Origin: a virus
Virus record (IMG/VR): IMGVR_UViG_3300045988_118932
Reading direction: 5' to 3' (one strand)
DNA: 49,338 nt
Shown: one piece after another, positions 1 to 49,338 of the stretch
How the letters are laid out: every line of letters starts with the position of its first letter
Position numbering within the stretch: position 1 is the stretch's first letter
Notes under the pieces: model-generated
The model's input: only the letters and a program-made list of their open reading frames with translations
What the model was told of the DNA's origin: nothing
Database searches by the model: none
Position numbers and translations under genes: made by a program

Positions 1-85
1 ATACAACCCATACCCACTCCCTTCTGCAAACCCAAAATTCGACAGCACAAGATTATTACCATTGCCTGTAATATTGGCAATAGTA
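1..85. repeat. Terminal overlap identical to 49254..49338 (contig closes into a 49,253-bp circle)
   Basis: The first 85 nt (ATACAACCCATACCC...GGCAATAGTA) recur as the last 85 nt. The minus-strand reading frame is continuous across the join. Confidence 0.9.
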
Positions 86-1200
86 GCACGATCTTCGTCC
101 TCGTTGGTTTTGCCGGCGACGGTCCATGCTTGGTCGGGGAAGAGCCAAGGCATTTGCTTCTTATACCAATCAAGAACCTTTTCATCGTCTTCATCGGTAG
201 AGAAATACCCGTTACAGATTGTTTGTCCAGCGATGCCGGTTCTAGCAAAAGATGCATAAATTGCATTCTTCCATAAATAATATAGCCCAGCGTTTTCCAC
301 CCAGTCCCCACACGTACCTGTTACAACTTTATTAGTTAATAAGTTCTTAATACATATATTATTACCATTTCGTTTACAAGCAAACAAATTAAGCCCATTA
401 ACAAAATCAGCATTTATATAATAGTTATTACCCGCTATAAAAGATACATAAACCAAAGACGAATATTGCATGGAAAAAGTTTTTTTGCTATCAGCTCCAC
501 ACAAAATCATATTTCTTGTCGGATTACTCTGAAACGGAATAAACGCCGTGTACACCGTATAAGTATCCTCGAAGTTAAGTTCCTTCTCTGTAACCGCAAA
601 GTCGTCTACTCCGTCACTGAGGATAAAGCCTGGGTAGAGGGGAAGGATTTCAATCGTAAACTCTCCTCTGGTTGCTCCATATCCGTTATAAAAATATACA
701 GGTTTACCAACTTCAACTACTGCTGAATTAACAGTATATATGCCATCTTTGTCCCATGTACCGTAGACAGTATTCGTTGTTCCAAAAAAAGCTAATGTTA
801 ATTTATTTCCAGGCTGTAACCCCGTTACCCTAAACGTAAAATTCATGTACTCAACACTAGGTGGGCTAGCTATAAAGACATAATCATCTAATGTGAATTT
901 GTAGAATGTTTGGTAATTTTCATCGCCATACCCGCCAACCCCAGACATCCCCTTCCAAGCGAAATTCTTGAAGGATAAGAACCGACCTTTATGGTCCGCA
1001 TCCTCGATCCTCGGATCGTCCATAGCCGCCATCATCTCGTTCGTCAGTCCTCCGAAATGCCAGCGCGTAACATCACCCGGAAGTTGCGGGAAGCCGTCTC
1101 CGGAACCGCCACCACGTCCTCCAAGTCCCAGCTTTATCCCTCTCAAGTCTATGCCCGAAAGATCAATGCTGGATAAATTGATGTTGTTGAGAGTTATCAT
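1..1200 (-). CDS. Double LamG/concanavalin-like lectin-fold virion protein, N-terminal 400 codons; the gene continues across the junction to 48477 (658 aa in total)
   Basis: ATG at 1200-1198 overlaps the upstream stop (ATGA). My translation (MITLNNINLSSIDLSG...) stays open to position 1 and joins in frame to ORF 48477..49301. It is absent from the ORF track because no stop lies in the window. Confidence 0.7.
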   Translation of the reverse strand, partial: MITLNNINLSSIDLSGIDLRGIKLGLGGRGGGSGDGFPQLPGDVTRWHFGGLTNEMMAAMDDPRIEDADHKGRFLSFKNFAWKGMSGVGGYGDENYQTFYKFTLDDYVFIASPPSVEYMNFTFRVTGLQPGNKLTLAFFGTTNTVYGTWDKDGIYTVNSAVVEVGKPVYFYNGYGATRGEFTIEILPLYPGFILSDGVDDFAVTEKELNFEDTYTVYTAFIPFQSNPTRNMILCGADSKKTFSMQYSSLVYVSFIAGNNYYINADFVNGLNLFACKRNGNNICIKNLLTNKVVTGTCGDWVENAGLYYLWKNAIYASFARTGIAGQTICNGYFSTDEDDEKVLDWYKKQMPWLFPDQAWTVAGKTNEDEDRATIANITGNGNNLVLSNFGFAEGSGYGLY

Positions 1201-1466
1201 TGCAGTACATAGATTTTAGATGGTTCCGTTGTTGTCACGAGTCTTACCGTCTGTCCAGCTTTGCCTATTACCCCATTCTCCCAAAGTATGACGTTTCGGG
1301 CGGGATAAGCCGCGACCACCCAATTATCACCAGTAATGCTTCTTTCCAAAACAATATCGCCCTTATCTTTCAGTTCTACATGTAGAACGATATCGCTTGA
1401 ATCAAGCGATATGGAATCCGATATATACTTATCTCCCTGCTTGCTAAATGTTACTTCCGTTGCCAT
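1197..1466 (-). CDS. Hypothetical small beta-rich protein (89 aa)
   Basis: ORF track; tightly packed between the portal gene and the lectin-like gene, with an ATGA overlap to the downstream gene. Confidence 0.5.
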   Translation of the reverse strand: MATEVTFSKQGDKYISDSISLDSSDIVLHVELKDKGDIVLERSITGDNWVVAAYPARNVILWENGVIGKAGQTVRLVTTTEPSKIYVLQ

Positions 1467-1550
1467 AATATTTTAATTATCAATTTTGTGAATAAATATA
1501 TCTTGTACCACCATTTAAGCGAGATTTTGACTTCTATAGTGCCGGAATTT

Positions 1551-2993
1551 TCATTGTTGATTGGAGTCCGACGAACCGGCATTACCATTTGCTTGATTGA
1601 TTTCATTATTAAGAGTGTTTTGTTGTTTTTCCTCCAATATCTTTCGTATCTCATCCTCTGGTTTATCCGTTATACTAAGCATTTTCACGGCTGTTTCAAG
1701 AGATATAATGCCGTCGTTATACAATTTGCCTATTGCTGCCCACTTCTTATCTATATCTTCTTGAAATGGTTCGGAAAACTCAAAATCAATATCTAAAACC
1801 TCCAGTTTAGAGCGTAATTCTATATGAGTTACATTCTTCATGATGGTCAATATCAGATTCTTTTCGCGGTCTACCGCAATCTCATATATTTCCTTGCGAT
1901 TGTCCCTTTTCATATAAGATGGAGCCATTGCACGCTTTAAAGCCTCTCCCGTTAACGTGCCCAAGCCTTTCGTGTTCTCCGATGAAAAGTTAAAAGTAAA
2001 GGTGTCATTAAGGATAGATTCTTTCAGTATGTCTTTTTCAAATTTCTTGAGTTCGACGGAATCCGGTGGTGCTACATAGTCGAACATACTATCTGGTCCG
2101 TGCATCCTAATAACTTCCCCTACATTATCTGGATCACTAAGAGAAGCCAACACATCTGCCGAAACTTTAGCTTTTGGATCTGCAAAATAGTTGACAGTAT
2201 CGGCAGATTTTGAATCGACATACTCGTCCCTATTTATACGAGACTGTGCGCCCTCCCATTCTTTTTCCTGTTGATAATAGATGATATTTATTTTCCCAGT
2301 AGGATTAATTATAGGCAAAACTTCCCATCCGCGATCATTTTTCTTGCATCTATAAATAACCTTTGGAGTCTGAATATCGAAATGTTCTACCGTGTTTACT
2401 CCTTCTTTTAGATAATATCCATAACCGAAAGCTAGCATAGTCCCATATTGGTCGAAAAGAGGACGCAGGGTATACCCTAAAGATTTTGCCAGCAAAACAA
2501 CTTTCACCTCCGCTTTTCCGGTTTCCTCGTTGCGGTAGATATGGTACAATTTAGCACATTCCGTCTCGGCGCCTGCTAAACGTTTAGCTTGACGCATGGT
2601 TGTGTTGAAACGGGTATCCTTCAAAAACTGAGTATATGCGTCAAAAGCAACATCTTGCACGTCGGGATCATTTTTGCTCCATTTTATCGGTTGCCCCAAC
2701 AGATAAAACAATGCAACCTCATTTATGTAAGCCTGCCATCTACGAGGGAGTTTTTCCGTGATATATGGCTGTTTGTTCTTTCTGAGTTTATTTTTGCGAT
2801 TCATTACATCATGGAGAGCAGGATCGTATTCTTTTATCGCCTCCATAACTTCCAAATCTCGATTTTGAAACAACTCCATCGCCCGACTTATATCTTTTTC
2901 TGCGATCAAAGTCATTAAGTCTTTGTTGGTGCTTGTCCCATTTAAAGATCCGCCCCTAAACAAATCCACTATGTAATTCAATATCGATGCCAT
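1551..2993 (-). CDS. Portal protein (SPP1 Gp6-like)
   Basis: 480 aa directly downstream of terL. Size, position and an acidic/Gln-rich C-terminus are typical of siphophage portals. Confidence 0.8.
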   Translation of the reverse strand: MASILNYIVDLFRGGSLNGTSTNKDLMTLIAEKDISRAMELFQNRDLEVMEAIKEYDPALHDVMNRKNKLRKNKQPYITEKLPRRWQAYINEVALFYLLGQPIKWSKNDPDVQDVAFDAYTQFLKDTRFNTTMRQAKRLAGAETECAKLYHIYRNEETGKAEVKVVLLAKSLGYTLRPLFDQYGTMLAFGYGYYLKEGVNTVEHFDIQTPKVIYRCKKNDRGWEVLPIINPTGKINIIYYQQEKEWEGAQSRINRDEYVDSKSADTVNYFADPKAKVSADVLASLSDPDNVGEVIRMHGPDSMFDYVAPPDSVELKKFEKDILKESILNDTFTFNFSSENTKGLGTLTGEALKRAMAPSYMKRDNRKEIYEIAVDREKNLILTIMKNVTHIELRSKLEVLDIDFEFSEPFQEDIDKKWAAIGKLYNDGIISLETAVKMLSITDKPEDEIRKILEEKQQNTLNNEINQANGNAGSSDSNQQ

Positions 2994-3003
2994 ATCTTAA
3001 TTG

Positions 3004-4185
3004 TTAATAAATTCCTAAATCTTCCTTAGAATACTGGTGCGTAGTTAATACCTTACCGAGCAATTTCCCTATCGTATAATACCGAGAAGCGTCTATAAGA
3101 TGGTTGTAAGCATCAATAGGCTCGTTTATAAATTTACCATCTTTATTTTGCTCATAAACGTAATTTTTAAGCTCTCGGATCAAATTGACAGACCTACGAG
3201 TAACGCATATTTTATACTCCATCATTTTAAACAAGCCTCCCATGACGGATCCTTTATATTTATCGGCGGGAAAGATAATAATCCCCGCATTAGCAATCTC
3301 CTGTATTAACCTAGGGTCGGCACTATCTGCGTAAACAAACAATCCTAGCTTCTTCAATTCTTTGATGATTTCGCTTGTGAGCATATGCGTCCGGTAACAC
3401 TGCTCATCCAAATACAGCCTATTATCAAGTACCCCACATTTAACTATAGCGGTAGGGTCCGAACTGTATCCAAAATCAAGTCCGGCTTCAACAAACTTGG
3501 CTTGTTCTGGAAATTCATTCACTATTTCGTATTCGGGGAAGACAAGACCTTCTGCCATTGCCTGCAATCCTAATCCGTATACAGTCCACAACACTTTGTT
3601 CTTGTATTGAAGCGACTCTATCTCGTCAATAATAGTTTGTTCAAGAAATGGATTATCCTTGTAGGTCGAAATAAAGTGATATGTACGTGGGTCCTTGTTC
3701 AACTCACACAACCAATGTTCGTCCGAAAAGGATGGATTGTAATCAACAATGGAAAAATCGGTAGTACGCATAACGAGCTGTTGCCATTCCAGGAATGAAA
3801 TTTCGTTTGCCTCATTGCAGTATAAGATATTTCGTTTACGACCTCTGATCTTCTGCTCATCATCTGTCGAGAAAAACTCAACAAATGAACCGTTCGGAAG
3901 TGCATAAATCATTTCAGACTTATTCATACATCTATTATCCCATATCTTATACTTATCCTGCATAATCTCTTTAAAATCGCGAAACACAGAACCTTTTAAC
4001 GCAGGCAATGTCTTTCGGACAATGGATAGAGACTTTTTGTTTGTGAGGATATGAGATAATAGATAGATAAGGATGTTGTACGTCTTGCTACTACGCGAAC
4101 TACCCTGAGCAGAGACAACCTTATAGCCGGAGTGGATGGCATTATCAACTTCTGTAAATATTTTAGTCGTTTTAATTATCGCCAT
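3004..4185 (-). CDS. terL: Terminase large subunit (PBSX/Terminase_3-like)
   Basis: Walker-A-like AQGSSRSSKT near the N-terminus, a C-terminal nuclease-type acidic region, and position after terS. The start was moved to MAIIKTTK (4185). Confidence 0.85.
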   Translation of the reverse strand: MAIIKTTKIFTEVDNAIHSGYKVVSAQGSSRSSKTYNILIYLLSHILTNKKSLSIVRKTLPALKGSVFRDFKEIMQDKYKIWDNRCMNKSEMIYALPNGSFVEFFSTDDEQKIRGRKRNILYCNEANEISFLEWQQLVMRTTDFSIVDYNPSFSDEHWLCELNKDPRTYHFISTYKDNPFLEQTIIDEIESLQYKNKVLWTVYGLGLQAMAEGLVFPEYEIVNEFPEQAKFVEAGLDFGYSSDPTAIVKCGVLDNRLYLDEQCYRTHMLTSEIIKELKKLGLFVYADSADPRLIQEIANAGIIIFPADKYKGSVMGGLFKMMEYKICVTRRSVNLIRELKNYVYEQNKDGKFINEPIDAYNHLIDASRYYTIGKLLGKVLTTHQYSKEDLGIY

Positions 4186-4708
4186 GATCCGCGTCCTCCC
4201 TCTTATCAATGACCTGTATTACAAAACCACTTCCTTCTTCTTGTTTTACCTCTTGCTTTATAGGAGCATCCCAACCCAACAGCTTAGATAGCTTATCCAT
4301 TGCATCAATCTTATTATAGAGCTTTAACTCATATCCTTTATCTGTTGATTTAATCGAAAGAATGGAACGTTGTATGCTTGACGGTAATTTAGAGATATCT
4401 TTGATCAGGATTGTTGTAAACATCTCATTAGACTTTACCTCCAACGCGTCGACAATATTGGCACGAGCAATATCGGCAAGAATCCCTACCGCTTCGTCTT
4501 TGGTTATATCAGACCGGTTCCTCATTTGAGACTGGAGCTCTCTTATCCTTAGGGCAACCTTAGGGCTGTTCAAGAGCTTCGAAGACTCTACCCAAATTGC
4601 ATTGTCCGACTTACCATTACATCTATATGCCCGTCGATAAGCCTCAGAAGCGTTTCCGCATTCGAGGTAGTAGTTGCAGAACATTTCTTGTTTTTGTGTC
4701 AACGCCAT
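4172..4708 (-). CDS. terS: Terminase small subunit (Terminase_2-like)
   Basis: MALTQKQEMFCNYYLECGNASEAYRRAY... matches the conserved LT.KQ..F...Y N-terminal HTH of small terminases. The start was moved to 4708. Confidence 0.8.
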   Translation of the reverse strand: MALTQKQEMFCNYYLECGNASEAYRRAYRCNGKSDNAIWVESSKLLNSPKVALRIRELQSQMRNRSDITKDEAVGILADIARANIVDALEVKSNEMFTTILIKDISKLPSSIQRSILSIKSTDKGYELKLYNKIDAMDKLSKLLGWDAPIKQEVKQEEGSGFVIQVIDKREDADHGDN

Positions 4709-4777
4709 GCTTTTTATAATTAATTGAGTCAAATTTAAATAGCATAGGCCAGCTATAGGAAGGATCATTACAATTAT

Positions 4778-4803
4778 TCACGACAACAGAACCATTGTCG
4801 TGA
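4778..4803. promoter_or_regulatory. Palindrome TCACGACAA-N8-TTGTCGTGA, copy 1 of 3 of a late-region motif
   Basis: Perfect 9-bp arms in the gap between ORF 4825..5253 and terS. The same ACGACAA-N8-TTGTCGT core occurs at 37801 and 47662. Confidence 0.6.
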
Positions 4804-4824
4804 ATATTGTTAATTGAGTGAATA

Positions 4825-5253
4825 TTATCCAATCCTATCCATTATTTCGTTATATATACGATGGATATCTTGTCTAAAGTATTTATACAGCTGATAAGAT
4901 AGATACAACCCGTTTAAATTATCGGAAATAGTGGATTTCCCATTGAGACCAAATACTTCAGCAAGTTTATCCCTTAATCCCCTTTTCATTTTTCCATCGG
5001 CAAGAGCACCGGGAGAATACAAAATTAAAATTATGAAAATGAATTTCTTTCTTTGGGGGACATTAGCTCGAAAAACTTCCTGCTGAGAAACAATCTCCTT
5101 AAACCATTCATACAATGTCGGGATCATATCTAAGTCTGTCAAGATAGGCTTGGTTAATTCTCTTTCTCTTTCTGATAATCTTGCTTTTTGATCCCTGATA
5201 GATCGTATTTCAACGATTTTACTAAACACGCACGGCTTCTGTTGTAAAGACAT
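4825..5253 (-). CDS. Hypothetical protein, first gene of the late block; possible DnaA-domain-IV-like HTH
   Basis: ORF track, with the start moved to ATG 5253 (MSLQQKP...). The segment RKKFIFIILILYSPGAL...LAEVFGLNGKSTISDNL loosely resembles the DnaA C-terminal HTH. Confidence 0.4.
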   Translation of the reverse strand: MSLQQKPCVFSKIVEIRSIRDQKARLSERERELTKPILTDLDMIPTLYEWFKEIVSQQEVFRANVPQRKKFIFIILILYSPGALADGKMKRGLRDKLAEVFGLNGKSTISDNLNGLYLSYQLYKYFRQDIHRIYNEIMDRIG

Positions 5254-5283
5254 AATAATCCATTTTAAATTAAGCCGTTTGCA

Positions 5284-5291
5284 CAAAATTA
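5284..5291 (-). promoter_or_regulatory. Bacteroidota-type -7 promoter box TAATTTTG (leftward, late block)
   Basis: Exact match to TAnnTTTG on the minus strand, 31 nt upstream of ATG 5253. Confidence 0.5.
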
Positions 5292-5341
5292 CAAATTAAT
5301 CCTCACAACAATACATTGTTGATAAAATATCTTTTCGTAGT

Positions 5342-5349
5342 TATCTTTG
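5342..5349 (+). promoter_or_regulatory. Bacteroidota-type -7 promoter box TATCTTTG (rightward)
   Basis: Exact TAnnTTTG match 14 nt upstream of ATG 5363. Confidence 0.5.
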
Positions 5350-5362
5350 CCCGAAAAAAAAC

Positions 5363-5578
5363 ATGAGCGAAGAATTAAAACAGCTAATAGCCTGGTTTGA
5401 GAGCTACCAAGTGACGTTTAACGAGATCCGGTTAAGCGAGTGTGAGAATATATTTGATTTAAGCAAGTACATTGATGTGCATGTCAGATCGGTTAAGAGG
5501 AATTGGGATAATCCGACCTTTGCAAGTGATATACTGAGGTTGCAAAGGCTTAAAAAGGTGTTGGAGGAAAGAGGATAA
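5363..5578 (+). CDS. Hypothetical protein (71 aa)
   Basis: ORF track; it has its own promoter box and a terminator. Confidence 0.5.
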   Translation: MSEELKQLIAWFESYQVTFNEIRLSECENIFDLSKYIDVHVRSVKRNWDNPTFASDILRLQRLKKVLEERG

Positions 5579-5582
5579 AAAT

Positions 5583-5612
5583 AAAGCCGGAATAACCTCC
5601 GGCTTTATTTTT
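5583..5612. terminator. Bidirectional intrinsic terminator
   Basis: AAAGCCGGA-ATAACC-TCCGGCTTT, a 9-bp stem flanked by an A-run and a T-run, between convergent genes. Confidence 0.85.
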
Positions 5613-5919
5613 ATGTATGTTTTGTAAGATAGGCCAATTCATATTTACAAAGATACTCCTTTATCCTATCCGCCTGAGCTTTCTTTATGTGGCAAAAGGA
5701 TATGTATTTTCTAAATTTATCCATTCCAAAATTACCAAGAGCCTCACCGAAAGAAGTATTCATGAATAACGTTGGAATAGAATCAACTCCCGTCATATCA
5801 ATAACAAGCATCTGGTTTGAATTGATTGCACTTTCTATATGCGGGTACAAGGCCGCGCCAGCATCAGGATAACTTTTCCCTTCTAACAAACTCGCAATAT
5901 TAATCAGTCTCATACGCAT
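5611..5919 (-). CDS. STAS-like DUF4325 domain protein
   Basis: The pattern ...QMLVIDMTGVDSIPTLFMNTSFGEAL...ISFCHIK matches the DUF4325 signature (v.lDf.gv..is.sF..e.fg.l). Confidence 0.6.
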   Translation of the reverse strand: MRMRLINIASLLEGKSYPDAGAALYPHIESAINSNQMLVIDMTGVDSIPTLFMNTSFGEALGNFGMDKFRKYISFCHIKKAQADRIKEYLCKYELAYLTKHT

Positions 5920-5924
5920 AATAT

Positions 5925-6368
5925 TTATAAAGTAAAACTTCCAAACTCAAAATCTTGTTCAAAGGAATCTATTGAGATATCAAAGTAAATCAAAGTTCCA
6001 TTAAAATCAAAATCAATATCAAACATTTCGCAAGAACCATTTTTACCGGTTAACTTGATAAGTCCTTTATTACTCACCATTCTGAACATATTTTCACCTT
6101 TTAAAAATGTTACAACCGTATCAAGCCCAAATCCTTTATTATATGCCCTTAATAACAACACCTTTGCTTCTTCTTTCTTGCCAGACGCAATCAGTACACA
6201 AAAATCACGTTTCCAATCAAACTTATCTTCTCTATTTTCCGTATTTGATAATGCAGTTTCAATTTTAGATACATTATTAGTCATCCCCCAAATCTTAAAA
6301 AACAAAATGATCTGCAATATTCCAAACACGATAATCACAATCGAAACAAACAATGTAATACTTTCCAT
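5925..6368 (-). CDS. Single-pass membrane protein (147 aa)
   Basis: N-terminal hydrophobic helix ITLFVSIVIIVFGILQIILFFKIW followed by a soluble domain. It lies 5 nt upstream of the DUF4325 gene. Confidence 0.55.
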   Translation of the reverse strand: MESITLFVSIVIIVFGILQIILFFKIWGMTNNVSKIETALSNTENREDKFDWKRDFCVLIASGKKEEAKVLLLRAYNKGFGLDTVVTFLKGENMFRMVSNKGLIKLTGKNGSCEMFDIDFDFNGTLIYFDISIDSFEQDFEFGSFTL

Positions 6369-6395
6369 GATAATCTATATTTAAGTGTTAATAAA

Positions 6396-6656
6396 TCATT
6401 CTACTTTCTTCAATTCAAGTTTGGCGCCGCAATTAGGACAGTGTAAGCCTGTTCCTTGTTCCTTTGCAATCTCACTAGGAGAGGCAAACAACTGCCACAT
6501 AGGGACATTTAAGGCTGTAGCAATCTTTTCATAAGAGGCAATATTAGCAGTGCCATTAATTTGAGTGGATAACGTTACTCGACTAATCCCCATTTTATCG
6601 GCCAGTTCGTTGATCGTTACACCTTTCTCTTTCAATAAATCCTTTATTCTATTCAT
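6396..6656 (-). CDS. XRE-family HTH regulator with a C-terminal zinc-ribbon motif
   Basis: KGVTINELADKMGISRVTLSTQINGT is a classic HTH_3 motif, and CPNCGAKLE lies at the C-terminus. The start was moved to ATG 6656, and a TATATTTG box lies at 6678-6685 (minus). Confidence 0.7.
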   Translation of the reverse strand: MNRIKDLLKEKGVTINELADKMGISRVTLSTQINGTANIASYEKIATALNVPMWQLFASPSEIAKEQGTGLHCPNCGAKLELKKVE

Positions 6657-6815
6657 AATCTTTTCTATTACTTGTTGCAAATATACCTCAAAAAGCGAAA
6701 CGTAAAATAAACCACTTACAAAATAACGTTAAATGTATGCATTTTTACTATCATTTACTTTGTAATGTAAAACAAACTACTTACATTTGCATCGTAATAA
6801 TAAAACAACAAGACA

Positions 6816-7109
6816 ATGGAAGCACCAAAGTACAACAAAGCAAGAATCATGAAATCCGCTTGGTCAATGTTCAAGGCTGGCAAGAAGTACCGCAATCATG
6901 TATTGACGTTCAGCGAATGCCTAAAAGAGGCTTGGAAGGACGAAAGAAGTTCCTATGACAAGGCGATGAAGATGTACCAGCTTTTCAACTTGAATAAGAA
7001 GCAATGCGAAAGCCAGGATGCAAAACGCAATGTTGGTACTTGTTCTATGGCTTTCATGGCTAACACACTGACAAATTACTATGCTAACAATAGATATAAT
7101 GGAGATTAA
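6816..7109 (+). CDS. Hypothetical protein (97 aa)
   Basis: ORF track; a TACATTTG -7 box lies at 6782-6789. Confidence 0.5.
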   Translation: MEAPKYNKARIMKSAWSMFKAGKKYRNHVLTFSECLKEAWKDERSSYDKAMKMYQLFNLNKKQCESQDAKRNVGTCSMAFMANTLTNYYANNRYNGD

Positions 7110-7113
7110 TATT

Positions 7114-7377
7114 ATGACAACATTAGATGTACTGAAAGGAATCCAGCGAATCATGATCGAGAAACTGATCGCAAAGAGTGACATTATAATATCTGTCTCT
7201 TCCCGGCCGGAAAGATCGGAGTTATCTATCTATGTACAGAATACCGATTATGTGGTTCTGGCGCATGAAATATTTATCGACGATACTGGGATTGACTTTA
7301 AAGAAGAAAATCGAAAGGCGTACGTTCGAATCTGGGAAACAATCAATAAGCATACAAGAATATCTGTCGCTTCATAA
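7114..7377 (+). CDS. Hypothetical protein (87 aa)
   Basis: ORF track, with the start moved to MTTLDVLKG (ATG 7114). Confidence 0.45.
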   Translation: MTTLDVLKGIQRIMIEKLIAKSDIIISVSSRPERSELSIYVQNTDYVVLAHEIFIDDTGIDFKEENRKAYVRIWETINKHTRISVAS

Positions 7378-7380
7378 TAT

Positions 7381-7440
7381 TGCTACATAAATAACATAGA
7401 CCCGCATGTTGGGGCTTCGTACCCAACGTATCACGTTTGG
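7381..7440 (+). repeat. Repeat element R1, candidate sRNA and short paralogue of 27446..27580
   Basis: It shares the ordered blocks GCTACATAAA, CATAGAC, CATGTTG and CCCAACGT with R2. It contains the hairpin GTTGGGG-CTTCGTA-CCCAAC and is followed by the terminator hairpin at 7445. Confidence 0.5.
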
Positions 7441-7444
7441 ATGT

Positions 7445-7468
7445 CCCGCCGGTAATGTCGCCGGCGGG
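7445..7468. terminator. GC-rich hairpin between convergent genes
   Basis: CCCGCCGG-TAATGTCG-CCGGCGGG, an 8-bp stem abutting the integrase stop codon; the U-tract is weak. Confidence 0.55.
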
Positions 7469-8400
7469 TTATGTAAAATTGAATATATAATCTAAAACCG
7501 ACTTATTAACCTTGTTAATAATCGAAAAGTCCTTCTTTATATACAAATCTGTAACTGAAAGATTCTTATCAACATGGTTCAAGGCTTCATCTATGGTTGA
7601 CTTATCAGTATTCAAATCATTTCTTGCTATCGTGGCCCAAGAATGGCGGGCTGCATAAAATTCAAGATCGGGAATACCAATCTTTTTTCCAACAGCTTTC
7701 AATCCTTTATTTAGAGCGGCATTAAATGTCGACTGATCGGCATACATTTGATAAAACCTAAAAACTCTTTTTCCTGTTTTATCCATGTACTTTTTAATTA
7801 TGGGCAATATGAGGGGATGTATCTTTATTCGAATCTTTGCGTTGTCACTTCTGCGATCCTTTGTTTTAGTCCGACAATATACAATTTCGCTATTCTCGCA
7901 TATTTCCGCATTGTACAAATCAACAGAGTTCATTCCAATAAGACAGAATGATAGTATAAAGCAGTCCTTTGCCAGATTATAACGATTTTCTTTATTATTT
8001 CCCCTACTTGTAGTGTCATAGGGCAATTTTATTATCTCCCGGACAAGATCAGCACTAATCGCTCTTTTTTCAGCAATATTCTGACGAGGAACCTTATATC
8101 TTGAAAAAAATCGATAGAGGCTATTTCCGGCTCACACAGATAATCTGCCAATTTATCTATAGTCATGGTATTAATTGCAATAGAAAGTTCATTTGCTTTT
8201 TTTCTGTATAGCCTTATCAAATCATCTATCTGATCTAATACTTTCTGGTTTTTGATTTTGCCTGATCGCGTCATATCATCTTTGGTGATATAAATGCCAG
8301 TCGGCAATCTCTTCAACTGTCTGTTATGAGTGACAAGTATCTTTACATTAAAAGTACCGTCCTTCCGCTGCTTTTGTACTTCATGCTTAAATGTGGCCAT
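7469..8400 (-). pseudogene. int: Tyrosine integrase (arm-binding N-terminus plus catalytic domain), split and decayed
   Basis: ORFs 8032..8400 and 7469..8026 join in frame if one base is added to the A7 run at 8104-8110. RHSWAT, LNH and DLY motifs are present. Most of the core-binding domain seems to be missing, and the box I Arg position reads GMNSVDL. Confidence 0.7.
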
Positions 8401-8412
8401 ACCTCTATATTT

Positions 8413-8432
8413 TTGCGAAACTATTGCGAAAC
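8413..8432. repeat. Arm-type repeats TTGCGAAAC x2 (integrase-proximal side of attP)
   Basis: TTGCGAAACTATTGCGAAAC; the same tandem pair recurs at 8646..8665 on the other side of the tRNA-derived core. Confidence 0.65.
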
Positions 8433-8539
8433 ATTTTCAAGCAAAAGTAGCGATTTCAAGCAAAAGTAAGCAAAATAAAAGCCGTAAATCCATAAAAGAA
8501 ATACGGCTTAAACTTCTAAAATACTGATTTTTAGGCTTG

Positions 8540-8586
8540 TGACCAGGGTGGGATTCAAACCCACGACCTTCAGAACCGGAATCTAC
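8540..8586 (-). other. attP core: 3' part of a tRNA (anticodon arm to discriminator), probably tRNA-Arg(CCG)
   Basis: The minus strand reads GTAGA-TTCCGGT-TCTGA-AGGTC-GTGGG-TTTGAAT-CCCAC-CCTGGTC-A. No matching 5' acceptor or D arm lies upstream (AT-rich). Confidence 0.65.
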
Positions 8587-8645
8587 CATTTAAAACAACA
8601 TAATAATTTATAATACAACATATTACAAATTATAAAGAAACACAT

Positions 8646-8665
8646 TTGCGAAACAATTGCGAAAC
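8646..8665. repeat. Arm-type repeats TTGCGAAAC x2 (distal side of attP)
   Basis: TTGCGAAACAATTGCGAAAC, same orientation as 8413..8432. Confidence 0.65.
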
Positions 8666-14761: not shown

Positions 14762-15592
14762 ATGGGACAAGAAAATCAAACAACAGAACTGCAGATTACC
14801 CAGGCAAAACAAGCTGCCGAATTTGCACTTACTCCGGTCGGACAGATGGTGAAACAGTTCGAGGTCATGCAACGCATGGCAAAGATGTACACGGAAAGCA
14901 CAATCGTACCAGAAGCCTATAAAGGCAATGTTGGCAACTGTGTGATTGCGATTGATATGGCAACACGTATGGGCGTGAATTCGCTGATGGTCATGCAAAA
15001 CCTTTACATTGTCAAGGGCAACCCCTCATGGTCGAGCAAATTCCTTATTGCTACCATCAGCATGAGTGGTAAATATTCATCCCTACGATACCGAAAACGA
15101 AGTCTCGGTAAGGTCGGAAAGATCAAATATAACGAAACGGTTTGGGATAATGTTGCTAAGCGTAATACCATAGTGGTAAAAGAGTTTGACGGTACAGATG
15201 TTGACAACATTGAATGTATTGCCTACGCAACTGAACTTTCTACAGGGGAGACACTTGAATCCGATCCTATAACGATTGAAACGGCAATTAAGGAAGGATG
15301 GTATACAAAAACCGGTAGCAAGTGGGTTACAATGCCAAGCCTTATGCTTACTTATCGTGCTGCTGCATTCTGGCAACGTATGTACTGTCCTGAAATCAGC
15401 ATGGGATTCTTGACTAAAGAAGAAGCTGACGACATACAGGATGTCGAATATGAAGAAATCAAGCCAAAAAACAAGCTGGCCGATCTGGCAAGCATAGCAG
15501 CCGCCCCAAAAAAAATGGAAGAACAGCAACCATCCCCAGTTGAAAAGCAGAGACGGATAGTAAACAACCCCTCACAAAAAAACCTGTTATGA
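14762..15592 (+). CDS. recT: RecT-family single-strand annealing protein
   Basis: The N-terminal region ...FEVMQRMAKMYTESTIVPEAYKGNVGNCVIAIDMATRMGVNSLMVMQNLYIVKGNPSWSSKF is typical RecT, and it pairs with the downstream exonuclease. Confidence 0.8.
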   Translation: MGQENQTTELQITQAKQAAEFALTPVGQMVKQFEVMQRMAKMYTESTIVPEAYKGNVGNCVIAIDMATRMGVNSLMVMQNLYIVKGNPSWSSKFLIATISMSGKYSSLRYRKRSLGKVGKIKYNETVWDNVAKRNTIVVKEFDGTDVDNIECIAYATELSTGETLESDPITIETAIKEGWYTKTGSKWVTMPSLMLTYRAAAFWQRMYCPEISMGFLTKEEADDIQDVEYEEIKPKNKLADLASIAAAPKKMEEQQPSPVEKQRRIVNNPSQKNLL

Positions 15593-16263
15593 TTGATAAT
15601 GCAGCACAGCATACGATAGCTTGGTTCCGCGCCCGTCATGGGAATATCACAGGCAGCAATGTCGGCTTACTAATGAAAAGCGGGCGCACGGACATCTTTT
15701 CTGAAACAGGGAAAAGCTACATATATCAAATAGCATCAGAAAGGGCAATGAATCCGGCTATCGTTAATGACGATAGCCAGTTTGCCGAATATCTCAAGCA
15801 AACGGAAGTGACCAGCAAGGCGATACGATGGGGCAACGAACAAGAGGCGGATGCTCGCAACCTGTATGCCGAAATATCCGGTCTGCATATTGTGGAGGTC
15901 GGTTCGTGCAAACATCCTACCATTCCACATTTTGCCAGCAGTCCAGACGGTTTTTACTACGACGAGAACACCGGCATAAAGTCCTGTCTGGAAATAAAAT
16001 GTCCCAACCAGGCAACATTCATGCGCTACAAGAACGAGATTTATGACAACGCATCCCTATTAAGCGTAAAATATGAATACTTCTATCAGTGCATGGCACA
16101 CATGATGTGTACAGGGGCGAAAGAGGTATATTTCATTGTCTATAATCCATACCAATCCGATCCGATACACATCGTCCGTATCCTGCCGGATGAAAAAATA
16201 TTCGCGGAAATGGATAGGCGTATACGCCTTGCTAACGATTTGATAGATAAAATAATTAATTAA
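15589..16263 (+). CDS. YqaJ/lambda-exonuclease-like recombination exonuclease
   Basis: WFRARHGNITGSNVG and CLEIKCP motifs (PD-(D/E)xK); 4-nt overlap with recT. Confidence 0.8.
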   Translation: MIDNAAQHTIAWFRARHGNITGSNVGLLMKSGRTDIFSETGKSYIYQIASERAMNPAIVNDDSQFAEYLKQTEVTSKAIRWGNEQEADARNLYAEISGLHIVEVGSCKHPTIPHFASSPDGFYYDENTGIKSCLEIKCPNQATFMRYKNEIYDNASLLSVKYEYFYQCMAHMMCTGAKEVYFIVYNPYQSDPIHIVRILPDEKIFAEMDRRIRLANDLIDKIIN

Positions 16264-16270
16264 ACCCAAT

Positions 16271-17212
16271 ATGAAAACACAGCAGTTAATAACAATAAAA
16301 GAAAGCGACCTTGAACTGGTAGTTAGTGAAAAAACATTAGGTAGCCTTACTACTAATGCGATCCAAATCAGAGACATGGTAAAATCAACTCTTCCCATGT
16401 ACGATATATCTAACTATAACGATGACAATATCGACCAAGCGAAGAGAGATAAAGCTGCTCTCAACAAGGCGGCCAAACTTCTCAACTCAAAACGTCTTGA
16501 AATCGAAAAGGAATTTATGAAACCTTTCGGAGAGTTCAAGGAAGTTGTGGCTGAAACCGTAAAATTGATTGGCGAATGCTCTGCCAAGATTGACACGGTA
16601 GTCAAGCAGAACGAGCAGCAGTATAAAGACAAGAAACTTGCCGTTATCCGTTCCTATTTCGACGATGGAAATACGAATCTGATCGACTTTCGGAAAATCT
16701 TCAAGCTGGAATGGCTTAACAAGTCCACAAGCATGAAAGCGGTACAAGCAGACATTGAAACGGTTTTCGCTAAGGTTGACGAAGATCTTGAAACGCTTAA
16801 AGGCTTTGGCGGTGATGATTTTGACGTACTTCGCACATACTATATGGACACGATGAACATTGGCAATACCATCCAGTATGCTAATCGTCTGAAGGAACAA
16901 CGCGAACGTGCCCAAGCAGCAGAAGAAGCACGTATCAAAGCTGAACAGGAACGAAAAGAACAGGAAGAAGCACGTAAGAAAGTAGAAGCAGAACAACCCA
17001 AAGTTAGCCAACCCAATCCTTTTAATACGGCTAATCAAAGGATGAATGGGCAACCTTCTTTTATGGATCAGCCTAAAGAACAGCCTGTGCCGGCACAGCC
17101 GGAACTTCTAACTCGTGCCTTCAAGGTCACAACAACCCGTGAAAATATTATCGCTCTCGGCAACTTCATGAACGAACACGGCATTGACTTCGACAAGATA
17201 GAGGTTCCATGA
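16271..17212 (+). CDS. DUF1351-like recombination-module protein
   Basis: 313 aa, coiled-coil and charged (EEARIKAEQERKEQEEARKK). Its position after RecT/Exo is as in many siphophages. Confidence 0.45.
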   Translation: MKTQQLITIKESDLELVVSEKTLGSLTTNAIQIRDMVKSTLPMYDISNYNDDNIDQAKRDKAALNKAAKLLNSKRLEIEKEFMKPFGEFKEVVAETVKLIGECSAKIDTVVKQNEQQYKDKKLAVIRSYFDDGNTNLIDFRKIFKLEWLNKSTSMKAVQADIETVFAKVDEDLETLKGFGGDDFDVLRTYYMDTMNIGNTIQYANRLKEQRERAQAAEEARIKAEQERKEQEEARKKVEAEQPKVSQPNPFNTANQRMNGQPSFMDQPKEQPVPAQPELLTRAFKVTTTRENIIALGNFMNEHGIDFDKIEVP

Positions 17213-17458
17213 CTTGAGGATGAAGACAGGATAAGTAAAACAGACGTTAAAACAATCATAGGTCTGCTCAGTCGGTCGCAAGTACTAATAGACGCCAACT
17301 GCTCTAAGCCGGTCGATCTGGATGTAGCCCACAGATGCAGGAAGATGGCCCGTAAATTAGAAAGGAGCTTGAAATGAATGATTACGAATACATTCCGGAT
17401 TGGAAAGTCTGGGAATAGTCGAATAGTATGTTTTGCATGGTATTAGTTTAGGTTAGTT

Positions 17459-17492
17459 TCCCCTTGCCGTCCGTGAGGATATGCAGAGGGGA
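17459..17492 (+). promoter_or_regulatory. Conserved hairpin B (same 15-nt core as hairpin A)
   Basis: TCCCCTTGC-CGTCCGTGAGGATAT-GCAGAGGGGA, followed by GTTTTGG and then tRNA-like element 3. Confidence 0.6.
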
Positions 17493-17497
17493 GTTTT

Positions 17498-17560
17498 GGG
17501 ACGAAAGGGAGTGATTGCGTAAGCCATAGTGTCAGGTCGGTTCGATTCCGCCCCGTCCCA
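17498..17560 (+). ncRNA. tRNA-like element 3 (acceptor plus T-arm, 63 nt, no D or anticodon arms)
   Basis: The 5' GGGACG pairs with the 3' CGTCCC. The T-arm is GTCGG-TTCGATT-CCGCC with one mismatch. It is followed by ACAAAAG like elements 1 and 2. Confidence 0.5.
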
Positions 17561-17618
17561 CAAAAGATGTTGAATTAAAAATTATTATAGAAATGTTTGG
17601 TATTTGTGATTTGAATAG

Positions 17619-17822
17619 TATCTTTGTGGTGTTCACGCCAAGAACAAGACATATTAGCTTGAGTAAATGGGTATATTTTTATGCTCATTTGAAAGCGTAT
17701 ATCACAAAGATATAAGGCTGTCACTCCCATTGGATACCCACTGCTCATGCTGTGTGTACTGTTCTTGGCGGAACGGGAGGCGACAGCCTTTCTTCATTCT
17801 ATACTCAAATACTTGTCCTAAA
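17619..17822 (+). promoter_or_regulatory. Promoter box TATCTTTG plus a ~190-nt structured leader
   Basis: The -7 box lies at 17619-17626. CGCCAAGAACA (17636) and GCCAAGAACA (17825, over the ATG) are both complementary to TGTTCTTGGCG (17760). A long helix pairs 17714-17728 with 17775-17790. Confidence 0.55.
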
Positions 17823-18059
17823 ATGCCAAGAACAGGAAGTATTAGAGCGAACGTGAATAATAGTAATGTTCAATCTACGCCCAACAGTGCGAAAACTGTA
17901 TCTTATCAAAAGTTTGAAATAGAAAAGAACGCCAAAAACAAGGCTTACTACTTCATCTTATCCAACGGACTTTTTGAAGCATTTGCAGAGTTCTGCAAAA
18001 ACTATCATTCAAGCAGCCCTCACAAGGATTGTTTTGATTGTCTATTGTCAAATTTTTAA
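17823..18059 (+). CDS. Hypothetical protein (78 aa)
   Basis: An internal ATG of track ORF 17667..18059 (MPRTGSIRANV...). The upstream part of the track ORF overlaps the structured leader. Confidence 0.45.
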   Translation: MPRTGSIRANVNNSNVQSTPNSAKTVSYQKFEIEKNAKNKAYYFILSNGLFEAFAEFCKNYHSSSPHKDCFDCLLSNF

Positions 18060-18071
18060 TCATATTTTCTT

Positions 18072-18617
18072 ATGGAAGAAATCTGGAAAGATATATCCGG
18101 ATATGAAGGACTATATCAAGTTTCTAATATGGGCAGAGTTAGGTCCAAGAAAAGGATATTTGAAAATAAGGGAACCGGAAAATATAAAAGAAATACCAGA
18201 ATTTTATTATGTAGCAAACATAATAAAGGATATCTAACAGTGACACTATTTAAGAATGGGAGATATAAACGTTTTCTTATTCATAGATTAGTAGCTAAGG
18301 CATTCCTGCCTCATGATATTTTCAGAAATCAGGTAAATCATATTGATGGAAATAAGACAAATAACAATATATCAAATATAGAATGGTGCAGCTCTTCTGA
18401 AAACCAGACACACAGAAGAGATATTTTAAAAAAGAAATTTGCGACTGGTAAACCTGTTATTCAGACTGATAATAAAGGGGATATTATAAGACAATTTGAA
18501 TCAATATTACAGGCTGCTAAATTAACAGGAATAAAACACCAGAACATATCTAGAGTATGCAATGGAAAATACAGACAAGCAGGAGGTTTTAGGTGGAAAT
18601 TTTTAAAAAACATATAA
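18072..18617 (+). CDS. HNH homing endonuclease (NUMOD4 plus HNH_3 plus C-terminal NUMOD1-like HTH)
   Basis: EEIWKDISGYEGLYQVSNMGRVRS (NUMOD4), VNHIDGNKTNNNISNIEW (HNH) and GIKHQNISRVCNGK (IENR/NUMOD). Confidence 0.85.
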   Translation: MEEIWKDISGYEGLYQVSNMGRVRSKKRIFENKGTGKYKRNTRILLCSKHNKGYLTVTLFKNGRYKRFLIHRLVAKAFLPHDIFRNQVNHIDGNKTNNNISNIEWCSSSENQTHRRDILKKKFATGKPVIQTDNKGDIIRQFESILQAAKLTGIKHQNISRVCNGKYRQAGGFRWKFLKNI

Positions 18618-18619
18618 TT

Positions 18620-19219
18620 ATGACAAGTACATATTTTGAATGTAAAGTCTCCTATGAAAAGATAATGGAGGACGGAAAGCAAAAGAAAGTGACGGAGCCC
18701 TATTTGGTCGATGCCTTGTCGTTTACAGAAGCAGAGGCACGTATCATTGAAGAATTAACCCCTTTTATCAGCGGTGAGTTTGTGATAAAAGACATCAAGC
18801 GGGCAAAGTTGTCCGAGATATTCTTCAATGAAAATGGCGACCGCTTCTATAAGATCAAAGTCTACTTTATTACGCTCGACGAGAAAAGCGGAGCTGAAAA
18901 GAAAACAGCTGCACAGATGCTGACACAAGCCTCCAATTTGAAAGAAGCTATCGAAGTGCTGGAAAAAGGAATGAAGGATACTTTGGCCGATTACGAAATC
19001 GCTTCTGTTACCGAAACCGCACTCGTGGATATATTCCCGTATGATGCCGAAGATGACAAAAATACGGATAAAACAGCCGACGCCAACAATCCATCCGTCC
19101 GTAAATTCTTCCAGTCCCTACCTGAAGGATGTAAGACGGAAATCACCGTATCGGGAAAGAAGATCATCGTAGACAAGACCGGACGTGACACGGTTGTAAC
19201 ACCGATGGATGAAGGATGA
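18620..19219 (+). CDS. DUF4494-like protein
   Basis: MTSTYFECKVSYEKIMEDGKQKKVTEPYLVDALSFTEAEARI... is the typical DUF4494 N-terminus. The start was moved to 18620. Confidence 0.55.
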   Translation: MTSTYFECKVSYEKIMEDGKQKKVTEPYLVDALSFTEAEARIIEELTPFISGEFVIKDIKRAKLSEIFFNENGDRFYKIKVYFITLDEKSGAEKKTAAQMLTQASNLKEAIEVLEKGMKDTLADYEIASVTETALVDIFPYDAEDDKNTDKTADANNPSVRKFFQSLPEGCKTEITVSGKKIIVDKTGRDTVVTPMDEG

Positions 19220-19235
19220 GAAAGGAAACAGTTCG

Positions 19236-19301
19236 ATGGATTTTGGATACGACATACCGGACTATGAACCGGATGAATACGATAATTACGATTACGAATG
19301 A
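19236..19301 (+). CDS. Acidic Tyr-rich micro-ORF (21 aa)
   Basis: MDFGYDIPDYEPDEYDNYDYE, with an ATGA overlap onto the VRR-NUC start; coding status is uncertain. Confidence 0.25.
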   Translation: MDFGYDIPDYEPDEYDNYDYE

Positions 19302-19651
19302 GACATATAGAAGATCAATTACAAAAGTCAATAGTCAGATGGTTCGATTTGCAATATGCGAACCTCAGACACTTGCTGATACACGTTCCTAACGGAGGCT
19401 ATCGCAATGCAGTCGAGGCAGCGAAGTTTAAACAAATGGGTGTCAGAGCCGGGGTCCCGGACCTCATTTTGCTATATCCAAATAAAGAACACCCGTTTAT
19501 GGGGATCGAGTTGAAGGCCGGAAAAAACAGGCAATCCGTACACCAGAAGGAATACGAAGCTGAGTTTGGTCGGATCGGCGCCAAATATGTCGTTGTCCGT
19601 TCGATCGGCGAATTCATGAAAGTTATGAATGAGTACTTAAACAACGTATGA
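19298..19651 (+). CDS. VRR-NUC domain nuclease
   Basis: GVPDLILLYPNKEHPFMGIELKAGKNRQSVHQKEY matches the VRR-NUC core (G.PD....fiE.K....S..Q). Confidence 0.75.
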   Translation: MRHIEDQLQKSIVRWFDLQYANLRHLLIHVPNGGYRNAVEAAKFKQMGVRAGVPDLILLYPNKEHPFMGIELKAGKNRQSVHQKEYEAEFGRIGAKYVVVRSIGEFMKVMNEYLNNV

Positions 19652-20028
19652 CGATGGAGAAAGAGATAAAAGAAATAAGCGATTATCTAAACACCACCTG
19701 TTCGAACAATCCGGCGGAAATACAAGAGCGCATATCCGTCATCATGGTCTACATGATGCGTACCGGCGAAATGCTCGCAGAGGCAAAAAAAATACTCCGG
19801 AAGAAAAAGTCTGACGAGATACAGAACATGATCATCCGGATAGCGAAAGAAAATTGCCTGTCGGCCAAAGTGCAGAATGCCTTGCTGGACAGTATCGCGG
19901 AAGACGAATGCTATCTGGTCGACCGACTGGATAGACTCAATGCTTCTTGCACGCATCAACTGGATTCGCTTCGAAGCCTGCTTAGTTACGAGAAGGAATC
20001 GCTTAGATTAAATAAGACTGGGTATTGA
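19648..20028 (+). CDS. Hypothetical protein (126 aa)
   Basis: ORF track; 4-nt overlap with the upstream gene. Confidence 0.5.
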   Translation: MTMEKEIKEISDYLNTTCSNNPAEIQERISVIMVYMMRTGEMLAEAKKILRKKKSDEIQNMIIRIAKENCLSAKVQNALLDSIAEDECYLVDRLDRLNASCTHQLDSLRSLLSYEKESLRLNKTGY

Positions 20029-20151
20029 TTATGAATAGATAACTAAAGTTTAAAAATTTAATTCACAATTATTTAAACCATAAACTAACTATATTAATGA
20101 GTATCTTTATATCATTAACAACAAACTGGATAACAATGGATAAATCAAGAT

Positions 20152-20985
20152 ATGGCTAAAGCGAAAACAGGATTATCTTTCTATTCTATGGATTCCGACA
20201 GGTTCCAGGACATCCGGATAAAGCGATTGAAAAAAGATTGCGGATGCGATGGTTTTGCCGTTTACGAATATATACTCAATGAGATCTACCGGGTAAGAGG
20301 CTGTGTCCTCGTGTGGGACGAAAGTACTGCCTTTGATGTAGCCGAATACTGGGGATTGAAGGAAACAAAGGTGAATGAGATAGTACGCTACTGTTGTGCT
20401 GTGGGTCTTTTCAGCAAGGAACTGCTCTCTAATGGGAGTGTACTTACTTCACCATCCATTCAATCAAGATACATTGATATGTGTATCCGGGCGAAGCGGA
20501 AAGGCATAATAATTCCGGAAGAATGCGACATTATTCCGGAAGAATCGCGAAAAATACTGGAAGAATATCGAAAAACTCAGGAAGATTGCCGTAAAGTAAA
20601 GAATAGTAAAGTAAAAGAAACTCTCTCTATCGAGAGAGAAAAGAAAAGCGAGCCTTCCGGCTCTTTCTCCCACCCGGACCATCCGGGATTTCACCCTGAA
20701 AAAGTGGACAAACCACTGGATGAATGCAAAGCGTTCGTATGCGCTGATTCCGCATGGCTTGAAATAATCCACAGGCAGCAATATATCGGCATGAACGAGA
20801 TTCACGCCTATCTGGAAGAGTTTTTCCGTGAGCTGTCATGCCGGAACGTGAGAATGAAATCGCCGGAAGATGCGGAAATCCATTTCGCATCATGGCTAAG
20901 TATCAAACTTGAAAACCTAAGAAAAAATGCAGGGAATAGGAGGAATCATACATCCGCCGGTCCAAAACGCTACGGGGAGCCTTAA
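20152..20985 (+). CDS. DUF4373 (Lin1244/Lin1753-like N-terminal) replication initiator-like protein
   Basis: LSFYSMDSDRFQDIRIKRLKKDCGCDGFAVYEYILNEIY is the DUF4373 signature. The gene contains the iteron array. Confidence 0.65.
   Translation: MAKAKTGLSFYSMDSDRFQDIRIKRLKKDCGCDGFAVYEYILNEIYRVRGCVLVWDESTAFDVAEYWGLKETKVNEIVRYCCAVGLFSKELLSNGSVLTSPSIQSRYIDMCIRAKRKGIIIPEECDIIPEESRKILEEYRKTQEDCRKVKNSKVKETLSIEREKKSEPSGSFSHPDHPGFHPEKVDKPLDECKAFVCADSAWLEIIHRQQYIGMNEIHAYLEEFFRELSCRNVRMKSPEDAEIHFASWLSIKLENLRKNAGNRRNHTSAGPKRYGEP
20517..20587 (+). repeat. Four GGAAGA(A/T)T iterons at an exact 21-bp spacing (candidate origin)
   Basis: GGAAGAAT starts at 20517, 20538 and 20559, and GGAAGATT at 20580. The first two copies share a longer ATTCCGGAAGAAT match. 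Confidence 0.6.
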
Positions 20986-21568
20986 GATCGATCTCGATCC
21001 GTACAAACGGTGGTTCCTGCATGTAGCCGAGCAGGTGACAAAGGGAACATTCCGCATAGATGAGCGCAACAGGGACTTAGTAAACAACCTGTTCCTGTAC
21101 TTCCACCTCCAGGAAGGGCGGCTTGACAGGAGAAAGGGCATCTGGCTGGAAGGCCCTGTAGGTACAGGCAAAAGCACATTGATGCAAGTGTTCAGCCAAT
21201 ATTTCAAGAGCCTTAGGATGGGGTTCAGGGTCTATATATGCAGCCAAGTGACAACGGATTACTCGCTAACAGGTGATCCTAGCCGGTATCTGGATAACGC
21301 AGGATGGTCATCATCCGGACCAGTGCCAATGTGTTTTGACGAACTTGGCAGAGAGCCGATTCCGACCAAGTATTATGGCACGGAACTGAACGTCATGCAG
21401 CATATCCTGCACATCCGATACAGCTATTGGCAGACTACTGGATTAAAAACTTTTGTCACAACCAATGCTGACGGGGATGAAATAGAACGCTTGTATGGCG
21501 ATTTTATCCGTGACAGGAGGAAGGAAATGTTTAACATTATTCCTGTAACAGGGGATAGTCGAAGGTAA
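20927..21568 (+). CDS. P-loop ATPase, helicase-loader-like (DnaC/IstB-like)
   Basis: Walker A motif GPVGTGKST and a Walker-B-like CFDELG; it follows the initiator. The start is uncertain (59-nt overlap). Confidence 0.55.
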   Translation: MQGIGGIIHPPVQNATGSLKIDLDPYKRWFLHVAEQVTKGTFRIDERNRDLVNNLFLYFHLQEGRLDRRKGIWLEGPVGTGKSTLMQVFSQYFKSLRMGFRVYICSQVTTDYSLTGDPSRYLDNAGWSSSGPVPMCFDELGREPIPTKYYGTELNVMQHILHIRYSYWQTTGLKTFVTTNADGDEIERLYGDFIRDRRKEMFNIIPVTGDSRR

Positions 21569-21575
21569 TAGAATT

Positions 21576-21734
21576 ATGAAAATCAATGTATTCAGGACCC
21601 AATGCAAGATCGGATCAAAAGTCTTGTACAAAGGAAAAGTAAGAATTATTGCGGACATAGACCGGAGCACGAACAGCATCTCGTTTTCCGGCTACAGATG
21701 GATAAGATGCACAGAAGCGAAGCTACTGCCATGA
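21576..21734 (+). CDS. Hypothetical small protein (52 aa)
   Basis: My translation is MKINVFRTQCKIGSKVLYKGKVRIIADIDRSTNSISFSGYRWIRCTEAKLLP. An ATGA overlap links it to the next gene. Confidence 0.45.
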   Translation: MKINVFRTQCKIGSKVLYKGKVRIIADIDRSTNSISFSGYRWIRCTEAKLLP

Positions 21735-22381
21735 AACAATACAACAGTTGGGATGAAATAGACAAGGACACCGGCGGTCTTGTTACGAGTCTGACATATA
21801 TCGTCCTATTCGTCAATGACCAAGTGTATAATTTCGAAATGCAGCTTTCCGATCACATCAAGGGATGCGGACTTTATCGCCAAAAGGTCAAAATGCTGGT
21901 CAACAGCATGGACCGCCAAATGGCCGCATACAACAGACAAATATGCAGAACCGCAGGTGTAAACGCGGAAGCCATGGCCCTCATTACGCAGAGCATGGAG
22001 GACGATATCAAGCCTCATATAGATCGCTATGGATTTACCGTCAGCCAGGCATTGCATAATGCCGGATGCCATGAAGATTTGAATAAAGCTCTTTCCATTT
22101 GCTCTACGGTGGACATGCTATGCCAGACATCCCAAATTACCATCCGGGATTTCTTTACCGCCATAAGCAAATATGCCCCACTGGCTTACAATCCCCTTCG
22201 GTATCTCACCATGGATAAGATGCTGCACTTTGCAAGGGAGCTTACAGAGGTACTTACCCCCAAAGAGATACATGTAAATTTGAATGAGTTGCCAGAAATT
22301 GCAAACGCTTTTCAGGCCATAGCAAACAATATGCTTAGGGCGGAAGTATTTGAAAAAGCGTTTGAATCATGCGAAAAATGA
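21731..22381 (+). CDS. Hypothetical protein (216 aa)
   Basis: Track ORF 21602..22381 with the start moved to MKQYNSWDEI. Confidence 0.5.
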   Translation: MKQYNSWDEIDKDTGGLVTSLTYIVLFVNDQVYNFEMQLSDHIKGCGLYRQKVKMLVNSMDRQMAAYNRQICRTAGVNAEAMALITQSMEDDIKPHIDRYGFTVSQALHNAGCHEDLNKALSICSTVDMLCQTSQITIRDFFTAISKYAPLAYNPLRYLTMDKMLHFARELTEVLTPKEIHVNLNELPEIANAFQAIANNMLRAEVFEKAFESCEK

Positions 22382-22397
22382 CAAAAAAAGATGAAAT

Positions 22398-22538
22398 ATG
22401 AAAGATTGGATAGAAGAAGAAATAAAGCGCCTCGAAAAGGAGCGCGACAGGAATTTGGCAATACACTGTGACTATGTGGCCGCTAAATATCAAAGGATGA
22501 TTGATAAGATTAAGATCAAGAAAGAAGATAAAAATTAA
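22398..22538 (+). CDS. Hypothetical small coiled-coil protein (46 aa)
   Basis: My translation is MKDWIEEEIKRLEKERDRNLAIHCDYVAAKYQRMIDKIKIKKEDKN. Its last 20 nt form the left direct repeat of the cassette. Confidence 0.4.
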   Translation: MKDWIEEEIKRLEKERDRNLAIHCDYVAAKYQRMIDKIKIKKEDKN

Positions 22539-22545
22539 AAAGAAT

Positions 22546-23139
22546 ATGAATATGAACGAATTTATGACTATACCAGGAACAACTTATATTGTCACTCCTG
22601 ATTTAAAAATAATCAACTCAAAAACAAATAAGGAAAACCGTTGTACTAATATATCTGTATTAATGGATGATGGCCTTAGGCACGGTTTTAGACGTGAACG
22701 CCTAATCTATGCGGCCAAAAACAATATTAACCCGTTGCATATACCTAAATATATTATTGTCAATAAAAACGGAGATGGGATGGAGAGGTATGATTTTTAT
22801 AAAAAGCACAAAAGAGGGAGTGTAAAGTGTAGATATCCGTTTGATGTTAATGAGTATGAAAAACTAATTGATTGCCTGAAAAAAAAGGAACGTCCTTTAT
22901 TTATTATGAATTACATTAAAGATATAGAAAATTATTGCAAGTTTCATTTGGAGGTATCGAATGAAGAAGCGTACGAATTAGCAATAAGCGCGATTATGGC
23001 AACAATTGATAATGTGGAAAATGGCGTCTTTCCGCAATCTATAATGGGATATATACTAGGAACCTCTAAGAAAATGCTTTCCGCAAGAATAAAATATAAT
23101 AAAACATTTCTTAACAAGCTCGATAAACGATATGAATAA
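22546..23139 (+). CDS. Degenerate NUMOD4/HNH-like DNA-binding protein with a helical C-terminal domain
   Basis: FMTIPGTTYIVTPDLKIINSKT (NUMOD4-like) and GFRRERLIYAAKNNINP resemble the HNH_3 scaffold, but the HNH His/Asn motif is replaced by IVNKNGDG. Confidence 0.4.
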   Translation: MNMNEFMTIPGTTYIVTPDLKIINSKTNKENRCTNISVLMDDGLRHGFRRERLIYAAKNNINPLHIPKYIIVNKNGDGMERYDFYKKHKRGSVKCRYPFDVNEYEKLIDCLKKKERPLFIMNYIKDIENYCKFHLEVSNEEAYELAISAIMATIDNVENGVFPQSIMGYILGTSKKMLSARIKYNKTFLNKLDKRYE

Positions 23140-23710
23140 GGACGACTTATTTAAGGTGTTTTTAATAAATGACCTGATGGATTTGCCTAATGCCGTTACT
23201 AAAATTTTAGATATGGATTTAGAAGATAGGAATAAAATATACCGAGAGTTGATTAGACTGAACGATAACGATTTGTCTTATGACTGGTTTCAAGAAGTTT
23301 ACGAAAGTGATTTATCTGAAAGAAAGCAAAAAAAACAGGACTTCACACCAAATTCTCTGGGAGTATTATGTTCATTACTAACATCTCAAACCGGAAGTAT
23401 ACATGAACCTACTGCCGGAAATGGATCTATGATCATTGCGGATTGGTGGCAACGTTGTACGAAATTATTACCCTGGGAACATTTCCCATCTCAGAATATT
23501 GTATCATGTTGGGAATTATCTGATAGATCAATTCCTATACTTCTTTTAAACTTATCGATTAGAGGAATTATGGGGTATGTTTATCACGGGGATGTATTAA
23601 CAAAAGAAGTTAAGCAGAAGTATATCCTTCTTAATCGCAAAGATGATACACTTTCCTTTTCGGAAATAATAAAAGCAGATACTAATGCCAAAATAGTACA
23701 AGAATTATGA
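23132..23710 (+). CDS. Truncated N6-adenine methyltransferase-like protein (SAM-binding half only)
   Basis: FQEVYESDLSERKQKKQDFTPNSL (motif X-like), HEPTAGNGSMII (motif I-like) and LLNLSIRG...GDVL are present. No NPPY/F catalytic motif appears before the stop. Confidence 0.5.
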   Translation: MNKDDLFKVFLINDLMDLPNAVTKILDMDLEDRNKIYRELIRLNDNDLSYDWFQEVYESDLSERKQKKQDFTPNSLGVLCSLLTSQTGSIHEPTAGNGSMIIADWWQRCTKLLPWEHFPSQNIVSCWELSDRSIPILLLNLSIRGIMGYVYHGDVLTKEVKQKYILLNRKDDTLSFSEIIKADTNAKIVQEL

Positions 23711-24660
23711 AATTAAATGATGTATATAATAAATGGTTGTCTGTCAAGAGAAGACAAGTTAAGGAATCAACACTAAGCTGTTATCAGCTCATATATATAA
23801 AGATACTGGCTCCTAGATTTGGATCTACAGATGTGGAGACCATGAATAAGAAGGTTGTTACAACATTTCTTTATGAACTTCTTGATTCAGGCACTAAGTC
23901 AAAGAAATACTGCTCAGATATCCTTATAGTCATAAAGATGCTTATTCGCTACGCTGGTGACGAATTGGACATCAATGTTCCCGATACAGCTTGGAAGGTT
24001 ATTTGGCCAACCAATAATAAGGTTGGCGTTTCAAAATTAGAACGTTACACGCAAGAAGAATATCGTAAAATTGTTGAGTATGTTATGGATAATCCATCAC
24101 CTCGCAATTTAGGCATTTTATTAACAATATGCACAGGCATGAGGATTGGCGAAATTTGTGCGTTACAGTGGCGGGATATAGATATTGTTGGCAATACAAT
24201 TCATGTCAATAAAACAATGGAGCGCATATATCTTCCTGGAAATATCGGTACCGACAGGAAAAAGACGGTGGTTGAGATAGGAGCTCCTAAAACTAGTTCA
24301 TCAGATAGGCACATACCTATTCTTAAAAATATTTTACCCATTGTGAAAAAGTTCTATGCCGTATGTAAGCCAGATTATTATGTTTGCACCTGCTCTGAGG
24401 ATTTTATCGAACCTCGAACTTTACGTACATATTATCGAATTTTTATTCTTGAAAAAGTAAAGTTAAATCATTGCATTAAATTTCATGGATTGCGACATAC
24501 TTTTGCAAGTACCTTGATTGAAAATAAAGTCGATGTTAAAACTGTATCCACAATTCTAGGACATTCGGATATAAGTACAACCCTCAATGTATACGTACAC
24601 CCATCAAATGAAGCCAAAATATGCGCTGTTAATGGAGGCTTAAAAGGAATATTCAGATAG
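23707..24660 (+). CDS. Tyrosine recombinase (XerC/D- or Rci-like), apparently intact
   Basis: TGMRIGEICALQWRDI (box I Arg), HGLRHTFAS, LGHSDISTTLNVYVH (catalytic Tyr). Confidence 0.85.
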   Translation: MKLNDVYNKWLSVKRRQVKESTLSCYQLIYIKILAPRFGSTDVETMNKKVVTTFLYELLDSGTKSKKYCSDILIVIKMLIRYAGDELDINVPDTAWKVIWPTNNKVGVSKLERYTQEEYRKIVEYVMDNPSPRNLGILLTICTGMRIGEICALQWRDIDIVGNTIHVNKTMERIYLPGNIGTDRKKTVVEIGAPKTSSSDRHIPILKNILPIVKKFYAVCKPDYYVCTCSEDFIEPRTLRTYYRIFILEKVKLNHCIKFHGLRHTFASTLIENKVDVKTVSTILGHSDISTTLNVYVHPSNEAKICAVNGGLKGIFR

Positions 24661-24818
24661 TTTGGATACGGAATAATAAGAAAGAAGATAATAATTATAA
24701 AATAACGAATCATAGAAACAATTGGTCAAGCGAGGCTTTTGGCTTCAAACAAAGTAGTTGATCGTATTAAGGAAGATTTGATAAAATATTTATCTGATTC
24801 ATAACAAATAAACAGACA

Positions 24819-25655
24819 ATGTTACAGGACAAAATAAACTACTCCATTGCACTGCTGCGTAAGTGCGAGAAGATGGCGCTTGATTATGATCCGGAGAATG
24901 GCTTTTATTTGGCCTTTTCCGGTGGAAAAGATAGTCAAGCACTTTATCACATCGCAAAGATGGCTGGTGTAAAGTTTAAGGCTCACATGAATCTTACATC
25001 TGTTGACCCTCCGGAAGTCATTCGGTTTGTGAAACAGAACTATCCGGATGTAGAGCTGATAAAGCCAACGATGTCGGTTTATGATATGGCTCTAAAGAAG
25101 CACTTTATTCCAACAAGGACGTTTCGCTGGTGTTGCGTTGAATTTAAAGAAATGTCCGGTGCAGGGAAAGTTACCTTGATCGGCATTCGTAAAACTGAAA
25201 GTGTGCAGCGTTCCAAACGTGAAGAAATTGAGATTAGCGGCCGTAAATTCAGCGGGAACTTCGACCAATTTTCTGAGCATAAAGAAAAGATGGTTACTTG
25301 TGTTAAAGGTAAGGACAAGATTCTTGTTTCTCCGATTATCCATTGGACAGACAGAGATGTGTGGGGCTTTCTGAATGGAAATGGAATAGAACACTGTTCT
25401 TTGTACGATGAAGGATATAAGCGAATAGGTTGTATTCTTTGCCCGATGGCAAACCGAAAACAAAAGCTGAAAGATATAAAGCGGTTTCCTCATGTTCGTA
25501 GGAAATGGGTACAAACAATTCAAAAACTCATTGATGCCGGATATATCAATCACAATTTTACCGATGCGGAATTTTGCTTCAATTGGTGGATAAGCGACAA
25601 GAGTTTCGATCAGTTTTATGCAGACGAAGTTCTACAACAGAAAATTCAATTTTAA
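24819..25655 (+). CDS. PAPS-reductase-family PP-loop protein (DndC/IbrA-like)
   Basis: LAFSGGKDSQAL PP-loop and a Cys pair in IGCILCPMA. Confidence 0.7.
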   Translation: MLQDKINYSIALLRKCEKMALDYDPENGFYLAFSGGKDSQALYHIAKMAGVKFKAHMNLTSVDPPEVIRFVKQNYPDVELIKPTMSVYDMALKKHFIPTRTFRWCCVEFKEMSGAGKVTLIGIRKTESVQRSKREEIEISGRKFSGNFDQFSEHKEKMVTCVKGKDKILVSPIIHWTDRDVWGFLNGNGIEHCSLYDEGYKRIGCILCPMANRKQKLKDIKRFPHVRRKWVQTIQKLIDAGYINHNFTDAEFCFNWWISDKSFDQFYADEVLQQKIQF

Positions 25656-25658
25656 AAA

Positions 25659-25880
25659 TTATTGAACTCTTTCAAAATAGATAGGCTTCTGATTTGGATT
25701 CAGTTTTACAAGATAACCATCATAAACTAATTGCGATATTGCAAGTCCGACTTCGAGTCCGTCTTTTATAGAAGGTTCCAATGCTTGAGCCCATAACAAA
25801 AGCATGTGCTTGGTTATACCAGTTTGTCCAACTGTTGTATTGTTCAATAATCCCTGTAGAATTGCATCCTGAGTGTTCAT
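25659..25880 (-). CDS. Hypothetical protein (73 aa)
   Basis: ORF track with the start moved to MNTQDAILQG. Confidence 0.4.
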   Translation of the reverse strand: MNTQDAILQGLLNNTTVGQTGITKHMLLLWAQALEPSIKDGLEVGLAISQLVYDGYLVKLNPNQKPIYFERVQ

Positions 25881-25931
25881 AATTATATGTGTTTTAACAA
25901 TAAATTGCAAAGATAATTAATAAAATGATAA

Positions 25932-26111
25932 TTGCATGGTTTTCTTGCGGAGCAATCAGAGCAACCGATACATACTATCCAAAGCGATAAGTATAGTTGT
26001 GTGGCCGATATACTTTGGAAAGACTGGATTAACAGTGTGCATTGTGCGGCTTGTAGTTGGTATAAAGAATGTGAATTAAAAGAGCTAAGTATGATAATAG
26101 ATAAGCAATAA
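25932..26111 (+). CDS. Hypothetical Cys-rich small protein (59 aa, TTG start)
   Basis: My translation is ...DKYSCVADILWKDWINSVHCAACSWYKECELKEL..., ending at the shared terminator. The start codon is uncertain. Confidence 0.3.
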   Translation: MHGFLAEQSEQPIHTIQSDKYSCVADILWKDWINSVHCAACSWYKECELKELSMIIDKQ

Positions 26112-26137
26112 GGGTATGTCATTTTTGGGCATACCCT
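26111..26137. terminator. Bidirectional hairpin terminator
   Basis: AGGGTATG-TCATTTTTGGG-CATACCCT between convergent ORFs. Confidence 0.65.
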
Positions 26138-26147
26138 CATAAATAAA

Positions 26148-26426
26148 TTAAATAAAAACTTGAAATGTGAGTTGACTTACGTAGTTCCCATTAGAATTAC
26201 TTCCTGTACTTAAATCAGTTGTTACATGATTAGTTTTAACCTCACATTTGTTATCCATGAAAGAGTTCATATAACTACAAATAGAGTTTTCTAAATCATT
26301 TGGATTACCATAGTAAAGTTTTTCGCAAATAACCTTTACTAAAGTGTTTCCACACCCTTCAAAAAGTCTTGGACTAATTGTTTGATTGTGTTCTTTTCCT
26401 GTCGCTGTTAATTTAATTGTTAGCAT
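26148..26426 (-). CDS. Hypothetical protein (92 aa)
   Basis: ORF track with the start moved to MLTIKLTATG. Confidence 0.45.
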   Translation of the reverse strand: MLTIKLTATGKEHNQTISPRLFEGCGNTLVKVICEKLYYGNPNDLENSICSYMNSFMDNKCEVKTNHVTTDLSTGSNSNGNYVSQLTFQVFI

Positions 26427-26512
26427 AATTGTGAAATTTGATGTTGAAAAATGATATTGCTGAAGTAAATATCGGAAATTAAAAATTACCAACCAAATAA
26501 AATTCAAAATGT

Positions 26513-26875
26513 ATGACCATAAAAGTATCAGATTTGATTCAAATCACGAAAGATATTAATTTAACAAAAGAAAAAATGAGAAGAGATGATATTGAAAAAG
26601 CAGCAACCCAACATGCTAATATGATAGGTTGGGATCATGATCCGGAGGAAACAAGAGGACTGTTTGCCTATTCATTCGAGAAAGGTGCAGAATGGCGCAT
26701 CAACTCGGTGTGGCACAATGCAATAACAGATATACCTGAAGCATATTTCCCAGTACTTGTGGAAGATGACTTGGAGGATTTTGAAGTTAGTATGCTAGCA
26801 TTAGTAGAAGAATGCCCCAAAAATTGGAGGCGCTGGGCATACATCGAAGACTTACTACCTAATACGGAGGAATGA
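26513..26875 (+). CDS. DUF551-like protein, paralogue of 13542..13917
   Basis: FEKGAEWRINSVWHNAITDIPE...WAYIEDLLPN parallels FIAGAEWQSRQMAWISVNDKLPE...HWMYFPD. Confidence 0.5.
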   Translation: MTIKVSDLIQITKDINLTKEKMRRDDIEKAATQHANMIGWDHDPEETRGLFAYSFEKGAEWRINSVWHNAITDIPEAYFPVLVEDDLEDFEVSMLALVEECPKNWRRWAYIEDLLPNTEE

Positions 26876-27066
26876 ATATGAATAAAATAGAAAAACTTAT
26901 AGAGAAAAAGAGCGTCCTGGAAGAGAGATTGCATAAAGAAGAGCGCAGAGAAATTGAAATGTTGAATAGAAGAGGTTTTGGATATGCGATGCGACATGTC
27001 AAAATTGGTTTCTCTACACGAAAATCAGATGCTCTCAAAGAACGCAATTGCAAATATATAAGTTGA
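26872..27066 (+). CDS. Hypothetical protein (64 aa)
   Basis: ORF track; 4-nt overlap with the upstream gene. Confidence 0.4.
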   Translation: MNMNKIEKLIEKKSVLEERLHKEERREIEMLNRRGFGYAMRHVKIGFSTRKSDALKERNCKYIS

Positions 27067-27108
27067 AACTATAATAACGATATACGGTTAGCAATATTTA
27101 AGTATAAT

Positions 27109-27414
27109 TTACAAACTCCTTAATGGCATACCAAGCGACTCACGTATATTCCTAACTATAACCTTTAGCAGATAATTTCTGCGTATTCTGTCAGGGTAGA
27201 TATTTTTCAACTTGTTGATCGATTGCTGCGTAAATCCGGTAAATGACGATATTTGAGATTCACTGAATTTATATTCAGATAGTATAACAACCATGATACC
27301 GCGTGAATCAACAATATCACTTCGTTTACACTTTGACAGTATCAGGTCTTCTGATACTTCTGTCTCTTTAGAGACAATTCTTAATATTTTGGCAAAGATT
27401 TCAGATTTACACAT
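27109..27414 (-). CDS. DnaA-domain-IV-like HTH protein (101 aa), candidate transcription regulator
   Basis: ILRIVSKETEVSEDLILSKCKRSDIVDSRGIMVVILSEY.FSESQISSFTGFTQQSINK follows the DnaA C-terminal HTH pattern. Confidence 0.5.
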   Translation of the reverse strand: MCKSEIFAKILRIVSKETEVSEDLILSKCKRSDIVDSRGIMVVILSEYKFSESQISSFTGFTQQSINKLKNIYPDRIRRNYLLKVIVRNIRESLGMPLRSL

Positions 27415-27433
27415 AATGTTTGAATTTTAGTTA

Positions 27434-27590
27434 TATCTTTGCCTTCGCTACATAAAACTTATCGCACATAATGCAACAAAAGCATAGACATTCATGTTGA
27501 AGATATTAAGTCCCCAACGTGCGAGTGTCTATGCTTGTGTATCAGTTTTATGTAGCAGTTAAACGTGATACGTTGGGGGCTTTTATTTTA
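27434..27590 (+). ncRNA. Repeat element R2, candidate ~140-nt sRNA with nested inverted repeats
   Basis: A TATCTTTG box lies at 27434. Pairings are GCTACATAAAAC/GTTTTATGTAGC, AAGCATAGACA/TGTCTATGCTT and CCCCAACGT/ACGTTGGGG, followed by CTTTTATTTT. Confidence 0.45.
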
Positions 27591-27627
27591 CTTCCCAGCC
27601 CCATAGGAAGAGACTATGAACAAAAGT

Positions 27628-28074
27628 CTACTGCTTCAGTTTGTAAACCATCCGGCCAACAACGATCAGTATTATGACAATGACAGCCGCCATCGCCCAG
27701 CCGCCTACTTCTATCTTCATCCGTTGCCAGACTGTCAGCCTCTTTTCGATTTCAACCGGGTATGGTACTCGGATAGTATCTGTTCGGTTTATATATAGCG
27801 TGTCTACCCTGTCCTTGTACTTATAGATGTACCTGTACCGATATTCGGCAACGGTATCGCCTCTTTGAATTACAGAGACCGAATCATGTATAAGCACGCT
27901 ATCGATCCGGGCCGAGTTAAAGAACACGCTATCAATTCTGACCGTTTCAACCGGGACATAACGGACTTGCGTACGGCAAGATGTAAGCATACAGATCAGT
28001 GCTATTATCAATAACCCGATCAAACCACCTAATAATTCGTCTTTGTCTCTTTCGTCCATCATAACAAGCTCCAT
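27628..28074 (-). CDS. Unimolecular-spanin-like protein (N-terminal lipobox plus C-terminal TM helix)
   Basis: LLGGLIGLLIIALICMLTSC carries the lipobox LTSC. The C-terminal helix is GGWAMAAVIVIILIVVGRMVY. It is the last gene of the lysis cassette. Confidence 0.55.
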   Translation of the reverse strand: MELVMMDERDKDELLGGLIGLLIIALICMLTSCRTQVRYVPVETVRIDSVFFNSARIDSVLIHDSVSVIQRGDTVAEYRYRYIYKYKDRVDTLYINRTDTIRVPYPVEIEKRLTVWQRMKIEVGGWAMAAVIVIILIVVGRMVYKLKQ

Positions 28075-28457
28075 CCGTCAATCACATCTGGCATATCAGC
28101 CTCTACCCCATTCTCCACACGGCTCATACCTGCCACAATACGGATCATCTGCTCACGGTCATTTACATTGATCGGATCGTCGGCCGGGATTCCGGCATAA
28201 TCTGATACGGCCTTTACATAAGCTTCTGTATGGTTTTCTTTCGGTGGCGCCCACCGGGTAATCATCTTGCGGATAGTGTCGAGTTTGTAATTTTTGAAGT
28301 AGTTAGATAATATTTTAAACATCGCCCGGTAGCCGTAGGCCATTGTTGTAAACTGTTTAAAAGATTTATCCTCACTGGGCCTTACTTCTCCTTGGAACAA
28401 GTCGTTATTAATCCGAATATTACCAGGATTGTTATTTCTAAGTCCTCTTGCTGTCAT
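28059..28457 (-). CDS. Putative peptidoglycan hydrolase / endolysin-like protein with an RNNNPGNIR motif
   Basis: The N-terminus GLRNNNPGNIRINNDLFQGE is conserved in a family of phage lysis/virion proteins. The call rests on position within the lysis cassette and my recollection of the family. Confidence 0.45.
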   Translation of the reverse strand: MTARGLRNNNPGNIRINNDLFQGEVRPSEDKSFKQFTTMAYGYRAMFKILSNYFKNYKLDTIRKMITRWAPPKENHTEAYVKAVSDYAGIPADDPINVNDREQMIRIVAGMSRVENGVEADMPDVIDGWSLL

Positions 28458-28490
28458 AATATATTACTCCATTATCTAAATTAAACTTGT

Positions 28491-28862
28491 CTAAAACTCA
28501 CTGGGTGGCTCTCGATCTGGACATCCATGTTTATTACATTTCCGAAAATCAAGAGCACTATTCCTAATTATCAATTCCGTATTCTTTTCAGTTAGCTCAC
28601 AGATACGCTGACGCAATTCTTCTATTTTTGCATACAAAGTATCTATTTTAGTATCCAGTTCACCCACTCTTTTTTCCTTTTTCTCGTATAATTCTTTCCA
28701 TTCATCAGCATACTGAGTAATGTTATCCGCTTCTGCTTTTTTAGCTTCTGCGGCAGCCTTACGTTTTCGAGATTCATAAAACATGAATGCTCCAATTAAC
28801 GGCAGGCCTGCTGCGCTGATAAATGATCCTATCAACTGGACTATTTCTTGCATTTCCATCAT
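28491..28862 (-). CDS. Type II membrane protein with a coiled coil (holin or i-spanin-like)
   Basis: The N-terminal TM helix is LIGSFISAAGLPLIGAFMFY, followed by a charged coiled coil and a Cys pair (CNKHGC). Confidence 0.45.
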   Translation of the reverse strand: MMEMQEIVQLIGSFISAAGLPLIGAFMFYESRKRKAAAEAKKAEADNITQYADEWKELYEKKEKRVGELDTKIDTLYAKIEELRQRICELTEKNTELIIRNSALDFRKCNKHGCPDREPPSEF

Positions 28863-29375
28863 TTAAAGTAAAAATAATATGCCTAAATAAGTGGATAATA
28901 AGGCAGCTATCTCAATCCAGAACATCGGCTTGCTCTGGTAGAACTTATACCAAAATGTGCCCTCTTTTTCTTTGGCAATGCTTAATGCGGTATACCCTAC
29001 ATAGGCAAGCCATACTAACAACATTGGCCAGAGGTTCAATGCCACCCAAAGTTGCGATCCGGCAATACAGATGATTGCTCCAGCAGAATGCATCTTGCTC
29101 TCATAATCATCTTTGAAATTGGGAGCTGAACCAACAAAGAACATGCCAGCACAGGACAGAAATGCAATCCATTCCGTGTTTGGTTTACTTACCTCCAATA
29201 TTGCAGGCATCAATAAACCGGCAGTCAGCCACATCGTTGCCATAAACCACAATTTATGCTCCAGATAGTAATAGGTAGCACTTATGGAATAAGGTACACC
29301 CTTAGTCTTTACACACACGGCAGCCGTGTAGGCCGCAATAACAAGCATTGAAATAATCGTCAAAATAGTTATCAT
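28863..29375 (-). CDS. Six-pass membrane protein (holin candidate or other membrane function)
   Basis: About six hydrophobic segments in 170 aa; it sits at the head of the lysis cassette. Confidence 0.4.
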   Translation of the reverse strand: MITILTIISMLVIAAYTAAVCVKTKGVPYSISATYYYLEHKLWFMATMWLTAGLLMPAILEVSKPNTEWIAFLSCAGMFFVGSAPNFKDDYESKMHSAGAIICIAGSQLWVALNLWPMLLVWLAYVGYTALSIAKEKEGTFWYKFYQSKPMFWIEIAALLSTYLGILFLL

Positions 29376-30403
29376 ACCAATCTTACATTTATGTTAATCA
29401 ATTCTTTCAAATGGGCATATACCGGATTAATCGTACCATAAAAGCAGTAATATTTCTTCCTTACGCCGTCTTCCATTTCCGTATAATACTTTCCCTGTTC
29501 AAGCGTCATGCCTGGCGCATAGAGTTTGGGATCGTATTCCGTGCCTTTGTGATTTTCGTCCATGCGCTCATAAAGAGCAGCCGTATCTACCGAAGGAGGA
29601 TATATTTCGAGAACCGGATTTATCGGTTGCCGGACTTTCCATAACCAGTCATCGTTAATTACCCGGTTGCCGGTTTCCAACTTCCCGTTAATAAATTCTT
29701 TCCATTCCGCATGTGCGTATTTGGCACCAATCGCTTCATCATCCGTCAGTGACATTGCAGACACAGATTTACGGGTGATACGGGATAGTTGCTTCTCTGA
29801 ATCGTGCGTTTCCGTGTATTTTACGGCTTCCTGTAATTCGGCTGTTGTTCTATGGATTACATCAGGGTAGCCCGTCACCTCAATCGCTTCTACATCTTCC
29901 ACTGTCTCGGCAGCTTCAATATCAGAGAGTAACTTTTCTGATAGACCTATACAGATATCATTATAGTCTGCCATCTCATTGAGAGCTTCCAATAACAGAG
30001 ATGATTTATACGAATTCCCGTTTACTTCAACCGTATCTTTTCGGGCACACTGGTCTTTTAGAGACAAACGGTCGTATGTATATACATCGTTGTCCTCTAT
30101 GTAATAGTGCCGGTAGTCGGTGTTGTAGACTTCCTGACGCTTCAAGTCTTTTGCAGTTTGAAGTTTTTCTTCCGGTGTCGGTTCGGGAATGGGTGTCAAT
30201 TGCATATTGAACACTTCTTCTACGGATGCACCTTCGTTTGCCTCTTTAAAGGCAATCTGTTCCTCTGTCAGCAAAACGTACTTTCCTGCAACATAATCCT
30301 CCCATGTTGTGCCGATATCGTTGTCTGCTGTATCGAGCTTTTCCGGCATTGCGACATAGATATTCGCTGCGTCTTTCTGTATGTATAAATAGTTTATTTC
30401 CAT
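29372..30403 (-). CDS. Acidic fibre-associated protein with a C-terminal module shared with ORF 47799..48464
   Basis: AEWKEF..GNRV..DWLWKV...HKGTEYDPKLY...GKYYTE..GV.KKYYC parallels PEWKTG..GERY..DVLWECV...HSGTIEDPIPY...NKYYTQDGVLYLC. Confidence 0.5.
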   Translation of the reverse strand: MEINYLYIQKDAANIYVAMPEKLDTADNDIGTTWEDYVAGKYVLLTEEQIAFKEANEGASVEEVFNMQLTPIPEPTPEEKLQTAKDLKRQEVYNTDYRHYYIEDNDVYTYDRLSLKDQCARKDTVEVNGNSYKSSLLLEALNEMADYNDICIGLSEKLLSDIEAAETVEDVEAIEVTGYPDVIHRTTAELQEAVKYTETHDSEKQLSRITRKSVSAMSLTDDEAIGAKYAHAEWKEFINGKLETGNRVINDDWLWKVRQPINPVLEIYPPSVDTAALYERMDENHKGTEYDPKLYAPGMTLEQGKYYTEMEDGVRKKYYCFYGTINPVYAHLKELININVRLV

Positions 30404-30409
30404 TTTGAT

Positions 30410-31171
30410 TTATTTGTATTTATTATATCGTAATACGATAATCCCCGAACCGCCAGAACCGGATGAAATCCCTCCTGATACATTGGAACCACTTATATAA
30501 AAAGAACCTCCTCCTGATCCTGTATTGGGTTTTCCATTAGTAGGGTTGCCTAACGATCCTCCCCCTATACCTATTCCTCCTCCTCCTTGTGACGATCCGG
30601 AGCTATATTCTCCACCACCTCCACCCCCACCGGCATACAATTTATTATTGAATGGACATCTTGTAGTGGTTCCTTGCCCTATCCCAGGCATATCGCCAAC
30701 TCCATTAGATCCATCACTACCTCCGATATATCCTGCCATATTTCCTGAAGACATTCCACTTCCTCCTCCTGAACCTCCATCTCCTCCCTTGCCAGAATAT
30801 TGTCCACCATTTCCCCCATTGGCATAGTATATAGCTGAGTCCCTAAACCAAGAATTCTGGCCTTTTAGTCCATCTTTCGCATCATTATAAGACGATGTTG
30901 ATCTTACACTATTGCCTCCGTTTCCTATTACATAATTAATAGATTCTCCCGGTGTAACAGATATACCTAAATATAATTCAGTGCAACCGGAACCGCCCCC
31001 ACCACCACCTCTTTCAGGGCCTGACGATGCACCAGAGCCACCACCTCCAACAATAAAAACGTCAACTGATTTACATCCTGCTGGGACCGTCCATTTGCCA
31101 GAAGATTTTAGCTCTTCTACAACTTGTACTGTCTCTCTTTTCCCCGTCGACATTGTCCTTCTTCTCAACAT
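30410..31171 (-). CDS. Glycine-rich domain tail-fibre protein
   Basis: WTVPAGCKSVDVFIVGGGGSGASSG...GGGGGGSG...IIVLRYNK is the typical glycine-rich fibre-domain pattern. Confidence 0.6.
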   Translation of the reverse strand: MLRRRTMSTGKRETVQVVEELKSSGKWTVPAGCKSVDVFIVGGGGSGASSGPERGGGGGGSGCTELYLGISVTPGESINYVIGNGGNSVRSTSSYNDAKDGLKGQNSWFRDSAIYYANGGNGGQYSGKGGDGGSGGGSGMSSGNMAGYIGGSDGSNGVGDMPGIGQGTTTRCPFNNKLYAGGGGGGGEYSSGSSQGGGGIGIGGGSLGNPTNGKPNTGSGGGSFYISGSNVSGGISSGSGGSGIIVLRYNKYK

Positions 31172-31172
31172 A

Positions 31173-33041
31173 TCAATCCTTCTCTTTAACGGTTATTGAA
31201 TACATGACACCACTCGTATCGATCTTCAAAATGGACATCTCGAAAGGCACGCCGTAAGTAGTGGTAATAGAACTACCGGACATTGATCTAAAACTGCCAG
31301 TAGTGGGGATAGGCTGCGTAAAATAAGCGGTAGGATTACAATCAAGATATATCTCTTCGCCTACATTCAGTGCCCTTGCAGACTCATTTATCGACAGGTT
31401 TGAAGCGAAGGATAGGGTAGCCTTAATTAACCTCTTGTTTGTTGGTATATTCGCAAGAGTTGTGACAGCATTACTCCCTGTGCTGAAGTTTACTATATCA
31501 TCCACCTTCTTCTTGTCCTCAGCCGACATATACCCCGCTATGGCGGAGGTGGCGGTAGGGGGAGTGAGGTATTGACCGTTGTCGGAGAGGTATTTTGTAC
31601 CATCACCGTTATTAACAAGATTCATGGAATTCCAGGCACAGACATATGTTTTATCGTCTGTATAAACGGAAATCCTCTTTACATTTACTACTAAATTTGC
31701 ATTTAACTCAAAGCTATTAAGTCCAGACATATTGATAGTCAACCCATATGACTCTTCATCCTTTGTCATACTAAAAGGGAAATACACAGTGTTAACACGT
31801 GCTAAAGACACTCTATTTTCATAAGCATCAACTACCTTTTGATAATTTTCATCTGATAATGTACCACTTTCATTTGGGAATAAAGTTGTCAAGTCAAGAC
31901 ACTGATTGCTCGCCACTATCTCCGACCACGCCCCATTGTTACGCCCGTAGGTTTTTCCGTCCTTTGGAGCATCTACCGTAATAGCCGCATCTTCTCCTGC
32001 TGGGCCTTGCGGACCTTCTGGACCTCGATCTCCTTTATCGCCTTTCGGGCCCTGTTCTCCCGTAGGACCTTGAGGGCCAGGATCGCCTTGAATACCCTGC
32101 AAACCTTGAGGACCTATATCACCTCTTTCACCTTGAGGTCCTTGAGGACCGGTATCACCTTTGTCACCTTTTGGACCCTGAGCACCTTGAAGCGGACCAT
32201 TGTTTTTCCACACAGAATTGATTGCATCATAAATATAAATGTCGTACGGAGCACCTGTACCAACTCCATAAGCATCACCAGCTTGTGGGGAAACTATTGT
32301 AGACCCTAATTCTTCCTGCGTGCTAAAATATCCAAGTACCTTAAAACCACTTCCCGTATCTCCTTTATCGCCTTTTACTCCCTGCTCGCCTTTAGGCCCA
32401 ACAGGGCCTTGTGGACCAGTTTCGCCAATAGGTCCCTGCGGGCCTGTTTCTCCTTGAATCCCTTGTTCTCCTCTAAGACCTTGCGGACCAATATCACCCT
32501 TTTCACCCTTCAATTCTGCCTTATCTTCTTCCGTCAAATCAGAAAAATGCAATTTCAACTCGTCTTTCTGTTCCGGCGTTAGATCGGAAAACTTCAACTT
32601 CAAATCATCGTAAGGGACAAGTACACGATAAGCTGTATCTTCTTCACTGGTGTACTTCCATTCAATGCCTGTGCTACCGGTACGGAAAACAGGAGTATCA
32701 CCGGCAGTACCTTTCAGATCGGACAAAGCGACAAGATTCTGCCAATTACCGTCCGTATAACGCCATTGGATATAGGTTTTATCCTGATTTACCTGCAAGA
32801 ATACTTCACGTCCATCTACACCCTTCAAGACAGACAGAGCAACACGTACAAGCTTATATGTGCTACCCAACACCTGAAAGGCGGGAAGAGAGGATACACC
32901 GGTAAGTGAACTTACCTCTTCGTACTGCCCCGGATCTTTCGCCGTAGACGCAATCAAATCCTCCACCGCTGCCGCAATCTTCTGCAAGTCTTCCGGCGTG
33001 ATCGTTGTCCCGTCTGATAATATGATATCTCCTGCTGCCAT
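31173..33041 (-). CDS. Collagen-like repeat tail fibre
   Basis: Two Gly-X-Y tracts ([26 protein letters not shown]... and [23 protein letters not shown]...) within 622 aa. Confidence 0.8.
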
Positions 33042-33046
33042 AGGTG

Positions 33047-33334
33047 TTAATCTATTTTATTCCTCTGTTCAAAAATTGATTTTGCATCCGCCAATGCCGC
33101 TGTATATATAGCCTCGCTATCAGCATCCGGTATAGACTTGTCAAATGATATATTCTTGGTCCCGTCTGCATTGATGATTATGTAGCCGAAACGAACATCT
33201 GCCTTCTTGACTGTACCCGTTACCGACTTAACGTTTTCCCCTTCATCCTGTGTGATATTGTACTGTACTTCGTAACCTGCCACATTGTTCAGGTATGTGC
33301 TCTTGACCACTGATGATACTTGTTCGAGTGCCAT
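33047..33334 (-). CDS. Hypothetical tail-module protein (95 aa)
   Basis: ORF track; position only. Confidence 0.45.
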   Translation of the reverse strand: MALEQVSSVVKSTYLNNVAGYEVQYNITQDEGENVKSVTGTVKKADVRFGYIIINADGTKNISFDKSIPDADSEAIYTAALADAKSIFEQRNKID

Positions 33335-33337
33335 AAC

Positions 33338-33622
33338 TTATTCCTCCTTATCTTTAGTTTCCACATCTGTCGTTCCGGCTTCAACAGCCTTTGCTATAAT
33401 GATTTTAAACGACGTACAGATTATTTTCATCATCTGTTGATAGTCATTATCTGATATTTCTATTGCCCCCGTTGAATGGTAGATGATATGTGCCAGATCA
33501 TACATCGGAACGGATTCTGCGCTCTTGATTATCGCATCTCCAATTTCATGTGTCAAATCAGCCTTCTGAAACTTATCTACACCATATTCTACATTTAACT
33601 CTTTGAAATTTACTTGTTTCAT
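33338..33622 (-). CDS. Hypothetical tail-module protein (94 aa)
   Basis: ORF track; position only. Confidence 0.45.
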   Translation of the reverse strand: MKQVNFKELNVEYGVDKFQKADLTHEIGDAIIKSAESVPMYDLAHIIYHSTGAIEISDNDYQQMMKIICTSFKIIIAKAVEAGTTDVETKDKEE

Positions 33623-33644
33623 AATGATTTGTTTTTTTAATTAT

Positions 33645-36600
33645 TTATCCTAATGAAATTTTTAATATATTTCCATCTCTCCAAACCATTCCCAATGATT
33701 TTGGATCTATGGTTGGAATTGAAGTAAGAATCAATCCTGTTGATAACGAACTTAAAATTTTTCCATTAACATCATGGACGGAAAATCCTGCTATCCCCAT
33801 TGAATACCTGTATACTATAGAACCAGAACTGCTATTTCTCAAATACATGTGTAAAGCTGGAATTGACTGATAACCAGAAACATTATCAAATTTAAATTCA
33901 GTCACTAATGAATTAGAATTATTAATCATTTTAAAACTTCTTTCTGAAGGGTTAATAACAAATCTATTTCCATTATTTGATGATTGAATTTTTCCAGTTA
34001 TAGATAGATTCCCACCGATATCCCAAAAAACATTTTTCTTAGCTAACCATCCCGCACCATCATGCCCCAAACGTATAGCAGAATTTGCTCTATCTTCCCA
34101 TGAGCTCCCCGCCCAAAATGCAGGACCTGTAATATCAGGAGACATACCCGCTAAACAGACAAAGGATGAATTAGAACCAGATCCCATTTCTATACGCCTA
34201 TTTAACCTCATTTTGTTTGATCCAAAAGAATAAAATGCACCGGTTATATCTGTCACGGAATCTAATTCACCTTCAACACTATCAACTCTATTCCCTAAAT
34301 TATTTATATTGATATTTAAACCCTCTGCTGTTTGATTAACAAAACTCTCACTTGCAAGTCCTTTTACAGAAGATGATATCTGGCTACTTGTCCAACGTGT
34401 TGTAGCATATCCAACTAAAGCTCCATCAACATAAGATCCCACCTCGGTTTGTATTTTACTACTTGTCCAGGACTGAGTAGCGTAATCCCTTCGTACAACT
34501 TGCTGGAATTCGTCATATTCTTCCTTAAACGAAGTAAGTTCAGCTTTATCCGCCTTTAAAGATAAAGAGGTATCATATTTAGTATAAATTTTACCGGTCT
34601 CGGCATCAACATAATCTTTAGTTGCACGTAACTTAATTTCTTCTTCGTTTTGTGTGATTTGAGTTTGTAGATGTACAATAGCATCCGCAATCTCATCAGA
34701 AAACAGCCCTACACCATAAATAAGTATCTCACCAGTGAATCTCAGTTCAAAATCACCTTCCCCGTTCCATTTCCCGACCTTAGACAACTTTTGATAGCTG
34801 TCGCTTTCCGATAGCTGCTCTTCATGATACAACTCGGTTCCCGGGATACCGAAACCGCAAGAACCGGGACGGAGCACCTTATAGAACAAAGAGAAAGAAT
34901 ACGTCTTTTCTTCTTCTTCCGTGTGATCCGGGATATTCATTATAGCATTCTGCTGAAGGATATACGTGTTCCTTATTCGCAGAACGTTTTGACCGTTGTC
35001 ATTATAAATATCGGCAACTTGATCCTTTTCTACATAGAAGCTACCATCCAGCCAAAGATATTCTCCACCTACGTTGATAAAATGAACGTTATTTGCGGCT
35101 GTCCAATAGTTTGTATTCTGGCTGAAAGAAGAGTTTACAAGGATGTTACCACCTTCTGCGGATATGTCGTTACGGATGCTATCAATAAGGCTTTCAAACT
35201 TGCCGTTCATGGCAATAAAGGTCTGCTCAATGGTATCTCCGTTTTGAAGAATGAATGTCGAGTTTTCAACGTATATCCCGTTCAAATAAGCCCCATAACC
35301 AGACAACTGATCGCCTCTCTGTGTCCTGATTCCTGTCAGATGTCCAATACGGGCTTTCAACTTGCCTTCGGTGCTGGCATCAGTAATACCATCGTACACA
35401 TCGATAAATGGCGCACCGCTATCGGCCGTTGTCAGATATATCAATCCCTGCCGGTCCGTATCTTCATTGTTACCCCAACGAAGGGCAAAATCTCCGGCTT
35501 CCGGTTGTCCTGCCCCTTCTATCAGAGGAATAGCTATATCAAAATAGTCACTGTCTACACCGATACAACGTCCGAAAAGATACTTGATACTGGTCGTTCC
35601 CGTCCGTGTCTGTATTCTGACACCGTCACCCTTACGCAGGTTCATAAGCATAAGACCATCCATATCGTCCATATAACAGCGATAACGGTCAGACATCACT
35701 TCTACTCTGGCTATTTTGTTGATGTCAGAAACAATCTGGCTACCTCCTAAACCGTAAATCTGGGAATAAACAATCTCGTAAGCAGTGAATGTCTTTCGAA
35801 TAAAGAGGTTGTCCATCTCCCCAGTGGCCGTCGGTGTGTCTATCTGCCATCCCCAACCGGTAAAACCGGATGCAAAAGTTGGCGATCCGGTATTGCCCCC
35901 TATATAGATATCACTCCTCACACGAAGCGAATCCAATATGGCGGCGCCCGTACTCTGGATATCCCAGCCTTTACCATCCCAGCCGTCTATGAAAATGGAC
36001 GATCCTATCTTCTTGTCAAAAAGTATATTCCCGTGGGCGGTATCGTCGATATCCTTGCGAAGATACATATCACTTATGTCTACATAAGCCTTGTTTATCT
36101 CATATAGTGTACGCAGTGCTGAAAATACATTCTCATCAGAAGCGGCAGTAGCATCATCCTTTTTCACGATATAAACACCAAAGCCGCCACCTTGATTCAC
36201 ATAAGTATTCCCTTTAAACTGAATATTATCTAACTTTTGTTCCAGTTCCCCTAATCGGGAATAGGCTGCACTTTCCCCGATTGTGTATACAGGGGAATCG
36301 TAGGGGATATCCAACTTCTTCTCAAAGCCGATTACACGAGAGATACGACCGTTCTCAAAATACGCCTTATTTATAAGGTTTACTTTCTGCCCCGGCAACA
36401 GATTGATTTCTTTTTCTGGATTTAACAACCCATTGTTTTCATCATAACCGGAAGCCCGGTAAGAATTAAGACTGCATGTATATGTCGAAGGATCAGAAAC
36501 GACCTTGTCCTTATATGCAATCGTTCTTTCCAAAAGTTCCTGTTCAGCCTGTGGAATTAGAGCGTCATTTACATAACGGGTATCAAAATTGTACAAGATA

Positions 36601-37745
36601 TATTTATTCCCTATACCTGGAATAAGTGGGCTTTCTGGCAAAGTCTGTCCATAAGTATCATTACGGACTATTTCAAATACTTGCGATTTAGGGTCGTCTT
36701 CCGGGAATCTGTCAGGATTGAATTCCAAAGCAAAATCCATTCCCGAAAGGGGGCCGGTCTGAAATATGACGTGCAAGTCCTGTCCGGGAAGTTTATATTT
36801 TTCTTTAAATATCAAATTCGCATCCTTGAACCGATATACAGTGAATGTGATAGGATCGCCAGAATCATCCTCATCTGTGATTTCCTTAGGAATTACTTCG
36901 GTTATCGTTCCGGTCACACGAGGATAGATGTCCTCAAAGATAATGACCGCTTCAACAATCTGTTCTTCCTTCAAGCCTTCGATAACATCCACATACGGAG
37001 TCCCAGCAGGAAGCATCAGTCTTTTTTGGACGACACCCTCGACGACTGCCCCCGTTTCTCCCTTCCGATAGTCAGATGGAATGTTTCGAGTCGATCCAAA
37101 AGCATATAGTCTTGTTGCAAAAATATCCTGGCTCCGACTCCTTGGCATTGAAGATATTTCCTTCCCCATTTCCAAGTTTACAGGTTCCCCATGTTCCAAA
37201 TGTCCAAGATATATTTTATCCCCATCAACCCACCATTCACATTCCCATGCCTCCGCTATTTTTGTCAGGGCATCTATGATGTTCGTGTTGTTATACTGCA
37301 CCAATTTAGCTACAGGATCAACAGTGTTATCCACTACAGCTTGATATTCCTTGCCTTTAAAAGTAAATCCTATTGCACGGAGATTGGAAACGACAATGCT
37401 CAAATGCGCTTCCGGGGAACGGGTAAGGCTCCAAGATGCTTCTTTATTTCCTTGTCGATCATAAAAAAGTATATGATTCTTCCATCGATAATAATGTGAT
37501 TCCAGCCTGAGTGTATAATCATATCCACCGTTAGAAGTATTAAATGTTGGGTATACTTTATCTGTTATATAATAAAGCGAGCCTTCATAATCAACATTGT
37601 CTCCTATCTCCAATCGTACCGGAGTTTCTAAAGAGAATACAATACTAATATAATCCTCTTTCATCAGTTCAAATCGATGTAATGAACTCGATCCTATTGA
37701 TACTGACAACTTGATTCTGCCTGATATGTCCCTTATATCAATCAT
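33645..37745 (-). CDS. Tail tip / host-specificity protein (Tal-like, 1366 aa)
   Basis: Large ORF after the Dit-like gene. The start was moved to MIDIRDISG (37745) because the track extension covers a terminator hairpin. Confidence 0.65.
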   Translation of the reverse strand: MIDIRDISGRIKLSVSIGSSSLHRFELMKEDYISIVFSLETPVRLEIGDNVDYEGSLYYITDKVYPTFNTSNGGYDYTLRLESHYYRWKNHILFYDRQGNKEASWSLTRSPEAHLSIVVSNLRAIGFTFKGKEYQAVVDNTVDPVAKLVQYNNTNIIDALTKIAEAWECEWWVDGDKIYLGHLEHGEPVNLEMGKEISSMPRSRSQDIFATRLYAFGSTRNIPSDYRKGETGAVVEGVVQKRLMLPAGTPYVDVIEGLKEEQIVEAVIIFEDIYPRVTGTITEVIPKEITDEDDSGDPITFTVYRFKDANLIFKEKYKLPGQDLHVIFQTGPLSGMDFALEFNPDRFPEDDPKSQVFEIVRNDTYGQTLPESPLIPGIGNKYILYNFDTRYVNDALIPQAEQELLERTIAYKDKVVSDPSTYTCSLNSYRASGYDENNGLLNPEKEINLLPGQKVNLINKAYFENGRISRVIGFEKKLDIPYDSPVYTIGESAAYSRLGELEQKLDNIQFKGNTYVNQGGGFGVYIVKKDDATAASDENVFSALRTLYEINKAYVDISDMYLRKDIDDTAHGNILFDKKIGSSIFIDGWDGKGWDIQSTGAAILDSLRVRSDIYIGGNTGSPTFASGFTGWGWQIDTPTATGEMDNLFIRKTFTAYEIVYSQIYGLGGSQIVSDINKIARVEVMSDRYRCYMDDMDGLMLMNLRKGDGVRIQTRTGTTSIKYLFGRCIGVDSDYFDIAIPLIEGAGQPEAGDFALRWGNNEDTDRQGLIYLTTADSGAPFIDVYDGITDASTEGKLKARIGHLTGIRTQRGDQLSGYGAYLNGIYVENSTFILQNGDTIEQTFIAMNGKFESLIDSIRNDISAEGGNILVNSSFSQNTNYWTAANNVHFINVGGEYLWLDGSFYVEKDQVADIYNDNGQNVLRIRNTYILQQNAIMNIPDHTEEEEKTYSFSLFYKVLRPGSCGFGIPGTELYHEEQLSESDSYQKLSKVGKWNGEGDFELRFTGEILIYGVGLFSDEIADAIVHLQTQITQNEEEIKLRATKDYVDAETGKIYTKYDTSLSLKADKAELTSFKEEYDEFQQVVRRDYATQSWTSSKIQTEVGSYVDGALVGYATTRWTSSQISSSVKGLASESFVNQTAEGLNININNLGNRVDSVEGELDSVTDITGAFYSFGSNKMRLNRRIEMGSGSNSSFVCLAGMSPDITGPAFWAGSSWEDRANSAIRLGHDGAGWLAKKNVFWDIGGNLSITGKIQSSNNGNRFVINPSERSFKMINNSNSLVTEFKFDNVSGYQSIPALHMYLRNSSSGSIVYRYSMGIAGFSVHDVNGKILSSLSTGLILTSIPTIDPKSLGMVWRDGNILKISLG

Positions 37746-37762
37746 ATGTTCAAAGTTCAGGG

Positions 37763-37796
37763 ATAAAAAAAGGAAGTCCAATTTTCTGAACTTCCT
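37763..37796 (-). terminator. Intrinsic terminator inside the tail operon
   Basis: The minus strand reads AGGAAGT-TCAGAAAATTGG-ACTTCCT-TTTTTTAT, between the Dit-like stop and the Tal-like start. Confidence 0.7.
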
Positions 37797-37800
37797 AAAT

Positions 37801-37822
37801 ACGACAATCATTTTATTGTCGT
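37801..37822. promoter_or_regulatory. Palindrome ACGACAAT-N6-ATTGTCGT, copy 2 of 3
   Basis: Perfect 8-bp arms lying between the Dit-like stop codon (37826) and the terminator at 37763-37796. Confidence 0.6.
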
Positions 37823-37825
37823 GAA

Positions 37826-38239
37826 TTAATCTCTATCATCTGGATTAGGCTCTTCAAACTTAACAGATAACCGGCTGTTCATACGCGACCTGTCAAGAGC
37901 AAAACTCGTAGATTTTTTATGAACAAGAATAAAGGACATGCCAATAGCTGGAACCCGAACTATAACTTTTCCCTTCTGGAGTTCCGAAACGAACTTTGCA
38001 TAATTGGATAAATATTCTTCGGGAGTATCGCCGTGAATATTAAATGTCAATGTCACATCACGACTTGAAATTTTAGGATTGTTATATATTACCATCTTCC
38101 CGTTTTCAAGGCGGCTTTCGCTTTCTATAAAATCCTTATTGCCGGCAGGAGTAAGAAGGTTCTGAATAAAGCTTTCCCCCATAGCAACCCTATATGTTCC
38201 CCAAGCATCATTACTGTTTATAAATAAGTCTCCCAACAT
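37826..38239 (-). CDS. Distal tail protein-like (Dit-like, 137 aa)
   Basis: Position after the tape measure; the pattern ...SRDVTLTFNIHGDTPEEYLSNYAKFVSEL resembles the Dit N-terminal domain. Confidence 0.45.
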   Translation of the reverse strand: MLGDLFINSNDAWGTYRVAMGESFIQNLLTPAGNKDFIESESRLENGKMVIYNNPKISSRDVTLTFNIHGDTPEEYLSNYAKFVSELQKGKVIVRVPAIGMSFILVHKKSTSFALDRSRMNSRLSVKFEEPNPDDRD

Positions 38240-38242
38240 AAT

Positions 38243-38662
38243 CTATAATATTTTTGCAGTTCCGTCATTTATAATATCGACCTCACATCCTCCGATATTT
38301 ACAACTAATATCACGGAATAGTTAGTTGCTTCTATTTTAGCCTTTCCCCCGTGCATAAGCATTACCTTATGAACCTTTGTATTATCATCATAAGACAAGC
38401 TCGCAATGGTATTTCCTACTACTGCAACATTCGGTTTATTGCAGAGTTCAATATATCCACAATCCACATAAACCCCAAACGGTTTCACATTCTTGGCCAT
38501 CCCCCTAAATGATTCTAGGGGTGGATAGTTGTTATGTTCGCAAAACTCCCGGCCTTGTGGGGAAAAGAAAAGCCAACACAAACTTTTCCAGTCTGTAGCT
38601 TTTCCTGACTCACAACAAGCACCTAAAGAGATTGCTTTCTGCATTATATCATGAACTTTCAT
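38243..38662 (-). CDS. Cys-rich hypothetical protein (139 aa) between the tape measure and Dit-like genes
   Basis: ORF track; unusual position and composition (8 Cys). Confidence 0.45.
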   Translation of the reverse strand: MKVHDIMQKAISLGACCESGKATDWKSLCWLFFSPQGREFCEHNNYPPLESFRGMAKNVKPFGVYVDCGYIELCNKPNVAVVGNTIASLSYDDNTKVHKVMLMHGGKAKIEATNYSVILVVNIGGCEVDIINDGTAKIL

Positions 38663-38663
38663 A

Positions 38664-41600
38664 CTATAAATTATTTATATTGTTTTCTATCTTTGTCAAC
38701 TTGGAAACTACTTCTTTTAATTGCTTTACCGTATCTCCGGTATTATCACTAATTTGCTGCAATTCTATATATATATTAGCCATCATCACGCGAGTTTCAT
38801 CTGCAATATCATACAATGACGCAATTCTTATATTTATCGAATCAATACTTGCACTTATATACAGCAGATTTGCAATCTGGTTAGAACTCTGCAAATACAA
38901 AAGAATTTCTTCCCCAATCATTTGCAAAGCCGTAAATCGCCCATTCAATTCATTCGCTGAATCTTGAGACATTACTTCAAATCCTCCGCTTGTTGCCTGT
39001 TGCTCATATTTGCTTTCATCCTTTAGCCATTTGCCAGAATTTTCAAATATTTCTTGTGCCTCCTTGTCCATCTTTTCCTTCAACTTATTCAATTCGGCTT
39101 CTTCCCATGGCGACACGATACCATCGGACATATAGTCGGCCAACTGCTTCATGAAATCTTGAACCGAAGGAGACAGCTTCTTTTTTAAAAACTCTATGAT
39201 AGCGGTTTTAATGAGTGTTTGAACAGCTTTAGCGGATGATTCTGCGGCATTTTCTCCTGTAGCCCATGCGTCGGCATAGGCCTTAGCAAACTCATCAATA
39301 GCGGACATAACATCTGTCCCAGTGATGGCCTCTATCGCTTTTTCTTTATTCTCTTCAAGTTGAGCATTAATATCGTATAATTGCTTCTGCCACTCTTTTA
39401 TACGATTGTCATCTGATTTTTTCTTGTCTTGTTCTTCTTTGATTTGTTGCTGAATAAGAAGTTTTTGTTGCTCAAGAAGTTTATTTTGCTGATCTATTAG
39501 TTGAGAAGCATCAGTCGAATAGGCTTTTTCTATAGACCTTCCCAGCTTTTCATATGACGCATCAAGTACATCAATCTGATCCTGTAATTTCTGGATGCGC
39601 TTTTCATTTTTTTTATCATGAATTTTAGCGATAGCGGAAGCCAAAGAAGAAACGACGCCAATAGCTGCTCCGGCTGCGGCTCCAATGGGGCCAAACATTG
39701 CTCCGGCTTGCGCTCCTTGCATTGTCGAATTAACAGCATCCATTGCGATATTCAAACCTTCAGCTATACCACTAAATACCCCACCAAACGAGTCGCCCAG
39801 CTTGCCAAATGTATTAGACAAAAATTGGACCGAAGAAGTAACCTCATTTACACCTTCATTTATAAGCTGCAATGATTCTGTTAATTTCTTAGGATCATTC
39901 CCTGCGGCGAAAAAACGTTTTAAGCCTTGTGTTACTTTATCAAATGCAGGCTGTAAAGTCTCTGCTTGATCTTTTACTTCCCTTAGCGATTCACTGGCCT
40001 GCCGTATAGCTTCCGGTGCTTCTTGCCAGCGTCTAAATTCATCTTCTGTTATACCGAGTTTTGAGCCAACAGTTGCGTCCCATTTACCATTTTTGATAAA
40101 ATCAAGTGCTTCCTGACCTTTTGAAGCAAGTTCTTGCAGCTCCTTCAAAGATTTATCGCGCATATCACCAAAAAGAGCAATAATAGCATTTGAAGAATTT
40201 TTGGTCTTAATTTCAAGATCAAGCAATTCTTTATCCCATTGCTTACCAAGCATCAATTTTTCACCTTCCGTTTCAGCATCAGCGATCTTTTGACCATATT
40301 CGACTGCAAGAGCCATTTTCTTCTCCTGATAAGAACCATATTCTTTCAAATAATCATTCATTGCCTTACGCTGGGCTTCAACCTGCTCATATTCCACTTC
40401 TTGAGTAGAACGCATACGGGTAGTTTTTGCCTGCGTAACGGCCGTTTTTATTTCAACAGTCTGCTCTTGCGTCAGTTTTCCTCCTTGTGCTTCTCTCCAT
40501 TCTTTCTCCTTTTTACGGATAGCCTCTATTTCACGATCGTAATCATATTCTATTTGGGCAATGCGCTTATCGGAACCTTCCTCCATCAGATCAATCCGGG
40601 ATTGCTCGTTACGATGTTGAAGTTCTAACAGTTCGTTATTTATTCTTTCCTGAACCTGTTTTTGTTTCTCTGCTTCTTTTTTCTGCTTTTCAGTTTGTTC
40701 TTTACCGATAGAGGCCTTATTAAACGCAACATATTCATCTCGCATTTTCTCCAGTGCAGATCCTCCTATATTTGCGGCATCAGCGGCAGCAATCAATTCT
40801 CCTTTAGCTTCATTTATTCTTCTATTATATTCTTCTTGCGTTATTTCGCTAAGCGATAAACTCCTATTTAATTGGTCTATTGTTTCTTTATAAACCTGAT
40901 ATTCTTTCATATCTCGGAACAAAACATCAAGTTGCTCTATATTTGATGATTTTCCAAGTATATTAGCATATTGATCACTCCATTTCTTAATATCATCCAA
41001 TATAGTCTTCTGCGCTTTTTGTGCTGAATTACGGGAATTGATTAAATTCTTAATATAGTTACCATAATTACGGCTAAATGCAAAAGCGTTTTTTACCAAT
41101 TCCTCTTCGTTGCCAGCTTTATTTTCTTTCATTAGAGCGTTGATCTTCGATTGTAAATCCATTTCCTTTTTTTTAGCCTCTGTTAAAGCCTCTGCGGATT
41201 TTGCTCTTTGATCTTCGATTAATTTTAATGAAGCAATATTCTGTATGTTTTCAACAAGCAATTTATACGCTTCGTTTGCTTTTCCTGCCAAAATAGCTTC
41301 CTCTGAAAGATTTTGTAAATAATCAGGGTACATTTGCTGAAGTTTCTCTACTGCTTTTTTTCGTACATTGATAGATAAAGCAATGTTCTGAGATATGCCA
41401 TATAACAAATTCAATTTAGAAATCTCTTCTAATGTTTTTTCAGATGCATTACTTTGTAAGTTATTAAATTCTTTCAATGACTCATTCAACCTCTTTTGCG
41501 CTGTATCAGCTCCAAACAAATTCTTCGTCCATTCGATAATATCCTTTCCATAGACAGACAGCATTGTTATTGCAACAACAAGTGCTGTTTGCCAACTGAA

Positions 41601-42524
41601 AATAGACGAAATTAACTGTTTCCATACTGGCGCAACTTTAGCTACATCATTGTTCCCGGCCGCAACAGCCGCTTTAAAAGCCTTGTATTCTGCCGACGCT
41701 TTCTTTAACTCGTCTGCAAGCATAGGGAGGTTGTTTGATATGGCCAAAAAGAAAGTATTCCATCCTATAGCTAAAGATGGCAATTCTCTCGCTACTTGTT
41801 GTACCGACATTCCCAAACCATTCCAGGCAGAAGCGTAGTTTCCTACATTTCTTTGATATCGGCCGGTAGCCTGTTCTGCCGCACTAATCTCGGTATTCAA
41901 CGACTGTATCTGCTTTTGCAAATCGGTTCCGATCGCAGCCTTTCTATCCGAAGCGGAAAGACGATCATATTCTGCATTAAGTAATGACAACTGTTTTCTC
42001 AGGGAAACAAGAGAATCCGCTGCCACCCCTTCTATTTTTATATTGTCGGAATATTCTTTTCTGAGTTTTTTTAGAGCCTCATTTTCTATTGTATATTGGT
42101 GAGTTATTTCCTTTAATTCAGTCAAGATATTTGATCCCTTTTGCCCCCTCTTGTCTATATCAGACAATGCCAAATAAGACTTATTTAGTTTCTTGACATC
42201 TTCATTTAAGGCTTTGACTTTCAGCTGTTGTTCAACAAATACATCCGTAGCATTATTAAGCTCCGATGCCATCTGTCGTGCGCCTTCCATTACTCCATTA
42301 GATACATTAAGCTGATCTATAATACGTTGATAATTTTGAACCTGCTGCTCATATTCTTTCAGTTTTTGTGTCGATTCCTGATATTTCTTATTTAACTCTT
42401 CGAAACCCTTCATGTCACCAGCAACATTAAAGTCTTTAAGAGCCGTTTTCAGAGCTTCTACCTCTTCTCTGAGTTTTTGCACTTCTTGCCATTTGGCAGA
42501 AACATCAAAACTAAGTTTTGCCAT
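38664..42524 (-). CDS. Tape measure protein (1286 aa)
   Basis: Very long coiled-coil-rich ORF with a hydrophobic central segment, downstream of the G/GT chaperone genes. Confidence 0.85.
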   Translation of the reverse strand: MAKLSFDVSAKWQEVQKLREEVEALKTALKDFNVAGDMKGFEELNKKYQESTQKLKEYEQQVQNYQRIIDQLNVSNGVMEGARQMASELNNATDVFVEQQLKVKALNEDVKKLNKSYLALSDIDKRGQKGSNILTELKEITHQYTIENEALKKLRKEYSDNIKIEGVAADSLVSLRKQLSLLNAEYDRLSASDRKAAIGTDLQKQIQSLNTEISAAEQATGRYQRNVGNYASAWNGLGMSVQQVARELPSLAIGWNTFFLAISNNLPMLADELKKASAEYKAFKAAVAAGNNDVAKVAPVWKQLISSIFSWQTALVVAITMLSVYGKDIIEWTKNLFGADTAQKRLNESLKEFNNLQSNASEKTLEEISKLNLLYGISQNIALSINVRKKAVEKLQQMYPDYLQNLSEEAILAGKANEAYKLLVENIQNIASLKLIEDQRAKSAEALTEAKKKEMDLQSKINALMKENKAGNEEELVKNAFAFSRNYGNYIKNLINSRNSAQKAQKTILDDIKKWSDQYANILGKSSNIEQLDVLFRDMKEYQVYKETIDQLNRSLSLSEITQEEYNRRINEAKGELIAAADAANIGGSALEKMRDEYVAFNKASIGKEQTEKQKKEAEKQKQVQERINNELLELQHRNEQSRIDLMEEGSDKRIAQIEYDYDREIEAIRKKEKEWREAQGGKLTQEQTVEIKTAVTQAKTTRMRSTQEVEYEQVEAQRKAMNDYLKEYGSYQEKKMALAVEYGQKIADAETEGEKLMLGKQWDKELLDLEIKTKNSSNAIIALFGDMRDKSLKELQELASKGQEALDFIKNGKWDATVGSKLGITEDEFRRWQEAPEAIRQASESLREVKDQAETLQPAFDKVTQGLKRFFAAGNDPKKLTESLQLINEGVNEVTSSVQFLSNTFGKLGDSFGGVFSGIAEGLNIAMDAVNSTMQGAQAGAMFGPIGAAAGAAIGVVSSLASAIAKIHDKKNEKRIQKLQDQIDVLDASYEKLGRSIEKAYSTDASQLIDQQNKLLEQQKLLIQQQIKEEQDKKKSDDNRIKEWQKQLYDINAQLEENKEKAIEAITGTDVMSAIDEFAKAYADAWATGENAAESSAKAVQTLIKTAIIEFLKKKLSPSVQDFMKQLADYMSDGIVSPWEEAELNKLKEKMDKEAQEIFENSGKWLKDESKYEQQATSGGFEVMSQDSANELNGRFTALQMIGEEILLYLQSSNQIANLLYISASIDSINIRIASLYDIADETRVMMANIYIELQQISDNTGDTVKQLKEVVSKLTKIENNINNL

Positions 42525-42527
42525 AAA

Positions 42528-42728
42528 TTACCCCTCTTTCTTTGTCCGGTTCAATAAATAACGTCCGTCTCGCTCGATAATCAGATCACCTGTGACTTGG
42601 TGTAGAATATCCTTTTGCATTAATAATAGATTTCTATATGGAATACGATACACTATCTCATTATAAGTTAGCTTTAAAGTTTCCATGAATGTGGCAATTT
42701 GCCCTATCATTGTTTCATTGCCTATCAC
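42528..42728 (-). CDS. Tail assembly chaperone T-segment (expressed as a G-T fusion by -1 frameshift)
   Basis: It is open in the -1 frame relative to ORF 42725..43108 and overlaps its stop (CCA AAG TGA against A GTG ATA). There is no independent RBS or ATG. Confidence 0.5.
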   Translation of the reverse strand: MIGNETMIGQIATFMETLKLTYNEIVYRIPYRNLLLMQKDILHQVTGDLIIERDGRYLLNRTKKEG

Positions 42729-43108
42729 TTTGGTATCGCCGCCATTCTTGCCACGCTCTCGGCTAAGGCGGCACAGACGAAAAAATCCTCTGCGGAGATT
42801 AGATTTATAACCGTTTCAAGTGCTTCTTTCAATTCCTTCATTGTCGCATCTTGAATCTCCGTATATTTATCCGGATCGTCAAAAATGAAAACAGACAATC
42901 CCTTTAGCAGATTCTCCAAATCTTCTTTTGCTTTACTCAGTTCTTCTTTACCTGTTGTGGTGCGATCTATACAAGACAGATATTTTATTGATTTACATAT
43001 AACAGCTATTGTAGGAGACTGAATGGTATATGCTTTACTTCCCAAAATGACGACTTTGAGGTCATCGCCTAAAATAGCGTTAGCGACTAAATTTGCTGCT
43101 TTGTTCAT
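42725..43108 (-). CDS. Tail assembly chaperone (gpG-like)
   Basis: 127 aa, acidic, between the major tail protein and the tape measure. Confidence 0.6.
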   Translation of the reverse strand: MNKAANLVANAILGDDLKVVILGSKAYTIQSPTIAVICKSIKYLSCIDRTTTGKEELSKAKEDLENLLKGLSVFIFDDPDKYTEIQDATMKELKEALETVINLISAEDFFVCAALAESVARMAAIPK

Positions 43109-43128
43109 TGGATATTCATATTAAGCAA

Positions 43129-43165
43129 GAAAGGGACGGGCAGAATGTATCCGCCTGCCCCTTTC
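43129..43165. terminator. GC-rich stem-loop after the major tail gene (attenuator/terminator candidate)
   Basis: GAAAGGG-AC-GGGCAG ... CTGCCC-CTTTC; the U-tract is weak. Confidence 0.4.
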
Positions 43166-43188
43166 TGTTGTGATTCATTAATGGTACT

Positions 43189-43725
43189 TTAAATTCCCTT
43201 TAAAGTCTTGCCTTCAACATCAAACTGATATTCGGATGCAATGGTAGTTGAAACCTTCAAAGGAATGGCTGAAATAGCTAAACCAACGGCTCCATCGGTA
43301 GACGCTCCGCGCCCGATAACATTTGCTTTAGGGAAAATAATCGCTACATTATCATTAGATACAGCAACAACGCATTTATAACGCTGTTCCCCTGAGTTTC
43401 CTCTTTCCCAGCCTTTACTATCATCTAAAGGTTTACCACCCATCAATTCCGCCTTAGTGTCAAAGTCATAGGCGCCAATCGTCCAGTTTAGACTTACTGA
43501 TCCTGCTTCAAAAGATGATCGGTATGTCTGTCCGGTCAATTCGTCCTTATACTCTGTTGTTGTACCGTCCTCTTCGGTAAACTCATATGTACCTTGATGT
43601 ACATTGGGAACTTCTTTGAAAGAAGTGAACAATGATTCAAGTGTTGCATAAGTTGGAGCTGCTTCTAATGGCTCTCCATAAAGAATTTGCTTTACTCCAA
43701 TCACGGATACTGTTCTTCCTGCCAT
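43189..43725 (-). CDS. Major tail protein (178 aa)
   Basis: Position upstream of the chaperones and size. No sheath gene is present, which indicates siphovirus morphology. Confidence 0.65.
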   Translation of the reverse strand: MAGRTVSVIGVKQILYGEPLEAAPTYATLESLFTSFKEVPNVHQGTYEFTEEDGTTTEYKDELTGQTYRSSFEAGSVSLNWTIGAYDFDTKAELMGGKPLDDSKGWERGNSGEQRYKCVVAVSNDNVAIIFPKANVIGRGASTDGAVGLAISAIPLKVSTTIASEYQFDVEGKTLKGI

Positions 43726-43729
43726 ATTC

Positions 43730-44128
43730 TTATTCTTTTACATTTAATACTTGAAATAATATTCTCACATTTACATAGAAACATTTTAAATCCCTGTTTT
43801 CTTCTATCCTTGTCGTATCGACCTCGTATGTATAAGATGTACCGTCGTAAGTAGAAGTGGAATGTAATTCCTTGACAGCCAACCTTTCTAAAGCATTAAG
43901 TCTTGTAAGAGGAGCTGTTCCTTTACGATCAAGATAAGGAATACAGATATTCACATGAACAAATCCTGCTTTCCAATAGGTGCCCGGCTCTACCGAATTA
44001 ACGATAATAACAACCCGCTCGGACTTCACGTCTCCTTCGGGAACCGCTCCGTCTTTATACACCTTCTTGATTCCCAGTTTTTGGGCATCTTTATAAAGTA
44101 TAGTCTGTATGTCTGTTGTAACTATCAT
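43730..44128 (-). CDS. Tail terminator / tail completion protein
   Basis: Position between the gp10-like gene and the major tail gene. Confidence 0.5.
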   Translation of the reverse strand: MIVTTDIQTILYKDAQKLGIKKVYKDGAVPEGDVKSERVVIIVNSVEPGTYWKAGFVHVNICIPYLDRKGTAPLTRLNALERLAVKELHSTSTYDGTSYTYEVDTTRIEENRDLKCFYVNVRILFQVLNVKE

Positions 44129-44613
44129 TGCAGCATTGTCCTTACTGTTATCTCTGCATCATCAATCACACGTAATCCCTTGCTATTGACAAAACTTGCA
44201 TAATCCATACCGGCAACGACAATAAGTGTGAAACCTTTCGATTTACAGGCAAGGCTTCTCGCATATTCAAGACCTTGTCGGCTTCCATCACTACCATCGC
44301 CGGACTTACCTCGCGCCCAAAACTGGACTGTTTTCTGCGCTTTGGTGGTGAAATATACCTTTTCGTAGTTTTCTCCACGTCCCTGAACCTGCTTAAATCC
44401 TCCCTCTTTGATTATCTTTCCATCCTGAGCCACCACATAGCCTAGCGAACTGCGTAGATTTCCCGTAATATTGTTATATTTTCCTTCTCTAACAGCCGTT
44501 TCATAAGCCCTTTCCCCCATCTCTACAAGATGAGCGAATACTTCGCTAAAAACTTCTTCAAAGAAGTTATCAACATCTGAAAAATCATATTTAGCAGTAA
44601 TTATTCCAGCCAT
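44125..44613 (-). CDS. HK97 gp10-like neck protein
   Basis: ITGNLRSSLGY motif and position. Confidence 0.6.
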   Translation of the reverse strand: MAGIITAKYDFSDVDNFFEEVFSEVFAHLVEMGERAYETAVREGKYNNITGNLRSSLGYVVAQDGKIIKEGGFKQVQGRGENYEKVYFTTKAQKTVQFWARGKSGDGSDGSRQGLEYARSLACKSKGFTLIVVAGMDYASFVNSKGLRVIDDAEITVRTMLQ

Positions 44614-44933
44614 ATTTGCCCATAGTTTAGATAATCCGTTGTCATAGGATTGATTACTATCCCCTCACCACGAAGAGAACCGTCAGCATTCAAAACACGA
44701 ACGACATCTCCGGCATTAATTTTTACCTTTTCTGTCACAACACGATATTTGTAAGGGTAAGTAACACCATTAACTGTATAGGCACGGTCAGCACTCTGAT
44801 CGTAACATTTACACTTACAAACTCGCTCCCAACTATCTCCGTCTGTACCCGGAATAGGATTGCCGTCTTCATCGTATTCGTATTCTTTTACGACTTTTTT
44901 TTCTAATATGTGAGGTGCATAATACATTACCAA
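44601..44933 (-). CDS. Head closure / head-tail adaptor protein
   Basis: 110 aa; position in the connector module. Confidence 0.5.
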   Translation of the reverse strand: MVMYYAPHILEKKVVKEYEYDEDGNPIPGTDGDSWERVCKCKCYDQSADRAYTVNGVTYPYKYRVVTEKVKINAGDVVRVLNADGSLRGEGIVINPMTTDYLNYGQIWLE

Positions 44934-45253
44934 TACATTGAAGCGTCAGAGATTCTACTTGATAAAACATCCTCTATGCCTAATTGCTTACATAACAATG
45001 AATAATACACTTTGATACCGTCCTTATCCCAAGAAACAGAAAACCCACTCTCATTAACAGATGTAGGACGAGCCAGCAATGATGGAATAAATTCGGCAAT
45101 AGCCTTATTTACTTCATTTATATTATCTTGAGCAATCTCACTTTCAAGTGATATAGAACTATTCAAAGTTATATCCACAAGATCGGCCTCCGACAATTCA
45201 ATGCCGAAGGAACCGATCTTTTGTGTTATGTAATCAGCGACTTTCATTATCAA
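44927..45253 (-). CDS. Head-tail connector protein (gp6-like)
   Basis: 108 aa directly after the capsid gene. Confidence 0.5.
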   Translation of the reverse strand: MIMKVADYITQKIGSFGIELSEADLVDITLNSSISLESEIAQDNINEVNKAIAEFIPSLLARPTSVNESGFSVSWDKDGIKVYYSLLCKQLGIEDVLSSRISDASMYW

Positions 45254-46362
45254 TCAGGTTCTGTGTTCAACGACGCAATACCATTGATCTCCGTGATCAC
45301 AGGCAAAGCAAATGTTTCAGCCTTTACAAACTCAACACCATTCGAGTTCTGAGTTTCACCTACTCCCCATTGAGCTACACGAATGCGACCATAGTTGGAA
45401 TAAGTAACGCCGGGTTCAGGCCTTAATTCGTTATTGACATAGGCATTTTTGATTGTCCCCAAACTGCCGGAAGGAATAAAGACAAGGTTCTTTGCATTCC
45501 ACGGATTGTAAGGGGTGAATGTACCATTGTTCTGAATCAAACACTGACGTCTAACCGGTTCCAAGACCGGCAATTCATTAGATCTCATAAATTCGTTGAG
45601 ATCATTCAGCAGCAATGGGCTATTCTGCTTATCTGTTCCGAAAATTACCTGCTTAATCTTCTTGTTTCTAAGAATATAAGAAATTTTAGAAGGAGCAAGC
45701 AAGATGCGATCAAATACAACCTTATCAGAGAAAGCATCTACGATGGCCTGAATATCTGCGAATACGTCTACATTAGCAATGTTATCATCATTCCATTTCA
45801 GAGTAACATTACCTTTATTTTCGGCAGGCATGTTATAATCGATAGTCGTTTTAACACCACCCTCAGGGTTATTCGTTTCATCCAATGTGGCAATACCTTC
45901 ATTAGATAACGCCCCCATAGCGATGATATCCAGTTTTGCCTGTACGCCTTGTACCAGAGTTCTAACATTGCCCCACATCAGATCAATAAGCTGTCTTTTT
46001 GCGACTTCTTCCGGAATTGATTTGCTGTCCAGAATTTCCAGAATCTTTCTGTAATCATCAATGGCCAAAGGCTGCGTAATTGCATGGTGAAGCACCTTTT
46101 GAGCAATAGTTTCAAGTCCATGAGTGCCCAATACCGGTTCTTTCGACTTATCGTCAATTGTTGCAGCCGCGATAGTGACATTATACTTGCCCTTAATTTC
46201 TTCAAAGTTTAATCCAATGGAAGGATAGTCCCAATTGAAAAATCTCTCATAGAATACGTTATCAAACAGCATTTTATGCTGTCTTGATACTGCATCAAAA
46301 CGCAATTGAGTTTGCCTTGTGAGCTCTCCAAAAAGAGAACTATACTTTAATCTTTCTGCCAT
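45250..46362 (-). CDS. Major capsid protein (lambda gpE-like family)
   Basis: 370 aa after the scaffold and decoration-like genes; the N-terminal pattern LFGELTRQTQLRFDAV...LFDNVFYERFF resembles Phage_cap_E. Confidence 0.7.
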   Translation of the reverse strand: MAERLKYSSLFGELTRQTQLRFDAVSRQHKMLFDNVFYERFFNWDYPSIGLNFEEIKGKYNVTIAAATIDDKSKEPVLGTHGLETIAQKVLHHAITQPLAIDDYRKILEILDSKSIPEEVAKRQLIDLMWGNVRTLVQGVQAKLDIIAMGALSNEGIATLDETNNPEGGVKTTIDYNMPAENKGNVTLKWNDDNIANVDVFADIQAIVDAFSDKVVFDRILLAPSKISYILRNKKIKQVIFGTDKQNSPLLLNDLNEFMRSNELPVLEPVRRQCLIQNNGTFTPYNPWNAKNLVFIPSGSLGTIKNAYVNNELRPEPGVTYSNYGRIRVAQWGVGETQNSNGVEFVKAETFALPVITEINGIASLNTEPD

Positions 46363-46366
46363 AGTA

Positions 46367-46960
46367 TTACTGTTTTACGTAAATAATATTAGGGTTGTTT
46401 TTCATACAGATACCCTGCATCCATGAAGCGGGTAATTGCACTGTATATCCCAAAAGGACAACTGCGTCATACGCAGCCGAAACAGTGTCTTGATCACCGC
46501 CGGACAAAGGTTCAGTGTCTTCACCAACAACCGCGTTTGGTTCATACTTGGCCACAGAACTACTTGTAGCCGTCGCTTCAATAAGAACATCGTCTGCCGC
46601 AAGCCCCGAAATAGCAGACGACAATGTCAATACATCATAATCTGCATTTGACGTATCAATGGAAGATACCGTAACACCGGTTGTTTCCCCCTCCTTCATT
46701 ACGATATCATTAATCTGAAATAAAGTTCCTTTAGGGACTCTCGGTTTTGTGGTTGTTCCGCCAGATACGACTTTTGCATATTTGGATACAGCCGCAGTAA
46801 GGGTTCCGATAACAATATGTAATGGCGTCCCTTTGGGAATTACTGTCCCTTTTGGGAAAGTCTGCAACAGTTTATATCCTCCAGGGAGGATTTTGGCTTC
46901 TCCACGCCAAAATACCGGCATGTTGCCAGCATAAGATTTACCTTCGAATTTAACTCCCAT
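46367..46960 (-). CDS. Head decoration-like beta-rich protein (197 aa)
   Basis: Position between the scaffold and capsid genes, as for lambda D; no motif-level support. Confidence 0.4.
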   Translation of the reverse strand: MGVKFEGKSYAGNMPVFWRGEAKILPGGYKLLQTFPKGTVIPKGTPLHIVIGTLTAAVSKYAKVVSGGTTTKPRVPKGTLFQINDIVMKEGETTGVTVSSIDTSNADYDVLTLSSAISGLAADDVLIEATATSSSVAKYEPNAVVGEDTEPLSGGDQDTVSAAYDAVVLLGYTVQLPASWMQGICMKNNPNIIYVKQ

Positions 46961-46980
46961 TTGTTTCTATTTTTTAATGG

Positions 46981-47589
46981 TTAATTTGCATCTGGAAGAC
47001 CTTTTGCCCATTCTTCAGCCATTTCTTTAGATTTTTCCTCTGAAGTAGACAGAACGCCAGATGCGTTACTACTCTCAAGCCCTGCGGTAACAATGTTTTG
47101 CTTTACGCCTGCCAAGTAAGAGTTAATTGCAGCCTCATCCATTTCCGGGGTGATGGCAAATCCCTCTTTGGCTCTCCATTCCGGTATACCTAGTTCTTTC
47201 GCCTTAGAAGCGATCATATTAGCCCTTACAGCCTGCTGTTCCTTTGCTTTATAAGCATTGAGTTCTTCCTGTATAGGAGATAGTTTTGCCGCAAGCGCTT
47301 CTTCAATCATCTTCTGTAAGTCAGGTTCGTTTTTTTTCTGCTCGCCCCCACCAGCAGATTCTTCTTTCTTTTCCCCTTTCGCTTTATTGACAGCATCAGT
47401 TACCCGCTTATCAATACCACTCTGAAGAGAAGACAAGAATGTTTTTTGACCATCAACAACGGCCTGTAGATTTTCATCAGTTACAAAGCCTGTATTAGCA
47501 AGAGCTTCGGCCTGTCCCTTCAAGATTTCATCGCTTAACCCAAGATTTGAATAATTCTGTTTTAAGGAGTTGAAAATTTTATCTTTCAT
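46981..47589 (-). CDS. Scaffolding protein
   Basis: 202 aa, helical and charged (KAKEQQAVRANMIASKAKELG), upstream of the capsid genes. Confidence 0.6.
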   Translation of the reverse strand: MKDKIFNSLKQNYSNLGLSDEILKGQAEALANTGFVTDENLQAVVDGQKTFLSSLQSGIDKRVTDAVNKAKGEKKEESAGGGEQKKNEPDLQKMIEEALAAKLSPIQEELNAYKAKEQQAVRANMIASKAKELGIPEWRAKEGFAITPEMDEAAINSYLAGVKQNIVTAGLESSNASGVLSTSEEKSKEMAEEWAKGLPDAN

Positions 47590-47661
47590 GTTTGATCGTT
47601 TTTAATTCAGCATAAAAGTATTAAGTAGCTAATTGGGAGAGAAATATTTAACTTAATGAAA

Positions 47662-47685
47662 TACGACAATAGATTCATTGTCGTA
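47662..47685. promoter_or_regulatory. Palindrome TACGACAAT-N6-ATTGTCGTA, copy 3 of 3
   Basis: Perfect 9-bp arms between the strong terminator at 47700-47777 and the scaffold gene. Confidence 0.6.
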
Positions 47686-47699
47686 AAATTGTGCCACTT

Positions 47700-47777
47700 T
47701 ATAACAAAAAACAATACCATATAAATAATAATCCCTGTAAGAAGAATAGGATTGTGTCTTCTTGCAGGGATTATTAT
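47700..47777 (-). terminator. Long-stem intrinsic terminator after the accessory lectin block
   Basis: ATAATAATCCCTGCAAGAAGA ... TCTTCTTACAGGGATTATTAT (21-bp stem, 1 mismatch) followed on the minus strand by TTATATGGTATTGTTTTTTGTT. Confidence 0.75.
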
Positions 47778-47798
47778 ACTCCAACCGACTGTTGCTTG

Positions 47799-48464
47799 TC
47801 ACTGCTTGATCGGCTGCGCATGCGCCGGCACATCCTTTAAATCGTACGGTCCCGGTGTCATAGCCTGTATGCAGAGGTACAATACTCCGTCCTGCGTGTA
47901 GTACTTGTTAAATTCAAGTGCCATATTTTGCTTATATGGAATAGGATCTTCTATCGTGCCGGAATGTTCTTCTGCGTCTACTATTTTCCACAGGCTTAGG
48001 GTAGCTGTGCTAGGCTTCCAGTTCTCTTGTGTGAGATGATCTTTAACACATTCCCAAAGGACATCTTCAACTCGGTATCGTTCACCGGTTTTGACGTTTA
48101 TTCCGGTTTTCCATTCGGGGTATCGATCTTTGACCTGTAAGGCTTCCGACGGGGAAAGGTCATATGTATTTATCTCTTCTGTAGCCTCCTTGTCCAGTTC
48201 GTCCAAAGCCAATAATCTGCTGAACTGCCTATTGATTACGGGTTGTTCTCCTTCTGGATAAGTCCATTCTTCACTATTCAGTAGTTCGACAAAAGACGGA
48301 TCGCTAAAACTATAGCGAGGAAAATCTTCATCATCGAAGGGTGCAAGGTATTCCTCATGAAGGATCACCTTACTCTGGTCTACACTTGTCCTCATTTCCG
48401 GGAGGACTTCTATTCCGTGGGACTTGCACCACACGATGTCTACAATTGCGTATTTCATATCCAA
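47799..48464 (-). CDS. Protein with a CBM5/12-like aromatic module shared with ORF 29372..30403
   Basis: YPEWKTGINVKTGERYRVEDVLWECVKDH...NWKPS...SLWKIV resembles carbohydrate-binding module 5/12, and the C-terminal ~100 aa are paralogous to the fibre-region protein. Confidence 0.45.
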   Translation of the reverse strand: MDMKYAIVDIVWCKSHGIEVLPEMRTSVDQSKVILHEEYLAPFDDEDFPRYSFSDPSFVELLNSEEWTYPEGEQPVINRQFSRLLALDELDKEATEEINTYDLSPSEALQVKDRYPEWKTGINVKTGERYRVEDVLWECVKDHLTQENWKPSTATLSLWKIVDAEEHSGTIEDPIPYKQNMALEFNKYYTQDGVLYLCIQAMTPGPYDLKDVPAHAQPIKQ

Positions 48465-48476
48465 TTATTTTTAATG

Positions 48477-49338
48477 TTACTTTGCTTTTAGGGTTTGGAG
48501 GTAGTTGTAGGCTTTGATACAGTCGTCTTTGGAAAGGATTCTTGGATAAATTGCAAGGTTCTTAAAAGCTATTCGATCAAACCTACCACCACTACTCGAT
48601 ACCTCCAATGTACCACCAGAACCAACTACATTACCTGTATTTGCCAGTATTTCATTCCAATTACGATCATAGGCCCTACCATCTGAACATGCAGCATTAA
48701 TACTTTTAATTCCGTCAAGACTATTTTTTACTGATCCTGAATTAATATAAAGATCAAGTCCAATCATTGTGTTGTAGATATAAAAACTAGACCCTTTTAC
48801 TAAACCAGTACCACTCTTTTTATTATCAATAAACTTCCAATCCCCAACAATCGTAAAATCCTTACCCATTCCAAAAACTGACGAAACTATCTTATCATCC
48901 ACCCCATCAGTAACCAGATATCCTTCGTATTCGGGGATTTGCTCAATGGTGACAACATGATCAGGATCAAAATCTTCTGCAAATTCTACAAGCAATTGTC
49001 TAATTTGAGATGCGGGTTTATTTAACATGTGTATCCCATCTGTTGTTATATCTATGTATCCTGTTGTACCAATCCACCCCCATTTAAATTTTACACCATC
49101 CTTTAATCCTGTTACTTTGACTTTTATATCATAGCTTAAATCATTTTGTTTTGGTGCAATTATTAAATTGTGATCCCCTAATGCAAACTTTGAAAAAGAC
49201 AAACTATATTTAGACGAATGCTGAACTGATAGATATAATTCAAATGGAGTTTTATACAACCCATACCCACTCCCTTCTGCAAACCCAAAATTCGACAGCA
49301 CAAGATTATTACCATTGCCTGTAATATTGGCAATAGTA
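48477..49338 (-). CDS. Double LamG-like protein, C-terminal part (second lectin domain), continuous with 1..1200
   Basis: The frame stays open upstream of the track start (GTG 49301) to the window end. Domain 2 motifs are NFGFAEGSGYG, IPEYEGYLVTDGVDDKIV and ILSKDDCIKAYNYL. Confidence 0.7.
   Translation of the reverse strand, partial: TIANITGNGNNLVLSNFGFAEGSGYGLYKTPFELYLSVQHSSKYSLSFSKFALGDHNLIIAPKQNDLSYDIKVKVTGLKDGVKFKWGWIGTTGYIDITTDGIHMLNKPASQIRQLLVEFAEDFDPDHVVTIEQIPEYEGYLVTDGVDDKIVSSVFGMGKDFTIVGDWKFIDNKKSGTGLVKGSSFYIYNTMIGLDLYINSGSVKNSLDGIKSINAACSDGRAYDRNWNEILANTGNVVGSGGTLEVSSSGGRFDRIAFKNLAIYPRILSKDDCIKAYNYLQTLKAK
49254..49338. repeat. Terminal overlap identical to 1..85
   Basis: See feature 1..85. 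Confidence 0.9.

What the first reader, a model, noticed from the sequence alone, without database searches (positions are those of the whole stretch)
17459..17560. Conserved hairpin B is fused to a minimal 63-nt acceptor/T-arm mimic (tRNA-like element 3)
Five nucleotides after hairpin B, GGGACG...CGTCCC forms an acceptor stem. It stacks on GTCGG-TTCGATT-CCGCC, with only ~30 nt (including a GC-GTAA-GC mini hairpin) where the D and anticodon arms should be. This resembles the tRNA-like domain of tmRNA or bacterial Y RNAs more than a tRNA. The physical coupling of the two recurring motifs suggests they act together in one RNA.
Basis: seen in the sequence. Interest (0 to 1): 0.7.

Follow-up and report, generated by a model that had tools for sequence, protein, structure and literature searches.

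The report
Phage sRNA hairpin plus tRNA-like stub
The hairpin is the tail of a phage-carried copy of a known Bacteroides regulatory small RNA (FopS family), and the stripped-down tRNA look-alike right behind it most likely serves as a cutting signal that frees that small RNA from a longer transcript.

Summary
The features described are real: hairpin B (17459-17492), a GUUUU spacer, and a 63-nt acceptor/T-arm element, E3 (17498-17560). The 31 nt upstream (17428-17458) match the 5' seed of the Bacteroides FopS/GibS sRNA family (Rfam RF04319). Hairpin B sits where FopS has its terminator. A bona fide phage FopS (77 bits) carries the hairpin-B core GUCCGUGAGGAU in its terminator.

So hairpin B is the 3' hairpin of a sub-threshold, phage-borne FopS-like sRNA. 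E3 is a tRNA-derived "top half" placed directly behind it.

- **Coupling:** every E3-type relative found keeps the pair (36/36 metagenome loci). These form one narrow clade.
- **Independence:** more widely, the same sRNA plus hairpin B is followed by about 10 unrelated tRNA-like cassettes, and once by none. Hairpin B also occurs without a tRNA-like element (11498-11532), and tRNA-like elements occur without hairpin B.
- **U-run:** FopS-type hairpins followed by a tRNA or tRNA-like element have lost the terminator U-run (21/22). Stand-alone ones keep it (23/26).

Best model: an operon-embedded sRNA whose 3' end is made by RNase P cleavage at the tRNA-like element, as in MALAT1-mascRNA. It is not a tmRNA or Y-RNA mimic. 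No expression data exist, so processing and function are inferred.

The parts
17428..17458 (+). 5' single-stranded, seed-like region of a FopS-like sRNA (AUGUUUUGCAUGGUAUUAGUUUAGGUUAGUU). It contains CAU, the complement of a start codon.
   Evidence: It aligns to positions 1-31 of Rfam RF04319 BTncRNA_FopS at 17.7 bits, E=1.7, below the gathering score of 56. It aligns with phage FopS copies scoring 77, 56 and 54 bits. The seed function of this region in B. thetaiotaomicron is described in PMC11697453.
17459..17492 (+). Hairpin B: a 9-bp lower stem with one bulge, a 1x2 internal loop, and an apical GUCC-GUGA-GGAU. It occupies the terminator position of the FopS-like sRNA.
   Evidence: Fold z-score -3.4. 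The lower stem covaries in relatives while the 15-nt top is invariant. The core GUCCGUGAGGAU is the terminator of a bona fide FopS, L244, at 77 bits.
17493..17497 (+). GUUUU spacer. It is a residual, weak terminator U-run and the predicted RNase P leader, with U at position -1.
   Evidence: Sequence. Hairpins followed by a tRNA or tRNA-like element have at most 4 T in the next 8 nt in 21 of 22 variants. Stand-alone ones have at least 5 T in 23 of 26.
17498..17560 (+). tRNA-like element E3 (63 nt). Acceptor 17498-17503/17554-17559; linker 17504-17534; T arm 17535-17553 with T loop UUCGAUU 17541-17547; discriminator A17560. No CCA is encoded.
   Evidence: Sequence. No ARAGORN or Rfam tRNA/tmRNA call. 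The T stem and acceptor are kept, with compensatory changes, in relatives.
17504..17534 (+). 31-nt central linker (AAAGGGAGUGAUUGCGUAAGCCAUAGUGUCA). It has conserved AAAGGRAGU and GCCAU blocks. No conserved helix was found. The GG may be a D-loop G18G19 remnant (inference).
Evidence: Alignments.
11464..11497 (+). U-rich 5' region of a second, diverged paralogue (UUGUAUUUUGCAAUUAAAUUUUUGGUUUUGGUUU) that lacks the CAUGG box.
   Evidence: Partial alignment to the FopS 5' region. No Rfam hit.
11498..11532 (+). Hairpin B copy 1. It has the same 15-nt top and a different lower stem (CCUCUCU/AGCGAGG). It is followed by UGUCUUUUGG and small ORFs, with no tRNA-like element.
   Evidence: repeat family D14; z = -2.7. 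Class II relatives appear.
17596..17626 (+). Full-consensus Bacteroides promoter (TTTG-N19-TAtcTTTG), 36 nt after E3. It marks the start of a window-specific insert: a 130-aa ORF plus an HNH endonuclease.
   Evidence: The mosaic breakpoint lies right after E3. The HNH endonuclease was identified.

Best explanation
Positions 17428-17560 hold two adjacent RNA genes inside the early, rightward operon of a temperate Bacteroides-type phage.

1. The first is a roughly 70-nt FopS-like small RNA. It has an unpaired 5' seed (17428-17458) and hairpin B (17459-17492) as its 3' stem-loop. By homology with FopS of B. thetaiotaomicron, the seed, which carries an anti-start-codon CAU, would pair with translation-initiation regions of host mRNAs. 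In the host these targets are SusC-type transporter mRNAs.
2. The second is E3 (17498-17560), a tRNA-derived "top half" that keeps only the acceptor stem, T arm and discriminator. These are the features tRNA-end-processing enzymes need.

The sRNA sits inside an operon, so a strong terminator would cut off downstream genes. Its U-run has decayed to UUUU, and transcription reads through into E3. RNase P cutting 5' of G17498 would then make the sRNA's 3' end. RNase Z cutting after A17560 would free the downstream A-rich mRNA leader.

The two modules are therefore coupled through co-transcription and processing, not by acting as one composite tRNA mimic.

Shown: the anatomy, the homology chain to FopS, covariation, the conserved adjacency, and the U-run dichotomy. 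Inferred: transcription, read-through, RNase P/Z cleavage, and host targets.
For: - **FopS homology.** The FopS model aligns to 17428-17458. The same motif plus hairpin scores 77, 56.4 and 54.1 bits in phage loci L244, L243 and L248, and 34-37 bits in hairpin-B loci L004, L082 and L049. The alignment shows one shared architecture.
- **Hairpin B core.** L244's terminator, GGCU-GUCCGUGAGGAU-AGCC followed by U7, contains the hairpin-B core.
- **Published description.** FopS is a single-stranded seed plus a Rho-independent terminator, 65-70 nt long. It represses susC translation, and a phage copy has been noted (PMC11697453). Positions 17428-17497 span 70 nt.
- **tRNA adjacency recurs.** L243 has FopS followed after 4 nt by a real tRNA (57.5 bits). 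L248 has a tRNA (68 bits) followed after 3 nt by FopS. In L286 and L310 the seed and hairpin are followed by tRNAs; L310 carries four (46.5-65.4 bits). Hairpin-B modules are followed by about 10 different tRNA-like types.
- **U-run dichotomy.** With a T loop downstream, 21 of 22 variants have at most 4 T in the next 8 nt. Without one, 23 of 26 have at least 5 T. Fisher p = 3.6e-9; the sequences are not independent.
- **What the tRNA-likes keep.** They retain the acceptor plus T stack, a UUCGAnU T loop and mostly an A discriminator, while the middle is free to vary. The extreme case is a 41-nt version in L328.
- **No canonical promoter.** No sigma-ABfr -7 box lies at -12 to -5 of 17428 (read). 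This fits an operon-embedded, processed sRNA.
- **No phage target.** The phage genome holds no target for the seed, which fits a host target.
Against: - There are no transcript data of any kind.
- The window copy fails the Rfam FopS gathering score (17.7 against 56 bits). It has 3-4 mismatches in the first 21 seed positions, so its targets may differ or it may be decaying.
- E3 in this window has a U x C mismatch in the T stem, and its MFE does not form the T arm.
- L049 has hairpin B with neither a U-run nor a tRNA-like element. L243 has both a strong U-run and a tRNA. The rule is therefore not absolute.
- The invariant 15-nt top of hairpin B, shared by three different 5' regions, is not explained by a terminator or processing role.
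- The conserved AAAGGRAGU and GCCAU blocks in the E3 linker exceed what a pure processing signal needs.
- The high turnover of tRNA-like types at one slot could equally mean arms-race cargo.
Confidence: 0.45

Rival explanations
1. E3 and its sister tRNA-like elements are functional cargo in their own right. They would be stable anticodon-less tRNA top-halves that act as decoys or competitors for a tRNA-binding factor, such as an acceptor-end-targeting defence toxin, RNase P, CCA-adding enzyme or an aminoacyl-tRNA synthetase. The FopS-like unit would simply provide expression.
For: - About 10 unrelated tRNA-like types occupy the same slot behind a nearly identical seed plus hairpin B. That turnover is typical of arms-race loci.
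- Three anticodon-less tRNA-like elements sit in one genome: E1, E2 and E3.
- Type a keeps G3.U70 plus A73, the AlaRS identity set, in two diverged variants (read).
- Conserved blocks exist in the E3 linker.
Against: - No candidate partner protein was found in the window.
- Nothing anticodon-related is left to decoy the well-known anticodon nucleases.
- The window copy carries a T-stem mismatch.
- This reading does not explain the U-run dichotomy.
Confidence: 0.17
2. E3 is a decaying tRNA pseudogene. It would be a relic of a tRNA gene that once followed the sRNA, with no present function, retained only by linkage.
For: - There is a U x C mismatch in the T stem and a fast-changing central region in the window copy: 5-6 changes in about 20 nt against its closest relatives, while the seed and hairpin B are identical.
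- Real tRNAs occupy the equivalent slot in other phages.
- E2 also has two acceptor mismatches.
Against: - Compensatory changes keep the T stem.
- The acceptor and T loop are intact in all 13 metagenome variants.
- About 10 independent types have all lost the anticodon region but none has lost the acceptor/T stack.
- L328 shows a clean 41-nt minimal form rather than random decay.
Confidence: 0.18
3. Hairpin B is primarily a protein- or polymerase-binding leader element. It could be a nut/put-like processive-antitermination site or a binding module for an RNA chaperone, marking the starts of two transcription units. The tRNA-like element would be incidental.
For: - There are two copies per genome, 5-6 kb apart on the same strand, in the window and at least 8 relatives.
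- The apical 15 nt, with a GNRA loop, are invariant while the stem covaries. A GUGA->GGGA variant keeps the GNRA form (L049).
- The top is shared by three different 5' regions.
- Terminator-like hairpins lie downstream, at 11575-11592 and 14566-14580.
- In Bacteroidales genomes it often sits 15-35 nt before a start codon.
Against: - No antiterminator-like or RNA-binding protein was recognised.
- The core sequence is simply the terminator of a canonical FopS (L244), so shared ancestry explains much of the conservation.
- There is no boxA-like companion motif.
Confidence: 0.12
4. One reading: hairpin B and E3 form one composite RNA of about 100-120 nt that works like the tRNA-like domain of tmRNA or a bacterial Y RNA (YrlA).
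For: Strict adjacency in all E3-type loci. Both ends of E3 pair, as in the tRNA-like domain of tmRNA.
Against: - ARAGORN finds no tmRNA, and Rfam finds no tmRNA or Y-RNA match at E<=10.
- The third acceptor pair is G3-C70. There is no tag reading frame or pseudoknots, and no Ro-binding stem.
- The modules segregate independently at wider range.
- Hairpin B belongs to the upstream sRNA.
Confidence: 0.03
5. The element is DNA-level: an attP or recombination site made of tRNA gene sequence.
For: Temperate phages integrate into tRNA genes. A mosaic breakpoint lies exactly at the 3' end of E3.
Against: - A far better attP candidate lies at 8530-8590(-): only the 3' part of a tRNA, next to the integrase genes and their promoter.
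- E3 carries both acceptor strands, and they covary as RNA.
Confidence: 0.03

Closest known systems
FopS / GibS sRNA family of Bacteroides (Rfam RF04319, RF04182; Rüttiger et al., Nat Commun 2025, PMC11697453)
   Same: - The conserved unpaired 5' region is GUGUUUUUCAUGGUAUUAGAU..., followed by a single 3' hairpin.
- Length is about 70 nt.
- The taxon is Bacteroidaceae, and a phage copy has already been noted in the paper.
- The hairpin-B core equals the terminator of a 77-bit phage FopS.
   Different: - The window copy scores only 17.7 bits and has 3-4 seed mismatches.
- The hairpin is enlarged by an extra covarying lower stem and an internal loop.
- The U-run is reduced to 4.
- No sigma-ABfr promoter is present.
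- A tRNA-like element is fused 5 nt downstream. That fusion is not described for FopS.
MALAT1-mascRNA / MEN-beta tRNA-like 3'-end processing (own knowledge; Rfam RF01684)
   Same: A tRNA-like element lies directly 3' of a functional non-coding RNA. RNase P cleavage at its 5' side creates the mature 3' end of the upstream RNA, and RNase Z and CCA addition release a small tRNA-like by-product. This is the working analogy.
   Different: That system is eukaryotic and nuclear. mascRNA keeps a cloverleaf with a shortened anticodon arm. There is no sequence relation, and no Rfam hit in the window. Cleavage here is untested.
MHV68 TMERs (tRNA-miRNA-encoded RNAs) (own knowledge)
   Same: A virus-encoded, non-decoding tRNA-like element is fused to regulatory hairpin RNAs. 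tRNA-processing enzymes separate the parts.
   Different: The order is reversed, with the tRNA-like element 5' of the hairpins. The tRNA-like element there also supplies the pol III promoter. It is a eukaryotic virus.
tRNA minihelix / top-half model substrates of RNase P, RNase Z and CCA-adding enzyme; phage ncRNAs matured by RNase P such as P1/P7 C4 RNA, P4 CI RNA and T4 species 1 and 2 RNAs (own knowledge)
   Same: A 12-position coaxial acceptor/T stack with a 7-nt T loop and a discriminator is sufficient for these enzymes. Precedent exists for phage regulatory RNAs whose ends are made by RNase P.
   Different: Those are laboratory substrates or unrelated phage RNAs of E. coli. None is paired with a FopS-type sRNA.
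tmRNA tRNA-like domain and bacterial Y RNA (YrlA)
   Same: A T arm and an acceptor-like helix without an anticodon arm.
   Different: - tmRNA has G3.U70, pseudoknots and a tag reading frame of about 300 nt between the halves.
- YrlA closes its acceptor-like stem with a loop and uses its 5'/3' ends for a Ro-binding helix.
- Neither model matches.

Membership tests
FopS sRNA family (Rfam RF04319) | Conserved single-stranded 5' seed R1' (GUGUUUUUCAUGGUAUUAGAU...) | tested here: met
   Positions 17428-17458 align to model positions 1-31, with about 24 of 31 identical. The mismatches are at seed positions 1, 8 and 20, plus a 2-nt deletion (alignment).
FopS sRNA family (Rfam RF04319) | Rho-independent terminator hairpin with a U-run directly after the seed; total length about 65-70 nt | tested here: inconclusive
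   The hairpin is at the right position and 17428-17497 spans 70 nt. The hairpin has an extra lower stem and only UUUU follows it. The simple terminator scan does not call it.
FopS sRNA family (Rfam RF04319) | Score at or above the curated gathering threshold (56 bits) | tested here: not met
   17.7 bits, E=1.7. Hairpin-B relatives score 34-37 bits. Canonical phage copies score 54-77 bits.
FopS sRNA family (Rfam RF04319) | Own canonical sigma-ABfr promoter (TAnnTTTG near -7), as reported for the B. thetaiotaomicron paralogues | tested here: not met
   Positions 17416-17423 read TAGTCGAA. The full-consensus scan finds promoters only at 6759, 8474(-), 9771 and 17596. One host paralogue, FopS-14, is 3'-UTR-derived, so this feature is not strictly required.
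FopS sRNA family (Rfam RF04319) | Binds RbpB and represses susC-type mRNAs at the start codon | not testable with these tools
   No host genome or binding assay was available. The only result is that the phage genome itself has no target site.
tRNA (Rfam RF00005) | Cloverleaf with D arm and a 7-nt anticodon loop; detection by tRNA finders | tested here: not met
   ARAGORN finds none, even at relaxed settings. Rfam gives no tRNA hit at E<=10. Only 31 nt lie between the acceptor and the T arm.
tRNA (Rfam RF00005) | Acceptor stem stacked on a T arm with a UUCRAnU T loop and a discriminator | tested here: met
   There are 6 acceptor pairs plus 6 T-stem positions, one of which is a U x C mismatch. 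The T loop is UUCGAUU and the discriminator is A17560. Compensatory changes occur in relatives.
tmRNA | G3.U70 alanine identity pair, pseudoknots and a tag reading frame between the tRNA-like halves | tested here: not met
   The third pair is G17500-C17557. The linker is 31 nt. ARAGORN finds no tmRNA. Rfam finds no tmRNA at E<=10 in this stretch.
Bacterial Y RNA (YrlA) | Ro-binding helix formed by the 5'/3' ends, an internal tRNA-like module, and a match to the Rfam models | tested here: not met
   No Rfam match. Here the 5'/3' ends form the acceptor stem itself.
Bacterial Y RNA (YrlA) | Genomic association with an rsr (Ro60) gene | not tested
   No Ro-like family appeared among the roughly 40 ORFs scanned. 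Not every ORF was scanned.
RNase P / RNase Z-processed tRNA-like 3'-end element (mascRNA-type) | Located directly 3' of a functional ncRNA and structurally sufficient for RNase P (about 12-bp acceptor/T stack plus T loop) | tested here: met
   It lies 5 nt after hairpin B, with U at position -1. The stack is 6+6. Weak U-runs occur in 21 of 22 coupled modules.
RNase P / RNase Z-processed tRNA-like 3'-end element (mascRNA-type) | Actual cleavage by RNase P and RNase Z | not testable with these tools
   This needs RNA-seq, RACE or in-vitro cleavage assays.

The most novel reading that the evidence does not exclude
Gut Bacteroides phages carry FopS-type regulatory sRNAs embedded in their early operons. 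They have replaced the sRNA's intrinsic terminator with a minimal tRNA-like RNase P substrate. This would be a prokaryotic counterpart of MALAT1-mascRNA 3'-end formation, with tRNAs decaying to 41-63-nt top halves once only the processing role is selected. The sRNA would let the phage or prophage shut down host SusC-type outer-membrane transporters, which could be receptors or a route to metabolic reprogramming. The invariant top of hairpin B would be a binding module for an unidentified RNA-binding protein.
Probability: 0.25. Interest if true: 0.75.

Novelty: new variant of a known kind. Interest (0 to 1): 0.55.

Why it matters
FopS sRNAs control polysaccharide-utilisation transporters, which are central to Bacteroides fitness in the gut. 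One sentence in the 2025 paper noted a phage copy. The data here show that FopS-like units are common in gut phage contigs: the seed scan hit its 120-locus limit. One large group carries a distinctive, conserved 3' hairpin fused to interchangeable anticodon-less tRNA-like stubs.

If the processing model holds, three things follow:
- It would be the first bacterial or phage example I know of where a tRNA-like element replaces a terminator to make an sRNA 3' end.
- It would explain why phages keep "broken" tRNAs.
- It would point to phage manipulation of host glycan uptake or receptor expression by a hijacked host sRNA family.

It also gives annotators a rule: tRNA-like stubs missed by ARAGORN and Rfam next to sRNA hairpins are probably processing elements, not noise.

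Tried and rejected
- **Upstream motif as a promoter.** I first read GTTTTnCATGGTATTAG as a promoter, or a Q-type promoter-plus-terminator unit. It lacks a -33/-7 arrangement. The Rfam FopS/GibS hits then showed it is the sRNA seed.
- **Hairpin B as a recognised motif or terminator.** I considered a K-turn, a sarcin-ricin-like motif, an MS2-operator-like motif, an RNase III site and a CRISPR-repeat mimic. By inspection none fits. The terminator scan does not call hairpin B.
- **Anticodon arm in the E3 linker.** A candidate arm (GUGGU-CACAUAA-GCCAU in L052) is broken by G->A changes in the other variants and is absent in type f.
- **Antisense targets in the phage genome.** For hairpin B plus E3, the longest complementary match to + strand transcripts elsewhere in the genome is 10 nt, no more than shuffled sequences give. 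The seed has no target other than itself.
- **attP.** A better candidate lies at 8530-8590 beside the integrase.
- **Known phage relatives.** megablast finds only short patches. Bacteroides phage BF1-TP2 carries the same module, annotated as a hypothetical protein.
- **Protein clues.** PHROGs and Pfam scans of about 40 ORFs gave no antiterminator, RNA-binding protein, Ro, RNA ligase or tRNA enzyme.
- **First U-run measurement.** An MFE-based measurement was too noisy. I replaced it with an explicit stem finder.
- **Second hairpin-B copy.** Rfam gives no hit on it.
- **Literature.** Searches found no description of FopS-tRNA-like fusions or of anticodon-less tRNA-like elements in Bacteroides phages.
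Full report
**1. What is in the sequence.**

The window is a circularly assembled phage genome of about 49.25 kb; positions 1-85 repeat at 49254-49338. It has a repressor gene (9199-9708, minus strand). A rightward early block (about 9.8-27 kb) encodes RecT- and RecE-like proteins, a RusA-like resolvase and replication proteins. Structural genes lie on the minus strand. Full-consensus Bacteroides promoters (TTTG-N17-23-TAnnTTTG) sit where expected, for example at 9771 just after the repressor gene. The best database neighbours are human-gut and Bacteroides phages.

- Hairpin B spans 17459-17492.
- A 5-nt spacer, GUUUU, follows.
- The acceptor helix is GGGACG/CGUCCC (17498-17503 with 17554-17559).
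- The T arm is 17535-17553 with loop UUCGAUU.
- The discriminator is A17560.
- Only 31 nt occupy the place of the D and anticodon arms.

Two corrections apply. The T stem has a U x C mismatch in this copy. The GC-GUAA-GC mini-hairpin is not conserved in relatives.

Neither ARAGORN nor Rfam calls E3 as tRNA, tmRNA or Y RNA, even at E<=10. Thermodynamically, hairpin B stands out (z = -3.4) but E3 alone does not (z = -1.2).

**2. Hairpin B is a real, conserved RNA structure.**

Of 52 distinct flank sets, 34 pair at 5 or more of the 6 positions next to the loop, against about 3% expected by chance. The remaining sets look like random or coding-region hits. Across 17 distinct stems, all six lower-stem pairs show changes on both sides, while the inner UCC-GUGA-GGA helix never varies. 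The stems were pre-selected for pairing, so only the covariation counts as evidence. Loop variants keep a GNRA tetraloop, for example GUGA->GGGA in L049.

Hairpin B occurs in two contexts.
- **Class I:** preceded by a conserved motif, GTGTTTTTCATGGTATTAGATTT..., and followed within 4-7 nt by a tRNA-like element.
- **Class II:** other 5' sequences, followed after about 15-35 nt by a start codon, with no tRNA-like element.

The window and at least eight related contigs carry one copy of each class, 5-6 kb apart on the same strand. The class II copy lies upstream; in the window it is at 11498-11532.

**3. The upstream motif is the seed of a known sRNA family.**

I first took the motif for a promoter. 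Rfam showed otherwise.
- In L243 the motif plus its hairpin scores 56.4 bits against RF04319 (BTncRNA_FopS, gathering score 56), with weaker hits to GibS.
- Other phage loci score 77 bits (L244), 54.1 bits (L248) and about 47 bits (L263, L231).
- Hairpin-B loci score 34-37 bits (L004, L082, L049).
- The window scores 17.7 bits over model positions 1-31, which correspond to 17428-17458.

The model is a 40-nt unpaired 5' region, a terminator hairpin and a U-run. R\u00fcttiger et al. (PMC11697453) describe FopS as a 14-member family of 65-70-nt sRNAs in B. thetaiotaomicron. Their 5' seed pairs with the start-codon region of susC-type PUL mRNAs and represses translation, and the RNA-binding protein RbpB antagonises this. 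They note in passing one Caudovirales phage copy.

The alignment puts the canonical phage FopS copies, the hairpin-B versions and both window copies in one register. Decisively, the terminator of the 77-bit FopS in L244 is GGCU-GUCCGUGAGGAU-AGCC followed by U7. That is the core of the hairpin-B top. Hairpin B is therefore a FopS-type 3' hairpin that has gained an internal loop and an extra, freely covarying lower stem. Positions 17428-17497 span 70 nt, the FopS size.

Caveats on the window copy:
- It is sub-threshold.
- It differs at seed positions 1, 8 and 20.
- It lacks a recognisable sigma-ABfr -7 box at the expected place (17416-17423 reads TAGTCGAA).

It is best called FopS-like and probably operon-embedded. 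One host paralogue, FopS-14, is 3'-UTR-derived in a comparable way.

The copy at 11464-11532 shares the hairpin and only part of the 5' region (no CAUGG). It has no Rfam hit.

**4. What E3 is.**

Two searches that did not use hairpin B recovered only a narrow human-gut clade of E3-type elements. One used the T arm plus 3' acceptor strand in viral contigs. The other used the linker plus T loop in metagenomes. Together they gave about 9 and 13 sequence variants. All sit behind the seed and hairpin B (36 of 36 metagenome loci).

Within that clade:
- The T stem changes by compensation: A-U<->G-C at one pair and C-G<->A-U at another.
- The acceptor tolerates A-U<->G.U.
- The linker keeps AAAGGRAGU and GCCAU blocks but no consistent helix. 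One row of that alignment is shifted by a base at the acceptor.

Beyond the clade, a nearly identical seed plus hairpin B is followed by about 10 unrelated tRNA-like types.
- Some keep a normal D arm.
- One (type c) is an almost complete tRNA with an 8-nt anticodon loop.
- One series keeps a tRNA-Leu-like D arm around different 60-100-nt inserts.
- L328 has a 41-nt form, GGGCAG-AAUGGUUCCCCA-CCCGG UUCGAUU CCGGG-CUGCCC-A.
- In L049 nothing tRNA-like follows.

Canonical FopS copies in other phages abut real tRNAs, in either order.
- L243: FopS, 4 nt, then a tRNA (57.5 bits).
- L248: a tRNA (68 bits), 3 nt, then FopS.
- L286 and L310: seed and hairpin followed by tRNAs; L310 carries four.

What every version retains is the acceptor/T coaxial stack, the T loop and usually an A discriminator followed by C and an A-rich stretch. 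That is the substrate domain for RNase P, RNase Z and CCA-adding enzyme (established knowledge on minihelix substrates). The same window holds two more anticodon-less tRNA-like elements without hairpin B: E1 at 10373-10442 and E2 at 14671-14737.

**5. How the two parts are probably connected.**

I measured the U-run after every distinct seed-linked hairpin with an explicit stem finder.
- With no T loop downstream, 23 of 26 variants have at least 5 T in the next 8 nt, as proper terminators do. Two of the three exceptions are random coding hits, and the third is L049.
- With a tRNA or tRNA-like element downstream, 21 of 22 have at most 4 T. L243 is the exception.
- Fisher p = 3.6e-9. The sequences are related, so this is an indication, not a probability.

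Modules with a tRNA or tRNA-like element have therefore lost termination capacity and must be read through. An sRNA placed inside an operon cannot afford a strong terminator, because downstream genes would be cut off. A tRNA-like element 5 nt after the hairpin offers RNase P cleavage to make almost the same 3' end (...GGGGAGUUUU). RNase Z would release the downstream A-rich leader. A tRNA used only in this way is free to lose its anticodon and D arms, which would explain the series from full tRNAs down to 41-63-nt stubs. This is the MALAT1-mascRNA logic. Phage precedents for RNase P-matured regulatory RNAs are P1/P7 C4 RNA and P4 CI RNA (own knowledge). All processing steps are inferred, and no transcript data were available.

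**6. What remains unexplained.**

- The invariant 15-nt top of hairpin B is shared by three different 5' regions. A terminator or processing role does not require that. A protein-binding module is the obvious guess, but no candidate protein emerged.
- The loop segment CCGUCC equals the 3' acceptor strand of E3 and of type a, so it can pair with their 5' strands. This may be chance among G/C-rich segments.
- The turnover of tRNA-like types could instead reflect selection on the stubs themselves, as decoys.
- The window's E3 has a weakened T stem and may be decaying.
- A mosaic breakpoint lies exactly at the 3' end of E3. There the window has acquired its own consensus promoter (17596-17626), a 130-aa ORF and an HNH endonuclease.

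**7. Verdict.**

It is wrong in its family comparison (tmRNA, Y RNA) and in treating hairpin B as a partner motif. Hairpin B is the 3' hairpin of a FopS-like sRNA whose seed starts 31 nt upstream of the reported coordinates.

This is a new variant of known kinds, combining a FopS-type sRNA with a tRNA-like processing element. It is of moderate interest, and simple RNA experiments would settle it.

Noticed in passing
window 10373-10442 (+): E1 is a 70-nt tRNA-like element starting 2 nt after the stop codon of ORF 10039-10371. It has a 6-bp acceptor and a perfect T arm. The D and anticodon arms are replaced by two hairpins that carry the same GAAAGCGUUC top. Fold z-score is -3.6. There is no ARAGORN or Rfam hit. 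It is followed by ACAAAAA, like E2 and E3.
   Followed up: partly
window 14671-14737 (+): E2 scores 35.3 bits against Rfam tRNA, but it has a 4-nt loop in place of the anticodon loop and two acceptor mismatches. It lies 24 nt before the RecT-like gene. A similar element follows hairpin B and a small acidic ORF in a Parabacteroides faecalis prophage (L348).
   Followed up: partly
window 8530-8590 (-), 7469-8400 (-): The 3' part of a tRNA (T arm GTGGG-TTTGAAT-CCCAC, end CCTGGTCA) lies beside a tyrosine integrase that is split into two frames (8032-8400 and 7469-8026). A consensus Bacteroides promoter sits at 8474-8442. This is the likely attP. A second, intact integrase gene is at 23707-24660 (+).
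   Followed up: partly
window 17560-18617: A mosaic breakpoint lies exactly at the 3' end of E3. Relatives continue with a conserved ORF (MMHNWFECKV...). The window instead has its own consensus promoter (17596-17626), a 130-aa ORF with no family match, and an HNH endonuclease (18072-18617).
   Followed up: partly
L324 4757-4842 (MAG labelled Thaumarchaeota): An 86-nt tRNA-Ile(GAU) carries CCCGC-CGTCCGTGAGGATAT-GCGGG. These 25 nt are identical to the class I hairpin B. In the tRNA they form the anticodon-stem 3' strand, a 15-nt variable region and the T-stem 5' strand. The match is far beyond chance (about 1e-3 expected) and is unexplained.
   Followed up: partly
L321 (Gammaproteobacteria MAG), between tRNA-His and tRNA-Lys: The same 15-nt hairpin-B top, with a 7-bp stem (GTGAGCC/GGCTCAC), sits in the spacer of a Pro-Arg-His-Lys-Leu tRNA operon. 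Its significance is borderline (about 0.16 expected).
   Followed up: no
L328 ~1880-1925 (-): Hairpin B is followed after 4 nt by a 41-nt minimal tRNA-like element: a 6-bp acceptor, a 12-nt AAUGGUUCCCCA linker and a 5-bp T arm. It is the smallest version seen.
   Followed up: no
L016, L082 (type c): An otherwise canonical 74-nt tRNA sits behind hairpin B. It has an 8-nt anticodon loop, CCAAAAGA, which ARAGORN reads as the 4-base anticodon aaaa. The anticodon stem covaries between the two variants.
   Followed up: no
window 11952-12185 (+): Three tandem 78-nt repeats encode leucine-rich-repeat-variant (LRV) units inside ORF 11922-12401.
   Followed up: yes
window ~31990-32490 (-): Collagen-like Gly-X-Y repeat DNA lies inside the 622-aa ORF 31173-33041, probably a tail fibre.
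   Followed up: no
window 17375-17419 (+) and relatives: A tiny conserved acidic ORF (MNDYEYIPDWKVWE; compare MDFGNYIPDYDPEVFDNYDYE in BF1-TP2 and MDFGYDMPDDDPDYF... in P. faecalis) travels with the hairpin-B module. It lies sometimes upstream and sometimes downstream of it.
   Followed up: no
PQ571263 (Bacteroides phage BF1-TP2) 3758-3945: The FopS-like seed, hairpin B and a 115-nt tRNA-Leu-like element are annotated there as a hypothetical protein (gp8). This is probably a mis-annotation.
   Followed up: partly
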